DNA of 64,000 nt from Chiloscyllium plagiosum. Lineage: Eukaryota. Location of the stretch: assembly GCF_004010195.1 (NCBI RefSeq), contig NC_057749.1, forward strand, positions 9,311,492-9,375,491. Reading direction: 5' to 3'. Positions within the stretch are counted from its first letter, which is position 1, and each line of letters opens with the position of its first letter. A program made the position numbers and the translations under genes. Of this stretch, positions 1 through 64,000 are shown piece by piece. Under the pieces are notes generated by a model. The model worked only from the letters and a program-made list of their open reading frames with translations, did no database searches and was not told the origin of the DNA.

Positions 1-1120
1 ACGAAGAGGCAGGCATAGCTGGGACCCATGCAGGTGCCCATGGCTACTCCTTTGGTTTGGAGGAAGTGGGAGGATTGGAAGGAGAAGTTGTTAAGAGTGA
101 GGACCAGTTCAGTCAGTGGAAGGAGGGTGTCAGTGGAAGGGTACTGGTTGGGTCGGCGGGAGAGGAAGAAGCGCATCTCCTCCACTTCCCGGAATTTCCC
201 CTCCGACGAGGTCGACGATTCTCTCCACCGCATCTCCTCCACTTGCCGTATCTCCTCCACTTCCCACACCTCCGCCCTTGAACACTGCCCCTTCAATTGC
301 CACCAGGACAGAACCGCACTGGTCCTCACTTTCCACCTCACCAACCTCCGGGTACGTTGTATCATCCTCCGTCATTTCCGCCATCTCCAAACAGAACCCA
401 CCACCAGGGATATATTTCCTTCCCCACCCCTATCAGCGTTCCGGAGAGACCATTCCCTCCGCGACTCTCTCATCAGGTCCACACTCCCCACCATCCCAAC
501 CTCCACTCCCGGCACCTTCCCCTACAACCGCAAGAAGTGCAAAACTTGCGCCCACATCTCCCCCCTCACCTCCCTCCAAGGCCCCAATGGATCCTTCCAT
601 ATCCGTCGCAAATTCACCTGCACCTCCACACACATCATTTACTGTATCCACTGCACCTGATGTGATCTCCTCTACATTGGGGAGACAGGCCGCCTACTTG
701 TGGAACGTTTCGGGGAACATCTCTGGGACACCCACACCAACCAACCCAACCGCCCCGTGGCTGATCACTTTAACTCCCCCTCCCACTCTGCCAAGGACAT
801 GCAGGTCCTTGGCCTCCTCCATTGCCAGACCCTTGCCACATGACGCCTGGAGGAAGAGCGCCTCATCTTCCGCCTAGGAATCTTCCAACCACACGGGATG
901 AATGTAGATTTCTCCAGCTTCCTCATTTCCCTCCCCCCACCTTTCCCTCCCCCCTGCCTTTTATCTCAGCCTGCTTGGCACACCAGCCTCATTCCTGAAG
1001 AAGAGCTTATGCCCGAAACGCGATTCTCCTGCTCCTCGGAAGCTGCCTGGCCTGCTGCGCCTTTCCAGCACTACACTTTTCAACTCTGGTCTCCAGCATC
1101 TGCAGTCCTCACTTTCTCCT
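1..1120 (+). mobile_element. Penelope-like retroelement: GIY-YIG endonuclease region plus terminal repeat, preceded by an inverted RT fragment (1-~170, minus)
   Basis: KKCKTC...HIIYCIHCT*CDLLYIGETGR...RFGEH GIY-YIG with in-frame stops; minus strand of 1-170 reads FLQTKGVAMGTCMGPSYA; terminal CTGAAGA...CCCGAAAC motif at ~995-1020. Confidence 0.9.
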
Positions 1121-1650
1121 ATTCCTAATCAGTCCTTGCCTTTTCAAATACATGTAAACCCTGTCCCTCAGGATTCCCTCCAACAACTTGCCCACTATCA
1201 ACATCAGGCTCACTGGTCTATAGTTCCCTGGGTTTTGCTTACCACCTTTCTTAAATAGTGACAACAGGTTAGCCAACCTCCAGTCTTTCGGCACCTCACC
1301 TGTGACTATCAATGATACAAATATCTCAGTAGAGGCCCAGCAATCACTTCCACAGCTTACCACAGAGTTCTAGGATACATCTGATCAGATCCTGGGGATT
1401 TATCCACTTTCATGTGTTTCAAGACATCCAGCATTTCCTTCTCTGTAACATAGACATTTTTCAAGATGTCACCATCTATTTCCTCACATTCTGTATCTTC
1501 CATGCCCTTCTCCACAGTAAACACTGATGTAAAATACTCATTTAGTATCTCCTCCATCTTCTGCGGCTCTACATATGGGCTGCCTTACTGATCTTTGAGG
1601 GGCCCTATTCTCTCCCTAGTTACCCTTTTGTCCTTAATGTATTTAGAAAT
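1121..1650 (-). mobile_element. CR1-clade LINE internal fragment
   Basis: ILNEYFTSVFT, KSPGSDQMYPR, DWRLAN..LFKKG..NPGNYRPVSL. Confidence 0.9.
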
Positions 1651-2129
1651 ACCCTGGGTGTAGCATTTAATTAAAGAACAGATTGCTTGAAGTCTCCATG
1701 ATTTCTTTATGGATCATCGATGTATACATCTTGAGTCCTTCATGGCTGAGAAAGTTTAAACACATATCACCGTTAATTTGCACCTATTTTAAGTTCCTGA
1801 CATTAACAGGCACCAGCAAGGCTCCTTTCCAAAGAGCGGTGCCAAGCTTTTAAACTATTTTAAAGAAGGGAAATTGATAACTAACTTTAGAAAAAGGAAT
1901 GTTGAAAGATAAAGGGACTGATTTCAAGAGTGTGATTAGACTGTATGTCTCGCAGAAAGAAAACATTGGCATTGATTGGACAATTTCTATTATGATTCTG
2001 TGATAAAGTTTTTTTGGATTTCTTATCTTAGACAATCGTCTTATCTAACGATGGGCAGTAATGCTAAAGACAGCTTCATTAAAATCTCCAAGATTACAAA
2101 CAAAAACTAGAATATGCAGTAAATAAAGA

Positions 2130-2490
2130 AAGAAGGACATTTATATCATGACTGCCAGACATCCCAAAGCATTTCACACACTGTGAAATGATTCTGAAGT
2201 ATGATTCCTGTTTTAACGTAGGAAATACAGCAGCCAGTTTGCATACAGCAAGATCTCACAAACAACAATGTGACAAGGGCCAGTTACCCTGTTCATGATG
2301 TTGATTGAAAGATAAATATCAGCCAGCATCTCTTGTTCTTCCACAGAATACTTCCAAGTAGATAGGCATATCCTCAGTGTAACTGAAAGGCAGGCCCACA
2401 AACAGTGCAATTTTAACCTCAGTGCTGCAGTGGTCTATCAACCATGAGTTTTGTGTGGAAACCTTGGAATGAGACTTGAACCATACCCTA
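2130..2490 (-). mobile_element. DeuSINE (SacSINE1/AmnSINE1-like), degraded; related copies at ~13750-14095, ~35790-35960, ~46060-46290, ~59800-60280, ~63000-63350
   Basis: Shared motif GCAGCCA.TTTGCA.ACAGCAAGATC.CACAAACA.CAATG...GATAAATATTGGCCAG recurring in the window. Confidence 0.6.
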
Positions 2491-3370
2491 GTGGTACCAA
2501 CTAGTGAAATTAGAATTGAGTTGTGGTTAAAACAGAAAGAGCTGGAAAGACTCAACTGATCTTGTAGCGTCTGTAGCGAAAGGAACATATTTTGTTTTGA
2601 GTCAAATATGCTTATTTTGCTGAGCTGAAGAAAGCTAGAAATGTGATGGGTTAAGTGCCATTGAAAGGCGGGAAGGAGTGGATGAACAAAAGTGAAGGAG
2701 AATTGAAATAACAAAGTTGTTGTGAAACAAAGGCAAAGAGCATAGTAATGGTTATAGTGAAGAACAAAAGCATTGGTCCAGCCTGAATGAAAAAATAATG
2801 GGCAGCTCTGTCCAAGGGCAAAGCACAAAAAACAAAGAATGGCGCCTGACAAAAAAAAAATCAGAATGGAGGAGAGTGTTCATGGCCTGATATTGTTGAA
2901 CTCAGTATCAAGTCCAGAAGCCTGTAAAAAGTGCCTCATTAGAAGATGAGATGTTCCTCAAGCTCCACTGAAACAGTGCAACAGACAAAGAGCTGAGATA
3001 TTAGCAAGATGAAATAAAATGACAAGAAACCAGAAGCTTATGGTTATCCTTTTGGACGGAGGCAAAAGCATTCCATAAAATGGTCACTCATTCTGCATTT
3101 GGCCTCCCTAGTGTTAAAAATACCACATTACAAGAGTGAATATAGCATACTAAATTAAAAGTACGCCAGGTAAATTGCTGTGTCACCTTGAGAAAGCTGG
3201 GTCTTGGACAATGGTTGGGGGTGGGAGGTAAAAGGAAAGATGTTACACCTCTTATGACTGTTCGAGTATTTGCCATGGGAGAGATAATGGCTGTGATTTG
3301 AAGAGGAGATCAGTGTGTTTTAACAAAATAAAAGTCTCTTCAAAATACTCACACAAGAGGGGGAAGTGAG

Positions 3371-3650
3371 GGCAACATGGTGGCTCAGTGTTTAGCACTG
3401 CAGCCTCACAACGCTAGGGACCCGGTTTCAATTCCAGCCTCGGGCTGTCTGTGTGGAATTTGCACATCTCCCCGTGACTGCGTGGGTTTCTTCCGGATGC
3501 TCCAGTTTCCTCCCACAATTCGAAGATGTGCAGGTTAGGTGAGGCCATATAAATTGTCCATAGTGTTCAGGGATCTGAAGGTTCAGGGTAAATGTAGAGT
3601 AATGAGGAATGGGTTGGTTGGGATACACTTCAGAGGGTCGGTGTGGACTG
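3371..3650 (+). mobile_element. HE1-type tRNA-derived V-SINE
   Basis: A/B-box head GGTGGCTCAGTG.TTAGCACTGC...CCCGG.TTCAATTCC and V-domain GTGTGGA.TTTGCAC...TGCGTGGGTTTCC. Confidence 0.85.
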
Positions 3651-4293
3651 AAGAGCCTTTAAATATAAGGACAAAATGATGCTAAATTAGTACAAGGCAA
3701 AAACTAGATTGCAGCTGGAGCATTGTGATTGTAAGAACATCAGAACCATGAATGGTTACAGAATTATGACAAACAAAATGTTATAATTATACAACAAGCT
3801 TTGAAACAGTGGGCTTTTCCCCCCAGAAGAGTGAACATTAAATGGGATGTAATGGGTTTTCATAAGTATAAATAGTCTTGATGTGGCAAGTAATGAAACA
3901 TTGTTTCAACTAGCTGGTGAATTAATAACAAGGGAGTGCACACTCAAACTTGCCATTACATGAACAAAATTAGACTTTGAATGAAGCACTTCACAGTTAT
4001 TAGACTATGAAATATTTTAGGAGAAGGCACTATTGATAATATAAAAGAAATTTGGCTAAATGTTTGAGAAGAGGAGACTGCAGAAGGTCCAGTGGAAATG
4101 ATAAAGACATTGTTTTTGACTTGACAGTTCCAGTTCAGGATATAAGACAGGAACATAAATGTGAGACAGATAAGATGCACAATAATTTCTATATGAGTCA
4201 TGAACATCAAATGACTTTAAAATATATTACTATAGTAATTATCCTGTGCTAAACAAGAGTACACAAATAAGTATCACACAACACCAGGTTATA

Positions 4294-5542
4294 GTCATAG
4301 AGATGTACAGCATGGAAACAGACCCTTCGGTCCAACCTGTCCATGCCGACCAGATATCCCTACCCAATCTAGTCTCACCTGCCACACCCAGCCCATATTC
4401 CTCCAAACCCTTCCTATTCATATACCCATCCAAATGCCTCTTAAATGTTGCAATTGTACCAGCCACCTCGGGCAGCTCATTCCACACACGTACCACCCTC
4501 TACGTGAAAATGTTGCCCCTTAGGTCTCTTTTATGTCTTTCCCCTCTCACCATAAACCTATGCCCTCTAGTTCTGGACTCCCCAACCCCAGGGAAAAGAC
4601 TTTGTCTATTTATTCTGTCCATGCCCCTCATACTTTTGTAAACCTCTATAATGTCACCCCTCAGACTCCAACGCTCAGGGAAAACAGCCCCAGCCTGTTC
4701 AGCCTCTCCCTATAGCTCAAATCCTCCAACCCTGGCAACATCCTTGTAAATCTTTTTGNNNNNNNNNNNNNNNNNNNNNNNNNNNNNNNNNNNNNNNNNN
4801 NNNNNNNNNNNNNNNNNNNNNNNNNNNNNNNNNNNNNNNNNNNNNNNNNNNNNNNNNNNNNNNNNNNNNNNNNNNNNNNNNNNNNNNNNNNNNNNNNNNN
4901 NNNNNNNNNNNNNNNNNNNNNNNNNNNNNNNNNNNNNNNNNNNNNNNNNNNNNNNNNNNNNNNNNNNNNNNNNNNNNNNNNNNNNNNNNNNNNNNNNNNN
5001 NNNNNNNNNNNNNNNNNNNNNNNNNNNNNNNNNNNNNNNNNNNNNNNNNNNNNNNNNNNNNNNNNNNNNNNNNNNNNNNNNNNNNNNNNNNNNNNNNNNN
5101 NNNNNNNNNNNNNNNNNNNNNNNNNNNNNNNNNNNNNNNNNNNNNNNNNNNNNNNNNNNNNNNNNNNNNNNNNNNNNNNNNNNNNNNNNNNNNNNNNNNN
5201 NNNNNNNNNNNNNNNNNNNNNNNNNNNNNNNNNNNNNNNNNNNNNNNNNNNNNNNNNNNNNNNNNNNNNNNNNNNNNNNNNNNNNNNNNNNNNNNNNNNN
5301 NNNNNNNNNNNNNNNNNNNNNNNNNNNNNNNNNNNNAATCAGTCCTTGCCTTTCCAAATACATGTACATCCTGTCCCTCAGGATTCCCTCCAACAACTTG
5401 CCCACCACCGAGGTCAGGCTCACCGGTCTATAGTTCCCTGGCTTGTCTTTACTGCCCTTCTTAAACAGTGGCACCACGTTTGCCAACCTCCAAGTCTTCC
5501 GGCACCTCACCTGTGACTATTGATGATACAAATATCTCAGCA
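4294..5542 (-). mobile_element. CR1-clade LINE 3' portion (spans an assembly gap)
   Basis: CTCTATGACT-type 3' tail at ~4294; WNELPE...FKRHLDGYM; LFKKGSKDKPGNYRPVSLTSVVGK. Confidence 0.9.
4759..5336. other. Assembly gap (578 N)
   Basis: Run of N. Confidence 1.
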
Positions 5543-5716
5543 AGTCCAACAGGTTTATTTGGAAGCACTAGCTTTCAGAGCGCTGCTCCTTCACCTGATG
5601 AAGGAGCAGCACTCCGAAAGCTAGTGCTTCCAAATAAATCTTTCGGACTATAACCTGGTATTGTGTGCTTTTTAACTTTATCCACCCCAGTCCATCACCG
5701 GCACCTCCAAATCATG
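5543..5716. mobile_element. Short palindromic Penelope-derived element with hammerhead core; its left end lies at 4273-4296
   Basis: Inverted arms ggaagcactagctttc..gc.ctgctccttca / tgaaggagcagc..ctccgaaagctagtgcttcc; a single-arm relative lies at 57110-57236. Confidence 0.75.
5592..5626 (+). ncRNA. Minimal type I hammerhead ribozyme motif (Penelope-associated)
   Basis: CAC-CUGAUGA-A-GGAG(CAGCA)CUCC-GAAA-GCUA-GUG. Confidence 0.7.
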
Positions 5717-5836
5717 ACAAATAGGATTGTTGATAAATAACCAGTTAATTAGTATCTCCATTGGTAGTATTTGAAGAAGGAACATTAGCCAGGAGAGTTC
5801 TCTTTTTAAAGAAAATACTATGGAATCACAGTGGAT

Positions 5837-6448
5837 TTTGCCAGCATTTGGGCCATATTCCGCTAAACCCTTCCTATACATATAGCCATCCAGATGCCTT
5901 TTCAATGTTGTAATTGTACCAGTCTCCACCACTACCTCTGGCAGCTCGTTCCTTACATGCACTACCCTCTGTGTGAAAAAGTTGCTCCTTAGGTCCCTTT
6001 TAAATCTTTCCCCTCTCACCTTAAATATCTGCCCTCTAATTTTTCCCTACCCTGGGGAAATGTCTGTGAATATTCACCTTATCATGCCTCTCATGATTTT
6101 GTAAACTTCTGTAAGGTCACTCCTCAGCCTCCAATGTTCCAGGGGTAAAAACCGCAGCCTATTCAGCCTCTCCCTCTAGCTCAAACCCTCCAACTCTGGC
6201 AGCATCCTTGTAATTTTTTTTCCGAGCTCTTTCAAGTTTCACAACATCTTTGTCATATCTGGGAGACCAGAATGGAATGTAGTGTTACAAAAGTGGCCTA
6301 ACCAATGTCCAGTATGGCTGCAGCATAATCTCCCAACTCCTATACTCAGTGCACTGACCAATAAAGGCAAGCGTATCAAATGCCTTCTTCATTACCCTGT
6401 CTATCAGTGACTCACTTTTCATGGAACTGTGAATTCCAAGGTCTCTTT
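5837..6448 (-). mobile_element. CR1-clade LINE 3' fragment
   Basis: FKRDLRSNFFTQRVV..NELPE..LKRHLDGYM. Confidence 0.88.
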
Positions 6449-6689
6449 GTAAAAACATTATTTACAATGTTTAAAATAAGCTGAGACTTAAGGTTTGTTA
6501 CGTCAAATGTTAACATTTCAAAATAAAGTAACGTCAGTATAACTAATTTGTCAGACAGTCAATTGTCCCATGCACTCTGATTGTTACATTTCTATCTGCT
6601 GCTGAAGCCCTCACCCATTCTCTGTTTTCTCCAGACTGGAGTTTGTCAATACCATCCTAGCAGGTCACACAAACATAAGATTATCCAAC

Positions 6690-7142
6690 GCACTTAGTGA
6701 GTTTTGAGAAGATTTGTCGATCAGGTTGAGGTTCTGGATGTAAGTTTGGTCACTGAGCTGGAAGGTTCATTTCCAGACAGTTTGTCACCCTAATAGGTAA
6801 CATCTTCAGTGGACCTCTGGGCAAAGCACTGCTGATGATTCCTGCTTTCTATTTATATGTTTGGGTTTCTTTGGGTTGGTGATGTCAGTTCCTGTGGTGA
6901 TGTCATTTCCTGTTCTTTTTCTCGGGGGTGGTAGATGGGGTCAAACCCGATGGGTTTGTTGATAGAGTTCTGGTTGGAATGCCATTCTTCTAGGAATTCT
7001 CGTGTGTGTCTCTGTTTGGCTTGTTCTAGGATGGATGTGTTTCCGCAGTCAAAGTGATGTCCTTCCTTATCTGTATGTAAGGATACTAGTGAGAGAGAGT
7101 CATGTCGTTTTGTGGCTAGTTGATTTTCATGTATCCTGATGG
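6690..7142 (-). mobile_element. Penelope-like element 3' end (second family)
   Basis: RIHENQLATKRHDSLSLVSLH...REFLEEWHS..SINK (GIY-YIG C-terminus) and terminal repeat with CTGAAGA hammerhead motif. Confidence 0.85.
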
Positions 7143-9810
7143 ATTCCAGAATTTTACCAACAACCGAGGTTAAGCTAATTGGCCTATAATTTTCCATCTT
7201 TTGTCTTTATCCTATCTTGAACAAGGGGGTTACAACAGCAATTTTCCAATCATCTGTGTCTTTCCCTGACTCCAGTGAAAGATCACAACCAACACCTCTA
7301 CTATTTCCTCAGCCATCTCCCTCGGAACTCTAGGATGTAACCCATCGGGAGCAGGATATTTATCAATTTTTAGACCTTTTAACTTTTTCTCGCACTTTCT
7401 CTTTTGTAATGGCTACCATAGCCTATTTCCTCAGCCATCTCCCTCGGAACTCTAGGATGTAACCCATCGGGAGCAGGATATTTATCAATTGTTAGACCTT
7501 TTAACTTTTTCTCGCACTTTCTCTTTTGTAATGGCTACCATACTCAACTCTGCCCCCTGACTCTCCTTAATTGTTAGGATATTACTCATGTCTTCCACTG
7601 TGAATACTGATGCAAAGTACTTATTATGTTCTTCAGCTATTTCCTTATCTCCCATCACTCGCCTTCCAGCATCAATTTGGAGCAGCCCAATGTCTACTTT
7701 TGCCTCTTGATTGTTTCTCTTGTATTGAAAAAACTTTTCCTATCATTTCTAATATTACTGGCTAGCCTCTCCTTCCTTACTTCTCTCTTTGTTATCCTCT
7801 GTTTGTTTTGTCGCCTTCCCAATCTTCTGATTTCCCAGTGCTTTTGGCCACTTTCTAGGCTCTCTCTTTTTCTTTGATACATTTCCTGACTTCCTTCGTC
7901 AGCCATGGCTATCTAATTTCCACCCAGATAATCTTTCTTTTCTTTGGGATGAACCTCCGTACTGTGTCCTCAATTACACTCAGAAATTTCTGCCATTGTT
8001 GCTCTACTGTCTTCCCCATTAGGCTCTACTTCCAGTCAATGTTCGTCAGTTCCTCTCTCATGCCCCTGTAATTATCTTTATTTAACTGTGCCACCATTAC
8101 CTCCGATTTTTGCCTTCTCTCTTTCAAATTGCAGTTGGAACTCTACTATATTATGATTGCTGCCTCCTCAGTGTTCCCTTACTTTAAGCTCTTTTATAGA
8201 GTCCGGCTCATTACATAGCACTAAGTCCAGAATAGCCTGCTCCCTTGTGGGCTCCATCACAAGCTGTTCCAAGAAGCCATCCCATAAGCATTCCATGAAT
8301 TCCCTTCCTTTGGGTCCACCGGCAACATTATTCGCCCAGTCCACCTGAATATTGAAGTCCCCATGATCACCGTGACCTTGCCTTTCTGACATGCCCTATC
8401 TCTTTCCCGGTACACCTTGCGCCCCTGGTCCTAACCACTGCTGGGAGGTCTGTATATAACTCCCATTATGGTTTTTTTACTCTTGTGGTTCCTCAACTGC
8501 ACCTCTGCCTACAAACCTGACCTTGAGAATTTTTTAAAACACCACTGCTGGGAGGTCTGTATATAACTCCCATTATGGTTTTTTTACCCTTGTGGTTCCT
8601 CAACTGCACCTCTGCGGACTCCACATCATCTGACCCTCTGTCATTCAGTGCCATAGATTTAATTTCATTCTTAATTAACAAGGCAACCCCGTCCCCTCTG
8701 CCCACCTCTCTGTCTTTTCGATAAATTGTAACTCCTTGGATGTTTAACTGCCAGTCCTGAATCCCCTGCAACCACGTCTCTATGATGCTTTCCACACATA
8801 ATCATTCACGATGATTTGTGTGTTAATTCGTCTACTTTGTTACGAATGCTATGAGCATTCAGGTAAAGTCCTTAATGCTAACTTTCTTATCATTATCAGA
8901 GATATTGGAAATCATAAGATGTCCTAAGTTATCCTTCCTTTTTGCTGCATTCCGAGTCTGCATTGAGTTTAAACCCACCTGCACCCATGCTATCCTGCTG
9001 CTTATCTTTCCATTTAACTCCATATTCCCTGTCATTTTCGCTTTTCCCTTCCCTCTAACTCGGAAGTTTAAAGTCCTACTGACCACCCTATTTATCTTTC
9101 TCACGAGAACACTGGTTCCAGATTGGTTCAGGTGGAGACCATCCCAACGGTACAGATCCTCCCAGTTTCAAAACTGATGCCAATGCCCCGTGAAATGGAA
9201 TCCCTCTTTCCCATACCAATCCTTGAGCCATGTGTTTACTTCCCTAACTTTCTTTTCCCTATGCCAATTGGCATGTGGTTCGAGCAATAATCCGGAGATT
9301 GTGAACCTTGAGGACCTGTACTTCAATTTCCTTCCTCATGCTTGATAATCCCCAAACAGGTCCTCCACCCTAGCTTTGCCTATGTTGTTAGTCCCAACAT
9401 GGATCACAACAACTGGATCCTTCCCCTCCTGCTCCAATATCCTTTCAAGCTGGTCGGAGATGTCCTGCACCCTGGCACCGGGCAGGTAACACACCATGCG
9501 GGACTCCCGAACCAGCTTGCATAAGATACTATCCGTCCCCCTAATTATAGAATCCTCTATAACAGCCACTTGTCTTTTTGCTCCCCCCTCTTGAATGGCC
9601 TTCCGTACCCTGGTGCCATGGTCAGCTGGCTCGTCCTGTCAACAGCCCTTTCCCTCATCCGTACAGGAAGCAAGAATCTCATACCTGTTGGACAAGGTCA
9701 AGGGCTGAAGCTCCTGCTCTCCTGAACTCAGAATCCCCCTACCTGCCTCACTTATAGTCACACCCTGTTGTCCCTGAACACTTACTGAATTTGAAATACT
9801 TAATCTACTG
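7143..9810 (-). mobile_element. CR1-clade LINE 5' half: ORF1 SGNH esterase and ORF2 endonuclease/tether, degraded
   Basis: DSIIRG...LPGARVQD...VVVIHVGTNNIG (9336-9569); ETWLQ, GVIYRPP, GDFNIQVDW, ILDLVLCN, NYRPISLTSVVGK. Confidence 0.92.
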
Positions 9811-9814
9811 GGTT

Positions 9815-10375
9815 ACCATTGACCAAAAACTGAACTAGATAAATAAATATTCTTGTTACAAAAACAAAGACTATAAACCCTGCAACAAGTCACCCATCCA
9901 CCATCTACCAAGCACCAGTCAGGAAAGTGATGGAATATACCCCACTTATGTGGATGAGGGCAGCTCCAATAACTCTTGAGAAGCTCAATACCATCCAGGA
10001 TAAAGTAGGTCACTTGATTGTATCTTCCCTTCTACCACCAAAACTCAGCAGCAGCAGTATGTACCATCAACAAGGTTCACTGCAGAAATTTACCAAGGCT
10101 CCTTAGACAACGCCTTCTGAATGTATGACCATTACCATTAAGAAGGAGAAGGGCAGCAGATGCATGACCTCCTGCAAGTTCCTGTCCAAGCCGCTCCTCG
10201 TTCTTACTTGGAAATGTATCGCCGTTCCTTCTGTGTCACTGAGTCAAAGTTCTTAACTCCCAAACAGTATTGCTGATGTACTGGCACTGAATGGACTGCA
10301 GTGGTTCAAGGCAGCTCAGCACCACCTTCTAAACGACAAATAGGAATGGGCAATAAATGCTGGACACCCATATCT
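9815..10375 (+). mobile_element. Older LINE (CR1/L2 group) 3' end; related copies at ~14860-15270, 19345-19600, 39050-39365, 63800-64000
   Basis: Recurrent GATGGAATA..CCACTT..TGGATGAG.GCAGCTCCAA...GGACTGCAG.GGTTCAAG...GGGCAATAAATGCTGG. Confidence 0.65.
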
Positions 10376-11928
10376 GATTAATAGAATATTTAAAAAATTG
10401 ATGACATTCTCTTGTAGTTATAGTTTTCGCTCTAAAAAGCAGAACCACTCTAATGAGTCAGGCTTATTTCCATGAAAATGGCCTTCTACAAACTATAAAA
10501 CGTGGACTAAGATCTCCTGTGTATAAAAACAACCAGCAACCTCCCAGTGCCTCTAGTAAAAATTCACTGAACTTCCCCTGCTATGCAATCACTTTTACTT
10601 TTTTAGTTCACATCAAGGTCAAGCCTACCTCTTAAAGTGGCAGGTCACAGAACAATCAAAAGCTTGATTTAAGGATGAATTCCTCCACATTGATTTGTAA
10701 AATGTGATCCTTTCTAATCAAGGAACTACAGGTACTGATTTTGTTGAAACACACTGTTGGGAATGCTGCCACTAATAAAATATGGAATGGAAAAGTGAAG
10801 GTTTGAGATATGAAAAAGATAAAAAGCAAATTGCATGGAGAGGATTTATGTCATCAATAATGTTTTCAGTCATTCTAATCACCCTTGAATCAATAATCTG
10901 CTACTATAAGAGTTGCAAACATCCTATACTTTTACAATGGGGATGAATAAATGAGATCCAAATATTTGAGTAGTTAATTTGAAAAAAATCAATCCTAGCT
11001 CTTATACACTGATCAGTGCTTGATCCTTTCCAGACCTCTGGAGAATGTAGAACAACATTTTGCTGTATTAAATCAGTAAGTGCCTTCAAGAGAATAAAGG
11101 GAAAAAAAATCAGAGAAAATATATGTCACTAAATGAATTGTAGAATTACTCAATGATAAGACAATGTCTATGATTGAACGCACAAAATGAAATTGCCTGT
11201 ATCTTTGTCATTATATTTGCACTATGGCTATAAAGGATGTATAAAATTTTGGTTCTTTTCTAAATGCAGTGTAATCTTTGAATACAGAAGGGATTGCAAT
11301 TGCAGCTTAATGAGGAACATATGCGTGCAGTAGAAATAGAGCAACAGGAACTACAGCAGCTAGCTTGAGGCGGTGACGTCCTGACATCGGTAAGAGAGAC
11401 ACGCAACAACCTCATAAAAAAATTACTTCAGTTAAATCTACTCAGCAAAACTGATTAACTGACCTCATTTGTTATGGTTATTGCTACTACCATTTGACAT
11501 TGTTCATTATGATGTCCGATAAAGATCTGTATTTTAGCTGTAATACACAGGGCATTCTGTATCCCTCTAACATATGAAAAGGAAATAATTTTACATTTTA
11601 CATGCAATATACTAGGGTTAGCAAGGTAAAAGAACGATAAGAGAAATGGGGTAAATTCTGGTCTCAGATAGTTTTCAGATGTCAATTTTGAGCTCTGTAG
11701 CCAGCTCACATCAGAACCTGAAAGGCCTTCACATCAATGAAAACTGAGCCTTGCACCTTCAAGGTATTTGTCCTAACAGGCATCTCAGCCAAATGAAGAC
11801 TGTGATGGACCATCTGACTCATTGGCGGCAGACTTTGGGGAAGTCCCAGGAGCAAAGACCGGAGTGGGTGACAGCAGCACTTCCAGATCTGTGGGTCATG
11901 ATCCTCAGTGGAATTTCAAGATATGATC

Positions 11929-12155
11929 AAAACCAAAAGAACTGCGGATGCTGTAAATCAAAAACAAAGATAGAAATTGCTGGCAAAGCTCAGCAGGTCT
12001 GGCAGCATCTGTGGAGAGAAATTAGAGTTAAATATTTCGAGTTGCGTTTTGATCCAGTTGTGAGGAAGGGTCACCAGCCCCGAAATACTAACTCTGATTT
12101 CTCTCCATAGATGCTTACCAGACCTGTTGAGCTTTCCATCAATTTCTGCTTTAGT
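11929..12155. mobile_element. Palindromic Penelope-derived element (empty form); relatives at ~39895-40055, 45765-45920, 53583-54040, 54806-54915, 58440-58550, 60575-60780
   Basis: Arms GCTGG.AAAGCTCAGCAGGTCTGGCAGCATCTGTGGAGAGAAA.AGAGTTAA and reverse complement. Confidence 0.75.
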
Positions 12156-14200
12156 TGTAAGATATGATTTGGGGGTTGCAAGCTCTGAGGCAGCAAGGGC
12201 TATTTGAAGTTCAGAGTGATTTCTGACAGCTGCAAGGTCCCTTGGAATATTTTGCATTTTCTTTGTTGATGGGTGTGACCTTAATAGTCTCCGTTTTGAG
12301 GTGTGATTGCTGCAGCTACAAAAAAAAGTGGGCAGGTGTTTGTGTTTTTCTGAAGAAGTCACTTCTTCCTCAACTCCTTTCACACTACAGTACTCCTATT
12401 CTCCTTCCCACCCCAGTCAAGAACTAAAGCCTAATCGCTCCGTTTCTCAACAACTGAAACCTTCCTCCACATCTTATCATCCCAACCCAATCCAACAACT
12501 CTTTCACCTCCCAGATTTTCATTCTGGGTCACACAAAGTCTGAGGCATTAAGGTGGGGTGATACTGGGAAAAGTTCAGAAAGCACTGGGCTACAGGTTAA
12601 GCCCATTGTGAGTTCCATTGAGTCACAGAAGTACACCTCCTCTTCCCGACTCCAGAGGCTGAAGAAGAAAAATTTAACTCGTCATTTTCAACAATTTTGA
12701 CAATTAATTACTTGGATGGCACCTTTCAAAAGGTTTGAAAACAGTTTGAATTTCGACGCAATTCTTTTGTATTAGCCAAGAATGTCTAAAAGGCAAAAGT
12801 GACGACTGCAGATGCTGGAAATTAGAGTCTAGATTAGAGTGGTACTGAAAAACCTGGATCCATTAATTTAGCGGTAAGATCCAATCTTGTGCAAATTGGA
12901 CACAGGCTGACCACTTTAAAGTTGGCACACATTGCATTCATTTCAGAACCCAAATCAGGAGTAACACATCCCAATTTCATCATCACAAAATGACAATTTA
13001 AAAAATCTAAATTCCTGGGGCATTAAATGTGTTCTAAGGCAAAACCGAGTCTGCAATTTCAGGGAAGTTAACTAGAGCTGTGTGGAGAATTTAATCTTGT
13101 GCAGCAGGGAAACAAAGGGAAAAATGATGTGTCATTGGAAACTAAAGGTAAACCTCATTTCATTATTTATACAAAAAGGAAAAAGAATTGAAAGAGGCTA
13201 AGCTGCCTAACACCTGAAAAGTCCATTTGCAAAGATGTTCACTCTGAATTAAACCCACTTATTTATAAATCATCCATTTATAATCCTTCTCACATAGACT
13301 TGTTTTTTTAGCTGTCACTGAAGTGTGAGCAATGTATCCTGTGAAAGGGAAATCTTGCTATGTTAAAAATCATGTGATAGAAAGATCATGTGATAGTAGG
13401 ACAAAATTGATAAAAATCACACTACTTTAAACCACAATTCCATCCTGTCCTAAAGATGTGATATTATCAGCTTTTGATTATATCTAATGCCACAAGTTGA
13501 GTTGTCATACAGATAAACAATAAAATGTAAGACACAATCTTGATTTGTGGTGGCAAGTTATTCGAAGGTGAAATGTTGCTTTCAAAAAGGCCCATATATC
13601 TCTTGGGTGATTAATATTATCCCTTACATCAAAATTGGTTTAAGATTGTTAAATAGAGTGAGGACAAATTAACATAGGCAAAATTACATACACAGTTGCA
13701 CAGTCATTTTCATGCTGATGTAAACCTGCATTTAAACATGAAAGGAAGGAAGTACATTTAGATAGCATCTTCATGACCTTAGGTATTGCGAACTGCTTTA
13801 AAGTTAATGAAGTATTTTTTGAAGTATTTAGTTACTGTTATATTATTGTAAATATAATTGCCAAATTGCACATAGCAAGGTCCATAAACAGTCCTGAAAT
13901 TAATAACCAGATAAATTGTGTGTGGCATTGGCTAAGAGATAAATATTGGCCAGAACAGTAGGGGGTTCCATCCCCCCAAGTTGTTCTTCAAATACTGCAA
14001 TGGTATCTTCAATATTTATCTGAGACCAAAGATGGGACCTTAATTTAATGTCTGATCCAAAGCAAGATTTCCTCAGTACTGCACAGGAGTGCCAATCAGG
14101 CTTAATCACAAATAAAAAAAAAGAAAATGCAGAGGATACTCAGGACAGATAATATCAATCGAGAGAAAACAAAAGTAACATTTCAGCCAAAAAAGGTTAC

Positions 14201-14472
14201 GGCAGCACGATGGCACACTGCTGCCTCACAGCACCAGAGACCCGGGCAACTGTCTGTGTGGAGTTTGCACATTCTCCCTGTGTCTGCGTGGGTTTCCTCC
14301 GGGTGCTCCGGTTTCCTCCCACTGTCCAAAACTGAGCAGGCTAGGTGAATTGGGTGTTAGGTGAAGGGGTAAATGTAGGGGAATGGGTCTGGGTGGGTTG
14401 CTCTTCGGAGGGTTAGTGTGGACTTGTTGGGCCAAAGGGCCTGTTTCCACGCTGTAAGTAATCTAATCTAAT
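14201..14472 (+). mobile_element. HE1-type SINE inserted in a degraded Penelope-like element (~14120-14850)
   Basis: V-domain and (AATCT)n tail. Confidence 0.85.
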
Positions 14473-15999
14473 CATCAGAAATGGGAGAAGCTAGAGATGT
14501 AGTTGGTTTTAAGCAAGTGAAACATAGAAGGGAGAAATAGAATAAAAAGGAAAGTATGTGATAACTTGGAGAGGAGGTAGTTAAATGACAGAAGAGTTCA
14601 AAATGTAAGACAAAAGGGAGTGGAAATAGAACATTAAGAAACAGGATGTGCCTGGGGGGGAGGTGTGAGTGGCAGAATGTATAGCTGCCACCCTAAAACA
14701 AAAACAAGTGAAAAATGAAAATAAAACTGATGTCTTCAATGAGAAAGATATCAAAATTGGATCAGAGATCATGGTTTAAGATTGTTGAATTCATTGTTGT
14801 CTTCAAATGCTGGAAAGTGCCAAATGAAAAGAGAGGATGCTGTTCTTTTTGCCAAAATAAATTATTTATAGGCCGTGGGTGTTGTTAGCTTGACCAGCAT
14901 TTAATGCCCCAGAGAATGTGGTGGTGAGATTACTTCTTGAACTGCTGCAGTCCGTTTGGTGTGGTTAACCCACAATGCCATTGTGGAAGGAGTTCCCGGA
15001 TTTTGACCCACCAACACTGAAGACACGGTGATATATTTCCAAGTCGGGATGGTGTGCATCTTGGAAGGGAACTCGCAAGTGGTGCTCACATGGATCTACA
15101 ACTCTTGTCTTTCTTGATGGTAATTGTTATTTGTTAGGAAGATGCTCTGTCAAGAGTCCTGATGAATCTCTGCAGTGCACCTTGTAGGTAGTCCACACTG
15201 CAACTGTTTAGCATCCATGGTGGAATGTTTTTGAATGTGATGCTATCATACAGTCAATCTTCTTGGATATGATTAGATTAGATTAGATTACTTACTCACG
15301 CAGACATGGGGAGAATGTGCAAACTCCACACAGACAGTTGCCTGAGGTGGGAATTGAACCCGGGTATCTGGCGCTGTGAGGCAGCAGTGCTAGCCACTGT
15401 GCCACCATGCTGGAGCTAAACTTATTCATGTGTTATGGACCAGACCAAACCCCTTTCAAGTATTCAAGGAAGTAGCCTACACCATAATCTTTATCTTATT
15501 TAAAGGCAAGTGTAAGGTGCTATGTTTCAGATGTGATTCACACTACTAAGCTTTAAACAAAACACACTTTATTCTTACCCCAGGTTAAAAAACACACAAA
15601 ATAAAGTAGAATTGGTCTAACATTAAATCTATTGGAAAACTTAACCGAATAACAGATTATTTAACTAGTAAACAGTAACTTTTCCAATGCAGCAGCATCC
15701 CATAAGCGCATCATTGGTGAAGGCAAAGTCAGTAAAACAGATTGTCTCCCACTGGATTCTGGCAGCAAAAAGAGACCCCAAATTTTTAGCTGTAAGAGAG
15801 AGACAGCTTCCACATACAGCTTCAAAACTCCAACAACTGCTGAGACTTAAACTCAATGAGAGCCTGACTCCACGCATTCATGCTGCTTCTATTGTTCCAG
15901 GATTTTAAAAAATCTGCAAGACATCTTGAGCTATTTGTTTTATAAGCTTGGAATAGACCACTCATTACCTATATCTCAATCTCTCTTTGTAAAAACAAA

Positions 16000-18900
16000 T
16001 CCAGAGGTCATGGTACACATTGGCACCAATGACATAGCTAGGAAAAGGGATGAGGATCTAAAAAGTGATTCCGGGGAGTTAGGTTGGAAGCTAAAAAGCA
16101 GGACAAGCAGAGTAGTACTCCCACAATTACTACCGGTACTAGTGAGGTGAGGAACAGGGAGCTAGTGAGATGAGGAACAAGGAGCGAGTGCAGGTAAACA
16201 CGTGGCTACTGGGCAGGTGCAGGAGAAAGGGCATAGATCATTGCGGTACCTTCTGGGGAAGGTGGGACCTGTACATGAAGGATGGGTTGCACTTAAACTG
16301 GAGGGGCACCAATGTCCTGGGCAGGAGATTTGCTACAGCCTGTCAGGAGGATTTAAAATAGTTTAGCCGGGGATGGGAACCAGAGCTGCAGATCAGAGAG
16401 GGTAGTTGTTGAACAGGCAGAAATAGAATGCAGAGAGTCTGTCAGGAAGGATACACAGTTGATAGGGCAAAGGGATAGTTAAAGTGTTTTGTTTTGATGC
16501 AAGGAGTGTCAGGAATAAGAGTAATGAACTTAGAGGATGGATCAGTACTTGGAACTACGATGTTCTGGCCATAATGCAGACATAGATTTCACAGGGGCAG
16601 GAATGGTTGCTGGATGTTCCAGAGTTTAGATCTTTTAGAAAGAATAGGGAGTGGGGTAAAAGAAGATGTGGAGTAGCATTGTTAATTAGAGAGTGCATCA
16701 CAGCTGCAGAAAAGAAGGTTGTTGAGGAGGGTTTGTCGACTGTGTCAGTCTGTAACAGGAAAGGAGCAGTCACTTTCTTGGGTGTTTTCTATAGATCCTC
16801 CAATAACAGCAGAGAGATGGAAGAACAAATTGGACAGCAGATCTTGGAAAGGTGCAGATGTAACAGGGTTGTTGTTGTGGGTGACTTCAACTTGCCTAAT
16901 ATTGATTGGAACCTCCTTAGTGCAGATGGTCTGGATGGAGCCGATTTTGTCAAGAGTGTCCAGGAAGGATTCCTGACTCAATATGTAGATAGGCTGACTT
17001 GGGGGAGGCCATATTGGATTTGGTGCTAGGCAACGAGCCAGGTCAGATGTCAGATCTCTCGATGGGTGAGCATTTCGGTGACAGTGACCACAACTGCCTC
17101 ACCTTTACCATAGCCATGGAGAGGGATAGGAACTGGATGTAGGTTTGCTCACTGAGCTGGAAGATTCATTTCCAGACATTTCGTCACCCTACTAGGTAAC
17201 ATCTTCAGTGGGTCTCTGGGCAAAACACTGTTGATAATTCCTTTTTTCTATTTATATGTTTGGGTTGGTGATGTCATTTCCTGTGGTGACATCATAGGAA
17301 CAGACAGTATGGGATGGTATTTAATTGGTGGAGGGGAAATTATACTGCTATTAGATGAGCCGTGGAGTATAAATTGGGAACAGTTGTTCTACGGGAACTG
17401 CACAACAGAAATGTGGAGTCTGTTTAAGCTTCTGGTCAAGAGGAAGAAGGAAGCTTATTTAAGGTTGAGGAAGCAAGGATCTGGCACAGCTTTAGAGAAT
17501 TAAAGGGTAGCTAGCAAAGAAATCAAAAATGGACTGAGGAGAGCTAGGAGGGGACACGAAAAAGTCTTGGGAAAACCAAAGGCATTCTACACTCACGTGA
17601 GGAATAAGAGAATGATCAGAGAGAGGGTAGGGCCAATCAGAGATAGTGAAAGGAACTTGTGCCTGGAGTCTGAAAAGGTAGGGGAGGCCCTAAATGAGTT
17701 TTTTGCTTCAGTATTCACCCGAGAGAGGGACCTTGTTGGTAGTGAGAACACTGTGGAGCAGATTAGTAGGCTTGAACAGATTGATATTAAGAAAGTAGAT
17801 GTGCCAAAAATTCTGGGAAGCATCAAGATGGATGTCCCCAGCTGGACCAGAGATATCCAAGGTTACTAAGGGAAGCGAGAAATTAGATTCTTGCGCCTCT
17901 TGTGATGATCTTTGCATCCTCACTTTCCATGGGAGTAGCATTGGATGATTAGAGGAAGGTGAATTTTGTTCCTCTGTTCAAGAACGAACTAGGAAAATCC
18001 CTGGGAATTACATACCAGTCAGTCTTGCATTTGTGATAAGCAAGGTACTGCAAAGGATTCTGAGAGATAAGATTTATGACTATTTGGAAAGAACTGTGTT
18101 TGATTAAAGATTGTCAGCAAGGCTTTGTAAGGGGCAGGACATACATCAGAATCCTTATTGAGTCCTTTGAGGATGTGACAAGACAAGTTGACAAAGGTCG
18201 AGCAGTGGATATAGTGTATATGGATTTCAGTAAGGCTTTTGATAAGGTTCCCCACAGTAGGCTCATTCAGAAAGTTAGGAAATATGGGATACAGGGAAAT
18301 TTGGCTGCAGGATACAGAATTGGCTGGCAGAAAGAAGACAGCGAGTGGTAGTGGATGGAAAATATTCCGCCTGGAGGTCAGTGACCAGTGGTGTCCTGCA
18401 CGGTTCTGTTCTTGGGCCTCTGCTCTTTGTAGATTTTATTAGTGACTTGGGTGAAGATGTGGAAGAGTGGGTTAGTATGTTTGCCAATGACACAAAGGTC
18501 GGTGCTGTTGTAGATAGTGTCAAGGGCTGTTGCAGATGACAACAAGACATTGACAGGATGCAGAGCTGGGCTGAGAAGTGGCAGATGGAGTTCAATCTGC
18601 ATAAGCTTTGGATGGTCAAATTTCAATGCTGAAAAAGGGTTAAAATAGGATTCTTGGCAGTGTGGAGGAACAGCGGGATCTTGGGGTCCACGTATAAAAA
18701 TCCCTCAAAGTTGCCACCCAAGTTGGTAGGGTTGTTAAGAAAGCTTATGGTGTTTTGGCTTTCATTAACAGGGGACTGAGTTTAAGAGCTACGAGGTTTT
18801 GCTGCAGCTCTAAAAAACCCTGATGAGACCACACTTGGAATATTGTATCCAGTTCTGGTCACCTCATTACAGGAAGGATGTAGATGCTTTAGAGTGAGCG

Positions 18901-19345
18901 CAGAGAAGATTTACCAGTATGCTGCCTGGATTGGAGGGCATGTCTTATGAAGGGAGGTTGAGTGAGCTCGGGCTTTTCACACTGAAGAGAAGAAGGAAGA
19001 GCGGTGACTTGATAGCGGTCTACTAGGTAATGAGAGGCATATATAGAGTAGGTAGCCACAGACTTTTCCCTAGGGCAGAAATGGCTGTCATGAGGGGTCA
19101 TAATTTTAAGGTGATTGGAGGTTCTTTACACAGACAGTGGTGGGTGTGTGGAATGCACTGACAGTGGTGGTAGTAGAGTCAGAGACATTAGGGACATTTA
19201 AGCGACTGCTGGGCAAGCACATGGACTGCAATAAATTGAGGGCTGTGTAGGTTAGGTTGATCTTAGATTAAGATAAATGCTCAGTACAATATCATGGGCC
19301 GAAGGGCCTGTACTGTGCTGTACTGTTCTATGCCCTATGTTCTAT
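16000..19345 (+). mobile_element. Near full-length degraded CR1-clade LINE (ORF1 esterase, EN, RT, 3' tail), interrupted by a Penelope terminus at ~17131-17292
   Basis: VHIGTNDI, DGLHLN, VGDFNLPNIDW, DFSKAFDKVPH, SGVLHGSVLGP, FANDTK; (TTCTATG)n tail. Confidence 0.93.
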
Positions 19346-19629
19346 GTATAAAGTTCACCTGTTAAAGCCTTAGTATTGTCACTTCGGCAAGTGGGAGTAT
19401 TCCATCACACTTCCAACTTGAGCCTTGCAGATAGTGGGCAGACTTTGGAGTGTCAACAGGCAAGGTATTCGCTGAAGTTTTCCCAGCCTCTGATCTACTC
19501 TTGCAGCCACAGTATTTAATATAGCTCATCAGGTTTAGTTTATGGCCAATGGTAACCCCCAAGCCATTGATACTCGAGGAATTAAGCAGTGGTAACCCTA
19601 GCTTATGTCATACTTTGTAAGAGCACTGC

Positions 19630-20871
19630 TTGAGGTTTTTGAAGAAGTAACAAAGAAGATTGATGAGGGCAGAGCAGTAGATGTGATCTGTATGGACTTC
19701 AGTAAGGCGTTCGACAAGGTTCCCCATAGGAGACTGATTAGCAAGGTTAGATCTCATGGAATACAGGGAGAACTAGCCATTTGGATACAGAACTGACTCA
19801 AAGGTAGAAGACAGAGGGTGGTGGTGGAGGGTTGTTTTTCAGGCTGGAGCCTGTGACCAGTGGAGTGCCACAAGGATCGGTGCTGGGTCCTCTACGTTTT
19901 GTCATTTACATAAATGATTTGGATGCGAGCATAAGAGATACAGCTGGTAAGTTTGCAGATGACACCAAAATTGGAGGTGTAGTGGACAGCGAAGAGGGTT
20001 ACCTCAGATTACAACAGGATCTGGACCAGATGGGCCAATGGGCTTAGAAATGGCAGATGGAGTTTAATTCAGATAAATGTGAGGTGCTGCATTTTGGGAA
20101 AGCAAATCTTAGCAGGACTTATACACTTATGGTAATGTCCTAGGGAGTGTTGCTTGGAGACCTTGGAGTGCAGGTTCATAGCTCCTTGAAAGTGGAGTCG
20201 CAGGTAGTTAGGATAGTGAAGAAGGCGTTTGGTATACTATCCTTTATTGGTCAGAGTATTGAGTACAGGAGTTGGGAGGTCATGTTGCGGCTGTACAGGA
20301 CATTGGTTAGGCCACTGTTGGAATATTGCGTGCAATTCTGGTCTCCTTCCTATCAAAAAGATGTTGCAAAACTTGAAAGGGTTCAGAAAAGATTTGCAAG
20401 AATATTGCTAGGGTTGGAGAATTTGAGCTATAGGGAGAGGCTGAACAGCCTGGGGCTGTTTTCCCTGGAGCATCGGAGACTGAGGGGTAATCTTATAGAT
20501 GTTTACAAAATTATGAGGGGCATGGATAGGATAAATAGGCAAAGTCTTTTCCCTGGGGTTGGGGAGTCCAGAACTAGAGGGCATAGGTTTAGGGTGAGAG
20601 GGCAAAGATATAAAAGAGACCTAAGGGGCAAGTTTTCCACGCAGAGGGTGGTGCATGTATGGAATGAGCTGCCAGAGGAAGTGGTGGAGGCTGGTACAAT
20701 TGCAACATTTAAGAGGCATTTGAATGGGTATATGAATAGGAAGGGTTTGGAGGGATATGGGCCGGGTGCTGGCAGGTAGGACTGGATTGGGTTGGGATAT
20801 CTGGTCGGCATGGATGGGTTGGACCGAAGGGTCTGTTTCCATGCTGTACATCACTATGACTCTATGACTCT
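19630..20871 (+). mobile_element. 5'-truncated, relatively young CR1-clade LINE
   Basis: MDFSKAFDKVPH, GVPQGSVLGP, FADDTK, 210-aa open C-terminal segment LVRPLLEYCVQFWSP; (ACTCTATG)n tail. Confidence 0.95.
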
Positions 20872-21667
20872 CAGCTGTAGAGAGCGAAGTCAACATGAAA
20901 GGAAGGTGAAAAACAATTAAAATAATAGACAAGTAAATACCTGGCATCACAGGTGCAGACTGTATAAAGCATTCTGTAAAGTGGTCAGCCAGTCTGAGTT
21001 TGTCTTTTCAGCTCAGAATAGATCACATTGTGCCTTGTATAGTGAAGGGAGACCAAGCAAAGGACAGCTATCGAAAGCTCTGATTGTATGGCGAAGTGCA
21101 ATTGGCAGGGAGGAATCTTGGGGGAGTGACAGAAGGAGTATTCCCTTCAAAATGGTGTGAAGGGAGAGGAGAAGGAGAAGAGAAGAAGATGGCATCAATG
21201 AAAGGTTATGGGCTCAAATCTCTGGAATGGGTCTTCAATCCACAACCTGCAGACAAGAGAACCATTCAATGAGCCACAACTGTCATATAATGTTAGGTGG
21301 AACAATGTTGCTTGAGTGTTAGATTCTAAACCTCACCCTTGAGAATGACAAGATTTGATAGAGGTGTTCAAAATTGTGAGGGGCCCAGACAATATAATGA
21401 AGGAGAAACTGTTCCTGCTGGCGGAAAGATCCAGAACCACAGCACGCCAATTTAAGGTGAGGAACAAAACTTCCCACAAACATGTGTTTTTGGCAACAAA
21501 TTGTTTAAGATCTGTTTTACACTTGAGTATCGTTGAGATAGATATTCAGTTATCTTTTGAAGGTGAATCTATCTGTCAATAAATTGTCGAAAAAAGTGAA
21601 AAAGTGGGAACTAGGGTGAGTTTCTCTTGCAAAGAGAGACACAGGCAACATGCTAAATGGTCTGCTA

Positions 21668-22486
21668 CAGGTAGTTCTTGTATAAAGCGTGTTTCAGCAG
21701 TGCAGTTTGGCTATAACATCACTGAAGAATTAGGGACTGGTATTTTCGAGAATGCAGTTCTGGCAGTGAATATTTTGCACGCTTCATTTTGTGCACACGC
21801 CGATGTCAGCTGCCATCAGAGCATGTGAGAGGTTCTATACATTGAGCAGTTTCATCTCAAAAATTAAACCAATGAATGCTCATTGCTCTCCCTCTGAGAC
21901 AAGAATATTCTTGACAGGAAAGTGGAAGTTGGCGATGAAAAAGTTGAAGTCCAGGATTCAGCACCACTTCTCTTTTGTCTTCTATCCTGAGAGAAATTGA
22001 GAGATAGTTGGAGGACGATTACAACAAAGAATGCAGCAGGGTAGAAGGTTCATTCAATAAGATATTATCTGGCACCCTATGAACAGCTTCTGAAGACAGA
22101 AGAAAAAGGGCAAAACAGCAAAGAACTGGATGTCTTTTTTAAACCAACCCCGAAGAAACGTCAGAAGATAATGAACCATAGCCATCCACTTCTGCAATCA
22201 TAACTGCTCCTGAAGTTGGTGATGATGACGACCTTCTGTCTCTGCATTAACAATATTTTTTTCAGTGTACTGTGTTAAATTTACTTTTGTTTTGTTAAAA
22301 AAAAGTATGATTTAAACGTTCATTCAGGCTGTGCTATGCTTTGTTCGGCTTTTGGGTGATTTTTGAGCGATCGTGAGTGATATTTTTTCCTGGCCTGCCC
22401 TAACCCCACTTTTACCATAGGCCCCATCACTACTATTAAGTGGTTTTCTATTCAGCGAAATTTCACTGGAATGGGAGAACTGCCTA
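21668..22486 (+). mobile_element. Tigger/pogo-like DNA transposon deletion derivative
   Basis: TA|CAGGTAGTTCT...AGAACTGCCTA|TA imperfect TIRs with TA flanks; frameshifted remnant ...YEQLLK..KRAKQQ..LDVFFKP resembling a Tigger transposase C-terminus. Confidence 0.65.
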
Positions 22487-22679
22487 TATTTTGCATTAAT
22501 AATTCTAGAAGGCAAAGATGATGTGGGACTCACTAACAGCTTTTTTTACAATGTTGCCCTCCCCCACCAATTAGGAACTTGTAAAATTTTGTACAGAATC
22601 TGATCTTTTATTAAAGGGATGCACGTCCTTGCTACGTTCTCCTTATATTGAAAAGAGGCAGAATGGAGTTTGCACTTTG

Positions 22680-25600
22680 CATAAGATCATAAGACATAGG
22701 ATCAAAGATTAGGCCATTCAGCCCATTGAGTCTGCTCTGCCATTCAATGTGACTGATAAATTCCTGGAACCATTCCTGATGAAGAGCTTGTGCTCGAAAC
22801 ATCGATTTTCCTGCTCTTCGGATGCTGCCTGACCTGCTGTGCTTTTCCAGCACCACACTCTCGACTCTGAGCACCAGCATCTGCAGTCCTCACTTTCTCC
22901 TCCCATTCTCCTGCTTTCTACCTGTAATCTTTGATCCACTTTACAATCAGGAGCCCATCTATCACCGTCTTAAATAAACTCAATGACCTGGCCTCCACAG
23001 CCTTCTGTGGCAATGAATTCCATAGATTCACCACTCTCTGGCTGAAGAAGTTTCTCCATACCTCTGTTCTAAAAGGTCTCCCCTTTACTCTAAGGCTGTG
23101 CCCTCGGGTCCCAGTCTCTACTACCAGTGGAAACATCTTCCCAGTATCCACTCTGTCCAGGCCATTCAGTATTCTGTATATTTCAATTAGATATCTCCCA
23201 AACTTCTAAACACCATCAAGTATTGATCCAAGTCTTCAAATGTTCCTCATATGTTAAGTTGTTCATTCCTGGGACCGTTCTCATGAATCTCCTCTGAATA
23301 TGCTCCAAGGCCAGCACATACTTCCTGAGATATGGAGCCCAAAACTGCACACAATACTCCAAATGTGGCCTGACCAGGGCTTTGTAGAGCCTTAGAAGCA
23401 CATCCCTGCTTTCATATTCAAGTCCTCTCTAAATAAGTGCCATCATTGCATTTGCCTTCCCAACTACTGTCTCAACCTGCAAGTTTACTTTGAGAGAGTC
23501 CTGGACTAGAACTCCCAAATCTGTTTGCACTTCAGACTTCTGAATTTTCTCCCCATTTATAATGTAGTTCATGCTTCTAATCTTCCTACCAATGCGCATG
23601 ACCTCACTTTCCCACGTTGTACTCCATCTGCCATTCTTTGCCCTCTCTCCTAACCTGTCCGAGTCCTTCTGCAGCCCCCTCCCCTGCCTCCTCAATGCTA
23701 CTGTCCTTCTACTTTGCATCACCTGCAAACTTAGCCAGAATGCCCTCAGTTCCTTCATCTGGATCATTAATGTACAAGTGAAAAGTTGTGGTCCCAACAC
23801 TGAGCCCTATAGAGCACCACTTTTCACCAGCTGCCACCCTGAGAAGGACCCTTTTCTGCTTTCTGCCAGATACCCAAGCTTCTATCCATGCTAGCACCTT
23901 GCCTTTGACACCATTGGCCTTTTTCGTACTCAGTAGCCTCTTTTGTGGCACTTTTCTTGAAGTCCAGGTAGGTAACATCCATTGGTTCTCCTTGGTCGAA
24001 TCTGCTCGTTACTTCCTCAAAGACTTCTTGCAGATTTGTCAGGCATGACCTCCTCTTGATTAAACCATGCTGACTCTGCCCTATTTTACCATACACTTGC
24101 AAGTATTCAGAAATCGCGTCCTTCATAATGGATTCCAGGATCTTACCCATGACTGAAGTCAAGCAATTGGTCTGTAATTTTCCATTTTCTGCCTTACTCT
24201 TTATGTTTGTGATTTCCCAGTCCTGTGGGATCCTCCCTGCTTCTCGCATGATTTCTGAAAGATTACCACTTACGCCCCCACTATCTCCTCACGTATCTCC
24301 CTTAGAATCTGGGGTGTAGTCCATCTCGTCCAGGTGAGTTATCCACCTTCAGGCCATTCAGTTTTTCTGATATCTCCTCCTTGGTGATGGCCACCATACT
24401 AAGCTCTCCCCTCTCACTCCCCTTCTCACTCCCTTGAATTCTTTGGAAATTATTTTGTTTTCCACTGTGAAGACTGATGTGAAGTAATTATTCAGTTCCT
24501 CAGCAATTTCTTTGTTCCCCACAGCTATATCTTCAGCGTCATTTTCCAATAGCCCAAAGTCCGCTTTTTGCCTCTCTTTTGCCCTTTATATATCTAAAGA
24601 AGCTCTTACAATCTTCCTTTATGTTACTGGCCATCTTACCCTCATATATAATCTTCTCCCTCCTTATTTCTTTTTTTTGTTGCCCTGTGTTGGTCTTTGT
24701 AAGCTTCCCAATCCTCTAGTTTCCCACTGTTCTTTGCTACTTATGTGCTTTCTCTTTTGGTTTAATGCTGAATTCCCTAGTCAGCCATGGTTGCCTCATT
24801 CTCCCTGTACCATGCTTCTTTTTCCTCAGGAATAATCTCTGCTAAGTCTCCTGAATTACTCCCGGAAACTCCTGCCATTGCTGTTCCACTGTCTTCCCTA
24901 CTACACTCATCTCCCAGTCAATTCTGTCCAGCTCCTCCCTCATTCCTCTGCAGTTGCCTTTAATCAGCTGAAATACCATTTCCTCCGATTCTATCTTCTA
25001 TCTCTCAAATTGCACAGTAAAATACATCATGTTATGATCATTGCTTGCTAAGGGTTCCTTCACCTTAAGCTCCCTTATCAAGTCTGCCTCATTGCATAAT
25101 ACTAAATCCAGTATTGCCTCGTGGGCTCCATCACAAGCTGTTTCTAAAAGCCATCTCGTAGACATTCCAGAAATTACTTTACTTGCGACCCACTCCCAAC
25201 CTGATTATCCCAGTCCACCTGCATATTGATATCGCCCATCATCATTGTAATTTTGCCTTTCCTACACATCTTTTCTATCTGCTGGTTTATCTTGCACCCC
25301 AGCTCCTGACTACTATTTGGAGGCCGATATATGACTACAGCTATGGTTGTTTTACCTTTTGTGGTTTTTTCAATTCTTCCCACACAGATTCTACACCATC
25401 TGACCCTACATGGTTTCTTGATTTAATTTCATTTCTTGCTAATAGGGCAAGTCCACAGGGACGGCTTGGTGGCTGAGTGGTTGGCACTGCAGCCTTACAG
25501 CACCAGGGACCCAGGTTCAATTCCCACCATGGCGACTGTCTGTGTGGAGTTAGCACATTCTCCCTGTGTCTGCGTGGCTTTTTTCCGGGTGCTCCGGCTT

Positions 25601-27430
25601 CCTCCCACAATCCAAAAGATGTGCAGCCAGGTGAATTAGTCATGCTAAATTGCCCATAGTGTTAGGTGCATTGGTCAGGGGTAAATTTAGGGTGGGGGAA
25701 TAGGTCTGGATAGGTTACTCTTCAGAGGGTCGGTGTAGACTTGTTGGGCCGAAGGACCTATTTCCATACTGTAGGGAATCTAATCGAATCTAATCTCCCA
25801 CCCCCTTCTGCCCACCTGCCTATCTTTTCAATAAGATGTATATCCTTGAATATTCAGCTCCCAGTCCTGTTCCTCTTGCAGCCATGTCTCCGTGATGCCC
25901 ACCACGTCATACCTGCCAATTTTGATCTGTGCCAAAAGCTCATTTACGTTGTTCCTTATACTGCATGCATTCAGATAGAACACCTTGAGTCCTCTTTTAA
26001 CCTTCCTTCTTTTCACTGTCATTCGTTTGTTCAGTGTGCTTGAAGTTTGATTGCTAACCCTTTCCAGACACTGTCCTGTCTGTGCTGAAGATTTTAGTAA
26101 CCTGTCTTGAGTTTTGCATTCTAACCTCCTGTTTTAATCAGGTTTTCTAATTTTCCCTGTATCTTAACATCCCCCCCAGCCCCAATTTTATTTAAAGCCC
26201 TCTGTCCAGATCTAGTTATGAAATTTGCTAAGACTCTGGTCCAAACACGGTTCATAAGAAGACCGTACCATTGGAATAGGTCCCTTCTTCCCCAGTACTG
26301 GTGCTAATGCCCCATGAATTAGAACCCATTTCTCCCACACCAATCTTTGAGCCATGCATTTACCTGCTTAATCTTATTGACCTTGTGCCAATTAGATTAG
26401 ATTAATTTAGATTAGATTTCCTACAGTGTGCAAACGGACCTTCGACCCAACCAGTCCACACCGACCCTCCAAAGAGTAACCCACCCAGATCCATTTCCCT
26501 CTGACTAACACACCTAACCTATGGGCAATTTATAGCCAATTCACTTAACCTGCACATCTTTGGACTGTGGGAGGAAACCATAGCACCCAGAGGAAACCCA
26601 CGAAGGCACGGGGAGAATGTGCAAACTCCACACAGACAGTCGCTCGAGGCTGGAATTGAACATGGAACCCTGGTGCTGTGAGGCAGCAGTGCCAACACTA
26701 AGCCACCATGCCACCCCTTAGCTTGTGGGTTAGCTTGTAATCCAGAGATTATTACTTTTTTGGTTCTAACTTAGCTCCTAACTGTTCATACTCCCTTAGT
26801 AAAACCTCTGCCCTAGTTTTATCTATGTTGCTTGTACCTACATTGCATCGTTATCCTCCCACTCCAAGTTCCTCAGCAGCCCAGATGAAATATCTCAACC
26901 CAAGCACCAGGCAGACAGCACAAACTTCGTGACTCTTGATCCTGGCTCACAGAGAACAATGTCTATTGCCCTAACTGCATTATCCCCAATCACAACAACA
27001 TTTGTCTTTTTTCCCCACACTTGAAGGCTCCCTGCACCACAGCTCATCCTCCCTGCAGTCCCCATTCCCATCCACATGGGGAGCAATGCTCATGAATGTG
27101 TTGGACAAGGAAAAGGTTGAAGTTCCTGCAACTCTTTGTATTGAACAAATTGGAACTAATAAATTAACAAGATTCAATTTAGCACAGATTCAAATTTAGT
27201 AGACCCCTTATTTGCCAATCAAATCACAGCCCTCCTGTGACATCACCTTTCAGTTTCCCACTCAGATTCAGAAACAGAATCAATTACCTTTCCAGGCTGA
27301 TCTCCGCTCGGCTCCTCTTCTGAATTAAAGGCCCTAAGTCCACATGGTAAGTGTTTATACCACTTACCTTCCTAGACTACTCTTTGCCCAGCCCATAGTG
27401 AAGCTCCCAAGTCCATGCAGTAAGTTTTTA
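22680..27430 (-). mobile_element. Near full-length degraded CR1-clade LINE with nested Penelope terminus (~22769-22900) and HE1 SINEs (~25460-25795 plus, ~26389-26716 minus)
   Basis: [67 protein letters not shown]; ORF1 remnant VVVIGDNAVRAID; TCTTATGA tail. Confidence 0.9.
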
Positions 27431-27504
27431 TACCACTGACTTTCCCAAGTTGCACTCTGCACAGCTCCTCTCCCAAATCATTGATATTTCACTTAAAACA
27501 TCCA

Positions 27505-27842
27505 TGATAAATAGACAGGTTCTTTGCCCTAAGTAGGGGGAATCCAGAACTAGAGGGCATAGATTTAGCGTGCGAGGGGAAAGATTTAAAAGGAACCGAA
27601 GGGCAACTTTTTCACACAGAGGGTGGTGTGTGTATGGAAAGAGCTGCCAAGGGAAGTGGTGAAGGCTGGCACAAATGCAACATATAAAAGGCATCCAGAG
27701 GAGTACATAAATAGGAAGAGTTGAGAGGGATATTGGGCCAAGTGCTGGCAAATGGGACTAGATTAATTTAGGATATCTGGTTGGCATGGACGGATTGAAT
27801 CAAAGGGTCTGTTTCTGTGCTGTATATCTCTATGACTCTATC
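27505..27842 (+). mobile_element. CR1-clade LINE 3' end
   Basis: Similar to 20530-20871 including CTCTATGACTCT tail. Confidence 0.9.
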
Positions 27843-29080
27843 TCTACCCCTGCATGGATACACTTATCGCCACCTCTACGTGGGAATCCCAGAAATACTG
27901 ATCATGAGCTGCCGATGCAGTCTCCAAGTTAGTTTCCCAAAGCCACAGTGGAAAACCTGTTCCTGTAACTTGCTGAAAACAAGGACTGTGTCAATAAATA
28001 TACTGTGATTATAAAAGGCAAAGAAGACACTCATTGCTTGGATTCAAGTGTGGAGGCTTGCCATGTGGATGAGGTCAGAGTTCTGCTGAAACCTAATGAA
28101 AAACTGCAATCCAGCACAAACCAGTGTTCTCAAAAAAACAGGAGGTTGATCTTGGGAGAATAAAAAACACAATATAGAGAAAATCAAATATAATTTTCTT
28201 TGTTCCTGCTTATGATTTTGAGGAACTCCTTCCAAGACCAACTGTAAATGACTCTTTAGATTATAAAACACTGTCTAGGATTTTAGAAATTGATCTTAGT
28301 TAAACTTTGGAATCCAGGTGGGTTAGTACAGTAAATGTGAACTCACTACAGAAATAAGGATTGGAAGATCAAATATCATCAGTGCAAGATATTTAATTTC
28401 TATTCATGCAATCTGATCCAAATGCCTTAAGTAAACAATTTAAGTCCTATTGTGCTGTATAATCTGTCACAGTTTAAGAATTTCTTTACTGTACTCAAAG
28501 TCATGTAGAGGACAATTGAGCAATGTATGTATTCCTTTGATTTCAGCATTGTGTGTTGAATCATTAATAATAGGTGAATGACTTGGATCCTTTTGTTTAT
28601 GTTTAATGAAGTGAATCTTTCATATGTTGAAGATTAATTTATTGTTTTCAATCTATGGTCAGCACTGCTGAGCCCTTATTTATTACCCATCTCTAGTGCC
28701 CTGAGAAAGTGATGGTGCTTCTTATTGAAGAGGCAGTTTATTCTCTTCTCTGAAAGTCACTTGTGAACTAGTTGGTTTTTCTAACCTTTAACACAAATTT
28801 AAGGAAGCACATTAACTGAGCAGATTTACTGTGCTGAATTTCACAATTAACCATGGTTATCACCATAGTGAGATTCAAGCTCAATACTTGTAACCATTCA
28901 GTACGAAAGCCATGATACCCAGTGGACCTTCAAGAACTCTGTTACATATCTGAGCAGATTAAAGAAATGAATCTTTATAATAAATACTTTAAATCAAGCT
29001 CAATCTGCCAAAAGTGTATTCAAGTTGGAGCCTGTGGGCTACATGCAGTCCCTGAAGTCCAAGCAAGTTCATTTTTTTTT

Positions 29081-29957
29081 TAGAATTAGATTAGATTCCA
29101 TACAGTATGGAAATGGGCCTTTTGGCCCAACAAGTCCACATTGACCCTCCAAAGGGTAACCCACCCAGATCCATTCCCCTACTGTATATGTTTTTGTTGG
29201 AATATTGCGTGCAATTCTGGTCTCCTTCCTATCGGAACGATGTTGAAAGGGTTCAGAAAAGATTCACAAAGATGTTGCCAGGGTTGGAGGATTTGAGCTA
29301 TAGGTAGAGGCTGAACAGGCTGAGGCTGTTTTCCCTGGAGGGTCGGAGGCTGAGGGGCGACCTTATAGAGGTTTACAAAATTATGAGGGGCTTGGATAGG
29401 ATAAATAGACACAGTCTTTTCCCTGGTGTCGGAAGTCCAGAACTAGAGGGCATAGGTTTAAGGTGAGAAGGGAAAGATATAAAAGAGATCTAAGGGGCAA
29501 CTTTTTCACACAGAGGGTGGTATGTGTATGGAATGAGCTGCCAGAGGAAGTGGTGGAGGCTGGTACAATTGCAACATTTAAAAGGGATTTGGATGGTATA
29601 TGTATAGGAAGGGTTTGAAGGGATATGGGTCAGGTGCTGGCAGGTGGGACTAGATTGGGTAGGGATATCTGGTTGGCATGAAAGGGTTGGACTGAAGGGA
29701 GTGTTTCCATGTTGTACATCTCTATGACTCTATCCCTGACTAATGCACCTAACACTATGGGCAATTTAGCATGGCCAATTCACCTGACTTGCACATCTTT
29801 GGATTGTGGGAGGAAACAGGAGCACCCGGAGGAAGCCCACGCAGACACGGGGAGAACGTGCAAACTCTACTCAGACAGTCACCCGAGGCTGGAATCAAAC
29901 CTGGGACCCTGGTGCTGTGAGGCAGCAGTGCTAACCACTGAGCCACCGTGCCGCCCG
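29081..29957 (-). mobile_element. HE1-type SINE split by a plus-strand CR1 3' fragment (~29195-29732)
   Basis: SINE tail at 29081-29185 and head/V-domain at 29732-29957 flank a CR1 segment ([10 protein letters not shown]...tail). Confidence 0.88.
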
Positions 29958-31949
29958 AGTTTTGGTTGATGTTTCTTATTCTTTTGATCAACCCTATTAA
30001 ATTTCATGAGTCTGAGGGTTTGTAAAGGGCATTGTAAATATTTGTATTGCTGTTGCATTCATATAAAACCCTACAAAGTTTCAGCTACATGTAAGTTAAT
30101 GAGAAGATTAATTTGAACTTTTGACATTGGCCGTAAAGTTCCATGCATTTACAAAAACAGCTCATTCAGGCAAAATGCTCAGATAAATGTCTGCAAATAT
30201 AGCTTTCAAATGCATGTTGCCACCAGTTGCAGCCTCTGATAATTTGTTAGTAAATTTGTTTAAAATTTTACCATTAACTGGTTATTTCCCATTAAAAATA
30301 CTCAGTTGGAAGTATTGGTTGTTTTAAAACAATATAGCAAAAACAATTTAAATTGACCATAGATTCTTCATTGATTTTGTAGAATAGTATCAAATCTCTG
30401 ACAAACAAATACCTGACTTCTCACCGCCAAACCTTTCCAAAATTAGTAAACACTTGAAGCACCAATGGTAAACTCAGGATGTTTGTGTTAAGTACTTAGT
30501 ACTAGGTGAAAGGAATGGACTGTGGTTGTTGGAAATCTGATTAATTAAGATTGTTATAAATTATTTTTTTTTGTTCACATGGGGTAACTGTTAGCTTTGT
30601 GTCACATCTACCGGAAGTACTTCTACAATGTTCAATTACTGAAATATAGAACACAGTTTTTATATTATTGAAAATATCAACTTTGGTGAAAACAAACACA
30701 AGTTCCACTTGCTGTATAAATACATCTTCAGGAGCTTTAAAAAAAAGGTTCAATTACTGAATAAAATACTTGTGCATTTTAGTTCCATTTGTTTTTCATT
30801 TACCTGAGGATGCAGCATCCTCATTAGAGTTCAATTCTATTATACCCACCAACCTTCCAATAGTGTTTGCAAATGGCTACCTGCTTATGTAAATCCAGAT
30901 ACTAAAATTATGGGTACGCTACTCGACCACAAAAACTCAAACTTATTCAGTCCTCACACCCGCAGTTTTCAAAAGGTCACTCGATAGCAGCCTGGATCAT
31001 AACTCCTTGTCAACTGCTCATCTCTTATTATGCCCCTATTCCCAATGCCAGCATCACCACAAGTTCAGTAACTCATAACTCATTGGGTGAGACTTAGACT
31101 TTAAAATGTGGAAAGAATCAAATCAAGTACCGCAAAAAAAATTACAGAAATTTCACTGCGAGTGATTCAGGACTCTAACTACCTTATGTTGTGGTACCTA
31201 AAGGCTTTTAACCTAGTTCAACAGGTCATTCCTCCAAAATTGTCTGTACCCATAAACCAGGCAGTCCCCTATGTTGGAAAGTGGAGATTATAATTGCACT
31301 GCTCCAGGCTGAGGGTAAGATTCATTGCTTTGTGCCAGAGTTCGGCAACTGTGGTCAAATGAAGACAATGTTGATCTTGTGACCAGTATCCAAACCTCTG
31401 ATCAGGTCCACCAAATACAGCAATTAGCCTAAAAAGTAAGTCCAGTGGCATTAAATCAGCATTTTAAATCAGTCGCTTTCTGTGTATAGATTTTTAATAG
31501 TTTGCTACATGGGACAGAGGAGGGGGCATTTCTTTCTTCTGTACTTTTTATCTTTCCGCGTATAAGTATCCTGTTCCAGTCATGAATCTGTTTTTTTCAA
31601 GTGTGCTGCTTCTTGGAAGATTTTATGTTTAACACGAGTTTGTTCAGAACCTTATGGAAATGTGTTCACTTTAGCAAAGCAGTGCAGGGCCAGCATTTCT
31701 TGTGTATTTTTCGCACTGAGTTATTTTGGAAACTCTAGGGCTATTCTTTAAGAATGTTTGGCTAAGAGATATGGCTTCAGAAACAGCATGAGGAAAAAAG
31801 CAGACTCTTAAGGAAGCCTTCACCAAGGGAGGCAGCATATGTGTTCTGAAGTTAGGAATCCTGGGAGAATGGATTGCACAGTTCTGGGATGAAATCAGAA
31901 TCTGAGTTTGATTTCTTGTTGTCACATGAACCAATATGTAGGGGTTTAT

Positions 31950-34920
31950 ATGAAGTGTTGTTTTGCATGCTCTACAGACACATCATTCTATACAAAGTGC
32001 ATCAGGGTAGCAGAACAAAGAGCAGAATGCAGTTTAGGGTGTAGGTTTGCTCGCTGAGGTTTGATATCCAGCCGTTTCATTACCTGGCTAGGTAACATCA
32101 TCAGTGGCGACCTCCAACAAGCTGTTGTCTCCTGCTTTCTATTTATATGTTTGTCCTGGATGCGGTTCCTGGGGTTTGTAGTGATGTCATTTCCTGTTCA
32201 TTTTCTGAGGGGTTGATAGATGGTATCTAGATCTGGAGGTGGCGCCTCATCTTCCGCCTAGGAACCCTCCAACCACACGGGATGAATGTAGATTTCTGCA
32301 GCTTCCTCATTTCCCCTCCCCGCACCTTATCTCAATCCCAACCTTCTGATTCAGCACCGCCCTCTTGACCTGCAATCTTCTTCCCGACCTCTCCACCCCC
32401 ACCCCCTCTCCGGCCTATCACCCTCACCCTCACCTCCTTCCACCTATCATATTCCCAGCGCCCTTCCTCCAAATTCCCTTCCCCCTACCTTTTATCTCAG
32501 CCTGCTTGACACACCAGCCTCATTCCTGAAGAAGGGCTTATGCACCAAACGTCGATTCTCCTGCTCGTCGGATGCCGCCTGGCCTGCTGTGTTTTTCCAG
32601 CACCACATTTTCCAACTCTGGTACTCCAACATCTGCAGTCCTCACTTTCTCCTAGTTTGTTTAGCCTGTCCCAGGATAGATGTGTTGTCCCAGTCGAAAT
32701 GGTGGTTTTTTTCCTCCGTGTGTAGGGTTACAAGGGAGAGAGGGTCGTGTCTTTTTGTGGCTAGCTGGTGTTCGTGTATCCTGGTGGCTAACTTTCTTCC
32801 TGTTTGTCCTACGTAGTGTTTGTGGCAGTCCTTGCATGGAATTTTGGAGACGACGTTGGCACTCCAACCACAACGCCATAAACAAACACATAGATCGAGA
32901 TACCATCTAACATCCTCTCAGAAAATGAGCAGGAGATGATATCACCACAAACCCCAGGAACCACATCCAGGACAAACATATAAATAGAAAGCAGGAGACA
33001 ACAGCTTCGCTTCACTTGGAGGTCGCCACTGATGATGTTACCTAGCCAGGTAACGAAACATCTGGATATCAAACCTACAGCTCAGCGAGCAAACCTGCAC
33101 CTAAACCTCAACCTGAGCTGCAAACCTTCGCAAACCTTGCAGCAGAATACAGTGTTACGAGCCAGAGAGAAGGTGTAAAGAGAGAGAAAGAGAAAGATCA
33201 GAATTAACATTCAAAATCCTGATAACAGCAGGGAAGAAGTTGTTCTTTAATTTGTTCCTACATGTATTCAAATTTTTATATTTTCTGCCCAGTGGAAGCG
33301 GGTGGAGGAGAATATAACTGGAGTGAGGGGGACCTTTGATTATTTTGGCTGCTTTCCAAGATAGCGGAAAGTATAGATGGAGTCAATAGATGGAAGGCTA
33401 GTTTGCATCATCGTACTGTATTCATGATTCTCTGTAGCTTCTTGTGGTCTTGGGAAGAGCAGTTGCTGTACCATGCTGTGATGCTTCCAGATAGGATGCT
33501 TTCTGTGGTACATCTTTAAGGTGAGAGTCTTTCTGGACATGCCGAATTTCCTTAGCCTCCTGAGGAAATAAAGATATTGTTGTGCTTTCCTGGCCGTCAA
33601 GTCAGTGTGGGTGGACCAGGACAGAATGTTGATGATCATCTCTCCCAGAAACTTGATCTTCTTGGCCATGTCCACTTCAGCACCATTGATGCAGACATGG
33701 GCATGCCCTCCTCTCCGCTTCCTTAAGTCAATTACCAGCTCCTCCAACAGTAGTGTTATCCCAGTCGAATTCATGTTGCTTGTCACCTGCGTGTGTGGCT
33801 ACTAAGGATAGCTGGTCGTGTCGTTTCGTGGCTAATTGACAACGCTACTATTATAGGACAAGCCAAACAGAGAACAGCCAGGGAATTTCTAGAGGCATGG
33901 CACTCATCCACAGATTCAATCAATAAGCACATCGACCTGGACCCAATATACCGACCACTGCAACGGACAGCTGGAACTGACAACCGGAAGCGGCAGATTC
34001 AAACCACTATAAATGCCAGAGGAAACATCACAGAAGTGCTTCACAGGAGGCTCCCAAGCACTGAGGATGTCACCTAGACAGGGGACGAAACATCTGCAAC
34101 ACAAATTCCCAGCTCGGCAAACAGAACCACAACAATGATGTTGGTATCCTTGTTAACCAGATGTTCCAGGGATGAGTGGGGGGCCAGGGAGATGGCATCT
34201 GCAGAGTAACTGTTAGAATTAGTATTAGGTTTATTGTCATGTCTACTCAGGTGCAGGGATACAGGAATACAGTGAAAATTTTAGTAAGTCACCATTCAGG
34301 GCACCACCTTAGGTACAAAGTTACCTAAGTACAAAATCTTACAAGAAAAGAAATAAGTTAGAAGTTAAACATCACACTTCTTGTCAGTACAAAGTGGTAA
34401 ATAACAAATCAAGTTTAAAGTTCCAAATTACAGTCCTTGTTTAACCATGAGCCTGCAGTCACCCCATGCTGGGTTTCTCCCGGAAGGGCTTAGTCAAACT
34501 CCCATGCTGGGCTTGATTTCTCTCCCACGCTGGGCTTGATCTTTCGATCCCTGCACTTCCATGCTGCCATGTTGCCTCCAACTGCCATCCAGGCTCGCCA
34601 CAGGCCGTCAGATTCCTGCTCTGGTGTTGCTTCCACAATGCATTATTGACCAGTCCACCAACTCTAAGCAGTCCTATAGAAGACCTTCCGTTGACCAACA
34701 TTGCATTACTTTCTGTACTGGGTCCACAGACATCAATTTCTGCTTGTAAACCAGAAGGAGGAGCTCAGCATTGTGACCTGATTTTCCAAATTGCAGACAG
34801 AGAATGGAGCAATAGCCATTTTTGGTTGAGTGACATTGGTTAAGGATGTTCGGACCTCTTGTGGGACAGGAGATGTGTTGATGGTATTTTGGTAACTTAC
34901 TCTTGAGGTTGGAAGTGTTC
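31950..34920 (-). mobile_element. Rex1/Babar-clade LINE remnants interrupted by Penelope insertions (~32032-33140, ~33746-34135)
   Basis: KFLG....LSWSTHT..TARKAQQYLYFLRRLRKFG (33340-33745); HISCPTRGPNILNQC...FGKSGHNA.LLL.VYKQKL (34674-34937). Confidence 0.75.
32032..33140. mobile_element. Penelope element with inverted termini, carrying a second-family Penelope 3' end (~32233-32655)
   Basis: 32032-32232 is the reverse complement of ~32890-33105; the internal segment matches 840-1120. Confidence 0.85.
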
Positions 34921-35322
34921 ATTTGATTGTTAAGCAAATGCAGGCACTTGATGGCCCAGATGATTGTTTGCCATTAGTTAAATCGTGTCACAATGTAATT
35001 GTGATGAAGACATTGGTGATCTATGTGGTGATACCATTCAAGAAGCAAATTGAGATACTATATTTAGTTCTGAAGATCAGAATAAGGGTGACTTCTTATG
35101 GATTTTAAAATAAGATCTGTGCTCACCCTTCTTCTAATATGCTTTTCTGTATGATGAAGAAATTGTACGAGTTCATTCATATTGTGGTTGCTTTTGATAA
35201 AATTGATGAATTTTGTTATTAGACAGAAATGAATGTCTGTCTCATGGAAGTTGTTATTTATAAATAAAGGATTCAATAATAAAAATGCATTTGGCTCACT
35301 TTGTGCTATGTTTCATGCTGGG

Positions 35323-35632
35323 TTTAGATTACATTACAGTGTGGAAACAGGCCCTTCGACCCAACAAGTCCACACCGACCCGTCGAAGCGCAACCCACCC
35401 ATACCCCTGCATTTACCCCTTACCTAACACTACAGGCAATTTAGCATGGCCAATTCACCTGACCTGCACATCTTTGGACTGTGGGAGGAAACCGGAGCAC
35501 CCGGAGGAAACCCACGCAGACACGGGGAGAACGTGCAAACTCCACACAGTCAGTCGCCTGAGGCGGGAATTGAACCCGGGTCTCTGGCGCTGTGAGGCAG
35601 CAGTGCTAACCACTGTGCCACCGTGACGCCCA
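35323..35632 (-). mobile_element. HE1-type SINE, full length; further copies at ~15273-15412 (-), 51688-51993 (-), 57640-57765 (+), 58826-59103 (-), 61005-61372 (+)
   Basis: tRNA-like head, V-domain and CR1-like tail. Confidence 0.9.
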
Positions 35633-36952
35633 CACGGGTTTGGCACGGACAGTCCCCAAACTGGCAACTCCGCAAAAGCAAGGTAATGGGAGCAATGGCA
35701 TTTCAGCCACTACAAAATGTTAGATGCGTAAGAGTCAACCCCTTACTTCTTGAGTAGAAATTCAGTCTTGGAAACTTGACTTGTGTACGAATATATATGG
35801 TGTCTGAACACTGTCATATTGCTATTTTTGTATACAAAATTGATTGCCACATTTCCTGCAAAATAGCAGTGACTACACTTCAGAAATTTACCATTCACTG
35901 TAAATCGCTTGTCATGATGAATGTGAATTGTGCTATAACAGTGTAAAACTTCTTTCTTTTGTTCTTTTGAACTTAACTGTTAATTTCATCACAGTGCAGA
36001 AGATCTTTTTAACCCATTATGCTTATGAGACTTTTGAAAGAGCTACATTTAGTCCCATTCCCTTGCTATTTCTCTAATGTTCTATAAAACTTTCCATTCA
36101 TTGGTCAGAACATTGAATACAGTAGTTGGGATGTCATGTTGCAGCCATACAGGACATTAGTGAGGCCACTTTAGTATACTGCATACAACTCTGGTCGCCC
36201 TTCTATAGGAAGGCTGTTGTTAATCTTGAGAGGATGCAGAAAAGATATTGCCAGGATTAGAGAATTTGGGTAAGAGGGATATGGGCCAAATGCTGGCACA
36301 TGGACAAGGTCACGTTGTGATGTCTGATCGACGCAGATGAGTTGGACCGAAAGGTTTGTTTCCATGCTGAATGACTCTAAGTACATAACAAACTGTCTTT
36401 CCAAAATAATGACAAAAGTTGGTTCCTGACAACCTTTCTAACAATGCATTCCAGGCTATAACAATTTGTCTAGTGAAAAAACTTTGGCCCTGGCTTTTTG
36501 CCAATATATTAAATCCGTATCCTCTTGTTACTACTCCTCCTGCTGGACGAAACAGTTTCTTCCTATCTATGCTATTAAATCTCTTGACAATATTCAACAC
36601 CTCTGTGAAATCACCCCATAAACTTCCCTCGTTATTAAGAGAAACCACAGTTTCTCCATTCTCTCCCTGTAACTCAATTCCCTCACTGTTGTGGAGTTGT
36701 ATAGTCAACACAGTATTCCTGTCCTCTCCAGTTTTGAAGAAGGGTCTTTTCCTAAACAGTTAGCACATTTTTTCCATTTCAAATGCTGACGGACTTAATG
36801 GGTGTTGGTCTTTGGCCTAGTCCATGCATTTCTATAACTTTTCACAATTTGCTGTTAGAAGACCAGTAACTGCACTTCAATGTAATCTGTTGATTTTAAA
36901 TTATTTCACAATGGGTTAAGATATAGCAAGACATTCAAAAAATTCACATTCT

Positions 36953-36958
36953 TTTATT
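36953..36958 (-). terminator. Candidate distal polyadenylation signal AATAAA of cyp1a (a proximal AATAAA lies at 37551-37556)
   Basis: TTTATT on plus ~630 bp after the stop codon; usage unproven. Confidence 0.5.
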
Positions 36959-37045
36959 TGTTTGTAACAAATTATTCTGTTGGATCTGACATTTCGTCAA
37001 TATAAAAATTATTAATGTTCCTTTATACAGTAAAAAGAAGCATGG

Positions 37046-37258
37046 CAAAAGTGAGGACTGCAGATGCTAGAAACCAGAGTTTAGATCACAGTGGTGCTGG
37101 AAAAGCACAGCAGGTCAGGCAGCATCTGAGGAGCAGCAATATTGACATTTCGGGTAAAAACCCTTCATCAGGAATAGATGAAGGGTTTTTGCCCAAAACG
37201 TCAATTTTCCTGCTCCTCAGATGCTGCCTGACCTGCTGTGCTTTTCCAGCACCACTCT
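37046..37258. repeat. Penelope-derived palindrome downstream of the cyp1a stop codon
   Basis: 37090-37169 and 37177-37256 are inverted repeats, 75/80 matches. Confidence 0.9.
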
Positions 37259-37586
37259 GGAGTAAAAAGAAGCAGTCTAATATCAGTCTAAAATAGTGAA
37301 ATCTTTTATACTTTAAAAAATACATTGTTACATGAGTTACATTTGAACACAGCTTCTCAAACTTCATTTTCTTTACTCTTTGGCTCTGCTTATACGGTAA
37401 GATAATTCTTCATTGGTATTTTAAATACAAGGCATCAGTGGCACAACAGCATAATACATTAATTATAACAGAACATACAATTTAAGGTATAACTATTCCC
37501 TCATACCATTGGTATGTATTTGTAATCTCCAAAAATATAGAGTTCACTTCTTTATTTAGCTCTTGCAGAATTAAGACACTGTCAGG

Positions 37587-37884
37587 TCATTCAGTAGCTG
37601 GGAAACGGTGCACCACTTGCACTTCACATCTCTTGTGTTTCATAGTCAATCCATACTGTGGGGTCATATCAATGTCCTGACCTGGCTTTTTCTCGAATTG
37701 CAGCTGTTGGACAAGAGCAGTGAAAAACAAGAAGATTTCTATGCGGCCAATGGACTCTCCAATACATCTCCTTTTTCCCATGCCAAACAGTAGCAACTTT
37801 TCACTTTCTGCTTTGTTGATGCTTTTTCCATCAGGGTTTAAGAACCGTTGTGGGCAGAAACTAAATGGGTCTTTCCAGAGTGAC
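37587..37884 (-). CDS. cyp1a: CYP1A exon 7 coding part (298 bp including TGA)
   Basis: attttag|[17 protein letters not shown] (PxRF meander), [10 protein letters not shown] heme-binding Cys motif, YGLTMKHK; joined CDS is 1566 bp = 521 aa with consistent phases. Confidence 0.98.
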
Positions 37885-40089
37885 CTAAAATACACAAGTG
37901 GGAAAACTGAATGAAATTTTCTATAACCTCGAGAGAAAATGGCATAAGAGAGTTTGTTCATTTATTTCAGAGCTAAACATTATAAATGTTTGCTGGAATC
38001 AGACATCAAAAATAAAAGAACTGACTGATTTAATACTGAGAGCTGGAAGTTACAGAGATCTTCAAAGAACCTTTGTCCAAATGATGACCTGTCATTTTAT
38101 TTCAGACAGTCAAATTTGTTACGCTTTTCCAGTTGTCAGATGTTGCAATTAACCTTAAAAAGAAATTCAATATTTTTGTTTTGGTTTTATTTGGTGAACA
38201 TTTCTAGCCCTTTTGCATGATTCATTGAAAACAAAATCTCACTTCCGACTTAACCAACCCTGCAGACCTTGTACACTCATTGTGGATCATTCAAATAATA
38301 GTGTGTAAAATTTGCTGTCAGACTGTTTCAGAAAGGAACACAAGAATTACACAAGAATATATTTATTATTTACAGCACTGGGAAAATAAATTTCATCATG
38401 TTGTTTCACTTGACAAAATTAAAAGAAAACAACAATTTACATTGAAACCTAATATAGAATGGCTACTGTCTGAAATTGACTCAGCACTCACCAAAACTAA
38501 TTTCAACCTTGGGCTATGGTATTGTACGGGTAAAATGGAATTAGCTGGCCACTGTACGCTATGCCCAATTCTATTAATGTCAATGGAAGGAAAAGTATTT
38601 GGATGTTAATATTGCCATCGCCCATAGCTAAATTATTTCCATAATCCTTCCATTGTTTGTTTCTTCTTATCATTTCCTGACACGTTGTGTCTTATTCGTC
38701 ACATTATCATCTCTCCAAGCATTCTTTCAAACCTCATTTTGAGATGATGAAATATGGTAGTGAACAATAGAATATCACCACTGAATCTAATACATGTGTA
38801 ATGTCAAAGAATGGAGAGGGGTGGAATCTCCACTAAAACAGCCTCTGGAAATGGAACTCTGCCAACTTAGGTTCTGGTGGGAGTGGAGGTTGGCATATTT
38901 TAACTTTCATGTGACATTGCTGAGCAAGATAGGAATCAACATCTTATTTAGATTTCTTTTACACTAATGGATGTTTTTCCAGAAATAAATAAACAGTGAA
39001 AAAAATTGATTTGCATATCATCAATGAATTGGAAGTAGGTGGAGTATGATCATATTGATTTTGGGAACAGTGACAAATTCAACAGTAGCTCCCAAACCTC
39101 CAGCCTATACCACCTAGAAGATTAAAGGTGACAGGCATCTGGAACACCATGATCTACAAGTTTCCTTTCAAGTGTCACACCATCCAGAGTTGAAACTTTC
39201 ACTGGATCAAAATCCTGGATTCCATCCATAACAGCACCATGGATACAGACATACCCCATAGACAAGAACAGTTCAGGGTGATAGCTCACCACCCTCCACT
39301 CAAGGTTAATTAGGGATGGACACCAAATGCTGGCCTTACTAGTGACCCTGACCCATGAATGAATTAAAATGTAAAATGCCCTGGACGAGACCAGAGATGT
39401 ATCATCAGCTTGTGTTTTAGGGATTTTAAAAATAGCACTAAAGACTGCTCCAAGACTGTTTCAAAGAAGGACCATAAGGGCTGCAATAAATGTATCATTT
39501 ACAGTAATGTAAAAAAAAACTCCTCGTATCTAATGCTGTAGGTTTAGCTGTGTATCTTACATGATTTGCACACATTCCATGATCATAAGCCAGAGTGTGT
39601 GTAGCTGCAGTGAAACACTGCTGAAGTTGTGCCAATTCTTTCACACTGCCGATGATTATGCTTTCAGAGCTTTGATGCAATGTTGAACCACGAAGTGTGG
39701 GATTCAAAAAAAAACAGCTGCCAAGGCAGCCTACGTAAACAAATTAGGAAAAGAATACCTTGATTAACAACAAAGAAAAGAGGTGGTCATCTCTGGATAC
39801 AATTACTGTACATTGCTGTGTTCTCTGAAGTTCAGGTCAAATAGTTCTGCGTAGGCACTAGTGCTAAATGTAGCAGCACAATCTGGGAGTCAATTATAAA
39901 ACAGAAATTGCTGGAAAATCTCGGTTCTTCTTCAGTTCTGGGTCATTTGGCCCAAAACATTAACTGTGCTTTTTCCCTGCAGATGCTGCTATACCTGCTG
40001 AGATTTTCCAGCAATTTCTGTTTTTGTTTCTGATTTCCACATTCTCAGTTCTTTTGGTAATTTTGTCTGAAAGTCAATTAGTTGAAGTA

Positions 40090-43000
40090 TTCAAGTAGAA
40101 GTCTTCTAGGTCATCCAAAAAAAAATTGAAACAACAGGACTTTAAAAAGGCAGTGACCACATGGCAAGTGAATCAAATGGAGCAGTATAACTGTCTGACC
40201 AGGCAGTAACCTGCACAGCGAACTACCTGTGCTGTTTGGTTTTAAGTATCTCTGGACAGAGTTCTTCTAAGAAAAGTTAAACAGCAAAATTCACAACTGA
40301 CCTTGGAGAAACCTATGTGCAGGCATTCACAGCTGGGGAGCAGCTAAGTGGCTAGTTTTTAAATGTAACTTTACTGTATTTTGTAAATTTGCAATAGTGA
40401 GTAGAGTGGGTTCTTTTTTGATTATATGTTTTTAATTGAAATCTGACTCTTGTTTAAACTTTAAAAATATAAGGACGTAGGTGCTAAGCTAACCTGGAGC
40501 AGTGTCTTTAGAGCAATTAGACTGAGTTACTTTGTGCGTCTGTAGATTTTTAAGGTGCAAAAATGGCCTTTAGTAGAGTGATGTGCTCTTCCTGTTGGGT
40601 GTGAGAGATGAGGGAGAGTTTCCATCTTACTGATGATTATGTCTACAGGAAGTGTGTTTGGTTGTGAATCCTATTGGATTGCATAGATCGGTTGGACTGG
40701 CAGTTAGAGGCAATGAGGAATTTATAGGAGGTAAGGCGTGTGATGGAAGGGAGATAAACCAAAGATACAGTAAGGCATATGGTTTACCTCCAGGAAAGGT
40801 AGGAGAGGGAGGCAGGTAGTGCAAGAGTCTCCTGTGGCTATCCCCATCTCAAATAAGTATGCAGTTTTAGAAAATGTGGAGGGTAATGGGCTCTCAGGAA
40901 AATGTAGTACTGACAGCCATTTCTGGCACCAAGACTGGCTCTAATTTTATTGAAGGGTATGCCAAGTTCCGAGCGATCGGTTGTGATAGGAGACTCTGTA
41001 GTCAGAGAGATAGACAGGCGTTTCTGAAGCCAGTGAGGCATCAGATGTCTCAGAGAGGATGCAGAATATTCTAAAGGGGAGAAGCACCAGCAAGAAGTCG
41101 TTGCACACATTGGAACTAACAACATAGGACAAGGAAAGGATGAGATTCGAGGAGAGAACATAGGAAGTTAGGCAAGAATTTAAAAAGGCAGACCACAAGA
41201 GTAGTAATATCTGGATTACTCTTAGTGCCACAAGCTAATGAGGGAAGGAATAGGAGAATAGACTAGATGAATGCATGGCTGAGGATCTGGAGCAGGATTA
41301 ATATTTTTGGATCATTCGAACCTCTCTGGGGTAGAAGTGACCTGTACAAGAAGGACGGATTGCATCTGAATTGGAAAGGGGCAGGGAGATTTGCTAGAGC
41401 TGCTTGGGAGGACTTAAACTAGTAGGCTGGGGGACGGTGAGGGTGGGACCTGAGGAGATGGTGAGGAGAGCCATCAGTTTGAGACTGGTACAGTTGGAAA
41501 AAGGGTTAAGTCAAACAATCAGGACAGGCAGGGACAAAGCAGAGAACAAGGTAGGACTGATAAATTAAACTGCATTTATTTCAATGCAAGAGGCCTAACA
41601 GATAAGGCGCTGACTTCATTGTTGTGAACATGGGACTGGGATATCATAGCAATTACAAAGGTGTGGCTCAGGAATGGACAGGACTAGCAGCTTAATGTTT
41701 CAGGATATAAATGCAATAGGAAGGAAAGAAAGTGGGGGCAGGAGAGGAGGGGAATTGGTGTTTTTGATTAGGGATAACATTATGGCTGTAGTTAGGGACG
41801 ATATTCCTGGGAATACGTCTAGGGAAATTATTTGGGTGGAACTGAGAAATAAGAAAGAGATGACCACCTTATTGGGATTATACTATAGGCCTCCCATCAG
41901 TCAGAAGCAAATTTGTAAGTTATTTGTAAGATCTCCGTTATCTGTGAAAATAATAGGGTGGTTATGGTGAGGGATTTTAACTTGCCAAACATAGACCAGG
42001 ACTGCCATTGTGTTCACGGCTTGGATGGAGAGGAATTTGTTAAGTGTGTACAAGAAAAAGTTCTGATATAGTCTGCGTATGTACCTACTAGACAACATGC
42101 AACATTTGACCTATTCTTGGGAAATAAGGCAGAGGTGGTAACTGAGTATCAGTGGGGGAGCACTTTGGGGCCAGAGACCATACTTCTATTAGTCTTAAAA
42201 TAGTGATGGGAAAGGATAGACCGGATCTAAAAGTTGAAGTTCTAAATTGAAGGAAGGCCAATTTTGACAATGTTAGGCAAGAACTTTCAGAAGTTAATTG
42301 GGGGCAGATGTTTGCAAGGAAAGGGATGGTTGGAAAATGGGAAGCCTTCAAAAATGAGATAACGAGAGTCCAGAGACAGTATTATTCCTGGTAAGCTGAA
42401 GGGCTAGACTGGTAGTTTTAGGGAATGCTGGATGACTGGAGAAATTGAGATTTTGGTCAAGAATAAGAAGGAAGCATTTGTCAGGTATAGACAGCAGAGA
42501 TCGAATAAATCCTTAAGAATATAAGGGCAGTAGGAATACACTTAAGAGGGAAATCAGGCACAAAAAGAGAGCATGAGATAGCTTTGGCAAATGGGGTTAA
42601 GGAGAATCCCAAGGGTTTCCATAAATTCATTAAGGTCAAAAGGGTAATGAGGGTAAGAATAGGACCCCTTAAAAATCAGCAACGCTGCCTTATCTATAGA
42701 ACTGCAGGAGATGGGGGAGATACTAAATGAGTATTTTGCATTAGTATTTACTGTGGAAAAGGATATGGAAGGTAGAGAACATGGGGAAATAAATAGCAAC
42801 ATCTTAAAAAATGCCCATAATACAGAAGTGGAGATGCTGGATGTCTTAAAATGCATAAAGGTGGTTAAATCCCCAGTTTCTGATTAGGTATACCATAGAA
42901 CTCTGGGAAGCTAGGGAATGATTGCCGGGCCACTTGCTGAGATATTTGTATCATTGATAGCCACAGGTGAGGTGCCGGACAATTGGAGATTGGTTAACGT

Positions 43001-44043
43001 GATGTCAGTACAGGTATTTCAGAAAGGTGGTAAGGATAAGCCAGGTAACTATAGACCGGTGAGCCTGACATTGGTGATGGGCAAGTTGCTGGAGGGAATC
43101 CTCAGGAACAGGATTTACATGTATTTGAAGAGATAGTCAAGATAGCTTTATGCATTGAGAATCATAGCTCACTAACTTGTTTTGAGTCTTTAAGAAGTAA
43201 CGAAGAGTATCGATGAGGGCAAAGTGGTGGATGTGATCTTTATGGACTTCAGTAAGGCACTCAACAAGGTTCCTCATGATAGACTGGTGAGCAAGGTTTG
43301 CAAGGAGAACCAGCCATTTGGATGGGGAACTGGCTCAAAGGTAGAAAGCAGAGCGTGTGGTGGAGTGTTGCTTTTCAGACTGGAGACCTGTGACCAGTGG
43401 TGGGCTACAAGGATTGGTGTTGGGTCCACTGCTTTTTGTCATTTATGTAAAGGAATTGGATGTGAACGTACAAGGTACAATTAGTAAGTCTGCAGATGAC
43501 GCCAAAATTGGAGGTTTGGTGGACAGCGAAGAAAGTTGCCTCAGAGTACAATAGCAACTTGATCAGATGGGTCAGTGGGCCAAGGAGTGCCAGGTAGAGT
43601 TTAATTTAAATAAATCTGAGGTGCTGCACTTTGGGGAAAGCAAACTTAGCAGGACTTATACACTTAATGGTAAGGTCCTAGGGAGTGTTGGTGAACAGAG
43701 ACCTTGGAATGCATGTTCATAGCTCCTTGAAAGTGGAGGTGCAGGTAGATAGCATAATAAAAGAGGCATATACTATGCTTGCCTTTATAGGTCAGTGCAT
43801 TAGAAGGCCATGTTGAGGCTGTACAGGACATTGGTCAGGCCACTTTTGGAATACTGCTCAATTCTAGTCTCCCTGCTATAGAAATGATGTTGTGAAACTT
43901 GAAAAGGTTCAGAAAAGATTTATAAGGATGTTGCCACAGTTGGAGAGTTTGTGCTTTCGGGAGAGGCTGAATAGGCTGGGGTTGATGAGTTGGATCGAAG
44001 CGTCTGTTCCCATACTGTGCAACTCTATGATTCTATGACTCTT
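40090..44043 (+). mobile_element. Near full-length degraded CR1-clade LINE in cyp1a intron 6, antisense to the gene
   Basis: ORF1 MAFSRVMCSSC... and HIGTN.IG, DGLHLN; ORF2 YFNARGL, YYRPP, PGNYRPVSLT, DFSKALNKVPH, ADDAK; CTATGATTCTATGACTCT tail. Confidence 0.92.
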
Positions 44044-45170
44044 AAAAAGTTGATTTCACCCCATAGCTTTTGTCATCTGGGCACCTTATAATCTTATCTT
44101 TTTTTCATGTTAGCACAGAGCTGATTTGTGTGTAAAGCACTATATACTTGAGACATTCAGAATACCTTTATCAGTAATTTCAGGGCCAATAGTCAGCAAT
44201 GTAACTGCAGTCTAAAGATTACATATTACACTCCATTGGAAACTGCAACATTGATTGAGGCCACGAAGCCAAACAATGAAAATTATAATGAGTAATTGGT
44301 CTAATTGAAGCAGTTGAAATGACTACCAAACTACGCATGCTGTCTGCTACATTCAGCCACATATATATGTGTTGCAACATTAACACTGTCGTTACATTAT
44401 GAGATTCTTGGAATCTTTTCGGTAGCATTTACTGCAAACAGAAACCATAATTTTACTCCCACCTTGCAAGAATGCCAATTAAAAAACACAATAGTAGTAT
44501 AATAATCCTATACATATAGTTACAGTGCAATTGTCATTGGTGTTTCAACAACTGATTCCATGTTTCAACCATCAGAAGTAGCCCTATTGTTAAAGGTAGG
44601 ATTGTTTTGCTTTATTTGACCATTTTATAGGTAAAACTTATCAACACAAGCATATGTTTTCACTGCCCTCCAATGTGAACTAAAGAATAAAAGCTTTTCA
44701 AACCAACCATTCAACTGCTGCTGGAATTTTAACTAGAACTTCTCTTCCCACATCGCGTTGTTTTGTACATCAATTATCTGCCACCTTGTTTATATCAAGG
44801 CCGAAGCAGCCTTTACAGCAGTCTTGATTAGGGCTGTAGACATCGTTGATAATTGAAAGTATGTTGCATTAATAAAGACCTATACAAGTTCATAGGAGTG
44901 CTCTTATGTTTAGGGAATCAGCTGAAAATCTCTTCAACAGTAGGTTTTACAGGCTAACTTTTGGTGGCAGCAAATCCTAGCTAAAGTGAAATAGATATTC
45001 AGGAAAGAAATCCAATTGCATATTGGAATGAGAAAGTTACCCAGACGTTGAAATGACAGTAGTTGTTCTATAGTTCAGATTTCCAATCGTTTTTCTAGTC
45101 ACAACATGGAGCTAATTGTAACAACCAATTCAAATCCCTGAACTTCAAGACTAAGGAAAATCATACTTAC

Positions 45171-45257
45171 GAGTCATGATTCACTTGCCACTGGTTCACA
45201 AAAACACATGTATTTTTAGGTATAAAATATCCATTCAGCGTTGTGTCTTTTGTTGTG
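45171..45257 (-). CDS. cyp1a: CYP1A exon 6 (87 bp)
   Basis: atttcag|C...GAC TC|gtaagt; [29 protein letters not shown]; not in the ORF track, read manually. Confidence 0.97.
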
Positions 45258-46818
45258 CTGAAATTAAAAAAAGACGACTTAAGTACCATGTATTCACTTA
45301 ACATCCTGCATCATAATAGACCACAAGCTTATCGGTGAGCACTGCATGTAAAGTCTCCAGGGAAATTTGGATGGTAGAGATGAAAACAGTTGGAATGATA
45401 CATCCCCACAGCCCACACATCCAGGATTCATAGCAATTTTGACCAGACCCAGAAACAGAGCCATGAGGAGATCCTCTGAATGGATATGCTCACTCTCTAT
45501 ATACCCAATAAACCATGAGAGCGAGCGTTAGACAAAAATTCATCAGGAAGTTTAGAAGCAGCGATCTTTTAAAAGGATATTCAAGGGAGAAGTGCTGCAA
45601 CCCTTATTATTCTAAATAAAAGTTAAAATACATTAGTTTCCAGGTCAAAGATTAGACCCACAACTTGGGTTTTTGGGAAATGGCTCGCTAAGTCATTGGA
45701 AACCACATCACAGTGCAGCTCCAAGTCTCCAATCATACAGAAAAGGATCCCAAACATAGGAAACAAACACAGAAGATTCTGGAGAAGCTCAGCATTTAGA
45801 GATTCTGAAGAACTCAACACATTAACTGTTTCTCTATCCAAGGTGCTCCCAGATCTGTCGAGTTTCTCCAGTATTTTCTATGTATGTTTCAGATTTACAG
45901 CATCCACAGTATTTTGCTGTCTAAATATAAGGGTTTACATTATTAAGAATTGTGAAGTTGGTCTCCACTGACTAAGAAACAATTTTGCCATGCTGTGCCC
46001 AAGTGAAAGACTGTAAAGAGCTGGTGAATCTGCAGTAACAGCATTTTACAATTTCATGCATTTGCAAAGTGCAGCATCAAGTAGGGAACCTCTCAAGAGA
46101 AAGAAAGACAGCTAGACAGACAGGTTAAAGGAAATATGCACACAACAATGTGCCACAATGACCAGGTCACCTGTTTGGTGATGTTGGTCGAAGGATAAAA
46201 ATTGGTCAAGACACCAGTCAGAACTCTGCTTTTCGTAAGATGGTATCTAAGAAAGCAGATGGTGTTTCAGAATATTCTCATATGGAAGACCAAAGACTCA
46301 AGTGGTCAGGTGAAGTTTCAAAAGGAGAGCTTTAGCTTAATGCTGGATAAAGCATAATGATTCTGTGCTTCATCCTCTTCTAGATTCCTAGCAGATTCAA
46401 CCATCTGAATTTAATCTCCAGTATTGTTTTTGAAGGAATCTGTTGTTATCAAGTTGTTATCATTTAGTGTGCATCGTACAAAAAAAAGCAGTGGCAACAT
46501 ATTTAATTGTAACTTCAAACAAAAACTGCACAACGGTTTCTAATGTAAAAAGAAAGCAAGAAACATAAAAAGAATGCTAGTTGGTTCTAACATTCTGTCT
46601 CTGGAAAAATGCTAGATTCCAAGCAAAATGCTAGATTCCAAGCTAAATCAACTACTCCTGTTCCTAATTCTCACATTTTTTCAAAGTAATTACAGAGCCA
46701 TGAGAAACAAAAGGTAAGGGTTGAGATTAATTGGATAGTTCTTTAAAAAGATTGCATAGGCAAGATGAGCTAAATGCCTTATTTGGAGCTGGTTGATTGT
46801 GAACCTGAGCTGCCTTAC

Positions 46819-46942
46819 CAGTGAGGAATGGTGAACGGGACAAAGGACGAGTGGCGGAAGGTCTCCAATATGAAAGCTTCTGTATATGGCAGTAGTAACT
46901 TGTCCGATATCTGTGGGCTTCGAGCTCTGCCAATGTTCTCAT
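46819..46942 (-). CDS. cyp1a: CYP1A exon 5 (124 bp)
   Basis: ttttcag|AT...CAC TG|gtaagg; [41 protein letters not shown] (K-helix ExxR). Confidence 0.98.
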
Positions 46943-47072
46943 CTGAAAAGAACAAAGGAAACACAAACAGAAGTCAGTCTTGGCAGTGACCAAAGCCAAG
47001 TTGAAAAATCGCAGCCCATTTTTATAAGAATAAAAGCTTTTACTTTTGCTCCCCCTCTGCAGTTAGACTCAC

Positions 47073-47162
47073 CTATTTCCTTTTGCACTTGCTTCTGAAT
47101 GTCAGGATATTTAACCAAGTACATAATAGTCCAGGACAGCCCTGTGGTTATGGTGTCAAAAC
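47073..47162 (-). CDS. cyp1a: CYP1A exon 4 (90 bp)
   Basis: tttgaag|GT...ATA G|gtgagt; [30 protein letters not shown] (I-helix AGFDT). Confidence 0.98.
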
Positions 47163-47589
47163 CTTCAAAAAGAACAAAAACTCATCAGTACCACTGTGGA
47201 AAAGCCTTCTCCAATCTTCTGCATTATTCTTTCTGGGGAGGTGGGCTCACTGGCTGGGCCAGCATTCCTAACTTCCTTGAGAAAGAAGGTGAGCTGCCTT
47301 CTTGAACGGCTGCAATCCATTTGGTTTGAGGTGACCCACCCTGCCGGGCTGGAGGAAAAGAGCGATTTGTTTCCAAATCAGAATAATGTTGGTGCGTACA
47401 GGACGAGATGACTTTTTTGTTTGGAAGAAAAACAATAAAGAAAAACAAAAGGACAAATGTCTTCCCTCAACAAGCGGATAGAAAAACTCTCCTCCTCCAA
47501 AACAACAGCAGAAACCAACAACAGCAGGAACGCACTGACTGTAGCCCCAGCCAGCACAGAGCCAGTGCCCTAAAATGAGATTCTAAATC

Positions 47590-47985
47590 TCCTGTTAATA
47601 TTTCTTCCCCCCCCCCCCACACACTACCGCCTAATTGCGGAAGTGCTTATATTATCCCCAGCAACCATGTTGTGCGTGTGCGCAGGTGTGGGACACAGTG
47701 AAAGACACAAGGTGTATGAATCTTTATTCAGTTTCCACCACCAGGAAGAAAAGAAACATCCAAGTGGTCAGTGACAAGCATCAATGGGCAATGCTGCATG
47801 ACCAAACAGTAAAGGGGAGGGCAGGGATTAAAATTAAAATAGAGTTGGAGGGGGAAATAATACACTTCACTCCCTGCGGTGGCCACTTTTCACTGAAAAT
47901 CTGGAGGGTGTTGGTTGACACCGCGTGCTCCTTCCCCAAGGACGCCCGGGCTCTGACATACCTGCGGAAAACGAGGTGGCTTCTT
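47590..47985 (-). mobile_element. Tx1-like (L1 group) LINE 3' end in cyp1a intron 3
   Basis: Minus strand reads FRRYVRARASLGKEHAVSTNTLQIFSEKWPPQGVKCII, resembling Tx1 ORF2 C-termini, followed by AATAAA and a terminal stem-loop. Confidence 0.55.
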
Positions 47986-48306
47986 TCCGCATCTTAACAA
48001 TTCTGTGATTGGTGTGGGCGGCTTGAGCATGTCAATTTAGACTCTTAAAAGGACGTTAGTTGAGCTGGCAGTTTGCACAGGGTTTGAAGGCACTTCGATT
48101 GTCTTCAAGCAATCTTTACTTTTTATTTAAATTAATGAAATGCCGCCTGTGCATGGCGACGCCAAAACTTTTCAGTTGAATACACGTGACAATAAATGAT
48201 TTAATTCAAAAAAAAACTTTCACGGCAAAAGAAAACGGATCCAAAACCTTCCCATAACATTACAGTTGAAAGTTTTATCAATTAAACGCACGAGTGACAG
48301 ACTCAC

Positions 48307-48433
48307 CAGCTCCAAATAGATCATTAACCAGGCTGACGATTTTTTCATCAGATATCTGAATGTTGGCATTCTCGTCCATTTTTTTGTCCTGACAGTGATC
48401 GATCAGGGAATCGGTTATATCGCGTATATTATC
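48307..48433 (-). CDS. cyp1a: CYP1A exon 3 (127 bp)
   Basis: tttccag|GAT...GCT G|gtgagt; [42 protein letters not shown]; canonical CYP1A exon length. Confidence 0.98.
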
Positions 48434-48542
48434 CTGGAAAGGTGAGATGAGTTTTTTTAAAAATTAATAACACGAAGTGGACGAGAACTGCAAAAAAAAG
48501 GGCTAAGTTTTACAGGGGAAAAACACAAAGGTGGGTTCTCAC

Positions 48543-49382
48543 CTTGTCAAAGGTGTTGTAATGTTCCGTGACAATCTTCTTGATGAAGTTCGTGAACTGG
48601 ATGTTGATGTTGATGAATTTCCTCATGGAGCAGCCGGGCAGGAAGCGGAGGATGGGGATGAAGTCGGCCAGGTTACCGGACGCCGCGACCTTCACGAACT
48701 CGTCGGCCACGCTGAGGACGCTGAGGAACTCCTGGTCGTCGTGGGCGTACCGCTTACCGAAGCACAGGGCGCAGATGACGTTGGCCACCGACACCACGAT
48801 GTAGCGGACCGGGTCGAAGGCGCCGCGGCTCCGGGTCAGCTCGGTGAAGATGCCGATCAGGTGCTGCGCCTCGCCGCTCACATGCTCCTCCAGCAGGCAC
48901 GAGTGCGTGGAGTTCCTGCACTCGTCCGTGGCGAAGGTGCGCAGCGCGCTCTGCGCCAGCTTCCGACGGATCCTCCACACCTCGGAGTTCTCTTGGCTGA
49001 AGGTCAGGCTCTTGCCGTCGTTGATGAACCTGAAGCTGTAGAGATCCGGCCTCCCGGCGAAACCATCTCCCTGCTTGATGAGCGCTTGCTTGAGCGTGTC
49101 CTGCCCGCTCAGTACCACCACCGGCCGGCTCCCGATCTGAATCTGGAAGATGTCTCCGTACTGCTTGCTCAGGGCGGTCAGTCTCAGGTGCGGGTTCGGT
49201 CCCAGCTGCAGGTTCCTGCCGATCAGGGGCAGGCTGGACGGACCCGGCGGCTCCTGAAGCCCCTGGGGGATTCGGATCCGGCGCCTGTGGATCACCAGGA
49301 AGATGAGCGAGAAGACGGCGAGACCCAGCAGCACCTCGGTGACCGACAAGGCCAGCAGCCCAGCACCAAGGCTCCTGATCAT
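48543..49382 (-). CDS. cyp1a: Cytochrome P450 1A, exon 2 (first coding exon, 280 codons)
   Basis: Acceptor ctctcccgcag|GTTAAG ATG; MIRSLGAGLLALSVTEVLLGLAVFSLIFLV membrane anchor, PPGP hinge, YGDIFQIQIG, FAGRPDLYSF, WRIRR C-helix, SVANVICALCFGKRY; donor GACAAG|gtgaga. Confidence 0.98.
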
Positions 49383-49572
49383 CTTAACCTGCGGGAGAGC
49401 AAGCGACTTGAAAAACCACCATGAGACATACGCACAGATTCCTTGCAACTACCGCCGAAGCGCTGACCATCTGCTGAATCAAACTGCACTGAAAGTAGCA
49501 TAACTATCACCTCAATAATCTGTTTAAAATTGGTTTCTTTTACTGAGCAAATTTGCTGCATGTTTTTTTTTT

Positions 49573-49950
49573 AAAAACCGTAAGTACTGCGGATGTTGTA
49601 AAACTGGAAAAGCTGAGCAGGTCTGCCTGCAACATCTGTGGTGAGAAATCAGAGTTAACCTTTCAGGTCCAGGGACCCTTCCTGGGAAAAGGGCGATTTG
49701 TTTCCAAGTCAGGATAACACCCTGACAGTGATCGAACCGGTGATATCGCGCATATTATCCTGGAAGAGAGAGATGCGCAAAAAGAATGAATAACAGGAGG
49801 TGGACGGGAAAAAACGTTAACTGCAAAAAAAAAGCTACATTTACAGGAATTTGTCAAAGAGGAAGGACCCCTGGACCCGAAACGTTAACTCTGATTTCTC
49901 ACCATAGATGCTGCCAGACCTACTCGGCTTTTCTGTTCTTGTTGCTGCAG
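49573..49950. mobile_element. Penelope-derived inverted-repeat element in intron 1 enclosing host-gene-derived sequence
   Basis: Left arm to 49683 and right arm from 49860 are reverse complements; filler matches 47354-47386 and 48388-48517. Confidence 0.85.
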
Positions 49951-50244
49951 ATTTGTCAGACAATAGCAAAAGTGGCGCAGGTAAAACTGCACCTCACACG
50001 AAAAGCAGAATGTAAAAGCATCCAGTTCTGATTTCTGTGCAATAGGACAGTCCAAGGCACCGGGCGGCGGGTCCTGCTCGCTTCGCTGCATCTTTACAAC
50101 ATTCTCCCCACTCCCCGCGCCTCCAACACGCGCACACACATTTACACAGTCTCAATTCTGAAAAGTATGGATTGCTATCAGGGGGCAGGCAAGAAAGGGG
50201 GAAAAGCGCAAAAGGGGGAAAGTACACCCTCAGCCCGTGCATAC

Positions 50245-50337
50245 CTGCTCCCCTCTTCAAGGTAGTGTCCGCGCTGAACTTGGCAAATTGCAAGTTGGAG
50301 CTAACGGCTAGCACTGCAAGAAGCACAGGCACCGTGT
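50245..50337 (-). other. cyp1a: Predicted non-coding exon 1 of cyp1a
   Basis: Starts ~31 bp below TATAAAA at a CTTACAC initiator-like site; ends at GAGCAG|gtatgc; vertebrate CYP1A genes have a short non-coding first exon; TSS inferred. Confidence 0.75.
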
Positions 50338-50361
50338 AAGGTACAGTTAATGCGTGCCTTT

Positions 50362-50560
50362 TTTTATAAGCATCTTCTTTGCGCCTGATTGGCTGCGGGT
50401 CACATGCACGAGTGTGACCGGGCTCCTTCTGTGCCAGCCCTAAACAAATTTCGCAACTTGTCCCGAGAGAGGAAATTAATAGGATGCGGCGCGATATTGG
50501 AAGAACTCAGACCAATACCCGAGCTTGGCCGGGGCGGGGACGGAGGGGTGGGGTGGGGAA
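50362..50560 (-). promoter_or_regulatory. cyp1a core promoter: TATA box, CCAAT box, GC/Sp1-type boxes
   Basis: TATAAAA on minus at 50362-50368; CCAAT at 50388-50392; GGGGCGGG and GGGGTGGGG at ~50531-50558; CpG-rich context. Confidence 0.85.
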
Positions 50561-52075
50561 TCTCTTTGAGTGTCCCGCCACTGCCAGATCTTCTCTGTAA
50601 CTAGGTTCCAAGGCAGATTGCTTTCCAAAGGCAAGAAGGAAACCTTTAACCCTTGCCTCTCGCTTTACTCAGGTGAGCTTCGTGTTTCCGATCTTAAGGT
50701 GAACAGGCTGGCAAAGGCCACCAAATCGCCTTTAAATAGCGCCGACTACGAGCACAGGATGCCCCGAAGCATCTCTTGGGCAAGGAAAGAGCCCTCACTG
50801 TTGCAAGCTCCCATAAAACAGCCAATGCCGCAAGGAGGTTTTGTGATTGTGGAATCCCAGCAGCGCAGATAGAAGCCAATCGGCCCTAAAGTTAGGAACT
50901 AACTTGCTCGCAGGCTCAGGGAGAACGCGCAAACTCCCCACAGATGGTAGAATCAAACCCGGGTCCCTGGCAGCAGTGCGGACATCTGAGCTACCCGGCC
51001 GCTCGCTGATGGGATGGTGATGGGGGGAATGAATATTCGGTCAGGAGAAAGGACCCCTCCCTGGCTTCGAAGCAGGATCTTAGACATCCACCTGAGGCTC
51101 TAGCACGGAAAAGCCAGTCTCCGGCGCATTGCTGAGGGAGTGCTCCACCATTGGAAGTGTATTTGTCCCCCGAAAGTGGACTCCCACCCCGGAGCATTCC
51201 CTCAGCAATGCGCGGGGGCCTCAGAATCTGCGCCATGAGCTGACATTTGTGGTTTGATTATTCCTCAGACACTTCACCCGTCCTCTTTCCCTTTTAGGAC
51301 CCGAACTGAATTATAAAATTACCAAATAGATACAGCACAGAATGAAGGCATTCGGCCCGCCTTGTCTGTGCCCATTCAGAGCCGCTCCCCCATATATATC
51401 CCGAGAGCTGTGCAATGTATTTTCTCTTCGGAGAATGCCCCAGTTCTCTTTTGAAAGCTGTGATTCGAACCACCTGCTCTGTAAAAAGGACCCCCCCCCC
51501 ACACTCCCACACAGCGTCACTGTTCCCCTTTTTTCTAAATCATCTTACATTTTTTGTCCCCGGTTCTCCATCGTTCCAAAAACGGGCAGTTTCTTTCAAT
51601 CCACTCTATCCAGAACCGTCTTCTCCAATCCATCCACATCATTGAAGTTCTCCATCACTGTCACCATTCTCGCAAATCTTTTTGTGAGAATCCATACAGT
51701 GTGGAAACAGACCCTTCGGCCCAACAAGTCCACATCGACCCTCCAAAGAGTAACCCACCCAGACCCATTTCCCACACCCTGTTATCCTATATTTACCCTT
51801 GCCTAATGCACCTAACCTACACATCCCCTGAACACTATGGGGCAATGTAACATGGCCGATTGGATTGTGAGAGGAAACCGGAGCAAACCCACGCAGACAC
51901 AGGGAGAATGTGCAAACTCCACACAGACAGTCGCCCAAGCCCAGGTCCCTGGTGCTGTGAGCTAGTAGTGCCTTACCGCTGAGCCACCCTGCCTACTCCC
52001 CATGCATACTCTATAAGTCTGGTCATCTCTCCTGAGTTGCAAGGCGCAGAACTGGACACAATCCTCCAGCTGATT

Positions 52076-53275
52076 TTATAGAGTCACAGAGATGTACAGC
52101 ATGGAAACAGACCCTTCAGTCTAACCTGTCCATGTCAACCAGATAACCCAACCCAATCTAGTCCCACCTGCCAGCACCCGGCCCATATCCCTCCAAACAC
52201 TTCCTATTCATATACCCATCCAAATGCCTCTTAAATGTTGCAATTGTACCAGCCTCCACCACTTCATCTGGCAGCTCATTCCATACACATACCACCCTCT
52301 GCGTGAAAAGGTTGCCCCTTAGGTCTCTTTTATATCTTTCCCCTCTCACCCTAAACCTATGCCCGTTAGTTCTGGATTCCCTGACCCCTGTGAAAAGACT
52401 TTGCTTATTTACCTTATCCATGCCCCTCATAATTTTGTAAACCTCTATAAGGTAAACCTCAGCCTCCGACGCTCCAGGTAAAACAGCCCCAGCCTGTTCA
52501 GCCTCTCCCTATAGCTCAAATNNNNNNNNNNNNNNNNNNNNNNNNNNNNNNNNNNNNNNNNNNNNNNNNNNNNNNNNNNNNNNNNNNNNNNNNNNNNNNN
52601 NNNNNNNNNNNNNNNNNNNNNNNNNNNNNNNNNNNNNNNNNNNNNNNNNNNNNNNNNNNNNNCTTTCAAGGAGCTATGAACCTGCACTCCAAGGTCTCTT
52701 TGTTCAGCAACACTCCCTAGAACCTTGACATTAAGTGTGTTAGACCTGCTAAGATTTGCTTTCCCAAAATGCAGCACCTCGCATTTATCTAAATTAAACT
52801 CCATCTGCCACTTCTCAGCTCATTGGCCCATCTGGTCAAGATCCCACTGTAATCTGAGGTAACCTTCTTCGCTGTCCAGTACACCTGCAATTTTGGTGTC
52901 ATCTGCAATCTTATTAACTATACCTCCTATGCTTACATCCAAATCATTTTTACGAATGATGAAAAGTAATGGACCCAGCCATGATCCTTGTGGTACTCCA
53001 CTGTCACAGGCCTTCAGTCTGAAAAACAACTCTCCACCACCACCCTCTGTCTTCTATCTTCTACAGAGCCAGTTCTGCTTCCAAATGGCTAGTTCTCCCT
53101 GCATTCCATGAGATCTAACCTTGCTAACCCATCTCCCATGGGGAATCTTGTAGAACGCCTTACTGAAGTCCATATAGATCATGTCCATCGCTCTGCCCTC
53201 ATCAATCCTTTTTGTTACTTCTTCAAAAAAACTCAATCAAGTTTGTGAGGACATGATTTCCTACACACAAAGCTT
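52076..53275 (-). mobile_element. 5'-truncated CR1-clade LINE upstream of the cyp1a promoter (spans gap 52522-52662); another 3' fragment at ~53618-53860
   Basis: MDFSKAFYKIPH, GVPQGSWLGP, IADDTK, WNELPDEVV; 3' tail at ~52076. Confidence 0.93.
52522..52662. other. Assembly gap (141 N)
   Basis: Run of N. Confidence 1.
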
Positions 53276-54275
53276 ACATGGTAGGAATGTGGGTCTGGGT
53301 GGGATGCTCTTTGGATGGGCTGAATGGCCTGTTGGGCTTATAGGAGTCTGGAATACTTTTGAGTGAGGGCCAGGCTGCTAATCGTATTGGCTAAAAGACG
53401 AGCAAACTGAGAATGTTAAATCTTGATTGTTACTCTGACTCCAATCGAATTATACGGAAAGTCCGATAAATAAGTGTCATATTCGAGGTTAATGACCAGG
53501 CGGTATTCATGAAATGATATAGACAGAGTTTGGTTTGAGTCAACCAAACAGAAACTGACAATATTCTAATTAGAAGACAATGAAATATTAAACAGAAATT
53601 ACTGGAGAAACTCTGCAAGTCATAGAGCTGTCCAGCATGGAAAGAGACCCTTTAGTCCAACTCGTCCATGCCGATCAGATATCCTAAAGTAATCCCGTCC
53701 CATTTGCCAGCATTTGGCCCAAATCCATCCAAACCCTTCCTATTCATGTACCCATCCAGGTGCCTTGAAAATGCTGTAATTGTACCAGCCTCCACCACTT
53801 CTTTTGGCAGCTCGTTCCATACACGTTGCCCCTTAGGTCCCTTTTAAATTGTTCCTCTCTTCTGGCAGCATCTGTGGGGAGAGTTTTGAAGAAGGGAGGT
53901 CACTGGACGCGAAACGTTAACTGTACCTCGCTCCAATGATTTGGATGTAAGCTAGACCTGCCGAGTTTCTCCAGCACTTTCTGTTTCATGTATGTGTGTG
54001 TGTGTGTGTGTCAGATCTTCAGCACCCGCACGTCTTTGCTTTATGCAATAAATGTAATTTTCTTGGGATCTGGAACTGAGATTTAAACGCGATGAATGTA
54101 TACTTTGAATCAACCGTCTGCCGACACAAAGGCTAAGATACTTTATGCAATTGATAATATCCCATTCCGCCTTCGACAAATCTTTGAGTATGTGTGAATT
54201 GCCCGCTTGAAATATTTGGAGACATGACTGAAACATGACAGTGTACACCTGTTACCCTGCAGTTCTGCTAAGAAA

Positions 54276-56738
54276 TCGCGTGACTGCTCCTGTGTGTTAA
54301 CCAGATGCATTTTGTAACTGATGATTACAAAGTTCTCGTCCTGGAAAGGGTGAAAGGGTAACGTGCTTTGCTTGACCCTTTGTGCAGTGGTGTGTTCCGT
54401 GCGACCTGGAGTTGCGTGCCAATTGCAGATGGAGATATGGGATGTCATAGTTGCAGGAATGACAACCCCAGCTTCTCTGCTGTCCAGTCACGCAACAGTC
54501 TCAGACTAAGACAATCGAGTCGTACAAGGGAAAACAAAACTCAGCATTCGAGGGGGTTAGCACCGTGCCATAGAGGAAGGAACGATTACTTCCTTCTCAC
54601 TCTATACCTCCCTCAACTAGTTTCACCATCCATGTGACAATAACATATTAGAAATGCTGCACATGGTTTAGAATGAGTTCTATGGGGTGCAGTTAGCGAC
54701 ATAAAACATGATCACTATGGACGGAGCATTCACAGGATTATCTATTGGCTGATATTAGCACCACGAAAGCTTGAATTAGAATGCATGTCGCAAAATATCT
54801 TAATAAAACCCGAAAGTACTGCGGATGCTGTAAATCAGAGACAAAATCAGGAATTGCTGGAAAAGCTCGGTAGGTCTGGCAGATGCTGAGCTTTTCCAGC
54901 AATTCCTGTTTCAGTAAAGTGCCTTTATTTTTCTCTGTTCTCTGTGGGAGATGATCGACTGAGGTTGTCTGCTGTCTTGCTGCGGACTATTCAAAGATAG
55001 CGAGTGTTCTGACAATGAACAAGGTTCAGGATAACAGCAGGCGGATCCTCAATTAATTGGTGGGAAAATACGATTGATCAAAAGACTCCTCACTAAACCA
55101 TTCTTTGTTTTAACCTCTAGCACGGCCGAACAGTTTCTTTTAGAAGAGAGACTCACCCGAAAAGGCACAAATAGTTCACTTCTAGTTTTTTTTTTGCGAT
55201 TCCTCCCCTCCCACCCCACCCCCAAATCTTAATGAAGTGCTCAAAAGTTAAATGATAATGTGCAAGCCAACAGTTGTTTTCAGATTTTGCAAGATTGCGG
55301 GCCAGCAATGCAAACAGATTGATTCTGTCGGCCGCGCTGCCACGCACTGGTAACTCCTTGTGCAAAGATAGCGTGTCGTCCGCCTGTTCTCGCTCTTCGA
55401 GCTGTTATCTCTCACGGCCGCTCAATCATTTTGTGGGTCAGAGGCGGTTACCGTTAATATCCAGGTAGCGAGTGTGGAGTCACGCAAGGCAAAGGCTAAT
55501 TAATGCCTGGTCCACAATGGAGAGAGAGAATCAACTATCACATAAAAATCCCTTGTGTGTGTGAGAGACAGACCCGAAATCAAGAGGGGATGGAGGCGAT
55601 ACATTCAGGCGCATTTTAAAAACCTCATAGACTCTTCACACCTCTCCAGTGTCCCATCAGATTCATGATTAAACAACACTAAAGCATCCCTTCACATGCT
55701 GAACCTGCGCTCACTGCTTCGTGTAGAGGTTAATAAATGTATAAATAAGTGTGTTTTCTGACCCATTTTAACACCCAGGAGGGAGGAGGGAGAGCTAATC
55801 TCCGATCTCTTTAAAAGTGCGTGAGAAGTTTAAATAAACAAAGACTTTATTTTTCCTCGAACAATCCAAGAGTCATAAACCTTCTAAAAATGATTTACCC
55901 TGCGTGTAAACGGAGCCTCCAGTAATCACAGCAACAAACCCATTCATTACTCCGTGCGAAGTGCCAGATCACACGCTCTCGCTCGGAGCGTCGTTTGAAA
56001 TGAAAGATTTGTTCATCTGAAAACGCCACCGAGATGGGTTCCCCGAATTACGGGCTGTGAGGCGAGCAATGGAAACGCCACGGGGCGGGGGAGGGGAGTA
56101 AATGGCACATTTTAAGACACGCTAAGTGTAAATAAAGCGTGTCATGTCGCCGCTCGAATCTTCAATGCTGCAGGGAGGGCCAAACTTTGGCAGGTCGTGG
56201 CGGACTTGTGAAGCCCCCTCCACCCACCCCTCCGTGCGGTTTGTCTATTTACAAACTTTGATAGAACACTCGCAAAAATCTCTGTCCATACACATGTCCA
56301 GTGACCCCCGCCCCGCCCGCTGTAAAACCAACCATTTTAGATTGCAAGAATCACTATTCTGCTGGAAATTGGCGATATAATCAATGTTCATATTCAAAGC
56401 ACGGTCAAGTGGCCCCCTCCCCTTCCAAAGGCTGACCTTCTGCTTGTGAGAGAGCTTGCACTGTTAAATTCTTCTTCAAATGCTGCAAATCCCAACCTCA
56501 TTGTAAATATCAATAGTGTGCTTTGGGAGACTAGACAGGGATGGGTGGGGGAAATCAGATTAAACCGTTTACTGTTTTACGAGCATTTATATCATTTGTT
56601 AAATAATGTTCTCCGATCGCGTGTAAACTAGCAATCTGCTCGGCTGGCCGAGACGTGCTAATAAGTGGGGGGGGGGGGGGGGATAGAGAATGCGACCCAC
56701 GAAAGGTCCTGTCGGATTTAACCTATAGAGATTGCGTG
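54276..56738. promoter_or_regulatory. AhR/ARNT xenobiotic response element (XRE/DRE) cluster, candidate cyp1a enhancer
   Basis: Strict TNGCGTG on either strand at 54276, 54412, 54489, 55369, 55481, 56118, 56617, 56732; extra GCGTG cores near 55341, 55819, 55902, 55972, 56137; CpG-retaining, largely unique DNA. Confidence 0.85.
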
Positions 56739-57111
56739 AGAGGCGGCTGTAAATCTCCACTTGCCAAGTAGTGAGAGAGCAAAAGTCAGTCTGAGCAAGT
56801 TTGCACACTCGCCTGCAAGGAGCTCAGCGGAACCTGCTGCAAGAGACGCAGCTGATTTCCCTCCTTCGGCTTGCAATCTGACATGGAGCAAATTAAAATA
56901 GTCCAAACCTGGGAGCAGCAAAGAAAACAGGTGAACACCGGATTGAGGGAGATTATGGACTGCTGCCTCTACTCTGACTAACAAGCACATTATTCGACCA
57001 TTCGGGGTCGAACACATTTGCAACCCCTTTCCTGTTTGTGGATTCCCCCGCCCACACCTTAAATTTGTCCTCAGAATAAGAATGAACAGTAAGAAAATTG
57101 TGGAGAGCAAC

Positions 57112-57146
57112 CACCTGATGAAGGAGCCGCGCTCCGAAAGCTAGTG
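57112..57146 (+). ncRNA. Minimal type I hammerhead ribozyme motif (Penelope-associated)
   Basis: CAC-CUGAUGA-A-GGAGC(CGC)GCUCC-GAAA-GCUA-GUG: stem I CAC/GUG, stem II, intact core, palindromic AGCU in place of stem III. Confidence 0.7.
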
Positions 57147-58071
57147 CTTCCAATTAAATCTGTTGGACTATATATTTGGTATTGGGTGATTTTTAACTTT
57201 GTACATCCCAGTCCAACGCCAGCTCCTCCAAATCATTAAGAAAATAATATTGCATCTTCCCTTTGTATTGCACTTTCACTTTTGAAAACAAGCCATGACC
57301 ATCTTAGCACGTCTTTTCGTACCAAAATCGTTCGTTTTAGTTATTTTCTGGTGTAATGGGGCAGGGGATGGGCGGATGGAAAGAAGGTTAACGGGCTCTC
57401 CGATCATCACTGGTTGCACTGGGGATGGCCACCATCATATTGACTTTGACTGCTACGATTCAGTAAGTCGTCACTTGTGTATGTGTGGGCACTTGTGCCA
57501 GCTAGCAGCTGGCACTCATAGGACTATTTTCCAATGACAGATAGTCAAGAGTCAAAAGTGGTGAGGGAGTGGGTATAGAACTGTGATTAATTTTGGCACC
57601 ACTGATCCTGACTCACACTCACAGATAGAACACTATTAAAGGGAAATGCAGGGTTACAGGGATACTGTAGAGGGGTGAGTCTGGGTGTGATGCTCTTTGG
57701 AGGGTCAGTGTGGACTCAATGGACCAAGTGGCCTGCTTCCACACTATAGGGTTTCTATGATTCAGAATGAAGGAATAAGACAGGCAATAGAGAGGTGCTG
57801 GATCAGGAATTTGTTAGTTGTACAGACTCTCAACCTCTTGTGTATCTATCTACTCCCATTGCAAACATCATATATCCTCAATCCTTCCCTTCAACAGAAG
57901 TGGCTCATGGAGGAGCTTTGTCACTGCGATGGAGGATATATGATCAGCTGCTTCTGCCAGTTCCGTTCCTCTCCTTAGCCCAACAGACCAAATTCCCTCT
58001 AAATTTCCCCTGTCCTCACACTTGCACTCAACTTATATCCTTCTCTACATTCTTTTGTATTTTTGGAGAGA

Positions 58072-58315
58072 CATTGGCACAATTACTGTATCATTGGATT
58101 GTAATCCAAAGGGCAGGCCAATGTTCCAGGGACCCGGGTTCAAATCTCACCATAGCAGTTGGTGGAATTTAAATACAATTAATAAAGCTTGACTATAAAC
58201 ATAGGCTCTGTGATGGCGATCAGAAAACTACCATTGGTTCACTACTGTGCTGAGGAAAGGAAATCTGCTGTCTTTTCCAGGTCGAGTCTACATGTGACTC
58301 CAGATCTACCACACT
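58072..58315 (+). mobile_element. Second tRNA-derived SINE family
   Basis: B-box-like GACCCGGGTTCAAATCTCACC followed by GGTTCACTA...AGGAAATCTGC...CATGTGACTCCAGA body. Confidence 0.55.
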
Positions 58316-61300
58316 ATGGGGAGGTAGTGGCCTAACAATGTTCTTGTGGATGGTTCATCCAGACACCCAGACAATCCTCAAACTTTTGAACCACCAACAA
58401 TTTTGCTTTCCTTTCACTGTCCTTAAAATAGCAATATTTCCGAAGGAGCTTTGACAAAGGGTCAGTTAGACTCAAAACGTCAGCTCTTTCCTCTCCTTAC
58501 AGATGCTGCCAGACCTGCTGAGATTTACCAGCATTTTCTCTTTTGGTTTAATATTTCTGAAGGCTTTTGACAGATTTTTTTTTGTGGCATGGATCTTCAG
58601 GAGATGTCAGGACAGGTGCCTCGAAGCTTCATAAAAGTTGCAGGCATCGAGGATTATCTCAAAGGAGAAAAGAGAGGTGGTAAGCTTTAAGGAGAGAATT
58701 CCAGAGTGTAGGGCCTGGACACCTGGATGTGTGATAGGCAACTGTAGATGGAATAAAATAAGGGATGCATAAGAAGCCATAAGGGATGCATAAGAAAGAG
58801 CAGAGCAAACATCAGTGAACTGGATCATAGAATCTCTATAGTGTGGAAGCAGGCCATTCAGCCCATCGGATCCACACCAACCCTCTGAAGAGCATCCCAC
58901 CCAGACCTACCCCAGACCCTATCCCTGGAACCATAAATTTCCCATGGCTAATCCACCTGGCCTTCACATCCCTGGATATTATGAGCAATTTAGCAATCCG
59001 CCTAACCTGCAGACATTTGGACTGTAGGAGGAAACTGGAGCACCTGGAAGAACCCCACACAGACACAGGGAGAATGTGCAAACTCTACACAGACAGTTGG
59101 CCAAGTCTCTGGTTTTACAAAAGTCACTGATAGATGTCATAGTCAGGTTCAGAGTTTTTATATTGCAATATATTTTTAAAAAACAGAAACATTGATGGAA
59201 GTAGAATTCATATGGCTTTCAAAGGAGTGTGGAAAAATATTTGGATACTTTTCAAGAGGTATGGGAAAAGTGGAGTAGAATAATTGGACAGATTTTTCAG
59301 AGTGTCTGGGAGGAGTTAAATTACATTTTTCCTACTGGAAAAGTTTATCAGCTACATATTGAACATGGATATTGCTTAGAATGTGAAGAAATGGAACAAG
59401 ATATAATATGGAGGTGCTCCCGTTATAGGTACATACATTCAAATTATATGGTGTAAAATTGTATGTTAATTCCTTTTATTAAGTTACAAGAATTACAATT
59501 TGGAAGAATGACAACGGACTAATTATAATTGACTCACCAAAGTGTGGCATGCCATGTTTAGATTAAAAGCACAACTATATTTTTACCAAAACATGTGATA
59601 TTCGAAAAGTAGCTGATGTATTCTGAAATCAAATGCAAAAGAATTGAGAAAATGTTTCCCTTGCAGAGCACAGCCTGAGAAAATTAAGCAATAAAAAAGG
59701 GAAATTCTGAATTTTAAAAAAGGGAAATTCTGAATTCTGAAAAGAAAGGCATAAGAGAGCCCAAATAATGTAAGTGCATAAATACAATCAAAGCTCTAAA
59801 AGTTTGCATTTATATGGCAACTTCCATAACTATAGGATCTGCCAAAAGCATTTTTCAGCAAATAAAGTAGCTTTGAAGTACTGTTCTACAGAATGAAATG
59901 CAGCAATTGATTTGTACCTTTTAAACAAAAAGGAAATAATGACCAGAGAAGTTCTAAAGAAGAGTCACTGGACTGGAAACGCTAACTCTGGTTTCTCTCC
60001 ACTGATACAGCCAGATCTGTTGAATTTCTCCAGCAATTTCTGTTTTTGTTTGACCAGATAATTTGTCCTGATAATATTGGCTAGTCACTGGGGAAAAGCA
60101 TCCCTGTGCTTTTCACTACAGCAATTTATATGCACCTGAACAGGCAAATTGAGCATCTTATCCAGGCACCATTGGCTCTGCAGCAATCCTCAGCACAGAG
60201 TGAAGTGTGAGCCTGATTCTTGTGATCAAGTCTCTGGAGTGGGATTTTTTTCCAAGATTTTCTGACTTAGAAGCAAAAGTGATATCAGCTGCTTGTATAT
60301 TGGCATAAAATTACGAGACTGGCTACACATGGTCATTGCCAAAAACATATTTACATTTCTTGGCAAATATTTATACACTACTATCTAATTCTATCATTGG
60401 TTCTGGTACAGCATTTAACTTTCTAACAAAACCCACAACAGCACCTCATTGCTTTTATACGGTGTCTCTTAATGTACCTAACATCCCACCCTAAGGCATT
60501 TAACAAGAGCTTTATTTATTTTTTAAAAAACCTTTTTGAAAGGAGCAATTTGAAAGAAAGGATGAGAATTTTAAATATAAATAGAAAATGCTATGGGAAA
60601 CTCAGCAGGTTTGGCAGCATCTGTGGAGAGAGAAACAGAGTTAGCATTTTGAGTCTGATCTGACTCTTCTTCAGAATGTTAACTCTGTTCCTCTCCCCAT
60701 TGTTGCTTCAGACCTGCTGAGTATCTCCATTATTTTCTGTTTTTATTTCAGTTTTCCAGCATCTGCAGTATTTTGTTTTTATATGAGGATTTTTGAAATT
60801 GTGACATAGTAGATGTGTCGATGTAGGTCAGCACACAAAGCAGTATTGTCCAAATGTGACCTAATACAAGTTTAGATATGTTTAGCAGAATTTTGGATGA
60901 GTGCAAGCTGATGCAAGATGGAAATGAGGATGATGGTCAAGACAGCATCACGTCTCGAGGGACTAAAGGCACGAGTGAGAGTTTCGCCAGCAGAGAATAT
61001 GATGGGTGGCACGGTGGCTCAGTCATTAGCACTGCTGTCTCACAGCACAAGGGACTCAAGTTCGATTCCCCCCTCAGGCAACTGTCTGTGTGGAGTTTGC
61101 ATGTTCTCCCCATATCTGTGTGGGTTTCCACCAGATGCTCCAGTTTCCTCCCACAGTCCAAAAATGTGTGGGTTAAATGGATTGGCCATGCTAAGTTGCC
61201 CACAGTGTTCAGGCATGTGTCGTTTAGGCGTGTGAGCCATGGAAAATGCAGTGCTAAAGGGATAGGTTAGATGGATACATCTGGGTGGGATGCTCTTCGG

Positions 61301-64000
61301 GGGGGGAGGTGTGGATATGTTGGACTGAATGGACTGTTTCCACACACTGTAGGGATTCTATGGATTCTATTCTACAAGACAGGGTCTGGGTCAGGCCATG
61401 TTGTCAAGGTAGTAATATTGGGCAGGCTGAAGATGCAGCTGACTCACACGTCAGGACTCAGTGGCACCGAATAACCTCACACAGTCAACTAACAAATACA
61501 TTCAGCAGCTCAGTCTCACAGGTTAAGTTCTGATTATGCTTAATACAATGGGTAAAAGCTGTCTGAAGCCTGGTTCTTAGAAGGTCTGCAAATCTGCATA
61601 AATGTAAATTTATATTTGGATTATGCTTCAATGCCTTGTTACACAAGAAAAATTGAAACCAATAGTTGATTGTATGCCATCAGCCCAACACAGGATCCTG
61701 GTTTCCATTTATCACATTCTGATTTTGGATATGACGGTTATCTAATTGAGTTTTAGCTTTTTTTAAATTCATTTGTGGGATATGTGCATCCCTGTTTGGT
61801 CAGCATTTATTGCCCATCTCCAGTTGCCTGGGACAGGAGATAAGATAAACTTTTTTTATACAATAATTTGCTACAATCTAAATTGCACTTCCAGAAAAGC
61901 TGGTGAAAGCAAATTCACTTGTAATTTTTAAAAGAGAAGTTTGTGCAGGTTTATAAAATGGACAAAAAAAATTTCAAAACTATGGTGCAAGATCAGGAGA
62001 GTGGGACTCATTGGTTAGCATTCAAAAATGTAACACAGGCATTTGTCTGAATTGGTTCCCTTTTGTACTGCGTGATATTAGGGTTAGTAAATAATACTTT
62101 GCTCCCCTCAATCCTGCCTCACTTTAAAATGTCTGAAAGCTTTCCTTTTTTAGATCGAGTCTGAAACATACTTTGCAAGAAGCTAACAAAATATGCCTTC
62201 AATCCTTACAGCAACAGCAAGATGCATTACATCATGCCTTTAACATTAAAATCCCCAAGATGCTTCAGAGGACTATTATTGGACATTTTTCACCATGCCA
62301 CATATGGAAAAATTAGGAGAAGCGACTAAAAGCCTGGTCCAGAAGGCCAGTTTTAAGGAACATCTTAAGAAGTGGAGATTTTTGCGGGCGATTTCCACAA
62401 CTTGGAGGTAATAGGCAGCTGAAGTCACAGCCACCAATGGAGGGGCAAAGAAAGTCACAGGTGCACAGGAATCCCAGAATTGGAGAAATGCAGGCATTTT
62501 TAAAGGTTGTAGAATAAAGTTGGAATGGATGAGTGTTTGGACAGATTTAAGCATACAGATGACTTGTTTTAAATTGAGGCTTTGCTGGGCTGTCCTCATC
62601 AATTGCAGTTTCCTAACAGATCTGCCATAAAAGCTATTTAGACTGTTTATTCTGTCATTCTGCAGAATGGAATGCTTCCTGTTTCCAGAGGCAGCAGCTT
62701 ACAAAGCTCTGTTGAACCAGTGTTGATTTTCCCTGAAGCAATCCAAACCCGTTTCTTTCAGATTCCCACTGATTTGCAGTTTGCTACTAGCTTGTAGCCA
62801 GTTAGCAAGATTCACCCCCATATTGTTTTACACAGTATGTTAAGAACCAGAGTTGAAATTCTATGGAAAATAAACCTATTTCTTTCCCTAACAGCCATAA
62901 TTCAGGGATGTCAGTTCAAATAGCCATTTCCAGTTAATAACAGAAAATACTTAGCGCCTTACATGACTACCAGATGTGTCAATATGGTGAATTAAATAGT
63001 TTTGATGTATATAATAGTCGTTGTTGTAATTTAGAAAAGCTGGAATTTGCACACATCAAGTTTCCACACACAGCAACATGATAAAGACCAAACAATTGGT
63101 TCTTGTGATATTGATTGAGGAATAAATACTGACAATGTTACCAGAGATAACACCACTGCTCATTTTTGACATTGCACCATGTGATCTCTTACATCCACCT
63201 GACAGAGAAGGTAAGGCCTCAGTTTTGCATCTCATTTGAAGATTAGAACTCCCAACAGTGAAGTAGTATCTTTGTACCTTCCTTGTCTGTCAACCTTGAT
63301 TTTGGTGCACAAATCTGTACTTTGACACGTGAACACAAAAGCTTCTGGTTTAAGGGTTGAGAGATCCACTATCACCTTATAGCTTAAATGATGAAGCTCA
63401 ACCTTCACATAAAGGTGTTCAACTTGGAGGGGTTAGGTATGGGGTGTTAAACTATGGACAATTCACTGATGAATTGTTTGACTTGAAAATGCTTCCAATC
63501 CACTTCAGTGTTATTGGCAGCAATAAGAACAAGAGAGATACTTGGCTGCCCGTGTGTGAGAGAGAATGTTGTACCCTCTACCATCATTTTCATAAGTCCA
63601 GACTACAAGATGCCACTAAATGTTGCAGCAGAAATCCAGACTCCTTGAGTGGAACTGTAACCTTGTTTCCTCGCTTTAACTCACAGGTGCTGAAGCCAAC
63701 TGTAGAACATTCTTTTCCTTTCGGAAGGTTAATTAACTGTTTATAGATCCAGGCTCAGACCTGGACATTTTTGGTTGTGCTCTTCATTAAAAAGTGTTCT
63801 TTTTCTGGCATGACATTGCATTTATTGTACATCCTTTAACTGAGCTTGGGAAGTAGGTGGTGAGCTATTGCCTTGACCTGCTACTGTTCATGTGGTGAAA
63901 TGCTCAAACAGTTTTGTTAGGCAAGGAGTTCCAGGATGTTGACCCAACATGATGAAGGGAAGGGGATATATTTGCAGAGTGGAATGTGGTGTGGCTTGAA

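Follow-up and report, generated by a model that had tools for sequence, protein, structure and literature searches.

How does a gene come to hold fragments of itself in its own first intron, enclosed between two inverted copies of a repeat? We asked this of a CYP1A-type gene on the minus strand of a 64-kb stretch of Chiloscyllium plagiosum contig NC_057749.1 (the window, to which positions refer unless stated otherwise). Translation of 49448-48543 gave human CYP1A1 (4i8v, E 4e-85) and CYP1A2 as best matches. The gene model (Table 1) draws on an mRNA-like contig of run X8, in which exon 2 is joined to letters found at 50249, with a loose end at 49392. A first-pass annotation had described the structure in intron 1 as a Pack-MULE-like capture of host sequence by a hammerhead-bearing Penelope derivative. 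As set out below, the unit consists of two Penelope-type retroelement tails in inverted orientation, old and dead, and gives no indication of function or of later movement.

TABLE 1 Features of the CYP1A-type gene, the inverted unit in its intron 1, and the donors of the filler
Feature	Positions	Strand	Description
Intron 1	49389..50244	-	856 nt, holds the entire inverted structure; basis, mRNA-like X8 contig
Exon 2	48543..49388	-	First coding exon, ATG at 49382-49380
Intron 2	48542..48434	-	Basis, sequence and mRNA-like X8 contig
Exon 3	48433..48307	-	127 nt; basis, sequence and mRNA-like X8 contig
Left arm	49573..49683	-	Family unit in antisense orientation; basis, alignment with the 11929 copy
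Right arm	49860..49950	+	Unit in sense orientation, begins AGGAAGG, no outer tail extension
Filler	49684..49859	+	At the inverted junction; 176 nt, patchwork copied from the same CYP1A gene
Piece 1	49685..49717	+	Intron 3, 47354-47386; 30/33 identical (90.9%), 3/3 differences transitions
Piece 2, exon part	49721..49759	+	First 46 nt of exon 3 (48388-48433), GATCAGG missing in this assembly
Piece 2, intron part	49760..49847	+	Intron 2, 48434-48516, broken by a 10-nt insert (about 49809-49818)
Arm-like snippet AAACGTTAACT	49812..49822	+	11 nt identical to right arm 49880-49890
Filler end TTGTCAAAG	49851..49859	+	48544-48552, penultimate 9 nt of exon 2
Donor 1	47354..47386	+	Intron 3; falls within an unrelated repeat of high copy number
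Donor 2	48388..48552	+	5' 46 nt of exon 3 (48388-48433), intron 2 (48434-48542), and end of exon 2

Anatomy of the inverted arms

A repeat search recovered inverted arms of 55 nt at 49629-49683 and 49860-49914, 89% complementary and 176 nt apart, in agreement with the ~175 bp of the first-pass annotation. With gaps allowed, 66 of 74 aligned positions pair (89.2%), and the minus strand of 49561-49950 is predicted to fold as RNA into one long hairpin (-161 kcal/mol, z -12.7, equaled by 0 of 100 shuffles). The left arm carries an outer tail extension of ~28 nt (49573-49600) and an internal deletion of ~21 nt. Its inner end, ..CCTTCCT, falls ~8 to 10 nt short of the usual 5' end of the unit; beyond the equivalent of 49683, most family contigs run on as CAGAACTGAT. 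Both inner ends lie within 1 nt of one unit position.

Two substitutions are common to both arms: a T in ..TGGTGAGAAA.., where other arms with that context have A (15 of 15), and a G in ..CCAGGG.., where they have T (6 of 6; 311 kb examined in each case). On these shared substitutions the arms are sister copies, not the two independent insertions that the first-pass annotation had named as a possible refutation. No significant TSD was found around the intron-1 copy, the best candidate being an 8-mer, TTGCTGCA, that was matched by 184 of 2000 shuffles; the case for one insertion thus rests on the shared substitutions and the architecture. Neither arm was seen to have a TSD of its own.

The filler is a patchwork of the same gene

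Both pieces that the first-pass annotation had recognized between the arms were recovered, the first from intron 3 and the second (49721-49847, matching 48388-48516) from the 5' part of exon 3 plus intron 2. It had placed them in gene order and orientation with ~1 kb missing, and the donors are indeed collinear with the gene and separated by 1001 nt. Introns are included, so the copied sequence is of DNA or pre-mRNA level, as had been proposed. The exon part of piece 2 retains the adjoining intron-2 acceptor (ttccag, minus strand). A third and smaller match, TTGTCAAAG, ends the filler and comes from exon 2, so that the whole of intron 2 falls within the donor; in place of the 27 donor bases preceding it, the filler has AAT. 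The CAC at 49718-49720 matches neither donor and is untemplated, and microhomology of 0 to 2 nt was found at three of the five filler junctions.

The intron part of piece 2 also contains a short stretch of the element itself. The snippet AAACGTTAACT, which comprises the 10-nt insert plus flank, sits exactly at the indel between filler and donor, and the donor resumes at a shared AACT. We estimate the chance of such a match, with seven inserted bases matching upstream of an arm AACT, at ~1e-4, and we read the snippet as a probable switch of template to the arm, with a return at AACT. The arm-derived 11-mer inside the filler indicates that an arm was already present during filler synthesis.

The source of the filler is traceable to this gene. 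Searched whole, it occurs at two places in the 3.56-Gb assembly, namely, itself and exon 3/intron 2 of the same gene. With as many as 3 mismatches allowed, the 33-mer of piece 1 likewise has two places assembly-wide, one in the filler and one in intron 3, and this still holds against the 329 genome-wide candidates of the high-copy repeat in which donor 1 lies. Since the filler and the 33-mer have only these two places each, both pieces derive from sequence no more than 2.3 kb away and keep the order and orientation of the gene. A closer CYP1A paralogue, which had been suggested as a possible donor, was rejected, as none was found in an assembly-wide search with the filler. The repeat copy around donor 1 occupies 47260-47420 in intron 3, and others lie at ~14861-15050 and 10203-10348 in the window.

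The structure is real and old

Contigs of three other runs bridge arm, filler, and arm: run X6 record 19 (49643-49919), run X8 record 28 (49629-50200, with 3 differences), and run X18 record 2 (49630-49888). Run X20, which has a third species label, supplies a contig at 49662-49762 (7 differences) that takes in left-arm sequence, all of piece 1, and the beginning of piece 2; cover in X20 ends short of the right half, and the gaps at 49765-49857 are uninformative. Together, the bridging contigs and the left half in X20 establish that the structure is real and old, and it was fixed before the sampled species labels diverged. An assembly artifact is rejected on the same bridging contigs; the first-pass annotation had named a lack of long-read support as a refutation, and the other runs support the structure. 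No empty allele was seen among contigs of other public runs. Joints skipping ~200 nt were considered as empty alleles and rejected, their sides being short (21 to 55 nt) and drawn from other copies of the family. A contig of run X8 lacks 17 nt of intron 1 at 50006-50022 and otherwise shows 3 differences from the window in 572 nt.

The 7-bp deletion noted in the first-pass annotation (GATCAGG, between 49733 and 49734) is real in the window and in X8, but it does not belong to the event: the 7 bp are present in X6 and X18, so the deletion is later or polymorphic. Runs under one species label differ from one another at this indel. Piece 2 matches its donor at 105 of 129 positions overall, with identity of ~93% in the exon part, where the donor is constrained, and ~75% in the intron part (counted on the alignment). 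The filler appears at least as diverged from its donor as the arms are from each other, within wide errors, since few positions were counted and gene conversion between the arms could have distorted the values.

The sole mRNA-like contig seen, that of run X8, joins exon 1 directly to exon 2 and skips the inserted fragment. With the unit intronic, old, and skipped by this contig, no effect on cyp1a is suggested.

The arms belong to a Penelope-type, hammerhead-bearing family

BLAST searches with real copies found many relatives of the arms in the window and in loci of the same assembly. The family has the adjacent, inverted, 5'-truncated copy, head to head, that characterizes Penelope-like elements. 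Its pairs carry a single TSD of variable length: 10 bp at 11929, 13 bp at 37054, and 9 bp at 39897 in the window, and 12, 8, and 15 bp around whole pairs at loci L043, L042, and L061. Inner truncation points vary among these TSD-flanked pairs. Solo units occur with TSDs of their own (7 to 11 bp), among them the unit at 59950-60051 and the left arms at L037, L046, and L047. In pairs compared for their outer ends (the 11929 copy, L043, and L042), one arm has ~30 extra outer nucleotides, and the ~28-nt extension confined to the left arm of the intron-1 copy corresponds to the tail found at one end in Penelope elements.

A clean reference for such an insertion unit is the dimer at 11926-12156, with a 10-bp TSD (AAGATATGAT), asymmetric inner truncation, a one-sided tail of ~31 nt, and a spacer of ~23 nt. 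The family had been called empty outside intron 1, which is right for the dimer at 60551-60782, where there is no spacer, but not for 11929-12155, with its asymmetric arms and ~23-nt spacer.

Longer forms of the arm were found at L035, L037, L040, and L061. Contigs of other copies run past the inner ends of the arms as ..CAGAAC.. or ..GTTCTGAAGAAGGGTCACTGGAC.., and the latter stretch holds a CUGANGA box, a bulged A, a GGGUC/GACCC helix, and GAAAC; the L035 copy carries a hammerhead-type motif. The minimal hammerhead descriptor of PMC4209133 combines CUGANGA, GAAA, and a cleavage triplet with a bulged base 5' of helix II. Judged against it and the Penelope-like features given in PMC4209133, PMC8557442, and PMC3846280, these sequence features support assignment of the arms, at the level of the family, to a Penelope-type, hammerhead-bearing group. 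The earlier description of a hammerhead-bearing Penelope derivative thus stands for the family but not for this copy: both intron-1 arms begin AGGAAGG within the CUGANGA box, so that CUG is missing and the box is incomplete. Rfam returned no hammerhead at the gathering score in the whole 64-kb window and none at E<=10 in 49400-50100. A min-HHR-like pattern (CTGANGA, 10 to 24 nt, YRAAAYRTY) occurs five times in the window against 0.16 expected. These matches, at 17175-17208 (-), 22776-22803 (+), 33029-33062 (+), 34061-34094 (+), and 37144-37171 (-), lie in other Penelope-type families, and none reaches the Rfam gathering score.

Cis-templated centers recur but are rare

We asked whether other head-to-head pairs have filled centers. 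A degenerate two-motif pattern found 119 places with 120 to 400 nt between motifs, versus 0 for a control. From these, 28 were examined as pattern matches with +-3-kb stretches, a small and hand-picked sample in which 6 pairs had been returned as loci and 22 were chosen for foreign-looking sequence beyond the arms. Most proved to be longer element forms, adjacent separate units, other repeats, or independent insertions. The last group includes L037, L046, and L047, where the left arms have TSDs of 10, 8, and 11 bp and plain host DNA lies between the arms.

A clear cis donor was found in 1 of the 28 pairs, 22 of which had been picked as foreign-looking. This pair, L043, is a single insertion with the 12-bp TSD around the whole unit. 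Of its 76-nt center, 66 nt were copied from a unique sequence at a distance of 0.67 kb, which they match at 86.4% in direct orientation and which has 2 places in the genome. The arm start beside its junction is stuttered, and its tail-bearing arm is on the donor side, as at the intron-1 copy. With one parallel among 28 pairs, the phenomenon is recurrent but rare. The first-pass annotation had staked its reading on the existence of other filled copies, and L043 is one; it had also expected many spacers to derive from nearby or genic DNA, and a clear cis donor was found for L043 among the 28 pairs.

The remaining pairs include TSD-flanked L042, whose 148-nt center comes from a high-copy repeat with its best match 25 kb away; this match (82%) is below the identity of the L042 arms (89%), so a donor is not established. 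The arms of L042 have a layout mirrored relative to that of the intron-1 copy and L043. For the inter-arm stretches of L038 (211 nt) and L037 (157 nt), each present at a single place in the genome, no donor was found. Local matches at L054 and L057 were rejected as cis donors, being other high-copy repeats. Among the short spacers of five dimers in the window, no local templating above shuffles was detected. Element-derived mosaics are present at other junctions, namely, a 22-nt tail piece at L040, a palindromic junction at L035, and an arm fragment at L050, which indicates that template jumping at the inverted junction is usual in this family.

When and how the filler was made

We favor, at somewhat better than even confidence, a templated filler laid down while an inverted insertion intermediate was being joined, all within one retrotransposition event. 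A single Penelope-type retrotransposition would have placed a head-to-head pair of 5'-truncated tails in cyp1a intron 1. As the two inward-facing ends were joined, the growing strand would have switched template several times: 33 nt came from intron 3, the next stretch ran through exon 3 and intron 2 into the end of exon 2, and the element arm briefly served as template along the way. Sealing to the other arm would finally have left the templated filler at the inverted junction. We infer this template-switch path, and synthesis at insertion and not later, from the agreement in ages, the junction mosaics usual in the family, and the polarity shared with L043. The polymerase may have been the element's reverse transcriptase or a host repair polymerase, and the template may have been DNA or nascent pre-mRNA. 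The first-pass annotation was right about the class of mechanism, having named template switching at insertion or repair at the hairpin center. Several observations weigh against synthesis at insertion. The arm ends agree within 1 nt, and breakage of a finished palindrome at its center accounts for this no less well; the donor may once have had the 10-nt arm-like insert and lost it since; a clear cis donor is present in so few of the other pairs, and that of L042 is not established; the TSD candidate is not significant; the divergence counts are small; and the filler shows little microhomology at three of its junctions, besides the untemplated CAC.

Revision of palindrome centers is established, and it is possible, if unlikely, that the filler arose in this way. 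A near-perfect palindrome would have broken at its hairpin or cruciform tip, and end joining with microhomology-primed copying of nearby DNA would have both filled and stabilized its fragile center. The long predicted hairpin suits such a history, as do the arms, which end within 1 nt of the same unit coordinate ~8 to 10 nt before the usual 5' end, and the filler, which is a low-processivity cis patchwork with an arm snippet. However, we estimate that the 1-nt symmetry has about a 1-in-5 chance if each side lost 0 to 15 nt, and junction mosaics are common even in asymmetric dimers that were never perfect palindromes. Furthermore, divergence of filler from donor is not smaller than that between the arms, either in the intron-1 copy or in L043, so any delay before break repair would have been short.

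It is distinctly improbable that the reverse transcriptase jumped from element RNA onto nascent cyp1a pre-mRNA, which would make the filler a cDNA of an unspliced transcript. The geometry is compatible with such a jump: the gene is on the minus strand, the plus strand of the filler continues the cDNA-sense strand of the left arm, and the filler runs from intron 3 to exon 2, or 3' to 5' on the RNA. All donors lie within the transcribed region, introns are retained, and Penelope elements are reported in PMC3846280 to keep introns and to make template jumps. Yet the orientation fit has a 1-in-2 prior and lends no specific support, and a displaced non-template DNA strand of the same polarity explains the same facts. 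The RNA acceptor points would be internal and each template would have been left midway, in contrast to end-to-end jumping. The arm snippet is in unit sense and would need antisense RNA or a DNA template, and the reading would further require germline expression.

Head-to-head neighbors at L037, L046, and L047 demonstrate that independent insertions can produce similar layouts, but two solo insertions around an older local duplication of cyp1a are very improbable in intron 1, given two arm substitutions seen in no other arm examined, the matching inner ends, a one-sided tail typical of single units, the arm-derived 11-mer in the filler, and the absence of a visible TSD for each arm. A Pack-MULE-like mobile capture, with an inverted repeat able to move the gene fragment and to open an exon-shuffling route, is scarcely credible: a fragment with an intact acceptor does lie between inverted repeats, and Penelope terminal repeats mobilized host genes in a rotifer in the case described in PMC3846280, but the filler is single copy besides its donor (as in L043), the arms, being truncated tails, have neither a complete hammerhead nor coding capacity, variable TSDs of 8 to 15 bp and the occurrence of solo arms point to a retro-type element as opposed to a cut-and-paste one, and the mRNA-like contig, by skipping the fragment, gives exon shuffling no footing.

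Relation to known systems

Filler DNA, templated insertions, and revision of palindrome centers after breakage are known at double-strand breaks. The intron-1 filler resembles such repair products in its short patches from nearby, little microhomology, small untemplated runs, and an asymmetric center that stabilizes a palindrome. It has what defines templated filler, patches copied from near the site with little or no homology, and L043 is a second case. Unlike in break repair, a break independent of retrotransposition is not needed, and the polarity in common with L043 hints at an insertion intermediate.

Pack-MULEs are Mutator-like DNA transposons carrying gene fragments, and the likeness to them ends with the gene fragment between inverted repeats. 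Instead of Mutator-type TIRs with 9- to 11-bp TSDs and cut-and-paste movement, we found retro-type units that also occur solo, with no TSD of fixed length and no chimeric transcript seen. Pack-MULE fragments are carried to new loci; here, the captured piece is present once only in 3.56 Gb outside its donor, so nothing has been mobilized, and the Pack-MULE label gives way to that of a dead retroelement dimer of another transposon class.

In L1 elements, genomic DNA templated from near the site has been reported at insertions (PMC11702581). Features shared with the events described there are inward priming of two ends that gives an inverted structure, a junction resolved through end joining or microhomology, switching between templates, and additional sequence copied from genomic DNA close by. 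In contrast to L1, an APE-type LINE, the shark element is of the GIY-YIG Penelope type and both arms start from the element's 3' end; and in contrast to the cell culture events, the shark case is fixed in the germline and older than the divergence of the sampled species labels.

Rotifer Penelope elements are among the closest systems in print. PMC3846280 describes in them spacers of host DNA, host genes with introns enclosed by the repeats, inverted junctions that are palindromic, and jumps between templates. The insertion unit of Pen1 from Adineta vaga, as presented there and in PMC8557442, consists of a pLTR and an adjacent inverted 5'-truncated copy, with a one-sided tail of 30 to 40 bp and a short TSD. 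The shark family shares with it head-to-head inverted truncated copies, variable TSDs (8 to 15 bp in shark family members), a tail on one arm, a hammerhead-type motif in the unit, messy or palindromic junctions, and foreign DNA inside the unit. The differences from the Pen1 accounts are that the shark units are tails of ~100 to 130 nt without an ORF and that their foreign DNA is 176 nt long, lies exactly at the inverted junction, and comes from a cis source 1.1 to 2.3 kb away, whereas Pen1 spacers are 0.9 to 1.5 kb and described simply as host derived. The first-pass annotation knew of no description of such a capture in sharks. Our literature search, mostly of papers outside subscription, likewise found none in sharks, nor any of cis-templated centers in Penelope dimers, so the claim of novelty survives narrowly; capture of host DNA by Penelope (PMC3846280) and nearby templating by L1 (PMC11702581) are already in print. 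With similar events published for both, the intron-1 case offers a neat natural example and perhaps a way into the study of Penelope integration.

The intron-1 copy and L043 share an order of donor, tail arm, direct copy, and tailless arm. This could reflect a polar integration, a quite unlikely proposal, in which the strand from the tail-bearing arm would continue on host sequence behind it and then join the second arm; the host template would be nascent pre-mRNA or the displaced non-template strand of the same chromosome. If so, dimer centers would be readable records of the intermediate of Penelope integration, and intron-containing exon fragments would be duplicated into introns at a low rate. 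The Penelope transposition cycle is presented as unresolved in PMC8557442, a 2021 paper that calls for an in vitro system for tandem and inverted structures. A genome-wide census of dimer centers with traceable cis sequence could test models of the joining step, since such centers reveal what templates lay at hand while the ends were being joined.

Two other loci with family members showed less usual arrangements. At L036:1400-1900 (G000:C1:15205912-15206205), two adjacent family units have flanks with inverted duplicates of each other (..CAGCCAGATAATAACC.. and ..GGTTATTATCT.., ..CCACACAGCAAACTCCCA.. and ..TGGGAGTTTGTTGTGTGG..), a pattern that suggests a more complex rearrangement at the site. 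A near-perfect palindrome of ~330 nt lies at L062:3001-3328 (G000:C27:39650071-39650398). Past the family unit, each of its arms continues for ~110 nt with non-family sequence that is shared by the two sides and differs between them at one base in its first 74 nt, and the palindrome may represent a snap-back copy of an arm plus extra sequence or another subfamily.
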